A DNA stretch of 64,000 nucleotides, taken from NCBI GenBank assembly GCA_963815095.1, contig CAWFFH010000003.1, forward strand, positions 576,001 through 640,000. The letters are read 5' to 3'. The notes below the pieces were generated by a model. That model worked only from the letters and a program-made list of their open reading frames with translations. It made no database searches and was not told the origin of the DNA. Source of the DNA: Candidatus Bathyarchaeota archaeon (GTDB taxonomy: Archaea; Thermoproteota; Bathyarchaeia; Bathyarchaeales; Bathycorpusculaceae). Positions within the stretch are counted from its first letter, which is position 1. Every line of letters begins with the position of its first letter. This document shows, piece by piece, positions 1 to 64,000 of the stretch. Position numbers and translations under genes: made by a program.

Positions 1-642
1 TTTTATGGGGTCAAGGCGTGCAAGCCAAAGCACTGAAGGAGAAGGGGTTTTACACTTGGCATCTATTGAGGCTGGAACGTCGATGAAGTTTGGCAGCCAA
101 AAGGGCTCTTGTTTTAGACGGTACAGGCGGATGGCTTTTTGAGTTAACAGACGGGCTTGGGTGGCGACATAATCGGAGTGTCGAGCAGACCAGCCATATA
201 GTTCTTGGAAGATTTTATAGCTGATTTCACCTCCAAATCCTCTCGGCTTAACAGACGCCAGTCTTATATTGTTTTTCCAGTCTTCTCTATCCCAGATATC
301 CTGATACGTCAAAACCTTTTTTGCTTGGGGATTTTGACTGAATACGAAGTAGGTGTCCATCTCATTGCATTCGCTGTGAACAATATCTGTGGTCTTGTCA
401 AGTAACAATTTCTTTCCAAGTTTATGTCTAAGACGAGGGGTAACTTTGACGTTGACACCATTAATAACTTCAACTTCCCCGATCTTTGGCTGGTTGGGTA
501 TGTTAAAATTCTGCACCCAGCAGTCAACAATGAAGCCACGTTTCACTAGTTCTGAACCCAGCTTTCTTGTGAAAAATCCGAAGCCGCCGTAACGTCCCCA
601 TGCAAAGAATTCGTCGCTTACAAGCGTGACTTTTATGTCCAT
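1..642 (-). CDS. Glycosyltransferase family 4, truncated by window start
   Basis: Read manually: ATG at 642-640 gives MDIKVTLVSDEFFAWGRYGGFG...; the frame runs off the edge at ...SVLWLARLDPIK (GT4-type motif). Absent from the ORF track because there is no stop in the window. Confidence 0.8.
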   Translation of the reverse strand, partial: MDIKVTLVSDEFFAWGRYGGFGFFTRKLGSELVKRGFIVDCWVQNFNIPNQPKIGEVEVINGVNVKVTPRLRHKLGKKLLLDKTTDIVHSECNEMDTYFVFSQNPQAKKVLTYQDIWDREDWKNNIRLASVKPRGFGGEISYKIFQELYGWSARHSDYVATQARLLTQKAIRLYRLKQEPFWLPNFIDVPASIDAKCKTPSPSVLWLARLDPIK

Positions 643-741
643 TAAGAAGTCGCCTCTTTGAGTAATTTAAACGCTAAAGCAGACAAATATTTTGAATATT
701 TGCAAACCAATTGATTGTTATTCTTTGCGTTGTAGCTTTTT

Positions 742-924
742 CTAATGTCCAATTTGACCGTTATTCACCTTTTTTGCTTTGCTACGGCTATTTCGTATAA
801 ACATATTATACAAGGTTATTAAGACTAACCCAGCTAAAGCAGTGAACACAAGGATGAAGTTGGCAAGCCCAAATGTGTAGGTCACCAACAAGCTTGCGCT
901 AAAGGCAGAGCTTTTATTTGGCAT
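742..924 (-). CDS. Putative small single-pass membrane protein
   Basis: 60 aa with a hydrophobic stretch followed by a basic tail; no family recognised. Confidence 0.35.
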   Translation of the reverse strand: MPNKSSAFSASLLVTYTFGLANFILVFTALAGLVLITLYNMFIRNSRSKAKKVNNGQIGH

Positions 925-982
925 TTATCCACTTATTCAATTTTATTCAAAAACTTTCGCAGGTAATATCGGCAAAACCATA

Positions 983-1005
983 AATGCAACAAAATAGGTT
1001 GCATT
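983..1005. promoter_or_regulatory. Perfect inverted repeat AATGCAAC-N7-GTTGCATT, candidate transcription factor site
   Basis: 8-bp perfect arms in the divergent intergenic region upstream of 1104. Confidence 0.4.
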
Positions 1006-1103
1006 CGATAACGTCGTACAGGTCAGGAAAAATTGATCTTTGAGAGTTAAGGATTAAATCTTTCAAATACCTAATACTGCAATAAAGTGATGGAGATTCC
1101 TTA

Positions 1104-2606
1104 GTGGCAGAGCAACAAACAACGATTAAACTCAGAATTGACGTGGACTATCCTTTTCCTTCATCGAGGACAATAAGCTTTCTTTACGTAGCGCTAGGAA
1201 TCAAAGCAAAGAAAAGTAGAGAATATCTGAAAAATGCGCGAATCATCGCTGGGATGATTAATGAATCCCATAAACCAGTCATGGCTTACTGGTTCTTCAC
1301 TCCATACACAATCCCCGATAAAAAACTGCTCAGCATACTGAATCCAGAACGACATGAAGTAGCACTGCACGTTGCAAAGAACCCCTATAAAGAATGGAAG
1401 ATTTTGGAAACTAAAACTGGTCGAACAGCAATGTTCTACACTATTCATGGCACATCACGATTATTCGGTCAGCTATTGTGGAAACGGAAAATAGGCCAAA
1501 AACAAGCAGAGGTTCCAAGCGATTTTCCCCTAAAATCTTTCCATGAATTCACCACAACAAGTCTAGATACTAGATGCTACGAAGTTGGGTTAGACCAAGT
1601 TTTGGTTGAAACTCGAAACTGGATTAATCAGGGCACCGTAATATCGATTCATCCAGAATGGCTCTTTAAGAAGGGCAAAAATCGTCGAGGACCCTACTAC
1701 GATGCGCTAAAAGCCACATTGGATGTTGACCAATCACTTGAGACTCTTCGAGTAAAAAAGAAGTCTTTTGTGCGGATAGCTCAAGATAATCAAGAATACG
1801 AAAAAAACGCGTTAGCAACTGAGTCTTTCATTGAGAAATTAGCAGAAAGAGATATAGACATCTATACTTTTCTCGAACGTACATGGTGCTGTCCGATTCC
1901 AAATGCATCGAACACTTGGGTTAGAGCAGAAGATAATGTTGGTTTGCTGGAGATAAAAAGCTTCGATGAGTGGTGGAGAACCGTTGGAAAGAAAACTCGA
2001 AATATGGTTCGTCGGGCTGAGAAGAGCGGTGTAAAAGTAAGTGTCGTCGAATTAAATGAGAAATTGGTAGAAGGCATTTGGAAAATCTATAATGAAACAC
2101 CAATCAGGCAGCATAGAGCTTTTTCGCATTTTGGAGAATCACTCAAATCTGTCGCAGATAACATGGCTTTATCGAAAAAATCAACCTTCATCAGTGCTTA
2201 TCTGGAGGACGAACTTGTCGGATTTATCCAAATAGTTTATGGTGAAGATATAGCGATAATTTCGCAGATACTCTCACTGCAGAAGCATTGGGATAAATCC
2301 TTAAACAATGTACTCCTAGCCAAAGCTATTGAAGTCTGTGCAGCAAACGGCAACAGATGGCTCATGTACGGACGCATAGGAAATCATCCCTCACTTGACA
2401 AATTCAAGGAAAGCAATGGCTTCACGAAATATCCGATAGCACGGTACTATGTGCCCATAACTTGGAAAGGTAGATTTGCTATGCGTTTAGGTTTGCATCG
2501 AGAATTCAAAGATGCCTTGCCAAAGCCGCTTAAAGGACCACTTATTCCTGTCTTTAACTGGGTAAGTAGAAACAAGGCGTTAATTAGGGTCCGCAGAAGA
2601 CACTGA
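1104..2606 (+). CDS. Polysaccharide-deacetylase-like domain fused to a FemAB/CelD-type GNAT domain
   Basis: N-terminal LRIDVD, HEVALH, TIHG, SIHPEW; C-terminal KKTRNMVRRAEKSGV, LDKFKESNGF. Confidence 0.65.
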   Translation: MAEQQTTIKLRIDVDYPFPSSRTISFLYVALGIKAKKSREYLKNARIIAGMINESHKPVMAYWFFTPYTIPDKKLLSILNPERHEVALHVAKNPYKEWKILETKTGRTAMFYTIHGTSRLFGQLLWKRKIGQKQAEVPSDFPLKSFHEFTTTSLDTRCYEVGLDQVLVETRNWINQGTVISIHPEWLFKKGKNRRGPYYDALKATLDVDQSLETLRVKKKSFVRIAQDNQEYEKNALATESFIEKLAERDIDIYTFLERTWCCPIPNASNTWVRAEDNVGLLEIKSFDEWWRTVGKKTRNMVRRAEKSGVKVSVVELNEKLVEGIWKIYNETPIRQHRAFSHFGESLKSVADNMALSKKSTFISAYLEDELVGFIQIVYGEDIAIISQILSLQKHWDKSLNNVLLAKAIEVCAANGNRWLMYGRIGNHPSLDKFKESNGFTKYPIARYYVPITWKGRFAMRLGLHREFKDALPKPLKGPLIPVFNWVSRNKALIRVRRRH

Positions 2607-2691
2607 ACAAATATAGCAAAGGGGTTAAATCAATAGGAGCAGATTATACTAAAATAAAATAAACTGTAAGAAGTTATCCGAGGAAGTTACG

Positions 2692-3663
2692 TTGGCTTAT
2701 CCGCGCACAACCATCGTCATTGCTAATTGGAATGGTAGAGAAAAGTTGCGTAAGTGCCTGACGTCTCTTGTCTCCAACACAAAAAACTGCCAGTGCAATG
2801 TTATTGTTGTGGATAATGCAAGCACAGACGGGTCAACGGCGATGCTGCAGCAGAATTTCCCTCAGGTTCATCTAATCGTCAACGCTTTAAACATGGGGTT
2901 TTCTGTGGCAAACAATCAAGGCATACATATTGCCCTTTCAAACGGCGCAAAACAGATTTTGCTCTTAAATAACGACATCGAAATCACCGACAGTAAATGG
3001 CTCAAAACTTTCAATGCCGTTTTAGAGTCTGAGCCCAAGGTCGGCATTGTTGGCTGCAAGCTACTCTTTCCAGACGGTAAAATTCAGCATGCAGGCGGCA
3101 TAATTATGTTACGAGGTGCTTACCATCGTGGAGAACGCGAAGAAGATCTGGGTCAGTATGACAAGGTTGAATTTGTTGATTATGTAACTGGCGCAGCTTT
3201 GCTCATTAAAGCAGAAGTTATAACTAAAATTGGGTTTTTAGATGAAGGGTTCACTCCGCTGTATTATGAAGACACTGACTGGTGTGTTCGAGCAAGACTT
3301 TACGGATACAAAATCGCTTATACTCCTCACCCAACGCTCTTCCACCATTGTGGCGCTTCAACAAAAAAACTCGGCGTCACCAAAAACAATTTTTATTATC
3401 GAAGAAGCTCAATTCGATTCTTCCTACTGAATTTCCAAATGAAACACATTCTAAAACGTATAATCAACTTTGAAATTAAAGCAGCTGTTGCCTGCTTTAT
3501 TGGCCGTAACCGACATGGCATGCTGCCCATTGTTCTCAGATCCGATGCATCACAAAGGTTTTCGCTTCTAATCAACGCTTGGGCTCCCAGCCTTCGAGAT
3601 CTCAAGGGCATAATGGCTAAACGGCAACGGAGATTTCTGTTGAAAGCAAAACTGCAAGTTTAA
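2692..3663 (+). CDS. Glycosyltransferase family 2
   Basis: IVVDNASTDG, LLLNND, VTGAALL, YYEDTDWC. Confidence 0.92.
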   Translation: MAYPRTTIVIANWNGREKLRKCLTSLVSNTKNCQCNVIVVDNASTDGSTAMLQQNFPQVHLIVNALNMGFSVANNQGIHIALSNGAKQILLLNNDIEITDSKWLKTFNAVLESEPKVGIVGCKLLFPDGKIQHAGGIIMLRGAYHRGEREEDLGQYDKVEFVDYVTGAALLIKAEVITKIGFLDEGFTPLYYEDTDWCVRARLYGYKIAYTPHPTLFHHCGASTKKLGVTKNNFYYRRSSIRFFLLNFQMKHILKRIINFEIKAAVACFIGRNRHGMLPIVLRSDASQRFSLLINAWAPSLRDLKGIMAKRQRRFLLKAKLQV

Positions 3664-3677
3664 GAAACTGATCTTAA

Positions 3678-4832
3678 CTATAAGAATCGTTCGTAGAGCT
3701 TTGCAAGTTGCTTGGCGACTTTGTTTGCTTCAAAAGTCTCCAGAACCCAAGCACGTCCATTCCTGCCTAACTGTTCTCTTTCTTTTTTGTTTTCATATAG
3801 CTCTTCAAGTGCTGACTGTAGATCCAAAATGCTTTTTTGTTCAACTAGAATGCCAGTGACACCATTCTTAACAATTTCTGGAATTGAACCTGTGAAGGTT
3901 GAGACTACGGGTTTTTCGCATGCCATAGCTTCAACAAGTGCGTATCCAAATTGTTCAGACCAGAAATCAGTTTCGACGCTCGGTAAACAGAAGATATCGG
4001 CTAAATTATGAATTTCAGCCATATCTGAGTAGCCGATACTACCTATGAACTTTACTTTATTTTGGATTTTCAAGTTTTCAGCAAATCCCTTGATTTGCCC
4101 CTGCATCTTTGGGGTGCCTGAGCCAACAACTAAGAGTTCGACGTCTTGCTGGTTTTTTATCATCAATGAAAAAGCTTTCAGCAGATCAAATATACCCTTC
4201 TCAGGAGTGAGACGTCCGACGAAGAGGATTTTTGTTGCTTCGTCCGAGACGCCAAATTTGTTGGTGGCAGTTTTCAATGTTGGTTTGAACCTGTTGCAGT
4301 CTAAGCCCGCGGGAATTACAGAAATTTTTTCTTCTTTGACGCCTTCTTTTATAAGAGCTTCTTCGGCTTTTTCTGTTATTGCAATGAAGTGGGTTACGTG
4401 TCGGCGGTTGTATTCCTGGATTTTTATGTAGGGGATGCCCTGCACATTAAAAGGTATGTTTTCCCATTGCGTTGCAACGGTGGGTTTGCCCGTTTTTACA
4501 GCTTGATAAGTGAATGGATACCAGCTGTCGGCGGAGTGGATGATGTCGAGGTCTCTGGTTAGTTTGTTTAAGCCGACCACGTGGAGGTTCCATGAGTTGA
4601 AGTTGTATTTTGTGGCTTTACCCACTAAAGAGAAGAACGGCTTAAGGTAGCCTTTGGTTAAGCTTTGCAGGTTATGTCCTGACCTTACGGGAAAAGTGAT
4701 TTCCGGTAGATGTTTCTCTTTGTCGCGCGTGGTAATGCCTATTGGCTGAAAGCCATATTTGGTGAGTTTCTCGAAGTATTGTCCTTCGTATGGGTTTAGG
4801 TTTGGACCCCTTAAGACACCGACTTTATGCAA
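3678..4832 (-). CDS. Glycosyltransferase family 4
   Basis: FVGRLTPEKG, EQFGYALVEAMAC. Confidence 0.92.
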   Translation of the reverse strand: MHKVGVLRGPNLNPYEGQYFEKLTKYGFQPIGITTRDKEKHLPEITFPVRSGHNLQSLTKGYLKPFFSLVGKATKYNFNSWNLHVVGLNKLTRDLDIIHSADSWYPFTYQAVKTGKPTVATQWENIPFNVQGIPYIKIQEYNRRHVTHFIAITEKAEEALIKEGVKEEKISVIPAGLDCNRFKPTLKTATNKFGVSDEATKILFVGRLTPEKGIFDLLKAFSLMIKNQQDVELLVVGSGTPKMQGQIKGFAENLKIQNKVKFIGSIGYSDMAEIHNLADIFCLPSVETDFWSEQFGYALVEAMACEKPVVSTFTGSIPEIVKNGVTGILVEQKSILDLQSALEELYENKKEREQLGRNGRAWVLETFEANKVAKQLAKLYERFL

Positions 4833-4907
4833 GTTGAACTCATACCTGTCTATTTATGATTAACTCTTAAGTGTGAGCTAAAATAGCTTTGCATGATGGA
4901 TGATAAT

Positions 4908-5177
4908 CTATAGGAGAAGTTCTCCGAGAAGCTTGTTTAGTTCTTCTCGGTTTTTGATGCTTCGGAAAATCGCTTTTCCGCTCGAGTACAATCGGAAGGA
5001 TTTGTCTTGGAACGTTAATTCAAAAATTATTCCGGCAATCTTGTTTTTGAGTGTGGCTTTTTTTAGAATGTTGGCAATGGCTTCATCTTTCTTTTCGTAT
5101 TTGAAGACCACTATAACGTCTTTTTCTGCTCCGCAGGTTCCTTCGATTCGAGAAACGTAGTCATCTATAGTTGTCAT
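4908..5177 (-). CDS. Hypothetical 89-aa protein with an EGTCG motif, coupled to sufS
   Basis: ATG overlaps the sufS TAA (TAATG); natural-looking composition. Confidence 0.7.
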   Translation of the reverse strand: MTTIDDYVSRIEGTCGAEKDVIVVFKYEKKDEAIANILKKATLKNKIAGIIFELTFQDKSFRLYSSGKAIFRSIKNREELNKLLGELLL

Positions 5178-6409
5178 TAGAGTTGCTCAAACTCCTTGAG
5201 GATTTCTATGAAGCGGTCAATTTCCTCTTTTGTGTTATAGATGTAGAAGCTTGCCCGCGCAGAAGACTCGATCTTGAAGATCTGGTGCAAGGGTTGTGCA
5301 CAGTGGTAGCCACTGCGCATCATGATTCCGTAATTGTCACAGAACAGGGCAACGTCATGTGAGGATAAGCCTTTAACGCCAAATGGTATTATGCCGCATT
5401 TCTTTGAGGAGTCACTTGGTCCGTAAACAGTTACTTTCTTGCATTCTGCTATGCGTTTCATCGCGTATTTGGTTAGGTCTTTTTCGTGGCTCAAAACGTT
5501 GTCCATACCTAATTCTTCAAGATACTTCACAGCTGCACCTAATCCTACTACGCCAGCGATGTTAGGAGTGCCAGCTTCAAATTTCCATGGCAACTCATTC
5601 CAAGTTACGTTACAGTGGCCTTTGCCTTTACTGTAAGAGACGTCTTTAATCATTTCGCCTCCACCCTCGTAAGGTGACATGGCTTCCAGTATCTCTTTTT
5701 TTCCGTATAGAACGCCTATACCTGTGGGTCCGAGCATTTTATGTCCTGAGAAAGCCAAGAAGTCTGCGCCTATCTTCTGAACATCCACTTCCATGTGTGG
5801 CACGGATTGGGCAGCGTCGACTAGCATTAACGAGCCGTTGTCATGGACAGTTTTAGTTATGTGTTTAACGTCGTTTGTGACGCCTGTGACGTTTGAGACA
5901 TGGCTTAAGCATGCGATTTTTGTTTTTTTAGTTAATTTGTTTTCGAAGTCTTCATAGTCAAGGGTGCCGTCGTCATGTATGTTGGCGTATTTAATGGTGA
6001 ATCCTTTAAGTTTAGAGATGATTTCCCAGGGCACGATGTTGCTGTGGTGCTCCATTAAAGAAACCAGCACTTCGTCTTCTCTGCAGAGGTTGTTTAAGCC
6101 CCAAGCATACGCAACCAAGTTGATAGCTTCTGTTGTGCCTCGTGTAAAGATTATTTGGCTTGGAGACTCTGCGGTTATGAATTTAGCGATTTTTTCCCTA
6201 GATTTCTCGTAGAGGTCAGTTGCTTCAAGTGAGAGTGTGTGGACTGCTCGGTGTACGTTGCCGTTGTGGTGATGGTAGAAGTCTACTTCTGCGTCTATAA
6301 CTTGGTTGGGCTTCTGGGTTGTGGCTGCGTTGTCAAAGTAGATTAGGGGGCTGCCGTTTACTTTTCGATTTAAAATGGGAAAGTCTTGCCTGATTGCTTG
6401 CGCATCTAT
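5177..6409 (-). CDS. sufS: Cysteine desulfurase, SufS (class II) type; true N-terminus extends upstream of the track start at 6118
   Basis: Open frame from 6409: IDAQAIRQDFPILN...YFDNAATTQKP...NVHR, then MEHHSN, DAAQS, FSGHKMLGPTG, RSGYHCA. No ATG/GTG/TTG before the conserved N-terminus. Confidence 0.9.
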   Translation of the reverse strand: MDAQAIRQDFPILNRKVNGSPLIYFDNAATTQKPNQVIDAEVDFYHHHNGNVHRAVHTLSLEATDLYEKSREKIAKFITAESPSQIIFTRGTTEAINLVAYAWGLNNLCREDEVLVSLMEHHSNIVPWEIISKLKGFTIKYANIHDDGTLDYEDFENKLTKKTKIACLSHVSNVTGVTNDVKHITKTVHDNGSLMLVDAAQSVPHMEVDVQKIGADFLAFSGHKMLGPTGIGVLYGKKEILEAMSPYEGGGEMIKDVSYSKGKGHCNVTWNELPWKFEAGTPNIAGVVGLGAAVKYLEELGMDNVLSHEKDLTKYAMKRIAECKKVTVYGPSDSSKKCGIIPFGVKGLSSHDVALFCDNYGIMMRSGYHCAQPLHQIFKIESSARASFYIYNTKEEIDRFIEILKEFEQL

Positions 6410-6918
6410 GATTTTTTTTCTGCCTCAGGTTTTAGCCTCTTAGAGAGCGTCTTTGCTAGTTCTTCTTCCTCTAATGCCTGTTTTTCTTCAAATGTATGTT
6501 CTTTTGGTAACCAGCTTGGAGCCTCAACATTTCTTTGTGTGAAATACTGTCGTATTGCTCGTTTCAGTGCGCCGACAGCTAGAACTCCGCAGTGGAATTT
6601 GACGTCGGGTAAGCCACCGATTTCTTCCACTACACGCTTCCAAGTTATATCTTTCCAAGCAGTTTCCAAACTTAGGCACTTTATCATTTCTGTGACTATA
6701 CTGGATGTTGCGATGTTGGCGGCGCAGCCGTAACTTTCGAATTGTGCTTTCTCAATTATGTCTTTGTCGCTGATTTTTAGGTAGAAAGTTATCATGTCCC
6801 CGCAAGCTGGGTTCCCAGCTACGGCTACGACTGTGGCATCTTCCATTTTGCCAAGGTTTTTTGGGTTACGGAATAAATCCATTATTTTTGCGTTATATGG
6901 TAAGGGCATTCTTGACAT
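6406..6918 (-). CDS. iscU: Fe-S cluster scaffold IscU/NifU-N with charged C-terminal extension
   Basis: NPKNLG, GNPACGD, YGCAANIA, KFHC. Confidence 0.9.
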   Translation of the reverse strand: MSRMPLPYNAKIMDLFRNPKNLGKMEDATVVAVAGNPACGDMITFYLKISDKDIIEKAQFESYGCAANIATSSIVTEMIKCLSLETAWKDITWKRVVEEIGGLPDVKFHCGVLAVGALKRAIRQYFTQRNVEAPSWLPKEHTFEEKQALEEEELAKTLSKRLKPEAEKKS

Positions 6919-6920
6919 TT

Positions 6921-8144
6921 TTAATCTACTCCTGTTGAGCCAACTATCCCTCTTATACGGTTGACGGCTGTTGGTAGAACTTTCAGAACGTAGGCTATAT
7001 CCTCTTCTGTTTGGTTGCGAGTTGTTTTCATGAGAATGCTGCCGTGTGCTTCACTATAGTGGCGTCCAATGGCAACTAATACGTGGCTGGGCTGGAGGAG
7101 TCTTCTGCTGCATGCACTTCCGCTTGAAACGTAGACGCCGTTGAGGCTCAATTCGATGGTTAATGCTTCGCCTTCTGCTCGAAGTATGCTTACGTTTGCG
7201 TTGTCTGGAGAGCGTTTGTCGCCTTTTGGACCATTAAAGCGTAGATCATCAAGTTCAGCAAATATACCGTCGACAAGCTTATCGCGTAGTGTTCGCATTT
7301 TTGTGGTGTTTGCTTCAAAGTTTTGGAATGCGAGCTCTGAGGCTTTGGTGAAACCTACGATTAATGGGGTGTTTTCAACGCCTGGCCAAAGTTTCTGTGT
7401 TCCAATTTGGCCTTCAAGAATGCGCTCCATGTTTATACCTTCTTTTAGGTACATTGCGCCCATTCCTCTTGGACCCTGAATCTTGTAGCTGCTTAATGTG
7501 GCTAAGTCAACGTTTAGGTTTTGCACGTTTAGGGGTATTCTGCCGTATGCGTCTGAGGCATCGGTGTGGAAGAGGGTTTTGGGGTTTTTTGCTTTTACAA
7601 TGTCTACTGCTTCTTTGATGGGCTGGATTGTTCCAACCTCGTTGTTTACAGATGAGATACTGACTAGTATAGTTTCGCTGTCGACTGCTTCTTTGAGTTT
7701 TTCTAGGTTGATGAAGCCTTCGTTGTTGACTGGGATTTTCTGGGTTGTGAAACCGTATTTCGTCATCATTTCGGCAACTTGTAGCACGTTGATGGGTTCG
7801 ATTTCGGAGATTACGATTTTTTTGCCTCTGTTTTTTTGGCTAAACGCTGCGCCCATGATGGCTAGGTTGTTGGCTTCAGTTTCGCTTGGGGTAAAGGTTA
7901 TTTCTTCGAGGTTTTTTGCGCCTATGTAAGTGCTGATTTTTTTGAAGCTGTTCATTATGACTTCGAACGCTTCCCACCCGGGTTTGTGGGTGAGTGTGGG
8001 GTTGCCGTAGGCTGTTTTATTAAAATAAGGCAACATAGCGTCAACTACTTCTTTGGGAACGATGCAGGAGTTTTCGTTGTCTAAATAAACCTCATGTTTA
8101 ATGCCTTCATGCAGTTTGAGAAGCTCTTTTACGTTTTCAACCAT
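6921..8144 (-). CDS. iscS: IscS/NifS-like (class I) cysteine desulfurase homolog with divergent active site
   Basis: YLDN, YGNP, NNEVGTIQP, SSGSACS; the usual EH is EP and SxHK is SSYK. Start is 8144 or 8159. Confidence 0.8.
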   Translation of the reverse strand: MVENVKELLKLHEGIKHEVYLDNENSCIVPKEVVDAMLPYFNKTAYGNPTLTHKPGWEAFEVIMNSFKKISTYIGAKNLEEITFTPSETEANNLAIMGAAFSQKNRGKKIVISEIEPINVLQVAEMMTKYGFTTQKIPVNNEGFINLEKLKEAVDSETILVSISSVNNEVGTIQPIKEAVDIVKAKNPKTLFHTDASDAYGRIPLNVQNLNVDLATLSSYKIQGPRGMGAMYLKEGINMERILEGQIGTQKLWPGVENTPLIVGFTKASELAFQNFEANTTKMRTLRDKLVDGIFAELDDLRFNGPKGDKRSPDNANVSILRAEGEALTIELSLNGVYVSSGSACSRRLLQPSHVLVAIGRHYSEAHGSILMKTTRNQTEEDIAYVLKVLPTAVNRIRGIVGSTGVD

Positions 8145-8421
8145 ACAGTATCCTACCATAAATTTTGGGACAGATAACTCGTCTCCCTTGCTAGTATCTA
8201 GTTCGACTAAAAAAACCTAACCACAAAGAAGTCTCCGCAGCAACAGTTATGACGTTTAATGCCGCTAACAAGAGCCTAAACAAAAATACTGAATAATACA
8301 ATTTCAATTTAAAGATTTATGTTTTAACCATTATCAATGACAAAACAATGTACCCTGAATTAAATTAAATATAAATAGCACTTCAGAAAATAAAGCGCTA
8401 AGGTGACATTATATAGCTGCA

Positions 8422-8595
8422 ATGTTTGAAATAAGAAACACAGTGAATGGTAAATTCTACTGGAGATTCAAAGCCATCAACGGCGAAATTGTTGCAGTAA
8501 GCGAAGTATACGAAACAAAACAGGGTTGTAAGAATGGCATAGATTGTATTATGAGCAACGCAGTTTTTGCCGAAATCAAAGATCAAACCATCTAA
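8422..8595 (+). CDS. YegP/DUF1508 family small protein
   Basis: Read manually: MFEIRNTVNGKFYWRFKAINGEIVAVSEVYETKQGCKNGIDCIMSNA...; 57 aa, below the track cutoff. Confidence 0.8.
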   Translation: MFEIRNTVNGKFYWRFKAINGEIVAVSEVYETKQGCKNGIDCIMSNAVFAEIKDQTI

Positions 8596-8749
8596 AATAA
8601 CCACTTCTTTTTTTAAAAACAAAATTTTTGGATATAACTAATTTTTACAATTTGCCAATAATAAATAGGCGAAAAAACTTTAGAGTTATAAAAAAACTCT
8701 AATAACCCACCCAAACCCATACTATCCAACAGCAGGTTTATGGCGATTC

Positions 8750-11038
8750 ATGTTAAAGATTACAGAGTTACCTATTCCAGAATCCGTGAAGGAAGTATTG
8801 CTTGACTTGGGGATTGCAGAGTTGTTTCCACCTCAAGAAGATACCATACGGGCAGGAGTGCTAGAAGGCCAAAACATCGTTTTAGCCAGCCCAACGGCTT
8901 CGGGCAAAACGTTAATAGCAGAACTCTGCGGTCTCAAGCACGTGCTTGAGAGGGGCGGAAAAGTCATTTATCTTTCGCCGCTCCGCGCTCTGGCAAGCGA
9001 GAAATTTGAGGAATTCAAAAAGTACATATCCATCAAGAAGGTGGATGGTAGAAAAGTCTCCGTGGGTATCAGCACAGGGGATTTTGACAGCGCTGACAAT
9101 TGGCTTGAACGCTACGACGTAATCATTACTACCAACGAGAAAGCTGACTCACTTTTGCGTCACCGCGCCAAATGGATGGATAACATCTCGCTGGTGATTG
9201 CTGATGAAATCCATCTGTTAAACGATGCGGGACGTGGACCAACTTTAGAAATCGTGCTTGCAAGACTTTTGCAGGTTAACCCAAACATTCAAATTTTAGC
9301 GTTAAGCGCAACCATCAACAACGTGGACGAAATCGCAGGTTGGCTAAACGCCAAGTACATCGTTACGGAATGGCGCCCCATCAACCTCAAAGAAGGCATA
9401 ATGTTAAAAGATGAAATCCAATACAAAGATGGCGAATCAAGAAAAATTGAGCAAGAAACCCATTTTCCACACATAAACTTGGTTTTGAACACTCTTAGGA
9501 ATGGTGGGCAAGCGTTGATTTTTGCTTCCACAAGAAAGAATGCTGTTTCGGCTGCTAAGACCGTTGCCAGCCACATGGACAAAGTGCTTGTACCTAAAAG
9601 CGGTTCGAAACTGGTTAAGCGTTCCGTAGAGGAACAAACACGAGGGGTTCTTGATAAAGAGGCAAAGAAAATCTTGGATGCGGGCGAAAGAACTGGCCTC
9701 AGTGAGGAGCTTGCCGATTTGGTTCGCTGCGCTGTAGCCTATCACCATGCTGGACTATCGGGGGCTCACCGCAAAGTTATCGAGGACGCGTTTAAGGAAA
9801 GAAAAATTAAAGTCTTAACCGCCACTCCCACGTTAGCTTGGGGCGTTAATTTGCCCGCTCGAACAGTCATCATTCAAGATTACAGACGTTTTGAGGCTGG
9901 ACTTGGCAACTATCCCATAAGCGTGTTGGATTATAAGCAAATGGCAGGCAGAGCTGGAAGACCAAAATACGACAAGTTCGGTGAATCAGTCCTTATCGCC
10001 AAAACCGCTGACGAAGCCGACTATTTGATGGAAAGCTACGTTTTGGCTAAACCCGAACGCATCTGGTCACGGTTAGCAGTCGAGAAAATCATCCGGGGAC
10101 ATGTGTTGTCAACGATTGCCTCAGATTTTGCTCACACCGAAAATGGGATTTACGAGTTTTTCGGCAAAACCTTCTATGCCTATCAATATGACGTGAAAGC
10201 TATCAAAAGCGTCATAAACAAAATTCTCCGTTTTCTCCATGACGAGGAGATGATTGTAGTTGCAGGGGACAACATTTTAGCCACCAAATTCGGCAAACGC
10301 ATAAGCGAACTCTACATCGACCCCTTATCAGGTGTAATCATTAGGGATGCACTGCAAAGCAAACCCCCACTTTTAACCGAATTCAGTTTACTTCACTTAG
10401 TCTCCCACACGCCCGACATGGGTCCAATAATGAGACCCTACCAGAGGGAAATGGACCAATTAGCCGTTCAAACTGAAGACCACAAACAAGAATTATTCAT
10501 AGAGCCACCTGACCAATGGAGCGACCACATTGGATTCGCAGAATTTTTAGGCGAAGTCAAAACTGCAATGGTGATGAATAATTGGATAGAAGAGTTGCCG
10601 GAAGAAAAAATCATTGAACGCTTCAACGTCCAACCAGGAGACCTCTACAGAAGCATTGAAACTGCAAAGTGGCTTTTACACGCCACAGACGAGCTATCAC
10701 CCATAGTATCCAAAAACAAAGAAGTGTCAGCCCTAAGCCACGAGCTGGTTGAGCGGGTTTCTAAAGGCATAAAAAGAGAGCTTTTACCCATCGTCCAATT
10801 GGAAGGAGTTGGCAGAGTCCGCGGACGCATAATCTTTAATGCAGGCTACCAAACAATCCCCGACCTCAAACGTGCATCTATCGAAGAACTAACCAACTTG
10901 CCCTCAGTAGGACCAAGATTAGCTAAAAAAATCAAGGAACAAGTCGGCGGTTTTGTCAAGAAAGATGAGTGGGAAAACTTGGATAAAGCAGCAACGGCAT
11001 CAGATGAAGCAACCCAAAAAGGTTTGTTTGATTTCTAA
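8750..11038 (+). CDS. hel308: Ski2-like DNA helicase Hel308/Hjm
   Basis: PTASGKT, DEIH, LSAT, YHHAGL, QMAGRAGRP, C-terminal HhH. Confidence 0.93.
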   Translation: MLKITELPIPESVKEVLLDLGIAELFPPQEDTIRAGVLEGQNIVLASPTASGKTLIAELCGLKHVLERGGKVIYLSPLRALASEKFEEFKKYISIKKVDGRKVSVGISTGDFDSADNWLERYDVIITTNEKADSLLRHRAKWMDNISLVIADEIHLLNDAGRGPTLEIVLARLLQVNPNIQILALSATINNVDEIAGWLNAKYIVTEWRPINLKEGIMLKDEIQYKDGESRKIEQETHFPHINLVLNTLRNGGQALIFASTRKNAVSAAKTVASHMDKVLVPKSGSKLVKRSVEEQTRGVLDKEAKKILDAGERTGLSEELADLVRCAVAYHHAGLSGAHRKVIEDAFKERKIKVLTATPTLAWGVNLPARTVIIQDYRRFEAGLGNYPISVLDYKQMAGRAGRPKYDKFGESVLIAKTADEADYLMESYVLAKPERIWSRLAVEKIIRGHVLSTIASDFAHTENGIYEFFGKTFYAYQYDVKAIKSVINKILRFLHDEEMIVVAGDNILATKFGKRISELYIDPLSGVIIRDALQSKPPLLTEFSLLHLVSHTPDMGPIMRPYQREMDQLAVQTEDHKQELFIEPPDQWSDHIGFAEFLGEVKTAMVMNNWIEELPEEKIIERFNVQPGDLYRSIETAKWLLHATDELSPIVSKNKEVSALSHELVERVSKGIKRELLPIVQLEGVGRVRGRIIFNAGYQTIPDLKRASIEELTNLPSVGPRLAKKIKEQVGGFVKKDEWENLDKAATASDEATQKGLFDF

Positions 11039-12372
11039 GGGCTTTTAGCGAACCGCTCAGCCTGTTTAACGGCTGTACCCAAGTAGTTTTTTGGGTTAAG
11101 GGCTTGATCGATTTCTTTTTCGGTTAGTTTACTGCTTACAATTTTGTCCTCTTGGAGTATTTGTTTGAACGATTTCTTTTCAACGGCACTTTGGATAGTT
11201 AGTTGCCTTAGCATTTCGTGGGCTTCCTGCCTATTCACGCCCTTCTTTGCCAACGCCATCATAACTGATTCCGACATCGCACGCCCATGAGTCAACGATA
11301 AGTTCTGCAGCATCCGCTCACTGTCAACGCGTAAGTTCGCTACAATATTGCAGGTTAGGTTAAGGATGTAATCGAGCAGTATGTTTGATTCTGGGAGAAT
11401 AAACCGCTCAGCTGAAGACTGCGTTAAGTCTCGCTCGTGCCATGTGACCATGTCCTCTAACGTTGGTGTCGATAGGCTTCGAACAATTCGAGCCAAACCG
11501 CAAACGCGCTCGCATGTCTCGGGATTCTGTTTGTGAGGCATAGTAGAACTACCAACTTGTTTTTTAGCTTCAAACGACTCGAAAAGCTCACCAATTTCTG
11601 GTCGTTGAAGCTCGCGAATTTCGGTCGCAAAATTCTCAAGTGAAGAAGCCACTGACGCGTAAATACATATGAGTTCAGCGTAACGGTCTCTTTGCACTAT
11701 TTGTGTGGAAATCTCAGCAGCATGCAATCCAAGTCGTTTCATTACAAGTTCCTGAATCTGCTCAGCATGCTCGCCTAAACCCGCTTGCGTCCCAACGGCG
11801 CCGCTTACTTTTCCAACTAAAACGCGTTTCTTGCACTCATCTAACCGTTCAAGATGCCGATTTATTTCGTATCCCCAAACGGCAAACTTGAAACCCAAAG
11901 TTATAGGCAATGCGTGTTGACCGTGAGTTCTGCCAATCATGACTGTATCTTTATGCAGAAGCGCTTGTTTTTGCAGGATAACTTTGAAGTCGACTATCCT
12001 TTTCTCAATTACACCTAAAGCATCCTTCAGCTGTAATGCATTGGCAGTGTCTACGATGTCGTAGCTTGTTGCCCCTAAATGTACATAAGCGCCACTTGGA
12101 CCACAAACTTCCGAGAGTGCACGTACCAGGGAGGCAATGTCATGCTTAATCTCCTTCTCGATAGCTTTGACTCGCTCAACCTTAACGTATTTTGTGGATG
12201 CCATAGCATCGATTTTTTCCGCATCCTTCTTTTGGATATTGCCTACTTCGGCATGAGCCCAAGCTAAAGCTGCCTCAACATCAAGTAACTTCTGAACCCT
12301 GGTTTCTTCTTCGAAGATTTTGAGCATTTCTGGTGTCCCATAACGACCAGTTTCGATTGGCAAGATTGGCAA
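11035..12372 (-). CDS. purB: Adenylosuccinate lyase
   Basis: HLGATSYD, GRTHGQHA, GSSTMPHKQNP. Confidence 0.95.
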   Translation of the reverse strand: MPILPIETGRYGTPEMLKIFEEETRVQKLLDVEAALAWAHAEVGNIQKKDAEKIDAMASTKYVKVERVKAIEKEIKHDIASLVRALSEVCGPSGAYVHLGATSYDIVDTANALQLKDALGVIEKRIVDFKVILQKQALLHKDTVMIGRTHGQHALPITLGFKFAVWGYEINRHLERLDECKKRVLVGKVSGAVGTQAGLGEHAEQIQELVMKRLGLHAAEISTQIVQRDRYAELICIYASVASSLENFATEIRELQRPEIGELFESFEAKKQVGSSTMPHKQNPETCERVCGLARIVRSLSTPTLEDMVTWHERDLTQSSAERFILPESNILLDYILNLTCNIVANLRVDSERMLQNLSLTHGRAMSESVMMALAKKGVNRQEAHEMLRQLTIQSAVEKKSFKQILQEDKIVSSKLTEKEIDQALNPKNYLGTAVKQAERFAKSP

Positions 12373-12466
12373 GTTAGTGTTACCTCAAAGCTATGAATAT
12401 GCAGATTAAAGATTAATGTTTTACCAATGCACTAACACAATACAAGTAGATTGGGTGCATGAGGAC

Positions 12467-13918
12467 ATGAAAGTAACGATTGCAGTTTTAGATAAAAACG
12501 GCGATAATGCTGTTACGAGGGTTCTTGACGTTTTGAATTCGTTTGATTCTGGTAAACCTTCGCGTTTTGGTTTTATCTCTTCACAGAAAAGCCTTTTTGA
12601 AAAAAATGTTGAAATAATAAAAAAACAGGGCTTAAAATCATCAACGGTAGCAGGCTTTGTTACCTCAAAACCCAAGTCAAACAATGATTATGAGCATTTA
12701 CAATTGGATGATTCCGTGTTGTTCTTTGAAGGCAGAGTATATTCAACTATACCGAAAACCGCTGTTGCTGAACAGGTGGCAAAAGATCCGCTACACTGTG
12801 AAGCCACTTTGCAAACGTTAATGGAGCAAGCAGATGGAGACTACTTGTTCCTTATGCTTAAGGAAGGCTGGATAGCAGCTGGAAGAGACCCGATAGGTGT
12901 TCAACCACTCTATTTTGGCGAAAACAAAAACATCGCTGCTTTCGCCACAAACCGAACAGCTCTCTGGAAACTCGGAGTAGAAAACCCTGTGTCTTTTCCG
13001 CCTGGAAACTTAGTCTTTGTCAATAAGGAAGGCTTCAAATTCAAACCCGTCAAAACTCTAACTTGTACAGAACCCAAGCCCATAACAATGGATGATGCAA
13101 CCAAAACCGTTCAGGTTCTTCTTGAACAATCCATTCAGAGACGAGTGCATGGATTAAAGGAAGTTGCTGTTGCGTTTTCTGGAGGTTTAGACAGTAGTTT
13201 GGTGGCTTTTTTGGCAAGTAAAAGTGGTGTAAAAGTTAACCTGTTTCATGTAAGCTTGGAGAATCAACCGGAAACGGAAGAAGCCATGAAAGCTGCTGAC
13301 GAGTTGAATTTACCCTTGCAGGTGGATTTGTTTAAGGATTCTGATGTGGAAACGATTTTGCCAAAAGTGGTTGAGCTAATTGAGGAGCCTGACCCAATTA
13401 AGGCCAGTATTGGCGTGCCGTTTTATTGGACTGCGGAGAAGGCGGCTGAGGCAGGTTTTAAGGTGATGTTGGCTGGGCAAGGCGCGGATGAGTTATTCGG
13501 CGGCTATCAACGCTATGTAACTGAGTGCTGTAATGAAGGAAACGAAAAAGTAAGGAAAACTATGTTTAACGATGTGACCAGAATTCACGAAAGCAACCTT
13601 GAGCGAGACCTGAAAATCACCAGTTTTCATGATGTGGAGTTACGTGTGCCTTTCGGTTCATTTGACTTGGTAGAGTTTGCCCTTGGTTTACCCGTTGAAT
13701 TAAAAATTGAGAATAAACCAGAAACTCAACGAAAGCTTGTCCTTAGAAAAATGGCTTTGAATGTTGGTCTGCCAAGCTTGATGACAGAGAAACCAAAGAA
13801 AGCCGTTCAGTACTCCACAGGAATAAATGACGCTGTGAAAAGAATAGCGAAAACCCACGAGAAAACCGTCAATGAATACATTAATGAACTTTTCTTGCAA
13901 TCCAAAAACAATATCTAA
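12467..13918 (+). CDS. Asparagine synthase-family protein lacking the N-terminal Cys
   Basis: RDPIGVQPLY, FSGGLDSS, GQGADELFGGY; likely start MKVTIAV after GAGG. Confidence 0.8.
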   Translation: MKVTIAVLDKNGDNAVTRVLDVLNSFDSGKPSRFGFISSQKSLFEKNVEIIKKQGLKSSTVAGFVTSKPKSNNDYEHLQLDDSVLFFEGRVYSTIPKTAVAEQVAKDPLHCEATLQTLMEQADGDYLFLMLKEGWIAAGRDPIGVQPLYFGENKNIAAFATNRTALWKLGVENPVSFPPGNLVFVNKEGFKFKPVKTLTCTEPKPITMDDATKTVQVLLEQSIQRRVHGLKEVAVAFSGGLDSSLVAFLASKSGVKVNLFHVSLENQPETEEAMKAADELNLPLQVDLFKDSDVETILPKVVELIEEPDPIKASIGVPFYWTAEKAAEAGFKVMLAGQGADELFGGYQRYVTECCNEGNEKVRKTMFNDVTRIHESNLERDLKITSFHDVELRVPFGSFDLVEFALGLPVELKIENKPETQRKLVLRKMALNVGLPSLMTEKPKKAVQYSTGINDAVKRIAKTHEKTVNEYINELFLQSKNNI

Positions 13919-14053
13919 AAATCAAACTTTTTTTTATACTAAACATATCTTTTTTCAAAAACCCCGCCAACTGTTTATTGGAAGAATTACAACCTCACAA
14001 ACGTTTTATACACCCTGCATACAAACAATGATTAAATTTACGGGAGAAAAAAA

Positions 14054-14560
14054 ATGTATCCAAATCAAGTTCAAAATCAACCAACAGCAGCATACTGGCT
14101 ATCAATAATTGGCGGAATACTGGGGCTACTCGGCGGCTTACTACTGATTGTTGCCGGGTCAGTTGTCGGAGCAGTCACTTTCGGTTTCGGTTTTGCAGTC
14201 ATTGGCGGTCTTGGAATATGGATTACCCTATGCTCTGCAATTGTCATTTATGCAGCTTCAAAACTAAAGTCAGAACCACTGGAACATTCCAAATGGGGTG
14301 CAATTATTCTGGTGCTCTCACTTATTGGCAGTTGGTCAATTCTGAATTTCATCGGTGGCATACTGGCTTTAGTCTACAAACCCATCCTTGTGGGCGCACA
14401 ACCACAGTACGGCGCACCTCAACAACAATATGGACCACCACCACAAGCAGCATACACACAGCCTCCACCACAACAAATGACACGAGTCTGCCCACAATGT
14501 GGACGAATAGTGCCAAACAACGTGAGTTTCTGCCCCAACTGCGGCAAACAACTAAACTAA
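14054..14560 (+). CDS. Membrane protein with Q/P-rich linker and C-terminal zinc ribbon
   Basis: About 3 hydrophobic segments; CPQCG...FCPNCG. Confidence 0.8.
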   Translation: MYPNQVQNQPTAAYWLSIIGGILGLLGGLLLIVAGSVVGAVTFGFGFAVIGGLGIWITLCSAIVIYAASKLKSEPLEHSKWGAIILVLSLIGSWSILNFIGGILALVYKPILVGAQPQYGAPQQQYGPPPQAAYTQPPPQQMTRVCPQCGRIVPNNVSFCPNCGKQLN

Positions 14561-14754
14561 ACAAAATAGGATAAACCAAGAAGTATCAAAGACTTTTTGG
14601 CAACTCAATTTTTTCTTTTTGTAAAAAAAAATTATGCTTATAATGGTATCTTAGTTGAGAGAGGAGAGTTTCTGAGAGCAGATTTAATTCATAAGACTAA
14701 AAAAACAAGAAAAAAACCTATAATCCACTTCCAATGAAAAACAAAAGAAAGAAA

Positions 14755-15996
14755 TTAGATTTTTTTTGTTTGAACCGCATTCTCCAGCGCTACAACGCCC
14801 GGCAGTTTTTTGCCCATCAAAAATTCGATGAGTGCTCCACCTGCCGTGCTTATGTACCCAATTTTTTTGCTCAAACCATACTCGTTGATGGCTGCGATAG
14901 TGTTTCCGCCGCCTGCGAGACTGAATGCTTTGCTGTTAGCGATGGCTTCGAAGACTTTTTTGGTGCCATAGTTGAATTCTTTGTTTTCGTAGACACCCAT
15001 GGGACCACTAACTACGATGGATTTGGCGTTCACGATGATTTTTGAGTACGCTTCAACTGTTTTTGCGCCGATGTCCATTACTGAATTTTCGGTTGGAAGT
15101 TTGCTGACTAGAATTTCTTTGCGTTTCCCACTTACATCCAATGCGACATCGACTGGAACCATCACTTTATCGCCAAACTGCTCTTCCAACGCTTTAATGC
15201 CCGGAATCAAACCCGTCAATTCCTTCTTTGCCAGATATCCCATGTTTCCCTTACCTAAATCAACCCCTTTCGCCGCCAAGAACAATTGCCCAGTTACGCC
15301 GCCCGTGAGTACATAGTCTGCTATGCCTTTGCCTAAAACGTACTTGCTGATTTCAAGGCTGTCGTCGGCTTTTGCCCCACCCATAACATAGACGGATGGT
15401 TTCTCAGGTTTCTCCAAAGCTTTGCTGAGGGATTTGAGTTCCCGTTCCATTATGCGTCCAGCTGCAGATGGCAACACAGCTGTGAAGCCAACCATGGATA
15501 CGTGTCCGCGGTGTGCTGCGGCAAAAGCGTCGTTAACGAAGAGGTCTGCGAGGGGTGCAAGGTTCTGTACAAGCTCGGTTTTGCTAGCGTCTTCAGGTGT
15601 GGTGCTCTTGGTTTCTTTATCCCAACTGCGCACGTTCTCCAAAACCAGAATTTCTCCGCCTTTGAGATTTTTGATCGCGGTTTTGGCTTTGTCGCCAAAG
15701 AGGTCGTCAACGTATTTTACTGGGCATTTGAGGATTTTTCCTAGGATTTCAGCGTGTTCTTTTAGAGATGCGTAGTCTGGGTCTCCTTTTCTGCCCTGAT
15801 GCGCAAGAACAACAGTTTTAGCGCCTTTCTCTGCGAGTTCTTTGAGGGTCGATTCAGCATGGGCTCGAATTCGCACATCGCTTGTAACTTTCTTGGTGGC
15901 TGGGTCGATTTCTGAGTTAAAGTCAACTCTGACAAGGACAACTTTATTTTTTACTTGAAAATCGTCTAATGTTTTGTATTTTGCCATGTTGTTCAC
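14755..15996 (-). CDS. pgk: Phosphoglycerate kinase
   Basis: RVDFNS, LAHQGR, LENVR, DAFAAAHR, STAGGA. Confidence 0.96.
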   Translation of the reverse strand: MNNMAKYKTLDDFQVKNKVVLVRVDFNSEIDPATKKVTSDVRIRAHAESTLKELAEKGAKTVVLAHQGRKGDPDYASLKEHAEILGKILKCPVKYVDDLFGDKAKTAIKNLKGGEILVLENVRSWDKETKSTTPEDASKTELVQNLAPLADLFVNDAFAAAHRGHVSMVGFTAVLPSAAGRIMERELKSLSKALEKPEKPSVYVMGGAKADDSLEISKYVLGKGIADYVLTGGVTGQLFLAAKGVDLGKGNMGYLAKKELTGLIPGIKALEEQFGDKVMVPVDVALDVSGKRKEILVSKLPTENSVMDIGAKTVEAYSKIIVNAKSIVVSGPMGVYENKEFNYGTKKVFEAIANSKAFSLAGGGNTIAAINEYGLSKKIGYISTAGGALIEFLMGKKLPGVVALENAVQTKKI

Positions 15997-16049
15997 TTCT
16001 TATAGTTTTAAAAAGGAAAAGAAGGAGGGATTTGGGTTTGTGTGTTATT

Positions 16050-17072
16050 TTAGAGCTTTGCGTTTTTGCCGACCATTTCGATAAAGTCAACCATGCGGTT
16101 GCTAAAGCCCCATTCGTTGTCGTACCATCCAAAAACTTTAACAAAGTTGCTCTTCTCACCCATAACCATGGTTAAGTCCGCATCAAAGACGCTGCTGTAT
16201 GCGCTGTGAAGTACGTCAGTACTAACTATTGGGTCTTCAGTGTACTGTAAGATTCCTTTGAGTTCGCCTTCAGCGGCTTTCTTCATTGCTGCATTAATTT
16301 CTTGCTTTGTTACTTCTTTGCCCAATATCGCAACTAAGTCAACTATGGACACATCTGGAGTTGGTACTCGCAACGAATAGCCGTTCATTTTCCCTGCACA
16401 ACTTGGCAAGACTAAACCGATTGCTTTTGCAGCGCCTGTGCTCGTTGGGATAATGTTGATTGCTGCTGCGCGGGCGCGTCTTGGGTCTTTGTGGACTATG
16501 TCTTGGATTTTCTGATCGTTCGTGTAGCTGTGGCAGGTTGTCATGAAGGCTTTTTCTAATCCAAAGTTTTCTGCTAAGACCTTGCTTATTGGTGCAAGAC
16601 AGTTAGTGGTACATGAAGCGTTACTGAGTATATTGTGGTTTACTGGGTCATAGGCTTTGTCGTTAACGCCTAAAACGAAGGTTGCATCTGGATTTTCTGC
16701 TGGTGCCGAAATGAGAACTTTTTTGGCTCCTGCAGTGAGGTGTTTGGTTGCGCCTTCACGGTTTGTGAATAAGCCTGTGGATTCAACTGCTAGGTAAACT
16801 CCCAGGTCTTTCCATGGGAGTTGCAAAGGGTCCCTTATGCTCAGGCATTTGAGGTCTTTTCCGTTAACAACCAAGTCGCTGCCTTTCACTTCAACGGTGC
16901 CGGGGAAGTGTCCGTGAACGGAGTCGTACTTGAGCAAATGAGCGTTAGTTTTTGCGTCTGCCAAGTCGTTTATGGCTACAAAATCAATATTTGCATTCTT
17001 TTCGATTGCTGCTCTATAGAGAAGTCTTCCGATTCTTCCAAAACCATTGATTCCAACTTTAATGTTCGCCAT
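16050..17072 (-). CDS. gap: Glyceraldehyde-3-phosphate dehydrogenase, class I (bacterial type)
   Basis: [29 protein letters not shown]. Confidence 0.96.
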
Positions 17073-17371
17073 AACAATTCACCTATACATGTAAAACTGT
17101 AACAAGCGACTCTAACTTTATTAATTTTCCGACCAAAAAACTAGACCTTAACAAGCGCAAACTTAACTGCTAACAAAGCCATTGCTTCGCCACTCGCGCC
17201 TCCCTTAACTAAAACACTATTGTTGACATGCTAATAGCAGCTGAAAACTCCACGAACGACTCACTAACTTGAGGTTTCTACATCGAAATCTATTAGAACC
17301 AAGATAGGTACAGAGTCATTAAGATGACATATAGTTCAAATGAACAGAAAATAAAGAAAGGAATGGGCGGT

Positions 17372-18502
17372 TTAGTCTTCTCGCCACTTGAACAGTTTCA
17401 CAGCCAAACCAAATATTACTATTGTTAGGACTAATACCACTGCTATGTCTATTATTGCACCTGTGACGTTTCCGTAGACCATTGCATTGTTTAAGCCTTC
17501 AATTATATAGAATAGTGGCAGGACATGTGCGACGTTTTGCAGGTATTGTGGCATGCTACTTATTGGGAAGAAGGTACCAGAGAGGAACATCATTGGGAAC
17601 GTAACGATGTTTCCTATAACGCCTGCAGTTTCAACACTCTTTGTGACTGTGCCAACCAGCATACCAAGCGCTGCAAAAAGCATTGGCCCCAAAATGATGA
17701 AAGGAATTAACCAAGGCGATAACGCGACGTGCGCTCCGAAAGCGAAAATTCCCACTCCAACCATCAATAAAAATCCAGCGATTGTCAAGACAACGTACCA
17801 TATCATTTTAGATGTTAGCCACTCCATCTTTGTAAGCGGAGTAAGAGAGAGCTGCTTAAACAACTTTGATTTCTTATATTCTGCGGAAATGTTGACTAGA
17901 GAGAACATTGGACTGGTAAGTATTGAGAACCCAATTAGACCTGGAATCAAAAAGTCGATGTATTTTGTTTGTTGAGTATTCACGGTTGCAGATGTTATGC
18001 CTATAATTGCTGGTGTAGTGTCATTGTATTTTGTTTGGAAGTAGTTGAGATTAAAATAGTTAGCATAACCGTTAATTGTTCCGCTCACAATGCCACTTGT
18101 GCTTGATGTTGGATTACCATAGACTGTCAAGTTTAATTGATGACCAGTAATGTAGTTGATAGTGAAATTTTCTGGAATTATTATTCCATCTGATACTGAA
18201 TGGTCCGCGAGGTACTTGGAAAAGTTCTCTGAAGGATCTACCGTTCTTACTGTGATTGTGCTGGATTTGTTTAGTGCTTCAAGGAAGTTTGTTCCGAGGT
18301 TTTGTCCTGTAGGGAACGGACCGGTATCTTGGTTCTGGGCGTAAACAGTAACTGTTCCAGAGCCTCCTCCCGAAAATATTGCTCCGAAAATCAAAATCAA
18401 GATAACAGGAAAGATTAAGCCGAAGAATAACCCGAATTTGTTTCTAAGGTACCCTCTGCTAAAGACTTTGAAGTCGGAATAGATACGTTTTCCACTGACC
18501 AT
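17372..18502 (-). CDS. ABC-2 type permease
   Basis: N-terminal TM, extracellular loop, C-terminal TMs, FLSGTFFP. Confidence 0.9.
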   Translation of the reverse strand: MVSGKRIYSDFKVFSRGYLRNKFGLFFGLIFPVILILIFGAIFSGGGSGTVTVYAQNQDTGPFPTGQNLGTNFLEALNKSSTITVRTVDPSENFSKYLADHSVSDGIIIPENFTINYITGHQLNLTVYGNPTSSTSGIVSGTINGYANYFNLNYFQTKYNDTTPAIIGITSATVNTQQTKYIDFLIPGLIGFSILTSPMFSLVNISAEYKKSKLFKQLSLTPLTKMEWLTSKMIWYVVLTIAGFLLMVGVGIFAFGAHVALSPWLIPFIILGPMLFAALGMLVGTVTKSVETAGVIGNIVTFPMMFLSGTFFPISSMPQYLQNVAHVLPLFYIIEGLNNAMVYGNVTGAIIDIAVVLVLTIVIFGLAVKLFKWRED

Positions 18503-18504
18503 GT

Positions 18505-19464
18505 TTAGCGCCTCCGCTTTTTGCTGGTTTTTGTTTCCGATGATGCTTCTCCTTGTTCACCGATAGGTTCGTTGACCAGCTTAACAAAAACGTCATCTAA
18601 GCTGTCTTGGCGTGTCTGAATATCGCCCCAATCCATTCCTGACTGCTCCGCAGCCGCGAGTGCTGCGAGGGCATCGATTTTCTTTTGAAGAGGTATTGTG
18701 ATTTCTTTTTTGGCTTTGTCGTAGTCAACTTGCAATTCAGTGTTAGCTTTAATATATTCAGCAAGTTTTTCTTCGCCATGAATTTCCAGCCGCTCACCTG
18801 AACCATGCTGCTGAATGATTTCTTCGGTGGTTCCCATTGCTACTATGTGTCCATGGTCCATAATTGCTACTTTGTCTGAGAGGTGCTGTGCTTCATCGAG
18901 GTAATGGGTAGTCAAGATTATTGTTTTGCCTTTGGCTTTTAAGTTACGTATAACTTCCCAAATGGCTCTCCTGGCGTTAGGGTCCAACCCTGTGGTTGGT
19001 TCGTCAAGGAAAAGAAGTTCAGGTGAATTAACAAGTGAAAGAGCCAGACCTGTCTTCTGTTTTTGTCCGCCTGAAAGACTGTCAAAATTGACTTTAGCAG
19101 ATTCACTCAGCAGAACTTCTTCAAGAATCTCATCTGGATTAACTTTTACGTTGAAAAGGTCAGCGTAATATATAATGGCTTCTCGGGGAGTGGTTTTTTC
19201 AAAAAACGTAAATTCCTGTGGGATAACTCCGATTTTCTTGTGAAGTTCATAACCGTTTTTCCATGGGTCAAAACCGAGAACTTTAACGTCTCCACCGTCT
19301 CGCTCGCGCAGACCCTCCATGATTTCGATGGTGGTGGTCTTACCTGCACCGTTTGGACCCAAAAGGCCGAAAACTTCGCCTTGGTTAACAGTGAAGGAGA
19401 TGCCATCCACTGCTTTTAGATTGCCATAATGTTTTTTTAGGGATGAAACTTCGATCGGTAACAT
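18505..19464 (-). CDS. ABC transporter ATP-binding protein
   Basis: GPNGAGKT, LSGGQ, FLDEPTTGLD. Confidence 0.94.
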   Translation of the reverse strand: MLPIEVSSLKKHYGNLKAVDGISFTVNQGEVFGLLGPNGAGKTTTIEIMEGLRERDGGDVKVLGFDPWKNGYELHKKIGVIPQEFTFFEKTTPREAIIYYADLFNVKVNPDEILEEVLLSESAKVNFDSLSGGQKQKTGLALSLVNSPELLFLDEPTTGLDPNARRAIWEVIRNLKAKGKTIILTTHYLDEAQHLSDKVAIMDHGHIVAMGTTEEIIQQHGSGERLEIHGEEKLAEYIKANTELQVDYDKAKKEITIPLQKKIDALAALAAAEQSGMDWGDIQTRQDSLDDVFVKLVNEPIGEQGEASSETKTSKKRRR

Positions 19465-19557
19465 GCTTTGTTGATTCCTTTAAGGGTGTAAATTGCTGTC
19501 TTTTGTTAGGTATATTTTGGTAAATATAATTTTCGGAGTCTTTGAGCAAATTTTTTC

Positions 19558-20067
19558 TCAAAGCTCATTTTTCTTCAAAATTTTTCTCGGTGAATGCTCG
19601 TTTATCTTGGTTTGTATGAACAGGTTCAACTCTTCGGGCGAAATGTATCTTGGTCCACGTTCATGAAAAACTTGAACCTCAAATGTATCCTTACTAAAAA
19701 GGGTTCTAAGTAGGTAGTAGTCAAACTTTAACGGTGTCTTCTTTTCACCTGTGCTCTTGTAGTAGCGGATGGAGCAGAAAAAATCTAACGCGCCCAAGCG
19801 CGCCTTCGCCAAAAACTTTAGCGCGTTCTTAAGTTCCTCTTCATCAATGTAGTTGAAACCTTCAGATTCAGCCAGTCCAAACTCAAAAATCACTCTTCCC
19901 TGTGGTACCGTTGGGTTAGTGACTTCCTCAAAACTAAATTCTTTACAATTTACATCATAGAAAACTTGAATTAGCTTTTGCTGGAGCTGCTTGCTTGAAA
20001 GTGTTGAATTGAAACGATCGATTCGGTGGATATTTGCGGGAAAATTTTCATAAAAACCCAAAGTCAA
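19558..20067 (-). CDS. Conserved archaeal hypothetical protein
   Basis: 169 aa ORF 12 bp downstream of the UPF0148 gene; PLKFDYY and HERGPRY motifs. Confidence 0.7.
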   Translation of the reverse strand: MTLGFYENFPANIHRIDRFNSTLSSKQLQQKLIQVFYDVNCKEFSFEEVTNPTVPQGRVIFEFGLAESEGFNYIDEEELKNALKFLAKARLGALDFFCSIRYYKSTGEKKTPLKFDYYLLRTLFSKDTFEVQVFHERGPRYISPEELNLFIQTKINEHSPRKILKKNEL

Positions 20068-20079
20068 ATTGGCTCGTGC

Positions 20080-20445
20080 TCAAGCTTTCATTTTCTTTAT
20101 TTTTTCAACGCTATTTAGTAATTCGCCAAGTGCAAGAGTGAGTTTTTGTAGTTCATCTATATCATCAGTTTTCTCAATTTTTCCTTGTATTTCCGTTATT
20201 TTCGACATCAATGTTGCTTCAAGCTTGTCGTATACTGTCGTGGAAGCGGAGGCTTGTTTGGGTGGTTCTTCCCCTTCCTTAACAATTACTACCTTTTTCT
20301 CGTCTTTTGCGCACCAAAGAGTCCCATCTTTTAATCTAAAGAGCGGAGACGAGCAGACTGGACAGGAGAGATCCGTTAAGGTAGCGCCTTGTAGAAGCAA
20401 GTTTGCTCCTCGTTTAACAAGTGTGTCATCTGTTCGTGGATGCAT
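20080..20445 (-). CDS. UPF0148 / Sjogren autoantigen p27-like zinc-binding protein
   Basis: LLLQGATLTDLSCPVCSSPLF...WC; start is 20445 or 20457. Confidence 0.82.
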   Translation of the reverse strand: MHPRTDDTLVKRGANLLLQGATLTDLSCPVCSSPLFRLKDGTLWCAKDEKKVVIVKEGEEPPKQASASTTVYDKLEATLMSKITEIQGKIEKTDDIDELQKLTLALGELLNSVEKIKKMKA

Positions 20446-20522
20446 ATAGAACCCCAAAGTAAATACGTATCAATGCTTATATAACTTGGTCACTGCCAAG
20501 GTGCAATAAAGGGGAACATTTT

Positions 20523-20801
20523 ATGGTGCGGAAGAAAAAATCTGATGAGTATGAAGCAAAGATTCAGCAAGCGTTAGTAGTGCTCGGTGAAGTCTCTGAA
20601 GATAGCACAACACCACGAAACATCCGTCGTTCTGCAAAAGATGCTGTGAGTGCCTTGCAAAGTGGAGAATATACCCCTGCGGTGAGAGCTTCAAATGCAG
20701 TATCGATGCTGGATGAGATTCTACAAGACCCTAACATGCCACCTTATACACGGGTAAAACTCTGGAACGTTATGAGTTTTATTGAAGCCATAAAAGACTA
20801 G
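20523..20801 (+). CDS. UPF0147 family protein
   Basis: DSTTPRNIRR, DPNMPPYTR. Confidence 0.88.
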   Translation: MVRKKKSDEYEAKIQQALVVLGEVSEDSTTPRNIRRSAKDAVSALQSGEYTPAVRASNAVSMLDEILQDPNMPPYTRVKLWNVMSFIEAIKD

Positions 20802-20802
20802 T

Positions 20803-20920
20803 TTAGAACATATAATACCACATTCTTTTCCTAAACAGCTTAGCGCCGTTTAGATCGGTAGCGTATTCAAAGCCTCCTTCTTGAAGTTTGGAAGTTCTTC
20901 ATCGTGAAACTTTCACATAA
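20803..20920 (-). pseudogene. Degraded fragment resembling the C-terminal tail of archaeal tyrosine integrases
   Basis: YVKVSR*RTSKLQEGGFEYATDLNGAKLFRKR with an in-frame stop and no start; similarity recalled, not searched. Confidence 0.45.
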
Positions 20921-21110
20921 TTCGTTAGTGTTTGGAATTGGGATCCTTATGACGCGGTCGATCATTCAATCAAAGTAATAGAGGAAAAACGCAGAAAAGC
21001 AGGGTTTTTCTTATTTTCGATTTATTCCATTTATTGGAATATAGGGATTCTTGAAATGAAGATTATATAATGAATTATGCTCGTAATATTCTCGAAAGGA
21101 AAGAACAAGC

Positions 21111-21353
21111 ATGAAGCTACCAACTATCTATATTTTAGCTGCGAACCTAGGCTGTCTTTTACCCGTCAACCTGATAAACGTTACAATATTGTTGAATGGC
21201 GGGATTTTGCTTGTGGAACCGAATTGGGCAGTAATAGCGGGCGAAACAGTCGGAACTCTATTGATAACAAGCTTGACGGTGGTATGGTTGCTGCAGAAAA
21301 TTAGAGCTACTGCCAAACCTAAGCACGATTCCACACATATTTTGCATTATTAA
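21111..21353 (+). CDS. Putative small membrane protein
   Basis: 80 aa hydrophobic ORF; no family recognised. Confidence 0.35.
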   Translation: MKLPTIYILAANLGCLLPVNLINVTILLNGGILLVEPNWAVIAGETVGTLLITSLTVVWLLQKIRATAKPKHDSTHILHY

Positions 21354-21631
21354 GATCAATGCGCCTTACGACATGCTCGATTCGCGCAGTAAAAACCCAG
21401 AACATCTTAAGTCGGAAATGAAAATACCTACATCTGTGCTTAAAAATTGAATAGCCACAAAGATACCATCCTAAATAATTAAGGAGAAAGAAAAGAAGAC
21501 AAAAGGCACGAACTTATAAGTTACCTCATTTGACCCTTTGCAAAATCAAAGGATAATATTATGAGATAAAAGACTATTTTGTTTATGGTTTGAGGATTGT
21601 TTGGGACTAAAATTTATGGAAAATTTTAGTT

Positions 21632-22102
21632 TTATTTGATCCGTTCAGCGAATTTCTTTTCGTCCTTATATGAATTCGCACAGTGGATACAGCAAAACGC
21701 TGCTTCCTGTCCGTCGATAATTTCGCGGTAGCCGCCTTCGTAGACTTTGCAGCCGCAGTGTGCGCAGACGGATAGGCTTGGTTCGATGGCAATGGCAACT
21801 AACTCGGCAAAGCGCTTGAAGAGTTTAGTGCACAATTCTCTACCTTCCTCTGTGAGCGTAAAGATTTTTCGTTCTTTCTCGCCAACTGGCTTTTGGGTGT
21901 GCGTCACTATACCTTTTTCTTCGAGTTGTTGTAGGAAAGGGTAGACCAGGCTTGGGCTGATATCTTTTTTGACGCGTTTTTTGAAGCGGCTGATGATGCT
22001 GTATCCGTGGGCTGGACCTTCGTAGAGTATGGTTAGTATGTAGAAGCGGCTGAAGTCGCCGATTAAGTCGTCGAAGTTTGCTAGTTGGGTTTCGTTTGAC
22101 AT
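21632..22102 (-). CDS. PadR-family regulator with C-terminal Cys-rich (TRASH-like) metal-binding domain
   Basis: GPAHGY, LVYPFLQQLE, LTEEG; CAHCG...FCCIHC. Confidence 0.85.
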   Translation of the reverse strand: MSNETQLANFDDLIGDFSRFYILTILYEGPAHGYSIISRFKKRVKKDISPSLVYPFLQQLEEKGIVTHTQKPVGEKERKIFTLTEEGRELCTKLFKRFAELVAIAIEPSLSVCAHCGCKVYEGGYREIIDGQEAAFCCIHCANSYKDEKKFAERIK

Positions 22103-22145
22103 GCTGGTCGTCTATTATTGGATTGTTTTGCTGTTATAAATGTTC

Positions 22146-22161
22146 TTTAGATATATCTAAA
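22146..22161. promoter_or_regulatory. Perfect 16-bp palindrome TTTAGATATATCTAAA, candidate operator
   Basis: Lies between the divergent padR and cupin genes. Confidence 0.5.
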
Positions 22162-22215
22162 AAATACTCATGCCAAATTAATTAAACCCCAACAAACAAC
22201 ATATCCCCGATAACC

Positions 22216-22556
22216 ATGAAAGTCTTCAACTACAAAACCGTCCAAGCAAAAAAAGCAGATTGTTGCCCAGAAAAAACCCAGATACGAGGGCTAATAACCA
22301 AAGAGATGGGTGCCCCAAACTTTGCTATGCGCCTCTTTGAGATGTCTCCCGGCGGATTCAGTCCCTGCACATGCATGCGTGGGAACATGAAGTATTCGTT
22401 TTAGAAGGCAACGGCTCAGTCTTTGACGGAAAAAATGCGGTGCCCTTGCAAGCAGGCGATGTAGTTTTCGTACCCCCGAGCGAGTTGCACCAATTCAGAA
22501 ACAACGGCGAAGAGCAATTAAAGTTCCTCTGCTTAATCCCCCATACGGAACAGTAA
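22216..22556 (+). pseudogene. Cupin-domain protein split by a 1-nt frameshift
   Basis: ...FAMRLFEMSPGGFSP | LHMHAWEHEVFVLEG...; adding one C at CCC 22363-22365 restores a 113-aa cupin. Confidence 0.8.
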
Positions 22557-22640
22557 CTTCCCACTTAGTTTCGTACGCTGTAGCTAAAAATATATGCTAG
22601 TTGTTACATCTAAGTTTGGGTTCCAAGGGGGCAAAGTTCC

Positions 22641-24026
22641 TTGAAATATGACGTAATAATTGTGGGCGCAGGCCCAGCAGGCATCTTCTCAGCGTTAGAG
22701 CTAACCGAAAAAACAAACCTCAACGTCATTGTCATTGACCGAGGCGCAGATATCGACAAACGCAAGTGCCCCTCTAAAAGAGGTTTTGAATGTGTCCATT
22801 GCGAACCATGCTCTGTGCTTAGCGGTTGGGGCGGGGCAGGCGCTTACAGTGACGGCAAACTCACCTTATCAACAGAAGTTGGCGGTTGGCTGAACCAATA
22901 TGTTTCAACCAAAGAACTAGCTGAACTGGTAAAATATTGCGACAGCATCTACCTCAAATTCGGCGCAAGCGAACAAGTCTATGGCGGCGAAAACAAGGAA
23001 ATAGACGAAATCGAGCGCCAGGCGTCACTTGCAGGTCTTAAACTCATCAAACAAGAAGTCCGCCATATGGGCACCGACAAATGTCTCGAAACACTCATGC
23101 GCATGCGCAAATACCTCAATAGCAAAATAACTTTTCTACCTAAAACTGAGGTTAAAGGACTCATCGCCGAAAACCACACCATCCAAGGCGTAGAAACCGT
23201 CGACGGTGAGAAAATTATTGGCGAATATGTTATAATCGCTCCAGGTCGAGGGGGGGCTGAGTGGCTTCAAACTGAAGCTCAAATTCGCGGCTTAAAAACC
23301 GTTAACAACCCTGTTGACATAGGAGTGCGCGTGGAGCTTTTGGCCTCAATTATGGAGAAACTAACCAAAGTTCTCTATGAACCTAAACTTCTCTATTTCT
23401 CGCGTTCATTTGATGACCAGGTGCGCACTTTCTGTGTGTCCCCATATGGCGAAGTCACAACAGAATCCTATGATGGCGTCTTAACAGTCAACGGCGGAAG
23501 CCAAGCAGAAACCAAAACAGCGAATACAAACTTTGCCATTCTCGTCAGCACCTCATTCACCGAGCCGTTTAAGGAGCCAATCGCTTACGGCAAATATATC
23601 GCTAGACTTTCAAATCTGCTTAGCGGAGGTGTCATGGTGCAACGGTTAGGCGACCTCAACCATGGTAGACGCAGCACCCCTGAACGGCTTGCCCACAGCG
23701 TCCTCACCCCCACCCTCAAAAACGCCACCCCAGGAGACCTAAGTTTTGTTCTACCTTATCGATACCTCACTGACATTCGTGAAATGCTTGAAGCCCTCGA
23801 CAAAATCGCTCCAGGCGTCGCTTCACCCGAAACCTTACTCTACGGCGTCGAAGTGAAATTCTATTCCTCGCACCTATTACTCAACAATGCATTGGAAAGC
23901 AAAATCCAAAACATGTTCACTATAGGCGACGGCGCAGGGGTTACTCGCGGCTTAATCCAAGCGTCGGCTTCAGGAATCATCGTTGCTAGAGAAATTCTCA
24001 AACGGGAAAAACTACTGAAGGCATAA
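22641..24026 (+). CDS. FAD-dependent oxidoreductase (COG2509-like)
   Basis: VGAGPAG, GGAGAYSDGKL, RTFC, GDGAGVTRG. Confidence 0.88.
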   Translation: MKYDVIIVGAGPAGIFSALELTEKTNLNVIVIDRGADIDKRKCPSKRGFECVHCEPCSVLSGWGGAGAYSDGKLTLSTEVGGWLNQYVSTKELAELVKYCDSIYLKFGASEQVYGGENKEIDEIERQASLAGLKLIKQEVRHMGTDKCLETLMRMRKYLNSKITFLPKTEVKGLIAENHTIQGVETVDGEKIIGEYVIIAPGRGGAEWLQTEAQIRGLKTVNNPVDIGVRVELLASIMEKLTKVLYEPKLLYFSRSFDDQVRTFCVSPYGEVTTESYDGVLTVNGGSQAETKTANTNFAILVSTSFTEPFKEPIAYGKYIARLSNLLSGGVMVQRLGDLNHGRRSTPERLAHSVLTPTLKNATPGDLSFVLPYRYLTDIREMLEALDKIAPGVASPETLLYGVEVKFYSSHLLLNNALESKIQNMFTIGDGAGVTRGLIQASASGIIVAREILKREKLLKA

Positions 24027-24030
24027 ACAT

Positions 24031-24777
24031 ATGGCTGCTGTGGCTCAGGAAATCAGGTGTTCGCATTGCGGTGCTCCTGTCGAGTTCAAGCCAGGCGAAC
24101 TATTCGCAACCTGCAAATACTGCGGCTTCACCACCGTTATCGAAACGGGGCAAGCGTTTACTTTTGAGCATTCCCTACTGCTAAATAATTATTCCGAAGC
24201 ACAAATTGAAGATTTGGCGCGCGATTGGATGCGCTCTGGTTTTATGAAGCCGGGTGACTTAGCAAAAAAGGCAAAGATAACCGAAAAAAATCTCGTTTAC
24301 CTGCCGTTCTGGATTGTTTCAGCCGACGCCACAACCAAGTACAAAGGAATCTTCGAGCGCATATCACCCGCAATTGTAAAGGAAGGGCAAATCCAAAAGG
24401 AATACAACTGGTTGGTTTTAGCTAGAGAAGCCTCAAGTTTCCCAACCAAAGAGTACAATGTACCGTTAACTGGCAAAATTCCCTATGACTTCCGAAAAAT
24501 AGAGGGTTTCGCCAAATTGCTCAACAGCGAAATGACCCGTGAAGAAGCGTTGGAGATTGCTAAGCAACAGATTGAGGCGCTTCATCGTTTTCTGCTCCAG
24601 CAGGATATAGATAGAATCGTTGAAGTAGCAACAACCGTCAACCTCAAACAGATGGTTTACTTGCATGCACCCGCATGGTTCATAAAATACGAATACAAAA
24701 ACAACAACTACCAAATGATAGTTGACGGTGCAACGGGCAACGTTCTAAAGGGCGATATACCCTCTTCCAAGTTCTAA
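24031..24777 (+). CDS. Zinc-ribbon protein (YdjG-like)
   Basis: CSHCGA...CKYCG, YLPFW, VDGATG. Confidence 0.72.
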   Translation: MAAVAQEIRCSHCGAPVEFKPGELFATCKYCGFTTVIETGQAFTFEHSLLLNNYSEAQIEDLARDWMRSGFMKPGDLAKKAKITEKNLVYLPFWIVSADATTKYKGIFERISPAIVKEGQIQKEYNWLVLAREASSFPTKEYNVPLTGKIPYDFRKIEGFAKLLNSEMTREEALEIAKQQIEALHRFLLQQDIDRIVEVATTVNLKQMVYLHAPAWFIKYEYKNNNYQMIVDGATGNVLKGDIPSSKF

Positions 24778-24846
24778 ACTGTTTTAATAAACTTTAAAAG
24801 CAACCCCTTTTTTATAACGAGATGCAAATATTGGAGGATTTAGTAT

Positions 24847-25386
24847 ATGAGCGAAAATAATGATGTGTATGCCCAAGCAAAAAGCCAGATGCGGCTTTCA
24901 GAACGCATAGCTGCGGCGCTTCCAGGGTTCCGAGGATACAAAGAGAAGGAACTTCGCCGCGAGTCAGACAAGCTGATTAGGAATAACTTGACTCTTAAGC
25001 TCTCTAAAGATAAGGATAATGTCCGAAGCATCGCTCAGCGAATAGCTGATAAACGTTATATGGATGTTTTACCCGACATCGATAGGTTAACTGCAAAGAT
25101 GGATCGCATAACCGAAAAAGTTAATCATGCATCTTACGGTTACGCGGGTTTTTATGATATTGTCAAAATCAAGGAAGAAAACCTTGACAGAATGATAACC
25201 TTCGACAACCAACTTCTGGATGAGGTTGACGCATTGACCGCAAGCATTGAAGACCTAAAAACACAGCTGCTAAGCGGAAACTATTCAAACCTTAAAGACA
25301 AAATCCAGACCATTGCGGATAAGTTTGAGTTGCTCGAGGACACGTTTGATAAAAGAGAACAAGTCATCTTGGGAGTGACACAGTAA
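24847..25386 (+). CDS. Alpha-helical hypothetical protein
   Basis: PGFRGYKEKELRRESD; heptad-rich; TAATG overlap with next gene. Confidence 0.75.
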   Translation: MSENNDVYAQAKSQMRLSERIAAALPGFRGYKEKELRRESDKLIRNNLTLKLSKDKDNVRSIAQRIADKRYMDVLPDIDRLTAKMDRITEKVNHASYGYAGFYDIVKIKEENLDRMITFDNQLLDEVDALTASIEDLKTQLLSGNYSNLKDKIQTIADKFELLEDTFDKREQVILGVTQ

Positions 25387-26369
25387 TGCCGCAAATAATA
25401 GAATGGACAAACGCAAGTGCAGACTCTATAATTTGGCGTTACCCAACAGAAGACATCACTTGGGGCGCCCAACTAATCGTGCACGAATATGAAATGGCAG
25501 TCTTCTTCCGAGACGGCAAAGCTTACGATGTATTCGGTCCAGGCAGACACACACTCACCACCCTAAACCTACCTATACTAACAAGCCTGCTGACAAGGAT
25601 AGCCGGCTTTGGCGGCAACAAACCCTTCAAAGCAATGGTCTTATTCATCAGCACCAAAATCTTCGCTGGCAAATGGGGCACAAAAGCACAAACCACAGAA
25701 CTTGCACCTTTGCAGACCTATGGGCAGTTCTGGTTCAAAGTCGCAGACGCATCCCTATTCGTTAACGAAGTCATTGGTGGACAAAACGCATACTCAACAG
25801 ACCAAGTTAACGACTTCTTGCGCGGCTTCCTAAACGAGAAAATAATTGATGAACTCAGCCACTACGACCTTGTTACAGTATTCACGCGCTTAGACGAAAC
25901 CTCTGTCATTGTCAAAAACTCCCTAATTGACTACTTCAAACGAGTCGGCATCGAATTAACTGACCTCAGATTCGAAGGCATCGACACCACACCCGAATAC
26001 CGAGAAAGACTATTCTGGCTCAAAACCGGACAAACCGCCCCAGGCGACGTACTACGTATGGAAACTGTCAAGAGTGCAGCAGCTAGCCTAGGTCAAGGGG
26101 GAGGAGGCGCAGGAGCCCTCGGAGCAGGCATGGTACTTATCCCGCAAATAATGAACCAACAAGGAACCCCGCAGGCAGCACCCGCGGCGGCACTTGTCAT
26201 CTGTCCCAAATGCGGAGAAAAAGTTCCCGCTACCAGCAAATTCTGCCCTAACTGCGGAACCAACCTAACCCCACCCTCAGAAAACGCGATGAAGTGCCCC
26301 AACTGTGGCAAATCCATCCCAGCCAACAGCAAATTCTGTCCAGAGTGCGGATTCAAAATCGGCAGCTAA
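25386..26369 (+). CDS. SPFH (band 7, YdjI-like) protein with double zinc ribbon
   Basis: GAQLIVHE, FGPGRHTL, four CxxC motifs at the C-terminus. Confidence 0.87.
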   Translation: MPQIIEWTNASADSIIWRYPTEDITWGAQLIVHEYEMAVFFRDGKAYDVFGPGRHTLTTLNLPILTSLLTRIAGFGGNKPFKAMVLFISTKIFAGKWGTKAQTTELAPLQTYGQFWFKVADASLFVNEVIGGQNAYSTDQVNDFLRGFLNEKIIDELSHYDLVTVFTRLDETSVIVKNSLIDYFKRVGIELTDLRFEGIDTTPEYRERLFWLKTGQTAPGDVLRMETVKSAAASLGQGGGGAGALGAGMVLIPQIMNQQGTPQAAPAAALVICPKCGEKVPATSKFCPNCGTNLTPPSENAMKCPNCGKSIPANSKFCPECGFKIGS

Positions 26370-26380
26370 GAGGACTGCAA

Positions 26381-26719
26381 ATGAGTGGAAGCGACCGTCA
26401 ACTACTAAGCTTCGGAGTATTCCTCATCATTATAGTTGTAGGAATACTGCTGGCTTTTGCTGGAGTAATAGGCTGGGGCCTGTTTGTACCAGTAATCGCG
26501 GTGCTTTCAGGCTGCTGGATAATAGCTTTAGCAGGCATACAAGCAGGTAAACAACAGAAGTACGCGCGTGGAACATTCAGTACGATGGCATCTGGCGTCG
26601 GACTCATCGTCCTCGGCATGGCATGGTACCTATTCAGTGTTAACTGGATCTACTCGCTCGTGGTTATCTTGCTGGCAATTGCCGCTTTAGCGATCGCAAC
26701 CGCACTAAGACGCAAATAA
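26381..26719 (+). CDS. Small 4-TM membrane protein
   Basis: Likely start MSGSDRQ after GAGG; hydrophobic. Confidence 0.7.
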   Translation: MSGSDRQLLSFGVFLIIIVVGILLAFAGVIGWGLFVPVIAVLSGCWIIALAGIQAGKQQKYARGTFSTMASGVGLIVLGMAWYLFSVNWIYSLVVILLAIAALAIATALRRK

Positions 26720-26791
26720 ACCTTTGAGCCTTTTTTGGCTCTAAACATTTTTCTATGCCTTTGTACAGTCATGTTGCTGAAGGCAGCAGAC

Positions 26792-28414
26792 ATGAGTGAA
26801 GAAACTATCGGCCACGGCACATGGTACGACATGATGGCTAAGAAAGTCATCGAAAGAGAACAATCACTACACAGAGACATGAGCAAAATCCGAACCGAGA
26901 TGGGTCTTGGCGCCTCAGGATTCCCCCACATCGGCAGCTTAGGCGACGCATCCCGCAGCTACGCAGTTACGTTGGCACTTAAGAACCTGAACTGCAATTC
27001 TGAACTTGTTGCCTTCTGCGACGACAAAGACGGTTTACGCAAAGTTCCCGCCGGATTACCCGAAAACATTTCTCAAACTTTGGAGAAATACCTTGGATAC
27101 TCCGTATCCAGCATACCTGACCCGTTCGGATGCCATGAAAGCTACGGCAAACACATGAGCTCACTTCTGCTTGAAGCCCTTGACAAATGCGGGATAGAAT
27201 ACAAATATTATTCGGCTAAGGAAGTCTACGAGAAAGGATTACTTTTAGACGAGATAAGAACGATACTTACTAACGCCAAAAAAGTAGGCGAAATCGTCAA
27301 AGAAGAAGTTGGCCAAGAAACTTACACCGAGGTTTTGCCGTTCTTTGCGGTTTGCGAGAAATGTGGGCACCTCTACACCACGAGGGCTTACAAGTTTGAC
27401 CCCAAAACCGACAAGGTCTCCTACAAATGTGAAGGGCTTGAAATCCGAGGCAAACTAATCGCAGGTTGCGGTCACGAAGGCGAAGTGGACATTAAAAGCG
27501 GGGAGGGCAAATTGACGTGGAAGAGCGAGTTTGCTGCCCGCTGGAAAGCCTTGGACATTAGGTTTGAAGCTTATGGCAAAGACATCGCTGACTCCGTACG
27601 CATCAACGATCGCATTTGCCGCGAAGTGCTCTGTTTTGAACCGCCTTCTCACGCAAAATATGAAATGTTCCTAGACAAGGGTGGAAAAAAAATTAGCAAG
27701 TCGGCAGGAAACGTGTTCACACCCCAAGTGTGGTTCAATTACGGTTCGCCCCAATCGCTACTTTTGCTTATGCTTAAGCGGTTTGTGGGTACACGTACCT
27801 TGGATGTTTCTGACATTCCGGCGTACATCAACGAGATTGACTCCTTAGAGGACGTTTACTTTAGCAAAAAACAGGTCAGTGAAAAAGAAGGCGCCAAATT
27901 GAAAGGGTTATACCTTTACTGCTACGTCATGAAGCCGCCGACTAAACCCAGTGTTCATGTACCTTACAACCTCATGGCATTTCTCGTTAAGATGGCTCCT
28001 AAAGAATGCCTAAATGACTACGTTACAGAAAAACTGCAAAGTTACGGTTATCTGCAGAAAAACCAAGTTTTAGACGCCAACCTATTACAGCGCATCGAGT
28101 ATGCTTTGAACTGGACAAGGGACTTTGAAGAAATTAAGGAAACTACAATAGATCTAAGCGTTGAAGAGAAGAAAGCCATCACTGAATTTGTCACCAAACT
28201 TCAAACCGAAGACGACCCTGACAAAATCCAAAACGCAATCTTTAACGCAGCCAAAGACACCGGCATAAAACCCGGAGCCTTCTTCAAAACGTTATATCAG
28301 GTTTTGATGGGTGCACCACAGGGTCCTCGTTTGGGTCCATACGTTCTTGCTATGGGAAAACAAAACGTCATTGCCGCGCTACAAAGAGTCTTGAATCCCG
28401 TTAGCGATGAATAA
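26792..28414 (+). CDS. lysS: Lysyl-tRNA synthetase, class I
   Basis: SGFPHIGS, KISKS, GPRLG; likely start MSEETIG. Confidence 0.94.
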   Translation: MSEETIGHGTWYDMMAKKVIEREQSLHRDMSKIRTEMGLGASGFPHIGSLGDASRSYAVTLALKNLNCNSELVAFCDDKDGLRKVPAGLPENISQTLEKYLGYSVSSIPDPFGCHESYGKHMSSLLLEALDKCGIEYKYYSAKEVYEKGLLLDEIRTILTNAKKVGEIVKEEVGQETYTEVLPFFAVCEKCGHLYTTRAYKFDPKTDKVSYKCEGLEIRGKLIAGCGHEGEVDIKSGEGKLTWKSEFAARWKALDIRFEAYGKDIADSVRINDRICREVLCFEPPSHAKYEMFLDKGGKKISKSAGNVFTPQVWFNYGSPQSLLLLMLKRFVGTRTLDVSDIPAYINEIDSLEDVYFSKKQVSEKEGAKLKGLYLYCYVMKPPTKPSVHVPYNLMAFLVKMAPKECLNDYVTEKLQSYGYLQKNQVLDANLLQRIEYALNWTRDFEEIKETTIDLSVEEKKAITEFVTKLQTEDDPDKIQNAIFNAAKDTGIKPGAFFKTLYQVLMGAPQGPRLGPYVLAMGKQNVIAALQRVLNPVSDE

Positions 28415-28488
28415 TTTTTCTATTTTTTCTTGTTTGCTTCTCTTCGCGATGACGATAATTATAAATATTCACCGTTAATGAGTGAATC

Positions 28489-29292
28489 TTGGAGAACGGC
28501 CACAAATTGGTTTACCCAGCCTTAACGGACCTAGCAACCTTTGTTTTGGTTCTTGCTTTAGGGATCCCATCAGTCTATATCTTTTCGAAAGCGTTAAAGT
28601 TGAAACCTCAAGTTATTGCTTTTTCTGAAAAGAAGAAAGGGGCGATCTTGAGTTTCATTGTTTTTGTTGCGGTGTTTACTGGCGCGTTTGGAATATACGG
28701 TTTCTATGATAGAGTGTGGATTCGCGCTACATTGACGGCTGACCCTCTTTATGTTCTTAGAGATGTCATTGCAATTGCAATACTTCTTTTGCCAGCCTTT
28801 ATTGCTTTAAGGTACTCAAAGCAGAAATTAACAGACATTGCAGTTACCCGCAAAAATCTCGGAAAGAATCTTGCACTGGGCATTTTGACTAGCTTAATTC
28901 TAATTCTGTTTTTAGGCGTTCTTTCACCTTTTTTGGGCGGCGGTTTCGCGGGTTTTTCTGGAGCGACAGGTTATTTGCTTTTGAGTTATGTGATAATTGG
29001 TCTTGGTGAAGAAATCGTCTTTCGAGGGTACATCCAAACGAGATTGGTTGCCTTCCGCGGCTCAGCCGTCGGTGTGGGGGTAACGTCGCTTTGTTACGCT
29101 GCTTATAATTTTCCTTTAGGGTACTTTTGTTTCTCTGGAAATATTACGCTGGCTTTAGTGTATGGGTTTTGGAGATTTTCATCAGGGCTACTTTATGGAT
29201 ACACATTTCACAAGGGCCAAAACGTTCTCTCGTCGACTATTGTTCATATTTTTCTGGTCTGGGGCGGACTATTATTTGGCTTATATTTATGA
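28489..29292 (+). CDS. CPBP (CAAX protease/Abi) family intramembrane protein
   Basis: GEEIVFRGY, multiple TMs, IVH. Confidence 0.8.
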   Translation: MENGHKLVYPALTDLATFVLVLALGIPSVYIFSKALKLKPQVIAFSEKKKGAILSFIVFVAVFTGAFGIYGFYDRVWIRATLTADPLYVLRDVIAIAILLLPAFIALRYSKQKLTDIAVTRKNLGKNLALGILTSLILILFLGVLSPFLGGGFAGFSGATGYLLLSYVIIGLGEEIVFRGYIQTRLVAFRGSAVGVGVTSLCYAAYNFPLGYFCFSGNITLALVYGFWRFSSGLLYGYTFHKGQNVLSSTIVHIFLVWGGLLFGLYL

Positions 29293-29407
29293 TTGACTAA
29301 AAAAACAAGATATAGAAGGATGTTGCGGAAAGCAAAAGCCTTAACTTATTTGTCTCACAATTAATAGTTAGAGATTCTAATTTTATCTGGGCGCAGTTGG
29401 GGAATTT

Positions 29408-31039
29408 ATGGTTGAGTTCTCGAACAGTTTTACCAACGTAGAAACAGAAAAAGAGAATGCTAAAGCAGACGTTGAAGAAGATAAAACCCCAAGTTCCGCC
29501 TATTCATCTTGCGATTTAGTGTCTGATAAAGAACGCCTCAAAGACGTCTTAGACAATATTCCATCAGCAGTAATTGTTCTTGAGAAGCCAGATGGCAAAA
29601 TAACCTATGCCAACAAAAGAGCACTTGAACTCCATGGCGTAAACCCATGCGGACTTGAATTAGAAAAGCACGCAGTAAATTTGAAAATATACTCAATGGA
29701 TGGAAGGGTTTGTCCAACTAAAGAACTCTACACGTACAGGGCATTATTTAATGAGGAAACGGTACGTAACGCACCATTAATCCTTGGAAATGCAGATGGA
29801 AAAAAATTAATTGTTAACGTGAGTGCAAAACCACTCTACGACAAAGAAGGCAAAGTAAACGCAGCAATTGCAATTTTTGACGATGTAACTGAGCGCTTGC
29901 AAACTCAAGAAGCCCTCGAGGAAAGTGAGGCCCGATTGAAAATGGCGCAGAGGATTGCTCATGTGGGAAACTGGGAATATTACGTTAAAGAGGATAAAGC
30001 AATTTGGTCTGAAGAGTTATTCTATATTTTTGGTTTAAAACCGCAGCATTTCGGTCCTAACACGAGTGAGTATGTTGCTCGAATTTACCCTGACGATAGG
30101 GAAGCGATAAACAAGTCAATGGAGCAAATGCTCTTTAGCGATGGCTTATCTCATAAAGTTAGCTTTGATTATCGCATCATCCATAAGGATGGATCAATAC
30201 GAACTATTCATTCGGAACGTATGGTTAGAGAAATTGGGGAAGATAGCAAACCAACAAGAATAGTTGGAATAGAACAGGACATCACTACACGAAAGCAGAC
30301 CGAACAAAAACTTGAACAATACGCGAAGAATTTAGAGCAGCTTGTTGAGGAGCGAACAAAACAACTCAAGGATGCGGAACGGTTTGCGGCTATTGGGCAG
30401 ACGGCAGGCATGATTGGTCACGATATCCGCAACCCCTTGCAGGCTATTGCGGGAGAACTTTTTTTGATGAAACAAGATGTAGATAGTTCGCCTGACAGCC
30501 AATGCAAAGGAGAGGTTCAAGAAAGTTTAGTTTCTATCCAAGAACAAGTAGATTACATAAACAAAATAATCTCCGATTTACAGGACTTCGCAAAACCACT
30601 AAAACCTGAATTAGCGGAGGTTGAACTTTGCAGCGCCATTCCTCAGCTAGTTGCAACCGTTAATGTACCAGCAAACATTGAAGCGATGACAAACTGCAAC
30701 AGTGATTTACCAAAAATCAAACTCGATTTAACTTTCCTAAAGCGCATCCTAGTTAATCTGGCAACGAACGCCATTCAAGCCATGCCAAACGGCGGCAAAC
30801 TAACCATAAAAGCAGCTCAAGAAGCCAACTCTGTTTCCATCACAGTTTCCGACACAGGTGTGGGCATTCCAGATGAGGTAAAGCCGAAAATTTTCCAACC
30901 ACTAATGACCACTAAAGCTAAAGGACAAGGATTCGGACTCGCTGTGGTTAAACGTTTAGTGGAGGCTCAGGGTGGCTTGATTACTTTCGAGAGCAAGGTG
31001 GGCGAAGGGACGGAGTTTAAAATGACTTTTCCTAAATAA
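29408..31039 (+). CDS. Cytoplasmic PAS-domain sensor histidine kinase
   Basis: Two PAS domains, HDIRNPL, NAIQA, DTGVG, GFGL. Confidence 0.92.
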   Translation: MVEFSNSFTNVETEKENAKADVEEDKTPSSAYSSCDLVSDKERLKDVLDNIPSAVIVLEKPDGKITYANKRALELHGVNPCGLELEKHAVNLKIYSMDGRVCPTKELYTYRALFNEETVRNAPLILGNADGKKLIVNVSAKPLYDKEGKVNAAIAIFDDVTERLQTQEALEESEARLKMAQRIAHVGNWEYYVKEDKAIWSEELFYIFGLKPQHFGPNTSEYVARIYPDDREAINKSMEQMLFSDGLSHKVSFDYRIIHKDGSIRTIHSERMVREIGEDSKPTRIVGIEQDITTRKQTEQKLEQYAKNLEQLVEERTKQLKDAERFAAIGQTAGMIGHDIRNPLQAIAGELFLMKQDVDSSPDSQCKGEVQESLVSIQEQVDYINKIISDLQDFAKPLKPELAEVELCSAIPQLVATVNVPANIEAMTNCNSDLPKIKLDLTFLKRILVNLATNAIQAMPNGGKLTIKAAQEANSVSITVSDTGVGIPDEVKPKIFQPLMTTKAKGQGFGLAVVKRLVEAQGGLITFESKVGEGTEFKMTFPK

Positions 31040-31124
31040 CCTGAGCTCCCAAGACCACTATTTTTAAGTCTAAGCAAGGTATTTACTATTCTGCCCTTTC
31101 AATTTCTTGGGACAAACAATAGTT

Positions 31125-31203
31125 GGGCTCGTCGTCTAGTACGGATTAGGGCACCGGCCTGCGGAGCCGGACGTCAGGGGTTCAAATCCCCTCGGGCCCG
31201 CCA
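31125..31203 (+). tRNA. tRNA-Arg (GCG), CCA encoded, no intron
   Basis: Acceptor GGGCTCG/CGGGCCC, anticodon arm CCGGC-CTGCGGA-GCCGG, T arm GGGGTTCAAATCCCC. Confidence 0.93.
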
Positions 31204-31493
31204 CACATTCCTAAAACAAATTTAACCGGCAAAAAAACAACCTCTTTATTTCTGTTTTTTATTCGAGGCAAAGCCTGAAATGGTCAGCTGAAAAATACTC
31301 TCTTGCACAAATATGCTCTTCTTCTTATAGACTGGTTACTTCGGAGCCTCTGCGCACCAACGCTGTAGTCTTCTTTCAGAATATTTTGTTGCTCCTATTT
31401 TTGATGCACTACAATTTCGATTAGAAGAAGAAAAAATCGACAATTTTTTTAATGATTCCTTCTTCTTTCAACTTAACACTGAAACTAACAAGA

Positions 31494-31530
31494 AGAACAA
31501 CAACACTACACCGCCATCTGTTGTTGTTCT
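31494..31530. repeat. 12-bp perfect inverted repeat AGAACAACAACA-N13-TGTTGTTGTTCT
   Basis: Directly visible. Confidence 0.7.
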
Positions 31531-31717
31531 CCCGATCAATAAAGCAACCTTTCAACTGGTAGAAGAAAAGCAAATTTTCCAACCTTCTTCTTCTTTTAAG
31601 TTGAGCTTATAAACAATTTATTATGTGATTCATAGGTTCAAGTGCCGGCGCCCCGATACCTCCTTATCGACATGGCACTAAAACGACTATATGTAATTGG
31701 ATGTAGTTTGAGAGCAA

Positions 31718-34114
31718 TTATTTGCTCAACTTTGGTTGGACTTTTGGTTTCTGTTGGCTTTGGATTTTGTTGGCTGCCCAGTAGATAAGGTTGCTTATAG
31801 CTATCGCGAACGCTGGAAATGCAGGAAGTATGTACCATTCTAGTTTGGTTTGGGCAAAAGTGAAGATTAGAAGCACGATTGCCATCCATGCGAGAAGCAA
31901 TGTATCTGCTTTTGAACGCTTAAACACCAAATTAAAAGTGCAAAGTGCAGCGGCAAAAGGCAAAAGAATTGCCCACAGCGTCTCTTTGCTGAATAAATAG
32001 TTGAAATAAAACAGGTAGCCACCTGCATGACCTTCAATAGGGCTCATCGTTCTCGTAAAGCCGCTGTAAACGACAAACCAATTCCAAAAATTTGAGCCGA
32101 AACTAATGAACATGTAACCCAGCCAAGGAGCCAAAAGCAACAGTCCAACGCCCCAAAAAACTGAAAACCGCTTCGCAAACAGGAACCTGATGCTTTTCTT
32201 TGTTACTATGAGGTAACTGAAAAGTATTAAGGGAATCAGCAAAGCCTCAACTTGCTTTGTTAACAAAGCTAATCCGAAAAACAAACCACTTAAAATGACA
32301 TATCGGCTAGTTTTTTTTGTTTTCTCGCTTAAAATAAAAAAGTAAAAACTAGCCGCGATAAAAAAGACAAAGGAAACATCGGTCATGGCATGCCTGGCAA
32401 ACGTATAAAATAAAGTAAATGTTCCCAAAATTAATGCAGATGCAAACCCAACATAACGATTGTAGAGTTTCTTGCCCAAAAAGTAGATTAGAAACAGCGT
32501 TAAAGTAGCAAAAATGGGGCTCCAAAACCTTGTGACAAAGTTGCTAACTCCGAAGGCTTGGTATCCAAGAGATATCAACCACATGTATAATGGTGGCTTA
32601 CCTATCCAAACCGCTAAGCTTCCAAAAGCGTAAGGTGTCACATAGTCTCCACTCTTAATCATGTGAAATGCCCACTGCGAATAAGTTTGCTCGTCGGCAG
32701 CCCAAAGCGGTCCACTACCAAGATTAAGGAAGAATATTGTGGAGAAAACCAGAATGGCTAAAATACAAAGAGCGTCGGTGTGTGCTGAAAACCAAGATAT
32801 TTTTTGGAGAGGGATGTTGATGTTCTGAGGGTTCTTTTTAGCCTGTTTATTTGAATAAGCCAACCGTAGTATTATGAAAAGAACCAAGCCCGCAACGACG
32901 ATTGCGATGGCGTCAAAGGCAATTGTCGTCCAAGCTATAGAATTGTTTGAAGGCATGCTTTCCGGGGCTGATTCAGTTAGTGTAAAGGCATAGATGTGGT
33001 TATCGCTTGAGCCTATATAGAGGGTGTTATTTACAACGGCTGGCGAAGAATCCACAAAATTTTCTGTTGCGTAACTCCATTGTTTTGCCCCTGTAGAAGC
33101 ATTGAAACAATAGATACTATAATCTTCGGATCCCACATACACATTGCCAGCTACAACTGCAGGCGAAGACCGAACCCAATACCCTGTTGGAGTCTGCCAA
33201 ATTTTGGCGCCATTGGAAGCATTAAAACAATAAACGTTGTTGTCCTCGGAGCCAACATAAACGCATCCATAAGCCACGGCTGGTGAGGAGTCCACGCAAT
33301 CTTGCGTTTGATACCGCCAAATTAAATTGCCAGTAGAAGCATTTAAACCGCAAACGTAACCATCGTAAGAACCGACGTAAACATACCCATTGTAAACACC
33401 GGGTGAAGAAATAACACTGCCAGTATGATGGCTCCATAATTTCTCACCTGTTGAAGCATTTATAGCATAGACACAAAAATCGTCCGTAGAAACAAACACG
33501 ACACCATCTGAAACAGCCGGCGAGGAATCCACACGCATGGAAGTTGGAAGAACCCAAACTAAATTACCGTTTGAAGCGTTAAAACAATAAACTCCTTGCG
33601 TCCCAGAACCCACATAAACGCATCCACCCACAACGGCAGGTGAAGACTGAATTGGTCCTCCAACCACCGATACCCAAACTGTCTTGCCAGTAATAACGTT
33701 AATGCAGTAGAGGTTGCCGTCGTTTGAGCCAACGTAGACATTCCCATTATAGATAGAAGGCGAGGAATCCACTACATTTCCAGTTTGGTAGTACCATAGC
33801 AGTTCGCCGTTTGAGGAGTTAAAGCAGTAAATGGCATAATCGTCAGAGCCCACGATAACGCGATCGTTGGATACTGCTGGAGAAGAAAAAATGGGTGCCA
33901 TCGTAGTGAAATTCCATGATAACTTCATTGAATTTGTTGAGCCACTGACTGTTGTATAGCCGCTGTGGTTAGGGTCGTAGTGAAATGTTGGCCAGTCGTC
34001 GGTGCCGGTAGCGGAAGCTTCGGATATAGCGTAGAATTCAGTTGGAATGAGGAAAATAAGTAGGATGATTAGCATCCATTTGAGTTTAGTCATTGCTATC
34101 CTAGCAAACATCAA
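31718..34114 (-). CDS. PQQ/BamB-like 8-blade beta-propeller fused to an ArnT/PMT-like (GT-C) glycosyltransferase
   Basis: Signal peptide, 8 SSP(A)V...VGS repeats; WAADEQTY, KPPLYMW, RHAMTD, LALLTK, YILPAFPA. Confidence 0.85.
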   Translation of the reverse strand: MMFARIAMTKLKWMLIILLIFLIPTEFYAISEASATGTDDWPTFHYDPNHSGYTTVSGSTNSMKLSWNFTTMAPIFSSPAVSNDRVIVGSDDYAIYCFNSSNGELLWYYQTGNVVDSSPSIYNGNVYVGSNDGNLYCINVITGKTVWVSVVGGPIQSSPAVVGGCVYVGSGTQGVYCFNASNGNLVWVLPTSMRVDSSPAVSDGVVFVSTDDFCVYAINASTGEKLWSHHTGSVISSPGVYNGYVYVGSYDGYVCGLNASTGNLIWRYQTQDCVDSSPAVAYGCVYVGSEDNNVYCFNASNGAKIWQTPTGYWVRSSPAVVAGNVYVGSEDYSIYCFNASTGAKQWSYATENFVDSSPAVVNNTLYIGSSDNHIYAFTLTESAPESMPSNNSIAWTTIAFDAIAIVVAGLVLFIILRLAYSNKQAKKNPQNINIPLQKISWFSAHTDALCILAILVFSTIFFLNLGSGPLWAADEQTYSQWAFHMIKSGDYVTPYAFGSLAVWIGKPPLYMWLISLGYQAFGVSNFVTRFWSPIFATLTLFLIYFLGKKLYNRYVGFASALILGTFTLFYTFARHAMTDVSFVFFIAASFYFFILSEKTKKTSRYVILSGLFFGLALLTKQVEALLIPLILFSYLIVTKKSIRFLFAKRFSVFWGVGLLLLAPWLGYMFISFGSNFWNWFVVYSGFTRTMSPIEGHAGGYLFYFNYLFSKETLWAILLPFAAALCTFNLVFKRSKADTLLLAWMAIVLLIFTFAQTKLEWYILPAFPAFAIAISNLIYWAANKIQSQQKPKVQPKLSK

Positions 34115-34197
34115 TTTTGATTTATAGTGTATATTAAACTATTCAACTTCGAGAGCCAACTGTCTTGGAATCCAAGTTTTGCTGATGGATAAAAAAA

Positions 34198-36378
34198 TTA
34201 GGGAGAGTTAATGACTCTTGTGTTATAAGTTTGCAGGTACGCTTTGTGAGCCGCGTCGTAAGGGTAACTTTCGGTTGTCGGATAAGGGAAGCTGGTCATT
34301 GCTTGGAACGGCAGCGGGCTCACCGTAAACGGCATATACGAGAGACCATTCCCCTTAAACCAGCAGTTGGCAACTAAGAAGTAGTCCCGAACCATGCCCG
34401 ATGGAATAGGTGTGTTGTCAACTGGGAACTGTAGGGCAACTGAGTCGCCTTCCCTTCCAATGACAAATTTGTCATCAGCTAACTGCATAAGCGGCAAAGC
34501 ATCGCCGTAACTGGTGAAGGCACCCGAAGAGTTTGAGTTTGTGGGAAATTCTTGCTGAAGGTTTGCGTATGTTGGATAAATGTCGCGAATATTTGTTCCC
34601 TGTTGGGATGTTGTGTCAACGCCGATGTAATCAAAGCGGATATCTTGGTAAGTGTTAATTCTCAACTCATAATTGTTAGTTGGAAACAGCCCTGTCAAAT
34701 TCACAACAAACGTTTGATCCGTAACATCAGGCAACGGGAATTGACGGTTGTCAGGTACTCTTATCCAGCTTCCGTTGGCGGCTTTAACTTCCATAAAAGG
34801 CGGCGGCGAAGGTGTCTGTCCAGGTTGATTGGCGTACTTCATAAAGTTGGTTCCGCCTGCGGCGGTCGTGGGCCAAACAATTTTAGCATCAACGACAAGT
34901 TTTATTTCTTTAGCTGCAGATAGGTCACCAAGATTAAGGGTTATATTGTTCCATTGCCATCTGGTTCCAGTCGCATAGTTACCGTCAACTTTTGATATAA
35001 TTGGAAGAACGTTTTGTCCTGAACCGTTAACTGCCGAAACCGGCGATGAAGGGTTTTTGTTCACCGTATAAATGGTTCCCTGATTGGAGAGATGGTAGAT
35101 GAAGGTGCTGGTTGTTGAGAACACATTGGTATTTGCGGGGTGATCAACGGCTACGAGTTTGGCTGAATCGATGTAGAATATTTCGTCGCCCATTTCGGTT
35201 ATTTTCATCTTATAAAAGCCATTTTGGGCTTTGAGCATTGAAGAGTCCAGTTTTATGTAGTCTGTTGGGTAATTGTAGGAGAAAACCATTGTCCCATCGG
35301 TTTGGAAGTGGTCTAAATATCCAAGCCACCCTGCCCCGTCAGAAACCTCAGCTGTATAACCATAATCGGTTCCGTTCCAAACAAATAGTGACGGGCAGGA
35401 GCCTGTTGGCGAAACTATTCGGACATAGTTCACGATTGCATATGTCTCTTTTTGGACATCCAAGGTTCGGGTGGTTGAGGCTGTTCCATCATTCCAACCG
35501 GCAAAACCAAAAGGAACTACTCCCCAACCGCCAATTTGAATTTTTTCAGGGTCTGGAAAAACGATGGTATGGGATCCAACCTCAACCAACTCTGAGAAAG
35601 GCGTGGTTTTAGTTTCCCCATCTAAGGTGAAAGTAAAGCCGACTCGAGTCGCAATAACATGTAAGGTATGTTTGCCTGCTTCCACTATCTTTAAGGTGCC
35701 TCCTTGTCCTCCCGCGGTCACTCTGTAGCTTCCTGTTGCGCTTTCCGATATTGTGGCTAACACGGTTTGGAAAGCATGAGGTGCAAGGTCCACTTGAACT
35801 CTCGAATATGGTGCCCCGTTCACGTTAAAAGGCAAAGCAAATGAGACAGCATCGGATGCTGTGTTTTGCACGTCGATTGTAACGTTGACTTCTTGGTTAG
35901 GCCAGGCTTCAGTAGGGGCTAAGAATAAATTAGAAAACTTAAGTGATTCAGGTAAAGCTGCAGGTTGGGCTAAAACTGTAAATACCGTACTTTGATCGGC
36001 AATTGTCACGTTATAAGTGCCGATGATGGATTCGGTGAAGTTAAATTTGACTTGCTGGGTTTGGTTAACTTCTAATGTTACAGCTTTTGTTTCGGTGACT
36101 GTATCGTTAATGTTCAAATTAATCGTGTAGGTACCCTGCACGGTTCCTATGTTCGCCACTGAAACCGCAACATCGACAGGTTGACCGATACTCGTTTCAA
36201 AAGGGTTTACAGTTAAATTACCCACTTGGAAAGGAGAGGAAACTTGGGTTGTGGGGAAAAAGTTGGCTCCATAAGTTTCAACATAATAGAAAGCGCTAAC
36301 TTCCATCATAGCGCCAAGAATTAAAACGCAAAGTAAAATTACGCGTGACTTGTTGAGTGCAGTGCGGGATTTTATCAT
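34198..36378 (-). CDS. Large secreted/surface protein with CARDB/Ig-like repeats and a GSCP-starting C-terminal domain
   Basis: N-terminal hydrophobic signal, two Ig-like repeats, GSCPSLFVWNG, PLPFQAMTSFPYP, YNTR. Confidence 0.7.
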   Translation of the reverse strand: MIKSRTALNKSRVILLCVLILGAMMEVSAFYYVETYGANFFPTTQVSSPFQVGNLTVNPFETSIGQPVDVAVSVANIGTVQGTYTINLNINDTVTETKAVTLEVNQTQQVKFNFTESIIGTYNVTIADQSTVFTVLAQPAALPESLKFSNLFLAPTEAWPNQEVNVTIDVQNTASDAVSFALPFNVNGAPYSRVQVDLAPHAFQTVLATISESATGSYRVTAGGQGGTLKIVEAGKHTLHVIATRVGFTFTLDGETKTTPFSELVEVGSHTIVFPDPEKIQIGGWGVVPFGFAGWNDGTASTTRTLDVQKETYAIVNYVRIVSPTGSCPSLFVWNGTDYGYTAEVSDGAGWLGYLDHFQTDGTMVFSYNYPTDYIKLDSSMLKAQNGFYKMKITEMGDEIFYIDSAKLVAVDHPANTNVFSTTSTFIYHLSNQGTIYTVNKNPSSPVSAVNGSGQNVLPIISKVDGNYATGTRWQWNNITLNLGDLSAAKEIKLVVDAKIVWPTTAAGGTNFMKYANQPGQTPSPPPFMEVKAANGSWIRVPDNRQFPLPDVTDQTFVVNLTGLFPTNNYELRINTYQDIRFDYIGVDTTSQQGTNIRDIYPTYANLQQEFPTNSNSSGAFTSYGDALPLMQLADDKFVIGREGDSVALQFPVDNTPIPSGMVRDYFLVANCWFKGNGLSYMPFTVSPLPFQAMTSFPYPTTESYPYDAAHKAYLQTYNTRVINSP

Positions 36379-36577
36379 GCTGCCAACTCTCGGTTTTGCG
36401 TGACTATGTTGCCATGCGTATTTATCTTTATTCCTAAACTATTCGTCCTAACTCAAAAAATCTGAAAACCAAATTTGATTTCAAAACATAAAGCATGCTA
36501 TAGTGTGGTTTATGCAAAATCTTATTTAATCCTCATTCAAATAAGGATACTAAATTTTCTCTTAAAGGAGTTATAGA

Positions 36578-37882
36578 ATGTCCAAGCCAAAAGAATACTC
36601 ATGGATGACAAAAGACAAACTAATGCTCTACACTTTTATCGCCTTAGCTATCCTTGCTGGTGTTTCTGCAATTTCTTTTTGGCCAACAGGCATTGTCATC
36701 TCCGTTATTTCGGTGGCGGTTGCTGTTGCCATTGACTTTGGGCTGTCAAAGGTGATGAAAGAAAAAGGCTGCCAAAACACGATGTCCGCCGCTGTTTTTG
36801 GCTTGATTATTGCACTCTCATACTCTTTGGGATTGCCTACAAAAAACACTGTTGAAATCCTGCCTCTTTCAGCTCCTGAAGCCTACTATTTTGTAGCCGC
36901 AATATCCGCATTGGGAATGATTCTTTTAAAGAAAGGACAAAACCTTCTGGGCAGAAAATACGTAAATCCTGCTGCAGCAGCAAAACTTTTGGTTCTTCTG
37001 CCCTTTCTAAACTCCATATTAATTGCCAAAGACCACGCAATTACAAGCTTTAACAATGCAGGCTTGCCTCCCTTAACCAGCTCCATCGGCTACACCGGTC
37101 CAGGCTCATTCTTTTTCTGGATAAACTCTTGTCTGGGCAATTCCTCAGTGAAAACACCTGATGCGTCAGGCGCTTTCTCCATCTTTTTGATCCAGAAATT
37201 TCACGGATGGACAGGCGGTGCTTCGGCTTTAGCCGTTATTTTGGTTGGGGTTGCCTTGTTTGTTGTCTGCCGTAAATACATAAAGTGGCGTATAAGTGCT
37301 GCTTATTTAGGAACTGTTACATTAATGTCGGTTTTGATGTGGGCAGTTTACGGTGGCGATCCACTGCTCAGGTTAGGGTTTGAACTGTTCATAGGAAGCT
37401 CAATTTTCCTGGCGTTTTTCATGATTACTGATCCAGCTACCACACCTTTAACCTATACTGGACAGGCAATATTCGGATTGGGTGTGGGTGTACTTACCGT
37501 GCTTTTTCAGACTTACATGAACTTCCTTGGAGGCTCAATCCTTGCACTTGTCATATTGAACCTAACGACACCATTGTTGGACAACATCGGATTACCTAAA
37601 CCTATTGAAGAGAAGAAAAAGCATGTGCTTCCAAAAGCCAATCAATTTGATAAGGTAACAACTACAGAATGCATCAGATGCGGGGAGTGCATGGTTGCGT
37701 GTTGCCACAACTTAAGCCCGATACTGATCAAAGAGTCATATGATAAAAACAACACCAAAAAACTAACAAAACTTAAAGCCGACCTTTGCGATGGCTGCGG
37801 AAACTGCAGCTACGTCTGCCCAGCAAGAATTGATCTGAGAACCACTATACTGCGAGCAAAAGCGTCGCTACATCAAACATAA
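36578..37882 (+). CDS. RnfD/NqrB-family membrane protein fused to an RnfC-type 2[4Fe-4S] domain
   Basis: NPAAAA, FMITDPATTP; CIRCGECMVACC and CDGCGNCSYVCP. Confidence 0.82.
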   Translation: MSKPKEYSWMTKDKLMLYTFIALAILAGVSAISFWPTGIVISVISVAVAVAIDFGLSKVMKEKGCQNTMSAAVFGLIIALSYSLGLPTKNTVEILPLSAPEAYYFVAAISALGMILLKKGQNLLGRKYVNPAAAAKLLVLLPFLNSILIAKDHAITSFNNAGLPPLTSSIGYTGPGSFFFWINSCLGNSSVKTPDASGAFSIFLIQKFHGWTGGASALAVILVGVALFVVCRKYIKWRISAAYLGTVTLMSVLMWAVYGGDPLLRLGFELFIGSSIFLAFFMITDPATTPLTYTGQAIFGLGVGVLTVLFQTYMNFLGGSILALVILNLTTPLLDNIGLPKPIEEKKKHVLPKANQFDKVTTTECIRCGECMVACCHNLSPILIKESYDKNNTKKLTKLKADLCDGCGNCSYVCPARIDLRTTILRAKASLHQT

Positions 37883-38033
37883 GGATCGAGGGCTATTTGA
37901 TAAAAGGATTAACTTTGGGTCGAACACCGGAATAAAGGACGTAGCAACCCAACACTTTACCTAAATGGCGCTATTTGTTTTTTCATCGTAGAATCTATTG
38001 CTGATCAAAAAATATTGAAAAAGGCTGGTTTTT

Positions 38034-38717
38034 TTATTCTCTACTTGAGAGAACTATAATGTAGTCAGCTGTGTCAGCGCACATGTCTGCTGCTTGTTCG
38101 ATGAACTCGATTAAGTCATCAAAGATAACCATTGCTCCGCAATTGATGCTTTCGCCGTATTTGACGAATAGGCTTTTTGCTTTTAGGTATTCAACGTCAA
38201 TTGCGTGTTCGATGTCGCCTACTGCTTCTGCTTCTTTTATGGCCTCGTTGGGGTTGGATGAGATTTTCTCGATGCTGCCTCTTAGGGTTTGAGCGGTTTC
38301 TACGAGTTTTCCTGTCATGAAAACAGTTTTTTGAGTTAACTCTTGTGGAATGTCAGTTTCAGCAAGCATTTCAAGGCATCTAGCTGCATCTTTAGTGTGG
38401 TCTGCCAATGTATCTAAGCGTTTAACAAGGTGAAGCAAGTCTTCACGGTAATCAGCAACCAATGCTGCACCTTTTGATAGCTCCATAAAAACGTCTGTCC
38501 GAAGAGCATCTACTTCCTCTTCTGCAGTGTACAAGTTTTCAATGTATTTTTTGGATTCCTTAAAATTTTTCTCGGAAAAGGCTTTCGTTGCTTTATGTAA
38601 CCATGTTACGGTGTCAAAAGCCTTCGTTATTTGTTCGTGAGCTAGTTCTAGGCCTCTGGTTTTGCGGCGTTGCTCAAACCAATCGTAACTTTTTTTCTCC
38701 AATAACACCAACTCCAA
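38034..38717 (-). CDS. DUF47 (PhoU-like) phosphate transport regulator
   Basis: EEEVDALR, REDLLHL, IEHAID, ADMCAD. Confidence 0.85.
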   Translation of the reverse strand: MELVLLEKKSYDWFEQRRKTRGLELAHEQITKAFDTVTWLHKATKAFSEKNFKESKKYIENLYTAEEEVDALRTDVFMELSKGAALVADYREDLLHLVKRLDTLADHTKDAARCLEMLAETDIPQELTQKTVFMTGKLVETAQTLRGSIEKISSNPNEAIKEAEAVGDIEHAIDVEYLKAKSLFVKYGESINCGAMVIFDDLIEFIEQAADMCADTADYIIVLSSRE

Positions 38718-39089
38718 TTATTAACAATAATTCAGGTTTGCAGATATAACCCTTCTCTTAAACAGGATTTTCACGTGTTTTCTTAACATTCATATATTCC
38801 CGCCAAAGAGATGTTTTTTAGGTTAAGCAAACATCAATTGCCAAAAGCCAATCCAAAAGATCAGCTTTTTCTGCTTTCACCTGCTTTTTTCCATTTGTTT
38901 TTTGTTTCAACTTTTTCCATCAAACAACTAATTTTGCCATATGGGGTGAATACCATAACTCTTCGAGATTTACTTGCTCCCTTATTCGCATTTTGCAAGG
39001 CACCGCATGCATAAAGAACATTTCTCGCTCAGCCCTATTTAGAATACCCAAAATATTCTATTGAGAACACTTTAGACTATATTGACATA

Positions 39090-40007
39090 TTAGTCTTCTA
39101 AAACAACCCTTGCCAATGCAACCTTATCGTCTAAATTCTTCATCACAGTGTTCGTTACTTTCACGGTTAGCCCAAGCGCCTCAATTCTGCCTTTTTCACC
39201 AGCATCTTTGGTATCAATGACAAAAGCATCAAGAAAATCCGAGTAAAACTGGGCAACCCCAAACGCAGAAACCTCCACCCCCGAAGCACGAAGCATCTTG
39301 TCCGCAGGACCCTTGAGGGGTAAACCCGCAACAATAGGGCTAACTCCAACGACTCGAGCATTAGTCCTTTTTAACGCCCCTCTTATTCCCTCAACTGATA
39401 GAATGGTGCCAATACTAACAATGGGGTTACTTGGACAAACAACAACAGTATTCGCATCCAAAATTGCATCCAAAACCCGTGGTGAAGGCTTCGCTGTACC
39501 TGCACCAACAAATTCGATGCTTAACACTTCATCCCTGCATTGTCTTCGAACGAAGTACTCCTCAAAATTCATTGAACCGTTTAGCGTTGTTACTTTTGTT
39601 TCAAACTTGTCGTTTGTCATGGGCAGAATCTTGACTTTGAGCCTTAAAACATCGCAAACTTCATCGGTGATTTGGGATAGCGTTGCGCCTTGCCTTAAGC
39701 GGTCCGTTCGATAAAGGTGAGTGGCTAAATCCTTATCGCCCAAGTTAAACCATGTTTCTTGGCCGTAGTTTTTTAGCATTTCGAGGCATTGAAAAGTGTC
39801 GCCTCTAACTCCCCAACCCTTCTCTTGATCAACGATGCCTGCCAATGTGTAAGTAACGATATCCACATCGGGCGAGATGTGGAGACCAAATAATTCGATG
39901 TCATCCCCGGTGTTCACGATAACCGACAGATCTTCTTCTTTAACAATTTTAGTTAAACCTACTAAGAATTTGGCTGCGCCGACTCCCCCCGCCAAAGCCA
40001 CAATCAA
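39090..40007 (-). CDS. cofD: 2-phospho-L-lactate transferase (F420 biosynthesis)
   Basis: AGGVGAAKF, NTGDD, ISPDVD, PSNPIVSI. Confidence 0.94.
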   Translation of the reverse strand: MIVALAGGVGAAKFLVGLTKIVKEEDLSVIVNTGDDIELFGLHISPDVDIVTYTLAGIVDQEKGWGVRGDTFQCLEMLKNYGQETWFNLGDKDLATHLYRTDRLRQGATLSQITDEVCDVLRLKVKILPMTNDKFETKVTTLNGSMNFEEYFVRRQCRDEVLSIEFVGAGTAKPSPRVLDAILDANTVVVCPSNPIVSIGTILSVEGIRGALKRTNARVVGVSPIVAGLPLKGPADKMLRASGVEVSAFGVAQFYSDFLDAFVIDTKDAGEKGRIEALGLTVKVTNTVMKNLDDKVALARVVLED

Positions 40008-40027
40008 AACATTCTCACCGAAATGAG

Positions 40028-40495
40028 CTATTCATGATGTCCGTCTTTCTCTGAAACCCAGTACTCAGACGACGCACCCTTCTTGTCGGTTATGCTTTCT
40101 TTCTTAAAAACGGGCGCTTCACTCTTGTAACGCTCAACAGCTTCACGGAGCACAGGAAAAACATCGGTTCGGTGGGCTCCTGCAACCGCCACATAAACCA
40201 AGTCATCGCCTACATTGAATTCTCCCAGCAAATGATGAATTTGAACGCTAACTATTCCTGGTTTTTGGGTTAATTCTTCACTTATTTTGGTGAGCACTTG
40301 GTCCGCTTTTTCTTCGTATGCCTCTACTATTAATTTCTCAACTTTTTCTTTCTCTGGCTCAAACGTTTCTCCTCGAACCACGCCAATGAATAAGCCTATT
40401 GCGCCAGCTTTATGGTAGTTGGAGTCTTTTTTGATGTTGTCAATTGCGTCTTGGGCGTTGAATGTTCCTTTTTCATGCACACCCGCGTTGGTCAA
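40028..40495 (-). CDS. moaE: Molybdopterin synthase catalytic subunit
   Basis: FIGVVR, AGAHR, PVFKKE. Confidence 0.9.
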   Translation of the reverse strand: MTNAGVHEKGTFNAQDAIDNIKKDSNYHKAGAIGLFIGVVRGETFEPEKEKVEKLIVEAYEEKADQVLTKISEELTQKPGIVSVQIHHLLGEFNVGDDLVYVAVAGAHRTDVFPVLREAVERYKSEAPVFKKESITDKKGASSEYWVSEKDGHHE

Positions 40496-40588
40496 AATTT
40501 GCGTTCTCCTGTTAGAAAATACTAAAAGTTCCTGCCTAAAACTGTTTACGGTTAAAAGAATAGAAATAAGAAAATAAAGAAAGTATGT

Positions 40589-41227
40589 TTATGCTTCGGC
40601 TGCAACTGGTGCAGATGCGACTTCTACTGGTGCTTCTGGCAGTTTTGCTGGAGCAGCTAAGAGTTTGGACTTTCTAATACCGACGTGACGTAATGGCGCA
40701 ACGAGTTTTGCTTGATTGTAGATGTCTGAAGCGATTTTTCCAAGGACCATTTCTTGAACAAATTGGTCAAGTGTTAATGCAACGGCTTTTTCTTTGATTG
40801 TTTTCTCCATCATGGTGCGGATGATTTTTTCCTGAGATGTCTTTATTCTTGAAAGTGTCAGAGCTGAAACTGAAATTCTAAGTTTGTAGCCGTCTTTCGT
40901 GGTTAAGTTGAATAAGCCATCAACTTTGGTGGTTCTTCTTCTAACCAAACTGCGAAGATAATCTCGCGAGTATTCATGACCCTTGAAGAGTGTTTTGGCG
41001 GATTTTCCGTCAATCTCGTTTATCTGGAAGAACATTTTCAAGTAATGATGAGAAAAGTCACCTGTAATGTCATATAGGGTTGCTTCGACAACTCTGCCGA
41101 TCATTTGTTTTTCTTCTTGTGCAGGTATCGAACCTAACTCTATGTTACCAAAGAACGAAGGCGCAACTACCATATACCAGGATTTGCCTCGCCACTTATC
41201 GCGTACGTGTTTTGTTTTGGAAGACAA
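40589..41227 (-). CDS. rps3ae: 30S ribosomal protein S3Ae
   Basis: DKW..KSWY, DYLRSLVRRR. Confidence 0.93.
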   Translation of the reverse strand: MSSKTKHVRDKWRGKSWYMVVAPSFFGNIELGSIPAQEEKQMIGRVVEATLYDITGDFSHHYLKMFFQINEIDGKSAKTLFKGHEYSRDYLRSLVRRRTTKVDGLFNLTTKDGYKLRISVSALTLSRIKTSQEKIIRTMMEKTIKEKAVALTLDQFVQEMVLGKIASDIYNQAKLVAPLRHVGIRKSKLLAAPAKLPEAPVEVASAPVAAEA

Positions 41228-41277
41228 ATTTATTTCTCCAAACGTGCCACAACATTCTCATAGAAATATTAAAAGGT

Positions 41278-42567
41278 TTAGCGTTTTTTACCTATTTTAT
41301 CTCTGTTACCTATGTATTTTCTTAACACTTCAGGTATAATTATTGTTCCATCGGATTGCTGGTTGTTTTCCATTATTGCTACGATTGTTCTGCCTGTTGC
41401 AATAGCAGTAGAATTCAATGTGTGAACGAAGCCTTTTGGCGGTGCACCCTCTTTTTCACGATATTTAATTCCTAAACGTCTGCCTTGATAGTCAGTGCAG
41501 TTACTGCATGAAACCACTTCGCGGTAACCATTCTGCGCAGGCATCCAAGCTTCAATATCATACTTCTTTGCTGCAACGGTACCAATGTCACCCGTGCAAA
41601 CGTTAACAACTTGATAGGCTAAACCGAGTTTTTGCAAGATTCCTTCTGCGTTCTCTAAAAGTTCTTCGTGGAGTTTATATGAGTCTTCGGGTTTACAGAA
41701 AATGAACTGTTCGATTTTATTGAATTGGTGAGTGCGGAAGATGCCACGTGTGTCTTTTCCATGCGCACCTGCTTCTTTGCGGAAACAGGTGCTGATTCCA
41801 GCGAGTTTGACTGGCATTTCTTGTTCTTTTAGAGTTTCATTCATCAACATAGCTGCCATTGGATGCTCTGATGTGGCAATCATGTAGAGGTCTTCACCTT
41901 CAACCTTGTAGAGAACATCGCCAAAGTCGCCAAGTGAAGTTACGCCTTCGTACGCTTCCCGCTTCATCATGTAGGGTGGAACAATTGGTGTATAGCCTTT
42001 GTTTGAGAGCTCCTCTATAGCAAAGCACATCAAAGCCATGTCCAGCATGGCGACTTCATTTTTGAGAAAGAAGAACCTTGCGCCGCTGATTTTCCCAGCG
42101 CGTTCCATGTCGATTTGGTCTAACTCAAGAGCTAAATCTATATGGTTTTTTATCTGAAAAGAGAACTGTGGGATTGTTCCCCAAGTTTTCACTTGAACGT
42201 TATCCTTTGAGTCTTTTCCCATCGGAACCGAATCATCCAGTAAGTTTGGCAACCGCAAAAGGAAATCATGGATTTTCTGTTCCTGATTAACAACCTGTTT
42301 CTCTGTTAGCTTTATTTTCTGGTCGATGTTCTGTGCTCTTGAGAATTCGTCGGTTGCTTCTTGACCTGCCTGCTTTAGTTTAGCGATTTCTATGGTCACC
42401 AGTTTTCGTTCGTGACGCATCTCGTTTAGGTTGGTGTTGTTCACGCGCCACTCTTTATCTGTGGCAATCAATTCTTCGAGCATCTGGAGAACGTCTGGGT
42501 TGCCACGCTTCGCCAAATTAGCTTTTATAAGTTCAGGATTCTCGCGGATAAGCTTGATATCTAACAT
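41278..42567 (-). CDS. serS: Seryl-tRNA synthetase
   Basis: MLDIKLIR, ATSEHP, FRKEAG, SCSNCTDYQ, HTLN. Confidence 0.96.
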   Translation of the reverse strand: MLDIKLIRENPELIKANLAKRGNPDVLQMLEELIATDKEWRVNNTNLNEMRHERKLVTIEIAKLKQAGQEATDEFSRAQNIDQKIKLTEKQVVNQEQKIHDFLLRLPNLLDDSVPMGKDSKDNVQVKTWGTIPQFSFQIKNHIDLALELDQIDMERAGKISGARFFFLKNEVAMLDMALMCFAIEELSNKGYTPIVPPYMMKREAYEGVTSLGDFGDVLYKVEGEDLYMIATSEHPMAAMLMNETLKEQEMPVKLAGISTCFRKEAGAHGKDTRGIFRTHQFNKIEQFIFCKPEDSYKLHEELLENAEGILQKLGLAYQVVNVCTGDIGTVAAKKYDIEAWMPAQNGYREVVSCSNCTDYQGRRLGIKYREKEGAPPKGFVHTLNSTAIATGRTIVAIMENNQQSDGTIIIPEVLRKYIGNRDKIGKKR

Positions 42568-42798
42568 GTTCTCACACGTAATATTTCTCTATCTAACAAA
42601 AACAGCTATTTAACTTTACGATAGAAACACCAACTCAAATTCTATGTTATAATTCTCAGTGGCTAAATAAAATCTGTAGCCCTTTTATAATGCAAGACTT
42701 GAAGATACTAAAAAAGAACTTTTCAGTTTTTGCAAAAAAACAAGAATAGCTAAAAAATGGAAGAAGATATAGATAGATTTCTGATTTGTGTGTCCGGT

Positions 42799-43089
42799 TT
42801 ATTTTTTGGTTAGAGTTATCTCCATTGTGGAAACCATTCTGGATTTACTCTCACCCTCACGAGGTGGCATCTCGACTGTTCCGATGGCTATCTTGCTAAC
42901 TTTAAGGTCTTTAATGAACCGGTTTCTTGTAATTTCAGCTACGTCAACTGCAGTCGTTATAGCTTGGCCTCTTGCTTTTAGTGTGATTTCTTTTAGGTTT
43001 CCTGCTGAGAGGCTTGTAATGATTGCCAGAACATAGCTCATAGGGGGTTTGTTTCCGACGAAGATAACATCTGGATTGTTTTGGGTCAT
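42799..43089 (-). CDS. albA: DNA/RNA-binding protein Alba
   Basis: VGNKPPMSYV, KARGQAITTAVDVAE. Confidence 0.94.
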   Translation of the reverse strand: MTQNNPDVIFVGNKPPMSYVLAIITSLSAGNLKEITLKARGQAITTAVDVAEITRNRFIKDLKVSKIAIGTVEMPPREGESKSRMVSTMEITLTKK

Positions 43090-43301
43090 TTTGTTTTTAC
43101 TCCTTTGTTGATTGCTTTGTGTAACGTTGCTGTTATGCGCTCTGATGCGCGTCAGAACGTCACTTCCAAAATATACAGATTCTTCCTTATAAGTTCATTC
43201 GAAAAACCAGCGTAGGAACAAATGTTCAACAAATTAATTAGAAAGGCTTTTCTGCAGCCAACCACTATTTTGGCTTTAACATAATCGAGTCGCGAGAACC
43301 T

Positions 43302-43934
43302 GTGCTTACCAAACTTAAGCAACAAATCCAGCAAATGCTAACAATTGAAGCTAAAATTGCCAACAAGCTAGGTTTTACTCCCAACAGAATAAGTATAGTA
43401 GGCTTCATACTTGCTTTAGTTTCAGCAATCACATATGCAGCAACAACAAATAGGCAGCCTTGGTTGCTGTTATTGGCAACTTTTTTCCTCTTAGCCTCAG
43501 GATTCTGCGACACCATGGATGGGATAGTCGCTCGAACATACAAGCAGACAACAGTTTTTGGCGGTTTTTTTGATTCAGTTTTAGATAGATACGCAGATGC
43601 AGCAGTCTACGCGGGAATTATTATTGCGGGTTTATCCAATGCCGCTTTGGGTACCTTTTGGGGTCCAATATTGGGCTTAATCACTCTATCAGGATCTATG
43701 ATGGTAAGCTATACCCGTGCAAGAGCAGAAGCTGTTGGAATAAAAATGGAGTCAGTTGGTTTTGCTGAACGCGCCGAACGTATGCTTATCTTAGCAGTTG
43801 TTAGCATAATCGGATACTTCTGGTTACCCGCATTAGGTTACGGTATAGCAATTTTGGCGGTACTTTCTAACTTGACAGTTATGCAAAGAGCATATTATGT
43901 TTACAAAACACTAAAGAAAAAAGCAGCAGTTTAG
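43302..43934 (+). CDS. CDP-alcohol phosphatidyltransferase (archaetidylinositol phosphate synthase-like)
   Basis: DTMDGIVAR...GGFFDSVLDRYAD, SYTRARAE. Confidence 0.88.
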   Translation: MLTKLKQQIQQMLTIEAKIANKLGFTPNRISIVGFILALVSAITYAATTNRQPWLLLLATFFLLASGFCDTMDGIVARTYKQTTVFGGFFDSVLDRYADAAVYAGIIIAGLSNAALGTFWGPILGLITLSGSMMVSYTRARAEAVGIKMESVGFAERAERMLILAVVSIIGYFWLPALGYGIAILAVLSNLTVMQRAYYVYKTLKKKAAV

Positions 43935-43938
43935 CCGC

Positions 43939-44232
43939 TTAGTACCTTCGTTTATAACCTTTTGAATGGCGTTCGTTCTCAGCGCGGACCTTAACAATAC
44001 CGCGGTGAACAGCACAAGAGATACAGTAGAATTTTGTGTCTACCCAAGAGGCTAAGTATGTGCCGCTTTGTCTGAGTTCTTTAGCTAGTTGTGGCTCAAC
44101 AAAAGATACTCGTCGGGTGGACCGTTTTGCTTTGTCTCGTGGCACCGAAGCCCCGCAATTTGCGCATTGAACAAGAGTACTGCTTCCTTTGTTTCCTTTT
44201 GATCTTCCTCGGCTTTTTCGTTTAACGGGCAT
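43939..44232 (-). CDS. rps26e: 30S ribosomal protein S26e
   Basis: CANCG..VPRDKA, YCISCAVH. Confidence 0.93.
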   Translation of the reverse strand: MPVKRKSRGRSKGNKGSSTLVQCANCGASVPRDKAKRSTRRVSFVEPQLAKELRQSGTYLASWVDTKFYCISCAVHRGIVKVRAENERHSKGYKRRY

Positions 44233-44281
44233 TATTTTGACCTCTTTCTTTTCTAATGTTCCATTTATTGACTTAACTATC

Positions 44282-45169
44282 TTATATATCTGACCGTAAT
44301 TTTAGGAGAGATGCAATGTTTGCGTTCTGAGTTATCTGGGGAATAATTTTTCCATCGAACGAAGTCATCAACGTTGTTACTCCTGGACCATGGCCAGCTG
44401 TGACACAATTTGTGTGAACAACCACGCCTACAGAGACAGCTCCTTGGCGGTAAATTCTTCCAAACGAATGGTCAGCGTCAATGATGGCAACTAAATCGCC
44501 AAGCCTCAAACTTTCAAGCCCATACTGCTTAACGATTGCTTCATCAAACATTTGAATATCATAGTCTCCCGAGTTAACTTGGTTTGCACCTAAACCTGAA
44601 CCCATTATCGCCGCAGGAACGATATGTGTAACAGGAACCTCCAGTTTGGCTCCTTTTGGTTTTGGGTTCCACACCTCAAGCAAACCGGGGTCCATATTGA
44701 GAATTTTAATTTCCGGAAAATCCAAAAGCTTCAAACCTGTACCATAGGCCTTAACAAGTATTCTATCGCCAAGAGTAAGATCCTCTAAAATCTCAGTTGG
44801 AAAATCTACCAAAACATGCTCAATTCCGCCATGCTTTCCGGTAACAGTGCCTTTAGCTCCTTTAGCGTCACCCGTCGCTACTATCGCTTGGTTTCCAACG
44901 CAAGATAGCACATTGAAAGCCGTGTTCGCTGCTTGCCCTGAACGAGCATCGTTCTCCTTGTTTTCTACGCTCACGCATGGTTCCACATGATCAGCTTCCC
45001 AACCGCACGCTGGATCACCAACCCTCAAGTTGTATGTTATGCCTCCTACTCCGGGAAGCACTATGGGTTTTCCCGTTGCTGAAACATTATAGACATTACG
45101 GATGGTGGGACTTGCGATTTCTCCCATAACTGAGATTTTTACGAGTTTTTCAGAGTTTGTTTTGAGCAT
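44282..45169 (-). CDS. DUF4438 family protein
   Basis: PGVGGITYN, DHVEP, GKHGG, GDYD, GHGPG; likely start MLKTN. Confidence 0.8.
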   Translation of the reverse strand: MLKTNSEKLVKISVMGEIASPTIRNVYNVSATGKPIVLPGVGGITYNLRVGDPACGWEADHVEPCVSVENKENDARSGQAANTAFNVLSCVGNQAIVATGDAKGAKGTVTGKHGGIEHVLVDFPTEILEDLTLGDRILVKAYGTGLKLLDFPEIKILNMDPGLLEVWNPKPKGAKLEVPVTHIVPAAIMGSGLGANQVNSGDYDIQMFDEAIVKQYGLESLRLGDLVAIIDADHSFGRIYRQGAVSVGVVVHTNCVTAGHGPGVTTLMTSFDGKIIPQITQNANIASLLKLRSDI

Positions 45170-45319
45170 TAATTGTTCCTCTGGACTTTGTGGTCTAGCG
45201 CGCGGGGTCAAATAAACTTTCACAGATGACTTTTCGGGGTTAAGCAACTCTTAAATTAAGCTTCCTTTTATTGTTCATATAGAAGTTAATTTAACTAAAT
45301 TATCGGAAGTGAGTAGGCC

Positions 45320-45898
45320 GTGGCTGAAATTGGATTAAGAACAAAAATGTTCGTTAGAGACATCATGAGCAGCCCAGTAGTAACAATGGATGAAGATGAA
45401 ACCTCCAATAAAGCCGCCGCTAACATGGATATGCACGATTTAGGCGCTGTAGTAGTAACTAACAAAGCAGGAAAATCAATCGGCATCATTACCGAACGTG
45501 ACCTAGTAATCAGGGTTATAGCTAAAAACCTCAAACCAGACACTGTTAAAGCTAAAGAAATCATGACCACGCCCTTGGTCACTATAGAGCCCGAAGCCAC
45601 CATAAGCGATGCTGCAAGAAGAATGACGCGACTTGACATTAGACGGTTGTGTGTTATATACAAAGGCAACCTGCTTGGAATAATCTCCAGCAAAGACATT
45701 TTGGGCGTAATGCCCGAGTTAATTGAGATAATGGTCGAGAAATCCCGCATCGAAGGAGCCGCCGGAACTGAAGACACCGAAGAAGTACCGCTCTCTGGAT
45801 ACTGCGACCGCTGCAACGCCTACAATGAAAGCTTAAAAGAACGAAACGGACAAAACATCTGTGACGAATGCCGCGTAGAACTCGAAGAAGAAAAATAA
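45320..45898 (+). CDS. CBS-pair protein with C-terminal zinc ribbon
   Basis: GIITERDL, GIISSKD; CDRC...CDEC. Confidence 0.87.
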   Translation: MAEIGLRTKMFVRDIMSSPVVTMDEDETSNKAAANMDMHDLGAVVVTNKAGKSIGIITERDLVIRVIAKNLKPDTVKAKEIMTTPLVTIEPEATISDAARRMTRLDIRRLCVIYKGNLLGIISSKDILGVMPELIEIMVEKSRIEGAAGTEDTEEVPLSGYCDRCNAYNESLKERNGQNICDECRVELEEEK

Positions 45899-46322
45899 CC
45901 AGTTCTTTATTTCTATTTTTTAGTTAACTTAAAAATCATTTAAAGGTAAACAGACCCTTAACTAGTTGACTCCAACCTTTGCTGGACCACTTCTACACCA
46001 TAACGAAGCAGACTTTTCACCCCGCTTAATCTGTTTCTTGGAACAACCGCCACACTATGAATTAAACCACACAAGGACAAAAGCACCTTGGCTAAGAATG
46101 AAGACTTCGAGTAAACTGCAAGCCTTAAAACAAAAAGAAACAAGTCTAAGAAGCCATCTTGTGCTCTCTTTTTAAAATTCATTACACCACTTCTTTCAGG
46201 CATAATCTTCCTCATGAAAAGTTAAGGGTTTTGTTTAAGTCTCAATTTTCTATCCGAAAATAGCCTTTAGATAAAACTTTAATTAACCAAATCACCCGCT
46301 ATTCAATGAGTCGTGAACTGAC

Positions 46323-47675
46323 GTGATTGTTGATTCTGTCCTTACAAACGCCAAAGCCTACTTGGGCGGGCAAATAGTCGACTGCAGCATAGCTATCGAA
46401 GGAGAGAAAATACAAAAAATCGGCAAAGAAACTCAAATGCCCAATGCTGACCAAAAAACTAACCTACACAACATGCTGGTCCTACCAGGCTTGATTGATG
46501 AGCATGTGCATTTGCGAGATGAGGGCAAAGCATACAAAGAAGATTTCAATTCTGGGACTTCCGCTGCTGCGGCTGGAGGATTTACCACTGTTTTGGACAT
46601 GCCCAATAACGATCCAGTTACAATGAGCGTTAAAACCCAGAAGAATCGCATGCGAATAGCGCAAAGCAGAATCCTTGTTAATGTTGGATTTTATTCGGAA
46701 TTTCCAAAAAGTCTTGCAGAAACAAAAAATATTGTTGCTGAAGGCGCGGTTGGGTTTAAGTTGTTTATGGGTTCCCAAATAGGCGGTTTAAACATTGACG
46801 ACGACCCAACCCTACAAGATGCGTTCAAGGAAGTTGCCACCTTGAAAGTGCCTTTAGCAGTGCATGCTGAGGATAGTACAACGCTATTAGCTAACGAAGA
46901 GAAATTGAAACAAGATCAAAAAGTTGGCACCTCCGACTTTCTACGAGCACACACTGAAACCGTTGAACTAAAATCTATTCAGCGGCTATTGGAATTAAGC
47001 CAGAAGACAGATTTACAAATGCATTTTTGCCATGTTACTAGCCAAAAAGGCTTAAAAGCCATCGCCGAAGCAAAGAGATCTAATAGAAAAGGAAAGGTAA
47101 CATGTGAGGTTACACCGAACCATTTGATGCTAACCTGTGAGGATGTGAAGCGGATTGGGCAACTGGCAATTATGGCGCCTCCACTTCGCAGCAAAACCCA
47201 CTTAGATGCTTTGTGGAAGGGTTTGGAAGATGGCATTGTTGATACCATAGGCTCAGACCATGCACCCCACGCTTTGAGCGAGAAGTCAGCAAGTAGCGTT
47301 TGGGATGTAAAAGTTGGCGTGCCAGGATTAGAAACCACACTTCCGCTTATTTTGACGCTTGTAAAGAAGGATCGGTTAACTCTAACTCAGGCAGTCCATT
47401 TGCTTTCAGAAAAACCTGCAGAAATCTTCGGTTTAAACGACCGCGGTCGCTTGGAAAATGGCAAGAACGCCGACCTAACTATAGTGGACTTTAACCGCCA
47501 ATTCAAAATTGAAGCCTCCAAATTTAAGTCGAAAGCCAAGTTTTCACCCTATGATGGCTGGGACGTTCAGGGAAAAGTGGTAAGAACTGTTGTTAACGGG
47601 CAAGTAGTCTTCGATGAAGGTGAGATTATTGCTAATGGCGGCAGCGGATTGGTTGTTCGGAAGCGTAGAATGTGA
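46323..47675 (+). CDS. pyrC: Dihydroorotase family amidohydrolase
   Basis: DEHVHLR, DMPN, VHAED, GSDHAPH. Confidence 0.85.
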   Translation: MIVDSVLTNAKAYLGGQIVDCSIAIEGEKIQKIGKETQMPNADQKTNLHNMLVLPGLIDEHVHLRDEGKAYKEDFNSGTSAAAAGGFTTVLDMPNNDPVTMSVKTQKNRMRIAQSRILVNVGFYSEFPKSLAETKNIVAEGAVGFKLFMGSQIGGLNIDDDPTLQDAFKEVATLKVPLAVHAEDSTTLLANEEKLKQDQKVGTSDFLRAHTETVELKSIQRLLELSQKTDLQMHFCHVTSQKGLKAIAEAKRSNRKGKVTCEVTPNHLMLTCEDVKRIGQLAIMAPPLRSKTHLDALWKGLEDGIVDTIGSDHAPHALSEKSASSVWDVKVGVPGLETTLPLILTLVKKDRLTLTQAVHLLSEKPAEIFGLNDRGRLENGKNADLTIVDFNRQFKIEASKFKSKAKFSPYDGWDVQGKVVRTVVNGQVVFDEGEIIANGGSGLVVRKRRM

Positions 47676-48166
47676 AGTTCCTTGCGGATGGAATGCTTGG
47701 GAAACTGACGCGTTGGCTGCGCATGTTAGGGCAAGATGTCTTGTATTCGGTGCAGTTTGATGATTCCGAGCTTTTAGAATTGGCAAAGAGGGAAGAGCGT
47801 GTTTTGTTGACTAAGGATCTTGAACTCTATAAGCGTGCTGTCGGCAAAGGAATGGATGCTTACTATGTTGAGGGAAAGTTTGAGGTGGAGCGGCTGGCGG
47901 AAATCGCCAAAAGATATAGATTGCAATTGTCGATTAACATGGACAAGTCGTATTGTCCAGTATGCAACACCAAACTGAAATTAACCGAAAAAGAGCAACT
48001 CCGAAGCGAATTGAAAAACAAAACATTCACTCATTACGACAAATTCTGGAAGTGCCCCAACTGTGGTCAAGTTTACTGGCAAGGAGCCCACTGGACACAA
48101 ATCAACAATACATTAAATCAAGCACAAGTAAAACTTGAAAAGTTAAAAGAAAATAATGGCGCTTAA
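47672..48166 (+). CDS. Mut7-C RNase domain protein
   Basis: [34 protein letters not shown]. Confidence 0.88.
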
Positions 48167-48405
48167 GACAGCCATTTCAAGGGAATATCTTGGAAAGTTC
48201 CATCTGGTAGAGTTCTACGAATAGTGATTGGCAAAATACCCGCATCAAGCTCGCTTAATGCGATGTCGATTGGGTTTGTGTTTTCTGCTGCATCTACCAA
48301 GATTGGTGCTCCCATCGAGATTTGAAGCGCACGTGCACCCACGATTCTTGCTTTCTCGAAGCGAGTAATTTTTGGAGGTCCAACGTTTATTTTTTGTTCT
48401 GACAT
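48163..48405 (-). CDS. rpoK: RNA polymerase subunit Rpo6 (K)
   Basis: [21 protein letters not shown]. Confidence 0.95.
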
Positions 48406-48406
48406 T

Positions 48407-50083
48407 TTACATCATTCCGCCCGGCATTCCACCCATACCGCCCATGCCCATCCCTCCTGGCATTCCTCCTCCTGGTGGCATTGGAGGAGTCTTCATTTTG
48501 CTTGAGGATATGACGTCATCGATTTTAAGAATCATTGATGCAGCTTCGTTTGCTGATTTGATGATTTGCTTTTTGACTGCAAGAGGTTCGTAAACGCTTA
48601 TTTTTGTCATATCTTCCACTTTGCCTGCGAGAACATCTATGCCGGCCCAAGTTTCGCCTTTCTGATGTCTAGTTCGTAATTCAACCAATACGTCAATTGG
48701 ATCTAAGCCTGCGTTTTCTGAAAGCGTTGTGGCTATTGCTTCTAGTGATTCCGCGAATATTGTGATTGCAAGTTGCTCTCTTCCCTGCACGGTTTGAGCA
48801 TATTTTTTGAGAACACTCGCCATCTCCATTTCTGGAGCGCTGCCGCCAGCAACGATTTTTGGCTCCTCAATTAAGTCTTTAACAACACATAGTGCATCGT
48901 GGATAGAGCGTTCGGCTTCTGCAGTCATCCGCTGGGTTCCACCCCTAATTAGAATGGTAACTGACTTGGGATTCTTGCAGCCCTCGATGTAAGTCATTTT
49001 GTCATCGCCCGTTCTGCGTTCCTCAACTAAGGCGGCGTAACCCAAGTCTGATGCTTCGAGTGCTTCAATGTTGCTTACAATTTTTGCGCCTGTGGCTCTT
49101 GCAAGTTTTTCCATGTCTGATTTCTTGGCTCGCCTAATTGCTATTACACCCTTTCTGGAAAGGAAGTGTTGAGCCATGTCATCTATGCCTTTCTGGCAGA
49201 CCACTACGTTGGCACCTGAAGATAGGACTTTTTCAACCATGTCTTTCAGCATGGTTTCTTCCTGCTTTAGGAAGGCTTCTATTTGGTCTGGGCTTTCAAT
49301 GTTAATTTTTGCATCGATCTCTGGCTTCTCGTTTTCCAGCGATGCTTCAAGTAACGCAATTTTTGCTTTCTCTAATCGCTTTGGCATGCCTGAATGAACG
49401 ATTTCTTTGTCTAAAACTATTCCGTAGATTAGGCTAGTGTCTTTGAGGGATTCACCTGTTTTCTTCTCAACCTTTACGTCATCAACATCAGCTTTGTAGG
49501 TGCCATCAGCTTGTTTTTCAGCGACGGATAACATGGCTTTAACGGCTAAATCAGCCAGGTAATCTTTGTATTCCGCCACAATTTTGCTGCCCATGGATGT
49601 AGCTGCAGCCTTCTTGAGGTAGTCGGTTGATTTTAGGTCAATTGGTATGGCGATTTTCTCCAAAGTTTCCAGAGCTTTGTCAGCGGCTTTTCGGTATCCG
49701 TCAATTATGACTGTTGGGTGGATGTCTTTGTCGATTAATTCTTCAGCTCTACTGAGTAGTTCGCCTGCAATAATGACGGCGGATGTTGTTCCGTCTCCTG
49801 CTTCTTTGTCTTGTGTTTTGGCGACTTCAACAAGCATTTTGGCTGCTGGATGCTGAACATCCATTTCATCAAGAATGGTTCGTCCGTCGCTTGTTATTGT
49901 TACATCTCCGAAGCTATCAACAAGCATTTTATCCATGCCTTTTGGGCCAAGTGCGCTTCGAACACTTTCAGCAACAACTTTAGCTGCCATGATGTTACTG
50001 TGTTGAGCTTCTCTTCCGCGGCTCCTGTTTGAGCCTTCTTTCATAACCAAAACGGGTACTCCACCAGCTTGTAAATTTGACAA
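48407..50083 (-). CDS. Thermosome (group II chaperonin) subunit
   Basis: [18 protein letters not shown]-rich tail. Confidence 0.96.
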
Positions 50084-50232
50084 ATCAAGTAACCTCCAAA
50101 TAACGCGAACAACAACAAGACATTACTAACCATATAAGTTTTTCTAGTCCTGCCGTGTCGAACAAAGCCAAGCAAACGATTTTTGCATCATTGACCCGTT
50201 TTCCAGGCTTGGACCGTTTCATTTTTGCCAAA

Positions 50233-50736
50233 CTAGTAAACTGAAACTTTAGATACACCTGAAATCTTTAGCAGTTCAGGAATTAATTCGCCTGGGATTT
50301 TCTTTTCAACTATCAAGGTTAGTTTTGGTTCTGGTGAAAGTTCTGGGTCGTCTACAATTGCTTGTCGTATGCTTAAACCTGCTCTATTGAGGAGCATGGC
50401 TGCGTTGGAGAGAATTCCTGGGGACTTTGCGTTTACGGGGGTTATTTCTAGGACTCCGAGGTTTAGGTGTTTGGCGATTTCTTTTAGTGAGTGTCCTGCT
50501 GGGCGGATTTCTTCAAAAATCATCTTTAGGTTTGGGTTGGCTTTGATAGTGCATAGGGTTTCATTTACTGTTCTTCTGTCTACGCCTGCCACTCTTGCTA
50601 TGCGAACGGGTGGGATTTCGATTTGGTTTAAGTATATTTTGTCGTTTTTGGCAGATAGGCCGTTTTCTATGAGGACACGTGCTACTTTGAGTCGTTCGGG
50701 GTAGGCTTCGAGTTGGGTTTTGATTTGTTTCCACAT
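50233..50736 (-). CDS. trpY: TrpY-like HTH+ACT tryptophan-responsive regulator
   Basis: HTH IARVAGVDRRTV, ACT domain PGIL...ISIRQ-like; divergent from trpB2 across TRP boxes. Confidence 0.75.
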   Translation of the reverse strand: MWKQIKTQLEAYPERLKVARVLIENGLSAKNDKIYLNQIEIPPVRIARVAGVDRRTVNETLCTIKANPNLKMIFEEIRPAGHSLKEIAKHLNLGVLEITPVNAKSPGILSNAAMLLNRAGLSIRQAIVDDPELSPEPKLTLIVEKKIPGELIPELLKISGVSKVSVY

Positions 50737-50792
50737 TTTTGGTCGCTTGTGTGTATTTCTGTTCGTTTAGGTATAAATGTGTTGTTTTATAA

Positions 50793-50808
50793 TGTACAAA
50801 ACTGTACA
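50793..50808. promoter_or_regulatory. Tandem TRP boxes TGTACA-N4-TGTACA
   Basis: Exact match to the TrpY operator described in Methanothermobacter. Confidence 0.75.
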
Positions 50809-50867
50809 CAAAAGCCTTAAATAAAACTTTAAGGTACGAATTAAAACTCAAGATAGAAGGCGAAAAA

Positions 50868-52289
50868 ATGCCCGACAAAAAAATTCTATTAAAAGAATCA
50901 GACATACCAAAACAATGGTATAACATCGTGCCCGACTTGCCACATCCGCTCCCGCCTTTCATAGATGCGGCGACAGGGCAACCAGGCGTCGGCATCGTCC
51001 CAAAAATCTTCCCAAAAGAAATCATCGGACAAGAAATCAGCCAAGAACGTTGGATAAACATCCCAGACGAAGTCCGTGAAATCTACAAGATCTGGAGACC
51101 TTCCCCGCTGTTTCGAGCATTAGGCCTAGAGAAAGCGCTTAAAACACCCGCCAAAATCTACTACAAATATGAAGGCGTTAGCCCCTCAGGTAGCCACAAA
51201 ACCAACAGCGCTGTCCCACAAGCCTACTACAACATGAAAGAAGGCATCACCCGCGTCACCACTGAAACCGGCGCGGGACAATGGGGCAGCGCACTCTCGT
51301 TTGCCGCCAACAAATTCGGTTTAGAAGCAACCGTCTACATGGTCCGCGCAAGCTTCGACCAGAAACCCTACCGCAAAGCAATGATGAACGCTTTCGGCGC
51401 AGAATGCATTGCAAGCCCAAGCAACAAAACCGCAGCAGGCAGAAAAATCCTCGCTGAAGACCCAAACACTAAAGGTAGCCTCGGCATAGCCATCAGCGAA
51501 GCCGTCGAAGACAGCTTAGAAAGTGAGAAAACAGGCAAAAAAGCAAACTACACCATCGGATCTGTCTTCAACCATGTCTGCATGCACCAAACCGTAGCGG
51601 GACTCGAAGCCCAAAAACAGATGGCGTTAACAGAAGACTACCCTGACGTTATCTACGGATGCATAGGGGGAGGCAGCAGCTTCAGCGGGTTGTTCTGGCC
51701 ATTCTACTACGACAAAGTCTCCAAGAAGGCACCTAAAGAAACAGCTTTCGTTGCAGTTGAACCCACGGCTTGTCCCAAAGTCACGAGGGGCTACTACACA
51801 TTTGACCACGGTGACACCGCCAAACTTACTCCGCTCGTGCCCATGCATACGCTTGGACACGACTTCATGCCCGCGCCCATCCACGCAGGCGGATTAAGAT
51901 ACCATGGCATCGCACCCACCATCAGCGTACTCGCAAAAGAAAAGAAAATCAGCACTCAAGCCGTTAACCAAGTCGACGCGTTTGACGCCGCTAAAATCTT
52001 CATCCGCTCTGAAGGCATAATTCCAGCACCAGAATCAGCACACGCCATCAAATCAGTCGTTGACGACGCAAGAGCATGCGCAAAAACCAACCAGTCAAAA
52101 ACGATATTGTTTGCATTGACAGGCCACGGCTTCTTTGATATGACCGCTTATGAAGAATACTTCGCCGGCAAACTCTTGCCATACGAGTACCCTACCGAGA
52201 AAGTTGCGGAGTCCATGGATAAACTGCATAAACTATATCCTTGGCTAACTGACGCCACCGAGAAATACATCGGCTGCGAAACCTACTAA
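50868..52289 (+). CDS. trpB2: Tryptophan synthase beta chain, TrpB2 type
   Basis: SGSHKTN, ETGAGQWG, HAGGLRYHG, PAPESAHA. Confidence 0.92.
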   Translation: MPDKKILLKESDIPKQWYNIVPDLPHPLPPFIDAATGQPGVGIVPKIFPKEIIGQEISQERWINIPDEVREIYKIWRPSPLFRALGLEKALKTPAKIYYKYEGVSPSGSHKTNSAVPQAYYNMKEGITRVTTETGAGQWGSALSFAANKFGLEATVYMVRASFDQKPYRKAMMNAFGAECIASPSNKTAAGRKILAEDPNTKGSLGIAISEAVEDSLESEKTGKKANYTIGSVFNHVCMHQTVAGLEAQKQMALTEDYPDVIYGCIGGGSSFSGLFWPFYYDKVSKKAPKETAFVAVEPTACPKVTRGYYTFDHGDTAKLTPLVPMHTLGHDFMPAPIHAGGLRYHGIAPTISVLAKEKKISTQAVNQVDAFDAAKIFIRSEGIIPAPESAHAIKSVVDDARACAKTNQSKTILFALTGHGFFDMTAYEEYFAGKLLPYEYPTEKVAESMDKLHKLYPWLTDATEKYIGCETY

Positions 52290-52364
52290 ACCTCAGGCCC
52301 CCATCATCTTTACTCTATTTCTTCTTATTGGCAATCAACTTAATAATAAACAGGTTATCTTCCT

Positions 52365-53501
52365 TTGAACTCTGCTAAAGAATCCATTCCAATAAAAACC
52401 TTAGGATTCATAATTAACCCCGTAGCGGGCATGGGAGGCGCTGTTGGATTAAAAGGAACAGACGGCAAAACAATCTTAACCAAAGCTATCGCCCTAGGAG
52501 CTAAACCCATAGCCACCCAAAGAGCAGAAACCTTCCTAAACCAGCTAATCCCAATCAAAGAAAACCTAAAACTAATAGTTGGCGCTGGCTACATGGGACA
52601 AATCCAAGCAGAAAAAAGCGGCTTCTCATACAAAACGATCGGTGAGAGCAAAAAGGAAACTTCCTCTGAAGACACCCAATCCATTGCCAAAGGAATTGTT
52701 GAGGATTGTGTGGATTTGCTGGTCTTCTGTGGTGGCGACGGAACAACAAGGGATATTCTAAAAGCTGTGGACCTGAAGGTTCCAGTTTTGGGTGTTCCCA
52801 CGGGCGTTAAGATGCACAGTGCAATATTCGCGGTCAGTCCTCAAGCGGCCGCAAGGGTAACTGCCATTTACTTATGGAAGGGGTTGCCACTTAGGGAAGC
52901 GGAAGTTATGGATGTGGATGAGCAAGCGTTTAGAAAGGGGCATTTGTCTGCGGAACTTTACGGGTATCTGTTGAGCCCTTATATGCCGCACTTGATTCAA
53001 GGCAACAAGATGGAGAGCCCGGTGACTGAAAGCGAAGTGGAAAATCAAGCAGCTATAGCAATCTACATAAACGAAGAAATGAAACCAGAAACCATCTACA
53101 TCGTCGGACCAGGAACAACCACCCGAACCATCGCCGATCTCTTGGACCAGAAAAAAACGCTCCTCGGCGTTGACCTTTTCCAAGATAAAAAAATAATTGC
53201 AAAAGATGTTGGTGAAAAACAAATCCTTCAAGTAATAAATGGAAAAAAAGCCAAGATTGTTGTGACGCCTATTGGTGGGCAAGGCTTCATTTTCGGCAGA
53301 GGCAACCAGCAGATAAGCTCCAAAATCATCCGCCAAGTGGGCTTAGACAATATCGTTGTAGCCGCCACTAAGGGCAAGTTGGATAAGTTAGAGAGTTTGA
53401 GGGTCGACACTGGCGATTCTGAACTGGATGAGCAGTTAAGAGCAAATGGGATTAGAGTCATAGTTGACTACAAAATAACTAAACAAATGAACATTGAATA
53501 A
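52365..53501 (+). CDS. ATP-NAD kinase family protein
   Basis: NPVAGMGG, GGDGT, GVKMHS, GRGNQQ; start uncertain. Confidence 0.85.
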   Translation: MNSAKESIPIKTLGFIINPVAGMGGAVGLKGTDGKTILTKAIALGAKPIATQRAETFLNQLIPIKENLKLIVGAGYMGQIQAEKSGFSYKTIGESKKETSSEDTQSIAKGIVEDCVDLLVFCGGDGTTRDILKAVDLKVPVLGVPTGVKMHSAIFAVSPQAAARVTAIYLWKGLPLREAEVMDVDEQAFRKGHLSAELYGYLLSPYMPHLIQGNKMESPVTESEVENQAAIAIYINEEMKPETIYIVGPGTTTRTIADLLDQKKTLLGVDLFQDKKIIAKDVGEKQILQVINGKKAKIVVTPIGGQGFIFGRGNQQISSKIIRQVGLDNIVVAATKGKLDKLESLRVDTGDSELDEQLRANGIRVIVDYKITKQMNIE

Positions 53502-53613
53502 TTCTTTTCCAACCTAAACTCCTTTAAAAATTGAAAAGTAACGAAGAATGTTTTTCTTGGTAACGGAAATATACTCGAAGTCCAACCTATTCTAACAAAC
53601 TGAGGCTGAAACT

Positions 53614-54717
53614 GTGATTCCGATTAATTTGCCAAAAATCGGCGAAGAAGAAGTCCAAGCAGTAGTTAAAGTTCTAAGAAGCGGCATGCTAACCAGTGGA
53701 CTCGGCATGGGTCCAGCCGTAACAGAATTTGAAAAGGGCTTTGCAAAAATGGCTGGCGCCAAACATGCCGTAGCAGTTAACACTGGCACCGCAGCGCTAC
53801 ACGCAGCCATAATGGCAGTTGGGGTAAAGCATGGTGATGAAGTTATTTTGCCCAGTTTCACTTTCGTAGCAACCGCGGAAGCCGTTGCATTGGCAGGAGC
53901 AAAACCAGTTTTTGCCGACATCGACCCCAAAACTTACAATTTAGCACCATCAGCAGTGGAAAAAGCATTAACCAAAAAAACCAAAGCCATTTTACCGGTA
54001 GATTTGTATGGTTTTTCCGCCGAAATGAAACCTCTCCGAGAGATTGCAGACAAAAATGGTTTGGTTTTGGTAGAGGATGCAGCTCAAGCACATGGAACAA
54101 CATATGACAAGAAGCCCGCGGGAGCTTTTGCTGATGCAGCTTGCTGGAGCATGTATGCAAGCAAAAACATAATGACAGGCGAAGGCGGCGTAGTAACGAC
54201 AAATAACGACCAAACCGCAGAGACTCTACGGATGATTAGGACGCACGGCGAAAAAGCCAAGTACGCCTCACTAATTTTGGGAACGAATTATCGTATGTCT
54301 GAGATTCAAGCTGCCATCGGCAATGTACAACTTGAACGATTAAGCGGTTTTGTGGCTAAACGACGCCAAAACGCACAGTTACTTACTAAACTCTTAGAGA
54401 AGAACAGCAAACTTGTTTTGCCTTATGAAGCAAAAGACAGACTGCACAGTTGGTACCTCTATACTGCACGTTTAAACGATGGAACAGAAAATCAACGCAA
54501 CACGATCATTGCAGAACTCAAAAACAAAGGAATTGGTGCAGAAGCGTATTATGTAAATCCAGTGCATCAGATGCCATTCTATAGAGAAAACTTTGGAAGC
54601 CCAAAACTCCCAGAAACCGAGAAAGCGTCAAAGCAGGTTTTCTCGTTGCCAATTCATCCTGGAGTCACTGAGGAACAGGCTCGATTTATTGGGGAAACAG
54701 TTCTCAGTCTCCTTTAG
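53614..54717 (+). CDS. DegT/DnrJ/EryC1/StrS aminotransferase
   Basis: TGTAALH, EDAAQAHG, KNIMTGEGG. Confidence 0.92.
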   Translation: MIPINLPKIGEEEVQAVVKVLRSGMLTSGLGMGPAVTEFEKGFAKMAGAKHAVAVNTGTAALHAAIMAVGVKHGDEVILPSFTFVATAEAVALAGAKPVFADIDPKTYNLAPSAVEKALTKKTKAILPVDLYGFSAEMKPLREIADKNGLVLVEDAAQAHGTTYDKKPAGAFADAACWSMYASKNIMTGEGGVVTTNNDQTAETLRMIRTHGEKAKYASLILGTNYRMSEIQAAIGNVQLERLSGFVAKRRQNAQLLTKLLEKNSKLVLPYEAKDRLHSWYLYTARLNDGTENQRNTIIAELKNKGIGAEAYYVNPVHQMPFYRENFGSPKLPETEKASKQVFSLPIHPGVTEEQARFIGETVLSLL

Positions 54718-54810
54718 TTTGGCTGTTCTCTGTAGTGGAGTGTAAGAGTTAAATTACCCTTTACATACTATACCATCTGATTTGTAGGAATTGGGTTTTC
54801 TTTAAGGGGT

Positions 54811-55206
54811 ATGAACACTTTGAGTAATGAAGAAGGCGTTTCCCGCATAAAGGTCAAGTTTCTCATCGAATGCTTAGGTGAAGCTGAGGGTGAACTTGTC
54901 AGGTTCCTTGCACCAAGAACAATAGACTATATCGTTCGCAAGCTTCCCCTCGAAGGTAGAGCCGCATTGTGGAAGGAAGAGGTTTACTTTGAAATTCCCT
55001 TAAAGATGGGTGAAGAAAAAGCTAAGCCGACAGTGGAGCAAGGCACGATTGCTTTCTGGCCGATGGGCAGTGCTTTATGTGTCTTTTATGGTAATTCTCA
55101 GCCCTACAGTCCAGTGAGTATACTAGGAAAAATTACCAGTAACCTAGAACTTTTCAAGCAAGTTAAAAGTGGAATAACAATAAAAATTCAGTTGTTAAAG
55201 ACTTAG
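54811..55206 (+). CDS. Cyclophilin-like fold protein
   Basis: WKEEVYF, GTIAFWP..ALCVFYG. Confidence 0.8.
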   Translation: MNTLSNEEGVSRIKVKFLIECLGEAEGELVRFLAPRTIDYIVRKLPLEGRAALWKEEVYFEIPLKMGEEKAKPTVEQGTIAFWPMGSALCVFYGNSQPYSPVSILGKITSNLELFKQVKSGITIKIQLLKT

Positions 55207-55682
55207 AAAGCAATTGAGCTGTCTTTCCACATTTCAAGTAGGCGCTCACATTCTTCTTTGATTTCTTTATCTTCAGTTTTTTCTTTGAGGGTTTTTAAGA
55301 ATTCGATACGCTTTGCCACAGACCGTTTTTCTGCGTTGCCACCGTAGTAGAGTTCGCCATCTAAGTACTCTTTCATGTGGTAGGCTTTTTGGATAAATAG
55401 ACTTGCCGCGTCCACTGGGTTTTCTACTGCAAACTTGTTTGCCCAGATTACGACTTCTGTTTCCCTGAGTTGAGTTATACCGTCGATTTCCATGATTTTC
55501 CTTATGTAGGATTGCAAAAAGTTGTGGTATCCTGCAGTTTTGATTAGTTCAAGGGCTTGTTGTACCTGTTTTCTAAACTCAGGTGTGCCTTCAACTATAA
55601 GATTGTGTTTATGGCCCTGATCTATTAGTGCCTTTGCGGTTTTTACTTCTTCTGTCGTATAAACTCTATCTGGGAAACTCAT
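55203..55682 (-). CDS. Conserved hypothetical protein
   Basis: 159 aa ORF, co-oriented downstream of rps25e. Confidence 0.7.
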   Translation of the reverse strand: MSFPDRVYTTEEVKTAKALIDQGHKHNLIVEGTPEFRKQVQQALELIKTAGYHNFLQSYIRKIMEIDGITQLRETEVVIWANKFAVENPVDAASLFIQKAYHMKEYLDGELYYGGNAEKRSVAKRIEFLKTLKEKTEDKEIKEECERLLEMWKDSSIAF

Positions 55683-55738
55683 GAAAATACAAACTCCAAA
55701 TAAGAAAATATTTTATTAAAATAAGATAAATTGTGCAG

Positions 55739-56068
55739 TTATGCAGCAGGCTTGTAGATTTTGATGTTGTGGCTGCCAGAGACAAGTTGAATTGAACCGT
55801 TTGCCTCAAGTTGTTCGAGATAATCTTTGGCTGCGCTTATGCGTATGCCGTAGCGTGTTGAAACTGCATATGGCGTTAAGACACCCATCTTTTTGATTTC
55901 AGCAATGTTTTTGCCATCTTTTGCATCTGGAACCATTATACCAACGGTCTTTCGTTCTTTTGGTGGTCCAGCTTTCTCTTTCTTCTTTGCTTCTTTAGCT
56001 TTATCTTCGTCTGCCTTAACCTGTGACTTTTCCATCTGCTTTATGCCGAGTTTCTTTTTTCCACCCAT
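55739..56068 (-). CDS. rps25e: 30S ribosomal protein S25e
   Basis: Basic N-terminus MGGKKK, LTPYAVS...ISAAK..LEQLE winged helix. Confidence 0.82.
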   Translation of the reverse strand: MGGKKKLGIKQMEKSQVKADEDKAKEAKKKEKAGPPKERKTVGIMVPDAKDGKNIAEIKKMGVLTPYAVSTRYGIRISAAKDYLEQLEANGSIQLVSGSHNIKIYKPAA

Positions 56069-56101
56069 TATTTTTCACTTTAGTTCTTTTTGTCTGCATT
56101 T

Positions 56102-57589
56102 TTATTGTGGTTGGCTTATTTCAACCTTATGTTGCGCTTTCCAGTCTTTGATTGGAACGCCAAGTTTCTTTTCTACTTCAGCACGGTGGATGGAATTCAT
56201 GGTGCAGAATGGAATTATGCGTCCATCTGGAACAGCATAATGGATTAGGCAGCGTTCTATTCTTTCGAGATCAAAGTTGTACGGGTCCATGAAGTGCATT
56301 GAAGTAAGCAATAATGATTGTCTTTGGAGGTCACCAAGGGATTCATAATCGCCTTTTATCACGACCGGCAAAAGCTTTCTTATGAAACTGAATTTAACAT
56401 GCCGCAATGAACCTACGAGGGATAGGTATGCTCTTGTTCTGTGGCCATCAGATGCTTTGGCGTAAACATTCCTCATACCGTCAAAGAACTTTTCTACATT
56501 AGCAAATTGTGTGATTGGTTTGATTTTGCCGTTCTCTATAAACAGGTATGTTGCCATACCGCAGTGTGGATGTGCAGTGAACTCCAAGTATTTTCTGCCT
56601 TTTAATGCGCCTACTGCTTTAGACACAATAGCTACTGAAGGCACAGGGAAAAAGTCTGACACTTTAACAGCCCCGTTTGTTTGCGCTTCAACGTTCTTCA
56701 TAAAGTCGGGAATAGTGATGCGCATTTTTTCGCGTTCCGTTTGTGGCAAACGCCCGCATAGACTAACGGGTTGAACGTTTATGCATCTGACCACGTCGAA
56801 GTTTTTAACAGCAAAATTGACGATATCACCAAGTTGGTGATCGTTGACGCCCTTGACCAATGTAACTACCAGAACTATGCTTTCGAAACCTGCGGCTCGC
56901 AAATTCTCGATGGCCTTCATTTTTATGTCAAGCAGGTCTACGCCACGAATGAATTTGAAAACGTCCGATGTTAACCCGTCGAATTGCAGATAAATGGTAC
57001 TGACGCCAGCTTCTTTGAGTTGTTTGCAATATTCTACGCTCTGCGAGATCCGAAGGCCGTTCGTGTTAATTTCAACGTGGCTGAACCCGAGTTCTTTTGC
57101 TTTTCGAATAAAATCGAGGAGATCCTTACGGATTGTTGGTTCACCACCCGAGAACTGCAGGGCGGTAGCAGGTACCGGTTTGTTGGCTCGAAGGTTCTCA
57201 AGCATTCCGAAAATTTGCTCTTTTGTCGGCTCATAAACGTATCCTGCAGCTGCAGCATTAGCAAAGCAAACTGGGCAAGTTAGGTTGCAGCGATTTGTAA
57301 CGTCGATAATTGCCAAAGCCGTTTGGGATTTGTGTTCGGGACAAATGCCGCAGTCATAGGGGCAACCGTTTTTCTTATCGGTTCGAGGGTTGCTTATGCC
57401 GTTGCCGTCAGATCGGAACTTTTCTGCCCGCATGTATTGGTCATAGTCAGACCAGTAGAGTTCATTAAAAGCCCCATGTTCAGGGCATGCTTTTTTCATG
57501 AAAACTTTTCCATCATCTTCGTAGATGGTTGCGTCAATTGCCTTCAGGCATTCTGGACAGATGCTTCTTGTAGGTTTGATATCTTTCAT
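56102..57589 (-). CDS. tes: Radical SAM tetraether lipid synthase (Tes/GDGT-MAS family)
   Basis: N-terminal SICPEC...CPEHG, CPYDCGICPEH, CNLTCPVC, HPHCG, C-terminal RCLIHY...IPFC; start MKDIKP. Confidence 0.82.
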   Translation of the reverse strand: MKDIKPTRSICPECLKAIDATIYEDDGKVFMKKACPEHGAFNELYWSDYDQYMRAEKFRSDGNGISNPRTDKKNGCPYDCGICPEHKSQTALAIIDVTNRCNLTCPVCFANAAAAGYVYEPTKEQIFGMLENLRANKPVPATALQFSGGEPTIRKDLLDFIRKAKELGFSHVEINTNGLRISQSVEYCKQLKEAGVSTIYLQFDGLTSDVFKFIRGVDLLDIKMKAIENLRAAGFESIVLVVTLVKGVNDHQLGDIVNFAVKNFDVVRCINVQPVSLCGRLPQTEREKMRITIPDFMKNVEAQTNGAVKVSDFFPVPSVAIVSKAVGALKGRKYLEFTAHPHCGMATYLFIENGKIKPITQFANVEKFFDGMRNVYAKASDGHRTRAYLSLVGSLRHVKFSFIRKLLPVVIKGDYESLGDLQRQSLLLTSMHFMDPYNFDLERIERCLIHYAVPDGRIIPFCTMNSIHRAEVEKKLGVPIKDWKAQHKVEISQPQ

Positions 57590-57696
57590 TCTCTTTTTTG
57601 CCTTCTTGCATGTAAGCGTTAATTTCGAAGTGCTTAAGTGCAGATGTGATGATAATAAGGTTTCCAGACGTTTCCTAAGGTGATTGAGGGGAGAAC

Positions 57697-58446
57697 ATGG
57701 CAATAAACGAAGTCACTCGAGATACTCTACATGAAATGGGCTTGAACGCCTACGAAATCGACGCTTACACAGTACTACTGGAAGGTGGGCAAATGACAGC
57801 TATGGAGATAAGCCAACAAGCAACTGTGCCGTACAGTAAAATGTACGAAGTTCTGAACTCCCTCAAAGAAAAAGGCTGGATAAAAAGCAGCGAAACCCGA
57901 CCTTACAAATACTACCCTGTTCCACCCTTGGAAGCAACACGTTCTACTAAGCTGCGGCTTGAAGATAAGTACCTAAACTGGGAAAATACTGTTGCTGAAA
58001 ACCTCCAACCTCTCTATGAAAAAAGAGAACTTGTTGAGCGCCCTGACATGCTGATTTTGCGTGGTCAACAAGCCGTTCTAACAAAACTTGAAGAGGTTCT
58101 GAAAAAAGCATCCTTGGAAATTGTGATTGCGGCGCCAGAATTCGCTAAACCCTTGATTAGTTTGGCTGAACCTTTGATTGGCAATGGTTTAAAGAAAACG
58201 GTTAATGTGAAATTGATGGCTGCTGGAAAAAAGGATGATTGGCTTTTCCTAAAAAAATTTTGCTTAAAAGAGCTTAGAATCCGTGACCATATGTTCGGCG
58301 GTGGCGTAATCGCTGACGGAAAAGAGGCCATGCTGTTTCTAGGTGAGGACAAACCAACCCTCGTAATTTGGAGCAACCACGTGGGCTTAGTAGGGTTTGC
58401 TCGCGAGTACTTCCAGTTCCTGTGGGATTCTTCTGCAACTGCCTAA
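57697..58446 (+). CDS. TrmB-family transcriptional regulator
   Basis: GLNAYE, VPYSKMYEVLNSL..KGW. Confidence 0.87.
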   Translation: MAINEVTRDTLHEMGLNAYEIDAYTVLLEGGQMTAMEISQQATVPYSKMYEVLNSLKEKGWIKSSETRPYKYYPVPPLEATRSTKLRLEDKYLNWENTVAENLQPLYEKRELVERPDMLILRGQQAVLTKLEEVLKKASLEIVIAAPEFAKPLISLAEPLIGNGLKKTVNVKLMAAGKKDDWLFLKKFCLKELRIRDHMFGGGVIADGKEAMLFLGEDKPTLVIWSNHVGLVGFAREYFQFLWDSSATA

Positions 58447-58503
58447 CGCGTTAGACTAGCAGTAAATAAAGAAGTCCACTATTGAACCCTAAAGGGAATC
58501 ATC

Positions 58504-60036
58504 TTGACAAACAACTTAACTTTGGCATACAGGGATCTTTTATCTAAAACTAAAGATGGGGTGGTGCTTTCTACTGCCGAGGGTATCATTCACTGGGACA
58601 TGGAAATTTATATGCCTCCAAAAGCAGTGGAGCAACACAGCCAACAACTGGCACTTTTAAGCCGCATGCATCATCAACTGGGAACGGACCCAGAAATAGG
58701 TAAACTCCTAAAAACAATTCAAATAAGCCCAGAATACCAAGCGTTGAGTCAAGTGGAAAAACGCAACCTGTACCTCATCAACAAAAATTACCAAGAACAA
58801 ACCGCTCTGCCCGAAAAACTCGTCGCGGACATTGCCATGCAAGAAGCAATCACAGTCAACACATGGAAAAAAGCTAAAGCAAAAAAAGACTTCAACCTCT
58901 ACAAAGCCGACCTACAGAAACTCTTCGAACTCAACAAGCAAACCGCAGAAATCCTCATGAAAGTCAAAGAAACCAAAACTCCCTATGAAGCGTTACTTGA
59001 TAATTTTGAGCCAAAAATGTCCTCAGAGAACATAACTACAATTTTCAACCAGTTACTCGCAGGCTTAAAGCCGTTAATAGCTAATATTGAAAAATGCCAG
59101 TCTAAACCAACCACTCAAACACTCAAACTGCCAGTGCCAGTTGAGGATCAACGTAAAATCACACAGTTAATAACACAAACTTTAGGTTACGACACTACTT
59201 CAAAGGAAGCTGGAGGAAGAGTTGACGAAACCGAGCATCCATTCACAACAGGCTATTATGATGATGTGCGGATAACCACTCATTATTACCCCAACAACTT
59301 TGCAAGCTCAATCTTCTCCGTACTTCATGAGACTGGACACGCGCTTTACGAACAAAACCTAAACCCAAAATGGCAATATCAACCAGTCGGCTCCACATGC
59401 TCATTCGGCATACATGAATCACAATCACGGTTTTACGAAAACATAATCGGACGCTCAAAAGAATTCTGGAGAAGTTTTCTGCCAAAAATCATACAAGCAG
59501 CACCAAACTTAGGAAAACTCCAGTTAGAACCATTCGTTCAAGCTATTAACAAGGTTGAACGATCCAAAATCCGAATCGAAGCAGACGAAGTAACTTACAG
59601 CCTCCACATAATAATTCGATTTGAGCTTGAAAGAGACCTATTCGCCAGCAAAATTTCAATCAATGAGCTACCAGAGGCATGGAACCAGAAATATGCTGAT
59701 TATCTCGGCGTAAAAGTCGAGAATGACGCAGAAGGTGTGATGCAGGATACGCATTGGGCAAGTGGCTTGTACGGTTACTTCCCAAGCTACGCGTTAGGCA
59801 ACATCTATAGTGGACAAATAACAGCTGCAATCAGTAAAGACTTTCCAAATTGGCGTACCAATCTTGCACAAGGAAAACTAGAAGACGTGAACGGATGGCT
59901 AAAAACAAATATTCATGTCAAAGGTGACCTCTATGATCCTGAGGAACTAATCAAGCAAGCAACAGGGAGAACCCTCACTTCAGAACCATACCTACAGTAC
60001 CTAAACAAAAAATACGGCAGCCTTTATGGGTTTTAA
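58504..60036 (+). CDS. Carboxypeptidase M32 (Taq-like)
   Basis: HPF, HETGHALYEQ, HESQS, IRIEADE, QDTHW, GYFPSY. Confidence 0.95.
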   Translation: MTNNLTLAYRDLLSKTKDGVVLSTAEGIIHWDMEIYMPPKAVEQHSQQLALLSRMHHQLGTDPEIGKLLKTIQISPEYQALSQVEKRNLYLINKNYQEQTALPEKLVADIAMQEAITVNTWKKAKAKKDFNLYKADLQKLFELNKQTAEILMKVKETKTPYEALLDNFEPKMSSENITTIFNQLLAGLKPLIANIEKCQSKPTTQTLKLPVPVEDQRKITQLITQTLGYDTTSKEAGGRVDETEHPFTTGYYDDVRITTHYYPNNFASSIFSVLHETGHALYEQNLNPKWQYQPVGSTCSFGIHESQSRFYENIIGRSKEFWRSFLPKIIQAAPNLGKLQLEPFVQAINKVERSKIRIEADEVTYSLHIIIRFELERDLFASKISINELPEAWNQKYADYLGVKVENDAEGVMQDTHWASGLYGYFPSYALGNIYSGQITAAISKDFPNWRTNLAQGKLEDVNGWLKTNIHVKGDLYDPEELIKQATGRTLTSEPYLQYLNKKYGSLYGF

Positions 60037-60215
60037 GCAGGCTGTTTCTTGGTCATTTCTTTGTATACATAGATTATGAGGTAGGCAGCGATAGAACCGA
60101 TGAAGAGATAAACACCGCTGTATCCGACCACTGCGTTATAAGTGTTGGCGCCATATAGGAAAAGTAAGAATCCAAGTATGAATAACCCCAATAATGTCCA
60201 GTCAGTCCAAGACAT
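60033..60215 (-). CDS. Small 2-TM membrane protein
   Basis: Two hydrophobic helices; GAGG upstream of ATG. Confidence 0.65.
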   Translation of the reverse strand: MSWTDWTLLGLFILGFLLFLYGANTYNAVVGYSGVYLFIGSIAAYLIIYVYKEMTKKQPA

Positions 60216-60430
60216 CGGATTTCCTCGTCGAATTAGGCATTCAATATAAGCTATGGGATATAAAGATTTACGAGTTAGAATGCGCCAACCAAAAAAGTCA
60301 TCGCCACTGATAAACTTCGGGCAAATGACAACTTACCCTTAACCCCTTTCAAGTCAATTACAATTTTTTCTAGCCCATCCGACATTTTTATATATAACAT
60401 AAAGCACAAAGAGCAAACGAGGTAAATTAA

Positions 60431-61870
60431 ATGTCGGGAGCAGACATTAAAAAGCCAGAAACACGTGAAATATTAGTAAAAATGTTAACAGAAGCCGCAA
60501 AAAAAGAAGTTGGCTCTAAAGGAAAGCCGACAAAACCGACAGTCATCGGAACAGCAAAAGAAATGGACATTCACAGAGACACACTATACTCATGGCTAAA
60601 AGAGTTCAATGTCGATTTCAAAGAGATTGTAGATCGCATGCCGACAACAGCTGACGATAGTTACGACTACTCGGGACCTACCTACCTAATTGGCGAGTCA
60701 CTATTAGGAGAAGGAAACGAAGTTGCACACATCGACCTTATGATAGGCGATAAAAACGGACCCATTGGACAAGCATTCGCAAACGGCATGACACAACTAT
60801 CAGCCGGCCACACACCAGTCCTTGCAGTAATCAGACCTAACCTACCGCCAAAACCACACACACTAATCGTGCCAAAAGTCACAATCAAAAACATGGAGGA
60901 CACAGGCAAAATTTTCGGTCCAGCCCAAGCCGCAGTTGCAAAAGCTATCGCTGATTCAGCAGAAGAAGGAGTAATTCCAGCAAACAAACTAGATGAGTGG
61001 GTTATCATATGCAGTGTTTTCATTCATCCAAAAGCAGCCGATTTCCGCAAAATATACCAATATAACTATGGCGCAACAAAAATGGCACTAAAACGCGCAT
61101 TAAAGCAATATCCAACACTTGAAAAGATAATCTACGAGAAAGACCGCTCAAAGCACCCTATCATGGGCTTCAAAGTTCCACGTCTATGGAGACCACCATA
61201 CCTCCAAATTGCACTTGACGCACCCTCACTTGAAGGAGCAAAGAAAGTCATCGAAGCGCTTCCGGGAAGCGACAGAATCATCCTTGAAGTCGGCACACCA
61301 CTCATTAAACGCTATGGCACAAGAGGCATCAACGAACTACGCAAAATAGCCAAAGACAAATTCATTATAGCAGACCTGAAGACCTTAGACGTAGGAAAAG
61401 TTGAAGTTGACATAGCATACGAAGACACCGCAGACGCAGTTGTTGCCGCAGGCTTAGCACCAGCAGAAACATTAGATGCAACAGTTTCGGAATCCAGACG
61501 CTTAGGAATCTATGCAGTCATCGACATGCTAAATGTAGAAGATGTCCTGGGTAAATTGAAATCAATCAAAGAGTTTCCAGACATCGTCATCCTGCACCGA
61601 GGCATCGACCAAGAAACAGGCAGAAGCAGCGGGCTTGAACGCATAAAAATCATACGCCAATCATTCCCCAACAAGAAATTCCTAATCGCAGTCGCAGGCG
61701 GCATCGTCCCAGAAACAGCCAAAGAAGCACTAGATCAAGGCGCAGACATACTCATCGTCGGCAGATACGTTACACAATCCAAAGACATCGAACGTTCAGT
61801 AAGAGACTTCCTTGAATTGACACCCAGCATGCGCGAAGACGTAGACTTATACAGAGTCCACACAGAATAA
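60431..61870 (+). CDS. fae-hps: Bifunctional formaldehyde-activating enzyme / 3-hexulose-6-phosphate synthase with extra N-terminal HTH
   Basis: Fae: IGESLLGEGNEVAHIDL, GPAQAAVA, VFIHP. Hps: LQIALD, EVGTPLIK, DLKTLD, VAGG. Confidence 0.9.
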   Translation: MSGADIKKPETREILVKMLTEAAKKEVGSKGKPTKPTVIGTAKEMDIHRDTLYSWLKEFNVDFKEIVDRMPTTADDSYDYSGPTYLIGESLLGEGNEVAHIDLMIGDKNGPIGQAFANGMTQLSAGHTPVLAVIRPNLPPKPHTLIVPKVTIKNMEDTGKIFGPAQAAVAKAIADSAEEGVIPANKLDEWVIICSVFIHPKAADFRKIYQYNYGATKMALKRALKQYPTLEKIIYEKDRSKHPIMGFKVPRLWRPPYLQIALDAPSLEGAKKVIEALPGSDRIILEVGTPLIKRYGTRGINELRKIAKDKFIIADLKTLDVGKVEVDIAYEDTADAVVAAGLAPAETLDATVSESRRLGIYAVIDMLNVEDVLGKLKSIKEFPDIVILHRGIDQETGRSSGLERIKIIRQSFPNKKFLIAVAGGIVPETAKEALDQGADILIVGRYVTQSKDIERSVRDFLELTPSMREDVDLYRVHTE

Positions 61871-61911
61871 ATCAAGAAACCCGAGCGAAAGCTCAAAAAC
61901 TTTTTCTTTTT

Positions 61912-63177
61912 CTATTTCTTTTTAATTGCAAAGATTTTCAAAATTAAGAAAGCACTGAAGAAAGCTGCACCTGCAATTGCGAAAGTTGGAAGATAATTCA
62001 GATGTTGAGCTAAGAAAGGTCCAAGGAAGGAACCCAATGCAGCGCCTAAGCCGACAAGTCCATCAAAGAAACCTGATTTTCCCTCAGGAATAAGCTCCAT
62101 CGATAGAGAAATCATCATTATATAGTACATCGCATAGGCGAATCCGATAAAAATAAGAAGAACAAAAAGGATTCCCGTCAAGGCAGTTGGTGAAAAAGCA
62201 AGTTCAATAACGCCGATCAAGAGGAATATGAGGAGACTGCGGAAAAGTACAAACCTGGGCATCTGTTTTCTTAAATCGATGGACCTTGCGCGGTTACGGA
62301 TTAAGAAATACCCAGCAGTTGCGCCAATCGAATTGAAAATATACGCAATATAGACCATGCTGTTGGGCAGTCCTAAACCAATTTTTAGAAATATCGGCAG
62401 AGGCGTGAAGAAAAGGCTTGTTGCCAAAGAAAACATGACTATAGCAAAAGCAAATCCTAAGAAGTTTTCTTGTTTAAGCGCCCCCTTAAACCGCAAACTG
62501 TATGATTCCATTCCCCGAGACGCAAAATCAAGAGTTCTCTCTATACCTACCAATCGCCGCTCAAATATCATCAACGGGTCAGCAATCAACGCAATTGAAA
62601 GGATGAATGCAACCACACTCAAAATGCTACACAGATACAACGTGTAAGTTGCTAAAACAGCAGGGCTAAAAATAGCCGTAAAAGCAAATAATCCAACGCT
62701 CAAGACCAATCCAATCGCTAACCCAATAATGAAACCAACCTCGGTGACTGCTTCGTAGAAACCGTAGGCTTTCTCCCAGTCTTTGCGGCTGTAGTGCTCG
62801 GCGATTAGAACATTTTTGGGTGCTTCGTGGGAAACGTGAAGAACTTGCATCACCACGTACAAGATAACGAAGAGGATTATGTTTTGGGCAAAAGGCAGCG
62901 CCATCAAGAAGAGAATTATTGCTGAAGAAGAAAACGAAAGAAGAATAAACGCTTTGTAGTGCCGGGTTTTATCACATAGATACCCCCAAAAAAAAGAGGC
63001 AGGTATAGAACAGAAGATAGCGATTGAAGTCATTACTCCCAACGCAACAAGTGAACCACCCAGTATGCCGGTGTCTTTGAAAGTAAATAAGTAGAGCGGT
63101 ATGAAAACGCTCAGCAGTCCGAACGCGATTTCGTGAAAGAAAAAGCCTAGCCGCCACATAGCCACAAACCAATTCAT
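61912..63177 (-). CDS. MFS transporter
   Basis: About 12 TMs, WGYLCD motif A. Confidence 0.82.
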   Translation of the reverse strand: MNWFVAMWRLGFFFHEIAFGLLSVFIPLYLFTFKDTGILGGSLVALGVMTSIAIFCSIPASFFWGYLCDKTRHYKAFILLSFSSSAIILFLMALPFAQNIILFVILYVVMQVLHVSHEAPKNVLIAEHYSRKDWEKAYGFYEAVTEVGFIIGLAIGLVLSVGLFAFTAIFSPAVLATYTLYLCSILSVVAFILSIALIADPLMIFERRLVGIERTLDFASRGMESYSLRFKGALKQENFLGFAFAIVMFSLATSLFFTPLPIFLKIGLGLPNSMVYIAYIFNSIGATAGYFLIRNRARSIDLRKQMPRFVLFRSLLIFLLIGVIELAFSPTALTGILFVLLIFIGFAYAMYYIMMISLSMELIPEGKSGFFDGLVGLGAALGSFLGPFLAQHLNYLPTFAIAGAAFFSAFLILKIFAIKKK

Positions 63178-63302
63178 TGTCGAATTAAAACTTTTACCTG
63201 AAAAATCTGAACATACGTAAAAGCAGTGTTGGAGGGAAAAGAATTATCATAAATCCTTAATAGAGAGAGCAGCCAATTTCATACTCCGCTGGAGAGATAA
63301 TC

Positions 63303-63689
63303 ATGGCAAAGTTCAAGGTAATAGTTTCCGACCCCGAAGCTGGAACATCCAAAGTAGTAGAACTCGAAGAAGCACGTGCTGCCCCCTTCATAGGCAGAAG
63401 AGTTGGCGAAACATTAGATGGCTCAGCAGTAGACCTACCAGCGCACACGGTGCAAATACTTGGCGGCTCCGACAAAGATGGCGTTCCCATGCTGGGAAAT
63501 GTTCACGGCGGTGTACGTCGAAAAGTAGTGCTAAGTGGCGGAGCAGGTTTTAAAGCAAAGAAAAAGGGCGAAAGAAGACGTAAAACAGTCCGCGGAAACG
63601 TAATTACCGACGAAATAGTACAAATCAACTTGAAAATTGTCGAAAGACCAGCAAAGCCTGCAGAAGTCAAGGTAGAGCAAGCGGCATAG
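63303..63689 (+). CDS. rps6e: 30S ribosomal protein S6e
   Basis: FKVIVSDP, GGSDKDG.PM, GERRRKTVRG. Confidence 0.94.
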   Translation: MAKFKVIVSDPEAGTSKVVELEEARAAPFIGRRVGETLDGSAVDLPAHTVQILGGSDKDGVPMLGNVHGGVRRKVVLSGGAGFKAKKKGERRRKTVRGNVITDEIVQINLKIVERPAKPAEVKVEQAA

Positions 63690-63787
63690 TAAGCATATTT
63701 TTGCCCAAGCGCATCTTAAACCTTATAAACTTCCCTAATTAATTCATCCTTTATTCGTCAGTATTTATTGGAAAGAAGAAGAATCAT

Positions 63788-64000
63788 ATGAGTAACACTA
63801 CTAAAGCCTTGCCAAAGCAGCCAGAAGTCAACATTGGCACCATAGGACATGTAGACCATGGAAAAACCACTTTGGTTCAATCATTAACTGGCACTTGGGC
63901 ATCACGTCACAGTGAAGAACTCAAAAGGGGCATTACCATTAAACTGGGTTATGCAGACATGCCAATTTATAAGTGCCCCAAATGTGAGCCACCAAAAAAC
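63788..64000 (+). CDS. eif2g: Translation initiation factor 2 gamma subunit, truncated by window end
   Basis: Read manually: [18 protein letters not shown]...[15 protein letters not shown]. Confidence 0.93.

Follow-up and report, generated by a model that had tools for sequence, protein, structure and literature searches.

The sufS gene of a Bathyarchaeia genome (a soil archaeon, labelled G000 in our comparisons) has no ATG, GTG or TTG codon at its 5' end. The gene is intact and functional, and from sequence comparison we consider it likely that its translation begins at a near-cognate codon. The best candidate is AUC at 6412-6410; AUA at 6409-6407 may be an alternative or additional site. 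Positions are those of the window, the 64,000-nt stretch of DNA analyzed here, and the genes concerned lie on its minus strand. The absence of a canonical start had been pointed out in an earlier note on this DNA, and it holds: the first canonical codon in the sufS frame is the TTG at 6118-6116, 97 codons after ATA.

An intact sufS gene without a canonical start codon

The minus strand carries, in order, a nifS-like gene, iscU, sufS and an 89-codon open reading frame (ORF) (Table 1). The best NCBIfam match of the NifS-like protein is TIGR03402 (NifS), at 367.8 bits and below the cut-off of 530.75. IscU matches Pfam NifU_N over residues 8-129 (128.5 bits), and its matches to the NCBIfam NifU/IscU models also fall below their cut-offs. 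The product of the 89-codon ORF matched nothing in NCBIfam or Pfam profile searches; a homologue of it also follows sufS in genome G025 (locus L029).

As the earlier note had read it, iscU ends GCA GAA AAA AAA TCA TAG, with the TAG at 6408-6406. In the sufS frame this region reads TGA (6427-6425) GGC AGA AAA AAA ATC ATA GAT GCG and continues into the conserved SufS N-terminus (IRQDFPIL...YFDNAATTQKP), which that note had correctly placed upstream of the TTG; the frame then stays open down to the TAA at 5179-5177.

Table 1. Features of the nifS-like-iscU-sufS region, in window coordinates
Feature	Position	Strand	Remarks
NifS/IscS-like class V aminotransferase, 412 aa, first operon gene	6921..8159	-	ORF
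iscU, 170 aa: NifU_N scaffold domain and charged Glu/Lys-rich C-terminal tail	6406..6918	-	Stop TAG 6408-6406
TGA opening the sufS frame, within iscU	6425..6427	-	
GAGG, Shine-Dalgarno-like, within iscU	6423..6426	-	10 nt before ATC, 13 nt before ATA
A8 run; heptamer A_AAA_AAA in iscU frame	6412..6419	-	Last A is first base of ATC
ATC, most likely sufS start; 7-nt overlap with iscU end	6410..6412	-	Homologous to family ATG; Shine-Dalgarno spacing 10 nt
ATA, alternative near-cognate start; ATAG overlap (4 nt) with iscU stop	6407..6409	-	
sufS coding sequence as proposed, 411 codons from ATC	5177..6412	-	Stop TAA 5179-5177
Out-of-frame ATG in iscU frame; opens 11-codon ORF	6403..6405	-	Among compared junctions, in G000 and G011 only
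TTG, first canonical start in sufS frame; used by gene callers	6116..6118	-	Yields 313-aa ORF
89-aa ORF, coupled to sufS by TAATG overlap	4908..5177	-	No known family

Read from ATC or ATA, SufS scores 588.7 bits against TIGR01979 (cut-off 475.1), with residues 5-408 aligned to positions 2-399 of the 403 in the profile, and Pfam Aminotran_5 covers residues 24-401 at profile positions 1-371 of 371. Because these family matches are full length, the missing start is a real feature of an intact, full-length gene and not of a chance open frame. The translation also contains FSGHKMLGP and RSGYHCAQP, putative PLP lysine and active-site cysteine motifs. Across codons 2-97, dN/dS was 0.108, 0.110 and 0.154, values that come from just three pairwise comparisons, each of G000 with a relative that also lacks a canonical start. 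Non-canonical genomes group into well-supported clades in the SufS tree, where their terminal branches measure 0.04-0.18 changes per column. At a separate locus, L024, sufS is frameshifted.

The missing start is inherited and widespread

We examined 166 loci from family f1 and the order, which yielded 163 sufS 5' junctions (two loci had no match and one had no anchor). ATG, GTG or TTG lies 8-12 codons before the DFP motif in 124 of these junctions and is absent from the other 39. One of the 39 (L118) has a frame problem, with an ATG visible by eye, leaving 38 non-canonical junctions, G000 included, spread over 11 genera (g1, g18, g25, g26, g29, g45, g61, g63, g69, g77 and g85). The earlier note had suggested such a comparison, reasoning that if all relatives carried ATG this copy might be an unexpressed recent mutant. 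Instead, many relatives share the feature: it is inherited, occurs widely and reflects neither assembly error nor decay, and purifying selection acts on the first 96 codons.

At the position of ATC 6412-6410, one codon before ATA, ATG is the usual start among relatives: 70 junctions carry it, commonly in the form TAATG spanning the stop of iscU, and 8 carry GTG; non-canonical genomes have TAATC or TAATT where relatives have TAATG. The G000 codon is thus one mismatch away from AUG at a site where homologues carry a canonical start. ATC, ATT or ATA (ATH) occupies the ATG-homologous codon, or a codon one to two upstream of it, in 36 of the 38 non-canonical junctions (for L009, L034 and L156 the start-position codons were assigned by visual inspection); of the remaining two, L141 has ACG and L039 has neither ATH nor ACG.

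The position of ATA 6409-6407 holds GTG in 12 junctions, all from the same genus as G000, and TTG in 6. Following ATG in canonical genomes, the homologous codon is TTA, CTG, TTT or CTA, and in many non-canonical genomes it is CTA, CTG, TTA, CTT or TTT; it therefore behaves like that of an ordinary hydrophobic residue. Where the next codon in relatives is CTA, CTG, TTA or CTT, the codon at the ATC position is the only ATH codon retained.

AUC as the likelier start

Genome-wide, distances between GAGG and the first canonical start have their peak at 7-10 nt (56, 67, 38 and 42 cases), with 5 cases at 13 nt. ATC, at 10 nt from its GAGG, falls inside this peak, whereas ATA, at 13 nt, falls in the background. 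A regular-expression search for the 16S rRNA 3' end region gave no match in the genome, and the anti-Shine-Dalgarno sequence is one that we infer solely from the GAGG spacing enrichment. The anticodon of the initiator tRNA is the normal CAU, as seen in an aragorn scan without intron search that returned an incomplete set of 40 tRNAs.

The A8 run is retained in seven g1 genomes (G000, G011, G009, G001, G021, G010 and G022), and in this clade the codons at the ATC and ATA positions are both always ATH. Sequence does not separate the two codons, given this pattern and given that the overlapping iscU codons and stop dictate the first base of ATC as well as part of ATA. ATC nevertheless appears more likely to be the start than ATA, because it stands at the family ATG position, is kept as ATH and has a GAGG spacing of 10 rather than 13 nt. 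The 12 same-genus genomes with GTG at the ATA position would fit ATA if the start had moved there. The earlier note had proposed initiation at ATA, overlapping the TAG and preceded by GAGG: a near-cognate start overlapping iscU is indeed the best-supported kind of explanation, with the codon itself more likely being ATC.

Two further ideas were rejected. ATA is not a reassigned codon, as it occurs at ordinary Ile positions inside sufS (for example, in QVIDAEV) and the initiator anticodon is the normal one. Use of the out-of-frame ATG at 6405-6403 followed by a frame shift was dismissed on the grounds that a single relative (G011) keeps this ATG.

If sufS starts at AUC or AUA, the initiator tRNA would read the codon with a third-position mismatch, and the GAGG inside iscU would position the ribosome; alternatively, the ribosome would arrive by termination-reinitiation after the overlapping iscU stop. 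The layout is that of an overlapping gene pair, with co-directed genes, an overlap of 7 nt (ATCATAG) or 4 nt (ATAG) and the GAGG within iscU. We infer that near-cognate initiation may be combined with coupling to iscU, in which case little SufS would be made from the weak start, and its synthesis would depend on iscU being translated.

Alternative explanations

SufS might instead exist solely as part of an IscU-SufS fusion, linked through the charged IscU tail, as the outcome of a -1 frameshift on A_AAA_AAA or of RNA polymerase inserting an extra A in the A8 run; we regard this as improbable. Programmed -1 frameshifting is known from fucA of Saccharolobus solfataricus (A_AAA_AAT), and transcriptional slippage from dnaX and IS elements. 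Like these, iscU has a heptamer just before its stop, with the downstream frame at -1: A_AAA_AAA (6418-6412), which the earlier note had seen to be in frame when it raised the possibility of a slip, has the phase in iscU that a slip would need and lies two codons ahead of the stop. The seven g1 genomes share the A8 run. Nearly all non-canonical genomes keep A_AAA or a similar single-tRNA slip site in the Lys/Glu-rich iscU tail, and in most of them at least an A_AAA falls between the stop that opens the sufS frame and that of iscU. Specific support for a slip or a fusion did not emerge, however, and unlike the known cases the iscU-sufS junction lacks downstream structure, heptamer conservation and fused relatives. 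With a minimum free energy of -8.5 kcal/mol, the 92 nt after the run are not more stably folded than shuffled sequences (mean -11.8 kcal/mol, z +1.28), 185 of 200 of which are at least as stable, and an Rfam search gave no match. Of 13 non-canonical g1 genomes, 7 have the A8 heptamer, which no non-canonical junction from another genus contains; junctions of those genera retain only single sites of the A_AAA type, as ATG genomes also do. The other six g1 genomes (G023, G007, G016, G005, G120 and G187) have only A5, as do non-canonical members of other genera, and L079 offers only a GGGG site. (G147, at L046, was also considered as a genome without a slip site, an example weakened by AAAG sites further upstream in the open -1 frame.) No in-frame iscU-sufS junction was found, the iscU stop being impossible to locate in 3 of the 39 junctions initially scored as non-canonical, and no protein of ~580 aa occurred among the best 120 of 7978 matches. 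The A-rich iscU tail is found equally in ATG genomes and is therefore not tied to the missing start. A slip would also leave unexplained why ATH is kept at the ATG position and why genes without an upstream ORF have ATH or ACG starts.

An assembly or base-calling error, concealing either a true ATG or a ninth A in a genuinely fused gene (the form suggested in the earlier note), is very unlikely. Homopolymers are error-prone, G000 likely carries at least one indel elsewhere (at the dnaG C-terminus, its dnaG open frame being 352 aa, versus ~400-410 in relatives), sufS itself is frameshifted in the related genomes G010 and G022, and two of three DNA runs break contigs beside the A-run. Against this, the assemblies of six other species-level genomes contain the same ATH ATA junction with A8, and about 30 further genomes, from many assemblies, are non-canonical without any long homopolymer. 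The read check at the A8 run that the earlier note had proposed was made on Logan contigs of depth 2-4 and gave agreement in one of them: a 151-nt contig of run X2, of depth 2 and possibly derived from the sample behind the assembly, spans 6287-6437 with 0 differences and 0 gaps. Contigs of runs X1 and X3 break beside the run, ending at 6390 or 6408 and restarting at 6495 or 6428, and are uninformative on it. RNA run X19 gave 26-40 nt pieces of 90-95% likeness with long unlike ends, probably from another organism. There is similarly little to recommend translation from TTG 6118 as a 313-aa protein, the annotated form, or a decaying pseudogene. That TTG is the first canonical start, and the public protein collection holds this SufS as the 313-aa entry P0102 (100% identical, with 76% of the query covered). 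Yet the 97 codons upstream of it are under purifying selection (dN/dS 0.11-0.15) and hold the first ~75 positions of the Aminotran_5 profile, the frame stays open in every relative, and TIGR01979 aligns with residues 5-408.

Possible non-canonical starts in other genes of the lineage

Near-cognate codons also stand at start positions of other genes, including positions without an upstream gene. A CdvB-like gene (G000:C5:58152-59039) has ATA, ATC or ATT 6-8 nt after GGAGGG in ~13 genomes from four families, whereas in ~14 others that codon is ATG or TTG, with a stop one to two codons upstream in several genomes. For dnaG, the 22 g1 genomes among the matches listed have ACG, versus ATG in G005 and other families, and a PyrK-like gene has ACG 10 nt after GGAGG in 14 g1 genomes, the others having ATG, GTG or TTG. 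Genome-wide, in leaders that look coding, 15 of the 59 codons located 7-10 nt after GAGG are ATA, ATC, ATT or ACG, compared with 3/56 and 3/45 at control spacings of 14-17 and 0-3 nt, respectively.

The dnaG, PyrK-like and CdvB-like genes suggest that start-codon choice may be relaxed across the lineage. A wider reading, to which we give an even chance, is that throughout the order AUA, AUC, AUU and ACG are true starts in a noticeable share of genes, among them core genes (sufS, the dnaG primase, the CdvB/ESCRT-III-like gene and the PyrK-like oxidoreductase), that they have been exchanged with AUG over evolution and that gene callers truncate or miss such genes; sufS would then exemplify a trait that the archaeal initiation machinery has across the whole lineage. 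Several candidates were set aside. A TPP-enzyme piece (C3:944637-945281), a DUF1464-like piece (C5:67232-67942) and an AIR-synthase-like piece (L346) are likely gene fragments or have a canonical start nearby; a glycosyltransferase (L349) has an ATG 8 codons on; and a leuA-like gene, considered as an ATA start, has relatives with a conserved N-terminal extension lacking any usable start.

Discussion

Bacterial starts other than AUG, GUG and UUG include the AUU of Escherichia coli infC and pcnB, and NCBI table 11 lists rare ATT, ATC, ATA and CTG starts, a set not known to include ACG. The proposed sufS start resembles those of infC and pcnB in its single third-position mismatch to AUG, its conserved start site and an otherwise ordinary gene, and it would probably give weak, regulated initiation. 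It differs in that the host is an archaeon, that ATC, ATT and ATA interchange across many genera and that the lineage also shows ACG. Near-cognate initiation occurs in eukaryotes as well (CUG, ACG, AUU and others), AUA and AUU serve as starts in mitochondria, and archaea have eukaryotic-type initiation factors. These cases and the proposed sufS start have in common a one-mismatch codon read by the initiator tRNA, whereas the sufS site would be picked by Shine-Dalgarno pairing or coupling rather than by scanning. ATA still codes for Ile inside genes, sufS among them, so no change of code is involved.

A literature search on non-canonical or near-cognate start codons in archaea and Bathyarchaeia, with most subscription journals outside its reach, found nothing. 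In the accessible part of a review of archaeal initiation, AUG, GUG and UUG are the only starts named (PMC7531240). Termination-reinitiation coupling at overlapping pairs (ATGA or TGATG) has been described by Huber et al. 2019 (PMC6728339). As in the pairs covered in the accessible part of that study, iscU and sufS are co-directed, have an overlapping stop and start (ATCATAG or ATAG here, TAATG in relatives) and have the Shine-Dalgarno sequence inside the upstream ORF; the restart codon of iscU-sufS, however, would be non-canonical, a kind not treated in that part of the study.

If the near-cognate start is real, gene callers limited to ATG, GTG and TTG would shorten genes such as this one, whose public SufS entry would be a fragment missing the first quarter of the fold, and metabolic reconstructions of the abundant, uncultured Bathyarchaeia would inherit such annotation errors. 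A lineage tolerating mismatches at the third (AUH) and second (ACG) positions, in which Shine-Dalgarno pairing or coupling rather than scanning selects the site, would offer a natural system for studying start-codon stringency. At the locus itself, a weak start overlapping the end of iscU would make the output of SufS follow the translation of IscU, a simple means of setting how much sulfur donor is made relative to scaffold for Fe-S assembly.

Reading frame and coding capacity of sufS

The genome under study, G000, is a Bathyarchaeia assembly of 2.69 Mb in 9 contigs (98% complete), and the coordinates of its sufS operon are collected in the table. Over the end of iscU, the sufS frame reads TGA (6427-6425) GGC AGA AAA AAA ATC (6412-6410) ATA (6409-6407) GAT GCG.., the A8 run (6419-6412) ending in the first base of the ATC. 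The first ATG, GTG or TTG in this frame is TTG 6118-6116, 97 codons past the ATA; ATG 6405-6403 belongs to the iscU frame, where it begins an ORF of just 11 codons. With either ATC or ATA as the first codon, the product is a full-length SufS, scoring 588.7 bits against TIGR01979 (cut-off, 475.1) and covering the Aminotran_5 profile from 1 to 371 of 371, starting at residue 24. The observation in the earlier note that sufS lacks a canonical start was thus borne out in every detail. We conclude that sufS is intact.

Paired with three relatives likewise devoid of a canonical start, G000 gave dN/dS values of 0.108, 0.110 and 0.154 over codons 2-97. A start at TTG 6118 would cost SufS ~75 positions of its fold; the public collection nonetheless holds the protein in this 313-aa form (P0102). 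In a tree of 25 SufS sequences, non-canonical genomes grouped into two clades with good support, and the placement of G000 at the base of its genus was unresolved; terminal branches were 0.04-0.18 changes per column long, and the start state must have changed at least twice. These clades and branch lengths indicate that the non-canonical state has persisted through species-level divergence.

Coordinates of the sufS operon (window positions) and of other genes compared (G000 contig and positions)
Feature	Coordinates	Strand	Loci	Remarks
NifS/IscS-like class V aminotransferase ORF	8159..6921	minus		first of four ORFs in operon
iscU	6918..6406	minus		ends ..GCA GAA AAA AAA TCA TAG, TAG at 6408-6406
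sufS	open from after TGA 6427-6425 to TAA 5179-5177	minus		-1 frame relative to iscU
89-codon ORF	5177..4908	minus		joined to sufS via TAATG
dnaG primase	C1:89782-90840	minus	L256-L285	
PyrK-like FAD/NAD oxidoreductase	C3:948774-949622	plus	L286-L315	
CdvB/ESCRT-III-like gene	C5:58152-59039	plus	L381-L410	
Fasciclin-domain gene	C3:1508023-1509117	minus		ACG 9 nt after GGAGG, no canonical start nearby
leuA/cimA-like isopropylmalate or citramalate synthase	C3:1098643-1100172	plus	L316-L345	

The 89-aa product of the last ORF in the operon, a possible partner of this SufS, matches nothing in Pfam or NCBIfam; G025 (L029) has a homologous ORF after its sufS. Beyond its NifU_N domain, IscU ends in a charged tail of ~40 aa (..EEKQALEEEELAKTLSKRLKPEAEKKS; 6406-6530, minus strand), which is kept across the order, including genomes with a sufS ATG.

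Start codons across the family

Adding 136 further places in the family gave 166 sufS loci for analysis, of which 163 could be anchored on the conserved N-terminal DFP motif; positions are numbered codon by codon upstream from its D, so that ATA in the window is position 8 and ATC is position 9. A canonical start was present in 124 of the 163 junctions: ATG (70) or GTG (8) at position 9, ATG (22) or GTG (4) at position 10, GTG (12) or TTG (6) at position 8, and ATG at position 12 (2). As a rule, an ATG at position 9 shares bases with the iscU stop in a TAATG; in such junctions position 8 is occupied by an ordinary hydrophobic codon (TTA, CTG, TTT, CTA and others).

The other 39 junctions had no canonical start. 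One, L118, was dropped because of a frame problem, an ATG being visible there, leaving 38 in 11 genera, G000 included. These have TAATC or TAATT in place of TAATG, or ..CAA TCC TAA with an internal ATC; ATC, ATT or ATA (ATH) stands at position 9, or at 10-11 given one or two inserted codons, in 36 of them, the remaining two being L141, with ACG, and L039, with none of these codons. At position 8 these genomes have CTA, CTG, TTA, CTT, TTT or ATA, mostly two mismatches from AUG, and translation cannot plausibly start at such codons. A variant in the genus of G000, ATC ACC CTA GAT, parallels the ATG ACC TTT GAC of genomes with a position-10 ATG. It follows that the near-cognate codon that is conserved is ATH at the former ATG position, in the window ATC 6412-6410.

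Choice of start and alternative explanations

One of three explanations offered in the earlier note was initiation at ATA 6409-6407, with GAGG upstream. That codon may still serve, being near-cognate, forming an ATAG overlap with the iscU stop and being replaced by GTG in 12 congeners, but ATC is better placed, occupying the old ATG position and lying 10 nt rather than 13 nt after the GAGG (6426-6423). Among well-scoring ORFs of G000, the spacing from GAGG to the first canonical start peaks at 7-10 nt (56, 67, 38 and 42 cases), falls to 21 and 14 cases at 11-12 nt, and reaches background (5) at 13 nt, a distribution that favours ATC over ATA. A -1 slip at A_AAA_AAA, or one A added to the RNA, would instead fuse IscU to SufS, since this slippery heptamer is in the right frame, and nearly all junctions retain a single-tRNA slip site, A_AAA at minimum. 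However, the A8 run occurs in 7 of the 13 non-canonical genomes of the genus and in none of other genera, and the A-rich iscU tail is just as present where sufS has ATG. The 92 nt downstream of the run fold worse than shuffles (z, +1.28), and there was no Rfam match. No junction has an in-frame iscU fusion (for 3 of the 39 non-canonical junctions, the position of the iscU stop could not be established), and no ~580-aa protein appears in the best 120 of 7978 matches. Together these results make frameshifting an improbable explanation of the missing start.

An assembly error was weighed against both reads and relatives. A 151-nt contig from sequencing run X2 (depth 2) covers 6287-6437 without any difference from the window; the remaining contigs from public runs end beside the A-run, and an RNA run yielded only pieces of 26-40 nt at 90-95% likeness. 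Read support is thin, and its independence from the assembly uncertain. Agreement among many species-level assemblies argues more strongly against error: of 24 other genomes sampled in the genus, G011, G009, G001, G021, G010 and G022 have an A8 junction of the same kind (ATC/ATT/ATA, then ATA/ATT), G023, G007, G016 and G005 have a shorter run (AAA ATC ACN, then ATA or CTA), and 12 have GTG at the ATA position. Two relatives carry single-base frameshifts within sufS (L009 in G010 and L024 in G022), probably indel errors of those assemblies; in G010 an open frame of 499 aa comprises sufS and the 89-aa ORF.

We infer that translation of sufS most probably begins with a near-cognate codon: AUC 6412-6410 is the favoured candidate, AUA 6409-6407 the less probable one. 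The Shine-Dalgarno-like GAGG would assist this start, as would, through presumed coupling, the termination of iscU translation at the stop that overlaps it. In the parts available of two papers, the start codons named by a review of archaeal initiation are AUG, GUG and UUG only (PMC7531240), and the overlaps treated in a termination-reinitiation study are ATGA and TGATG (PMC6728339). A full-text literature search, with most subscription journals outside its reach, found nothing on ATH/ACG starts in archaea.

Other genes with ATH or ACG at the start position

Scanning G000 for well-scoring ORFs with a coding-looking 5' part but no canonical start returned sufS and several others, four of which were compared with relatives. 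In dnaG, the 22 genomes listed from the genus of G000 have ACG 10 nt downstream of GGAG, where G005 and several other families have ATG. (Its open frame is 352 aa in G000 versus about 400-410 in relatives, and its C-terminus is therefore probably frameshifted.) The PyrK-like gene has ACG 10 nt after GGAGG in 14 genomes of the genus and ATG, GTG or TTG at the same codon in others; here, by analogy with plant organelles, C-to-U editing of ACG to AUG could take the place of ACG initiation. In the CdvB/ESCRT-III-like gene, ATA, ATC or ATT lies 6-8 nt after a conserved GGAGGG in ~13 genomes of four families, with ATG or TTG in ~14 others, and several genomes have an in-frame stop one or two codons upstream. 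The ACG of the fasciclin-domain gene could be a sequence error, as it is seen in G000 only, four orthologues having ATG at the same codon. In none of the four does an ORF lie upstream from which ribosomes could frameshift.

Genome-wide in G000, ATA, ATC, ATT or ACG accounts for 15 of 59 codons 7-10 nt after GAGG in coding-looking leaders, compared with 3 of 56 (14-17 nt) and 3 of 45 (0-3 nt) at control spacings. The anticodon of the initiator tRNA is CAU, as usual. Judged from these comparisons, sufS is one case of a wider pattern of ATH/ACG at putative start positions in this Bathyarchaeia order.

At L350 (C3:476868 region, reverse strand), ACG lies 9 nt after GGAGG with no canonical start nearby, and the product begins ..IDNIDLAI... 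The leuA/cimA-like gene has an N-terminal extension (KWGIAL..) ahead of DTTLRDGEQ that is conserved across the order; in the genus of G000, only TTT AAA separates a TGA from the Trp codon, and an out-of-frame ATG in AAATGG opens a conserved ORF of 7-11 codons (MGY[CR]FI..).
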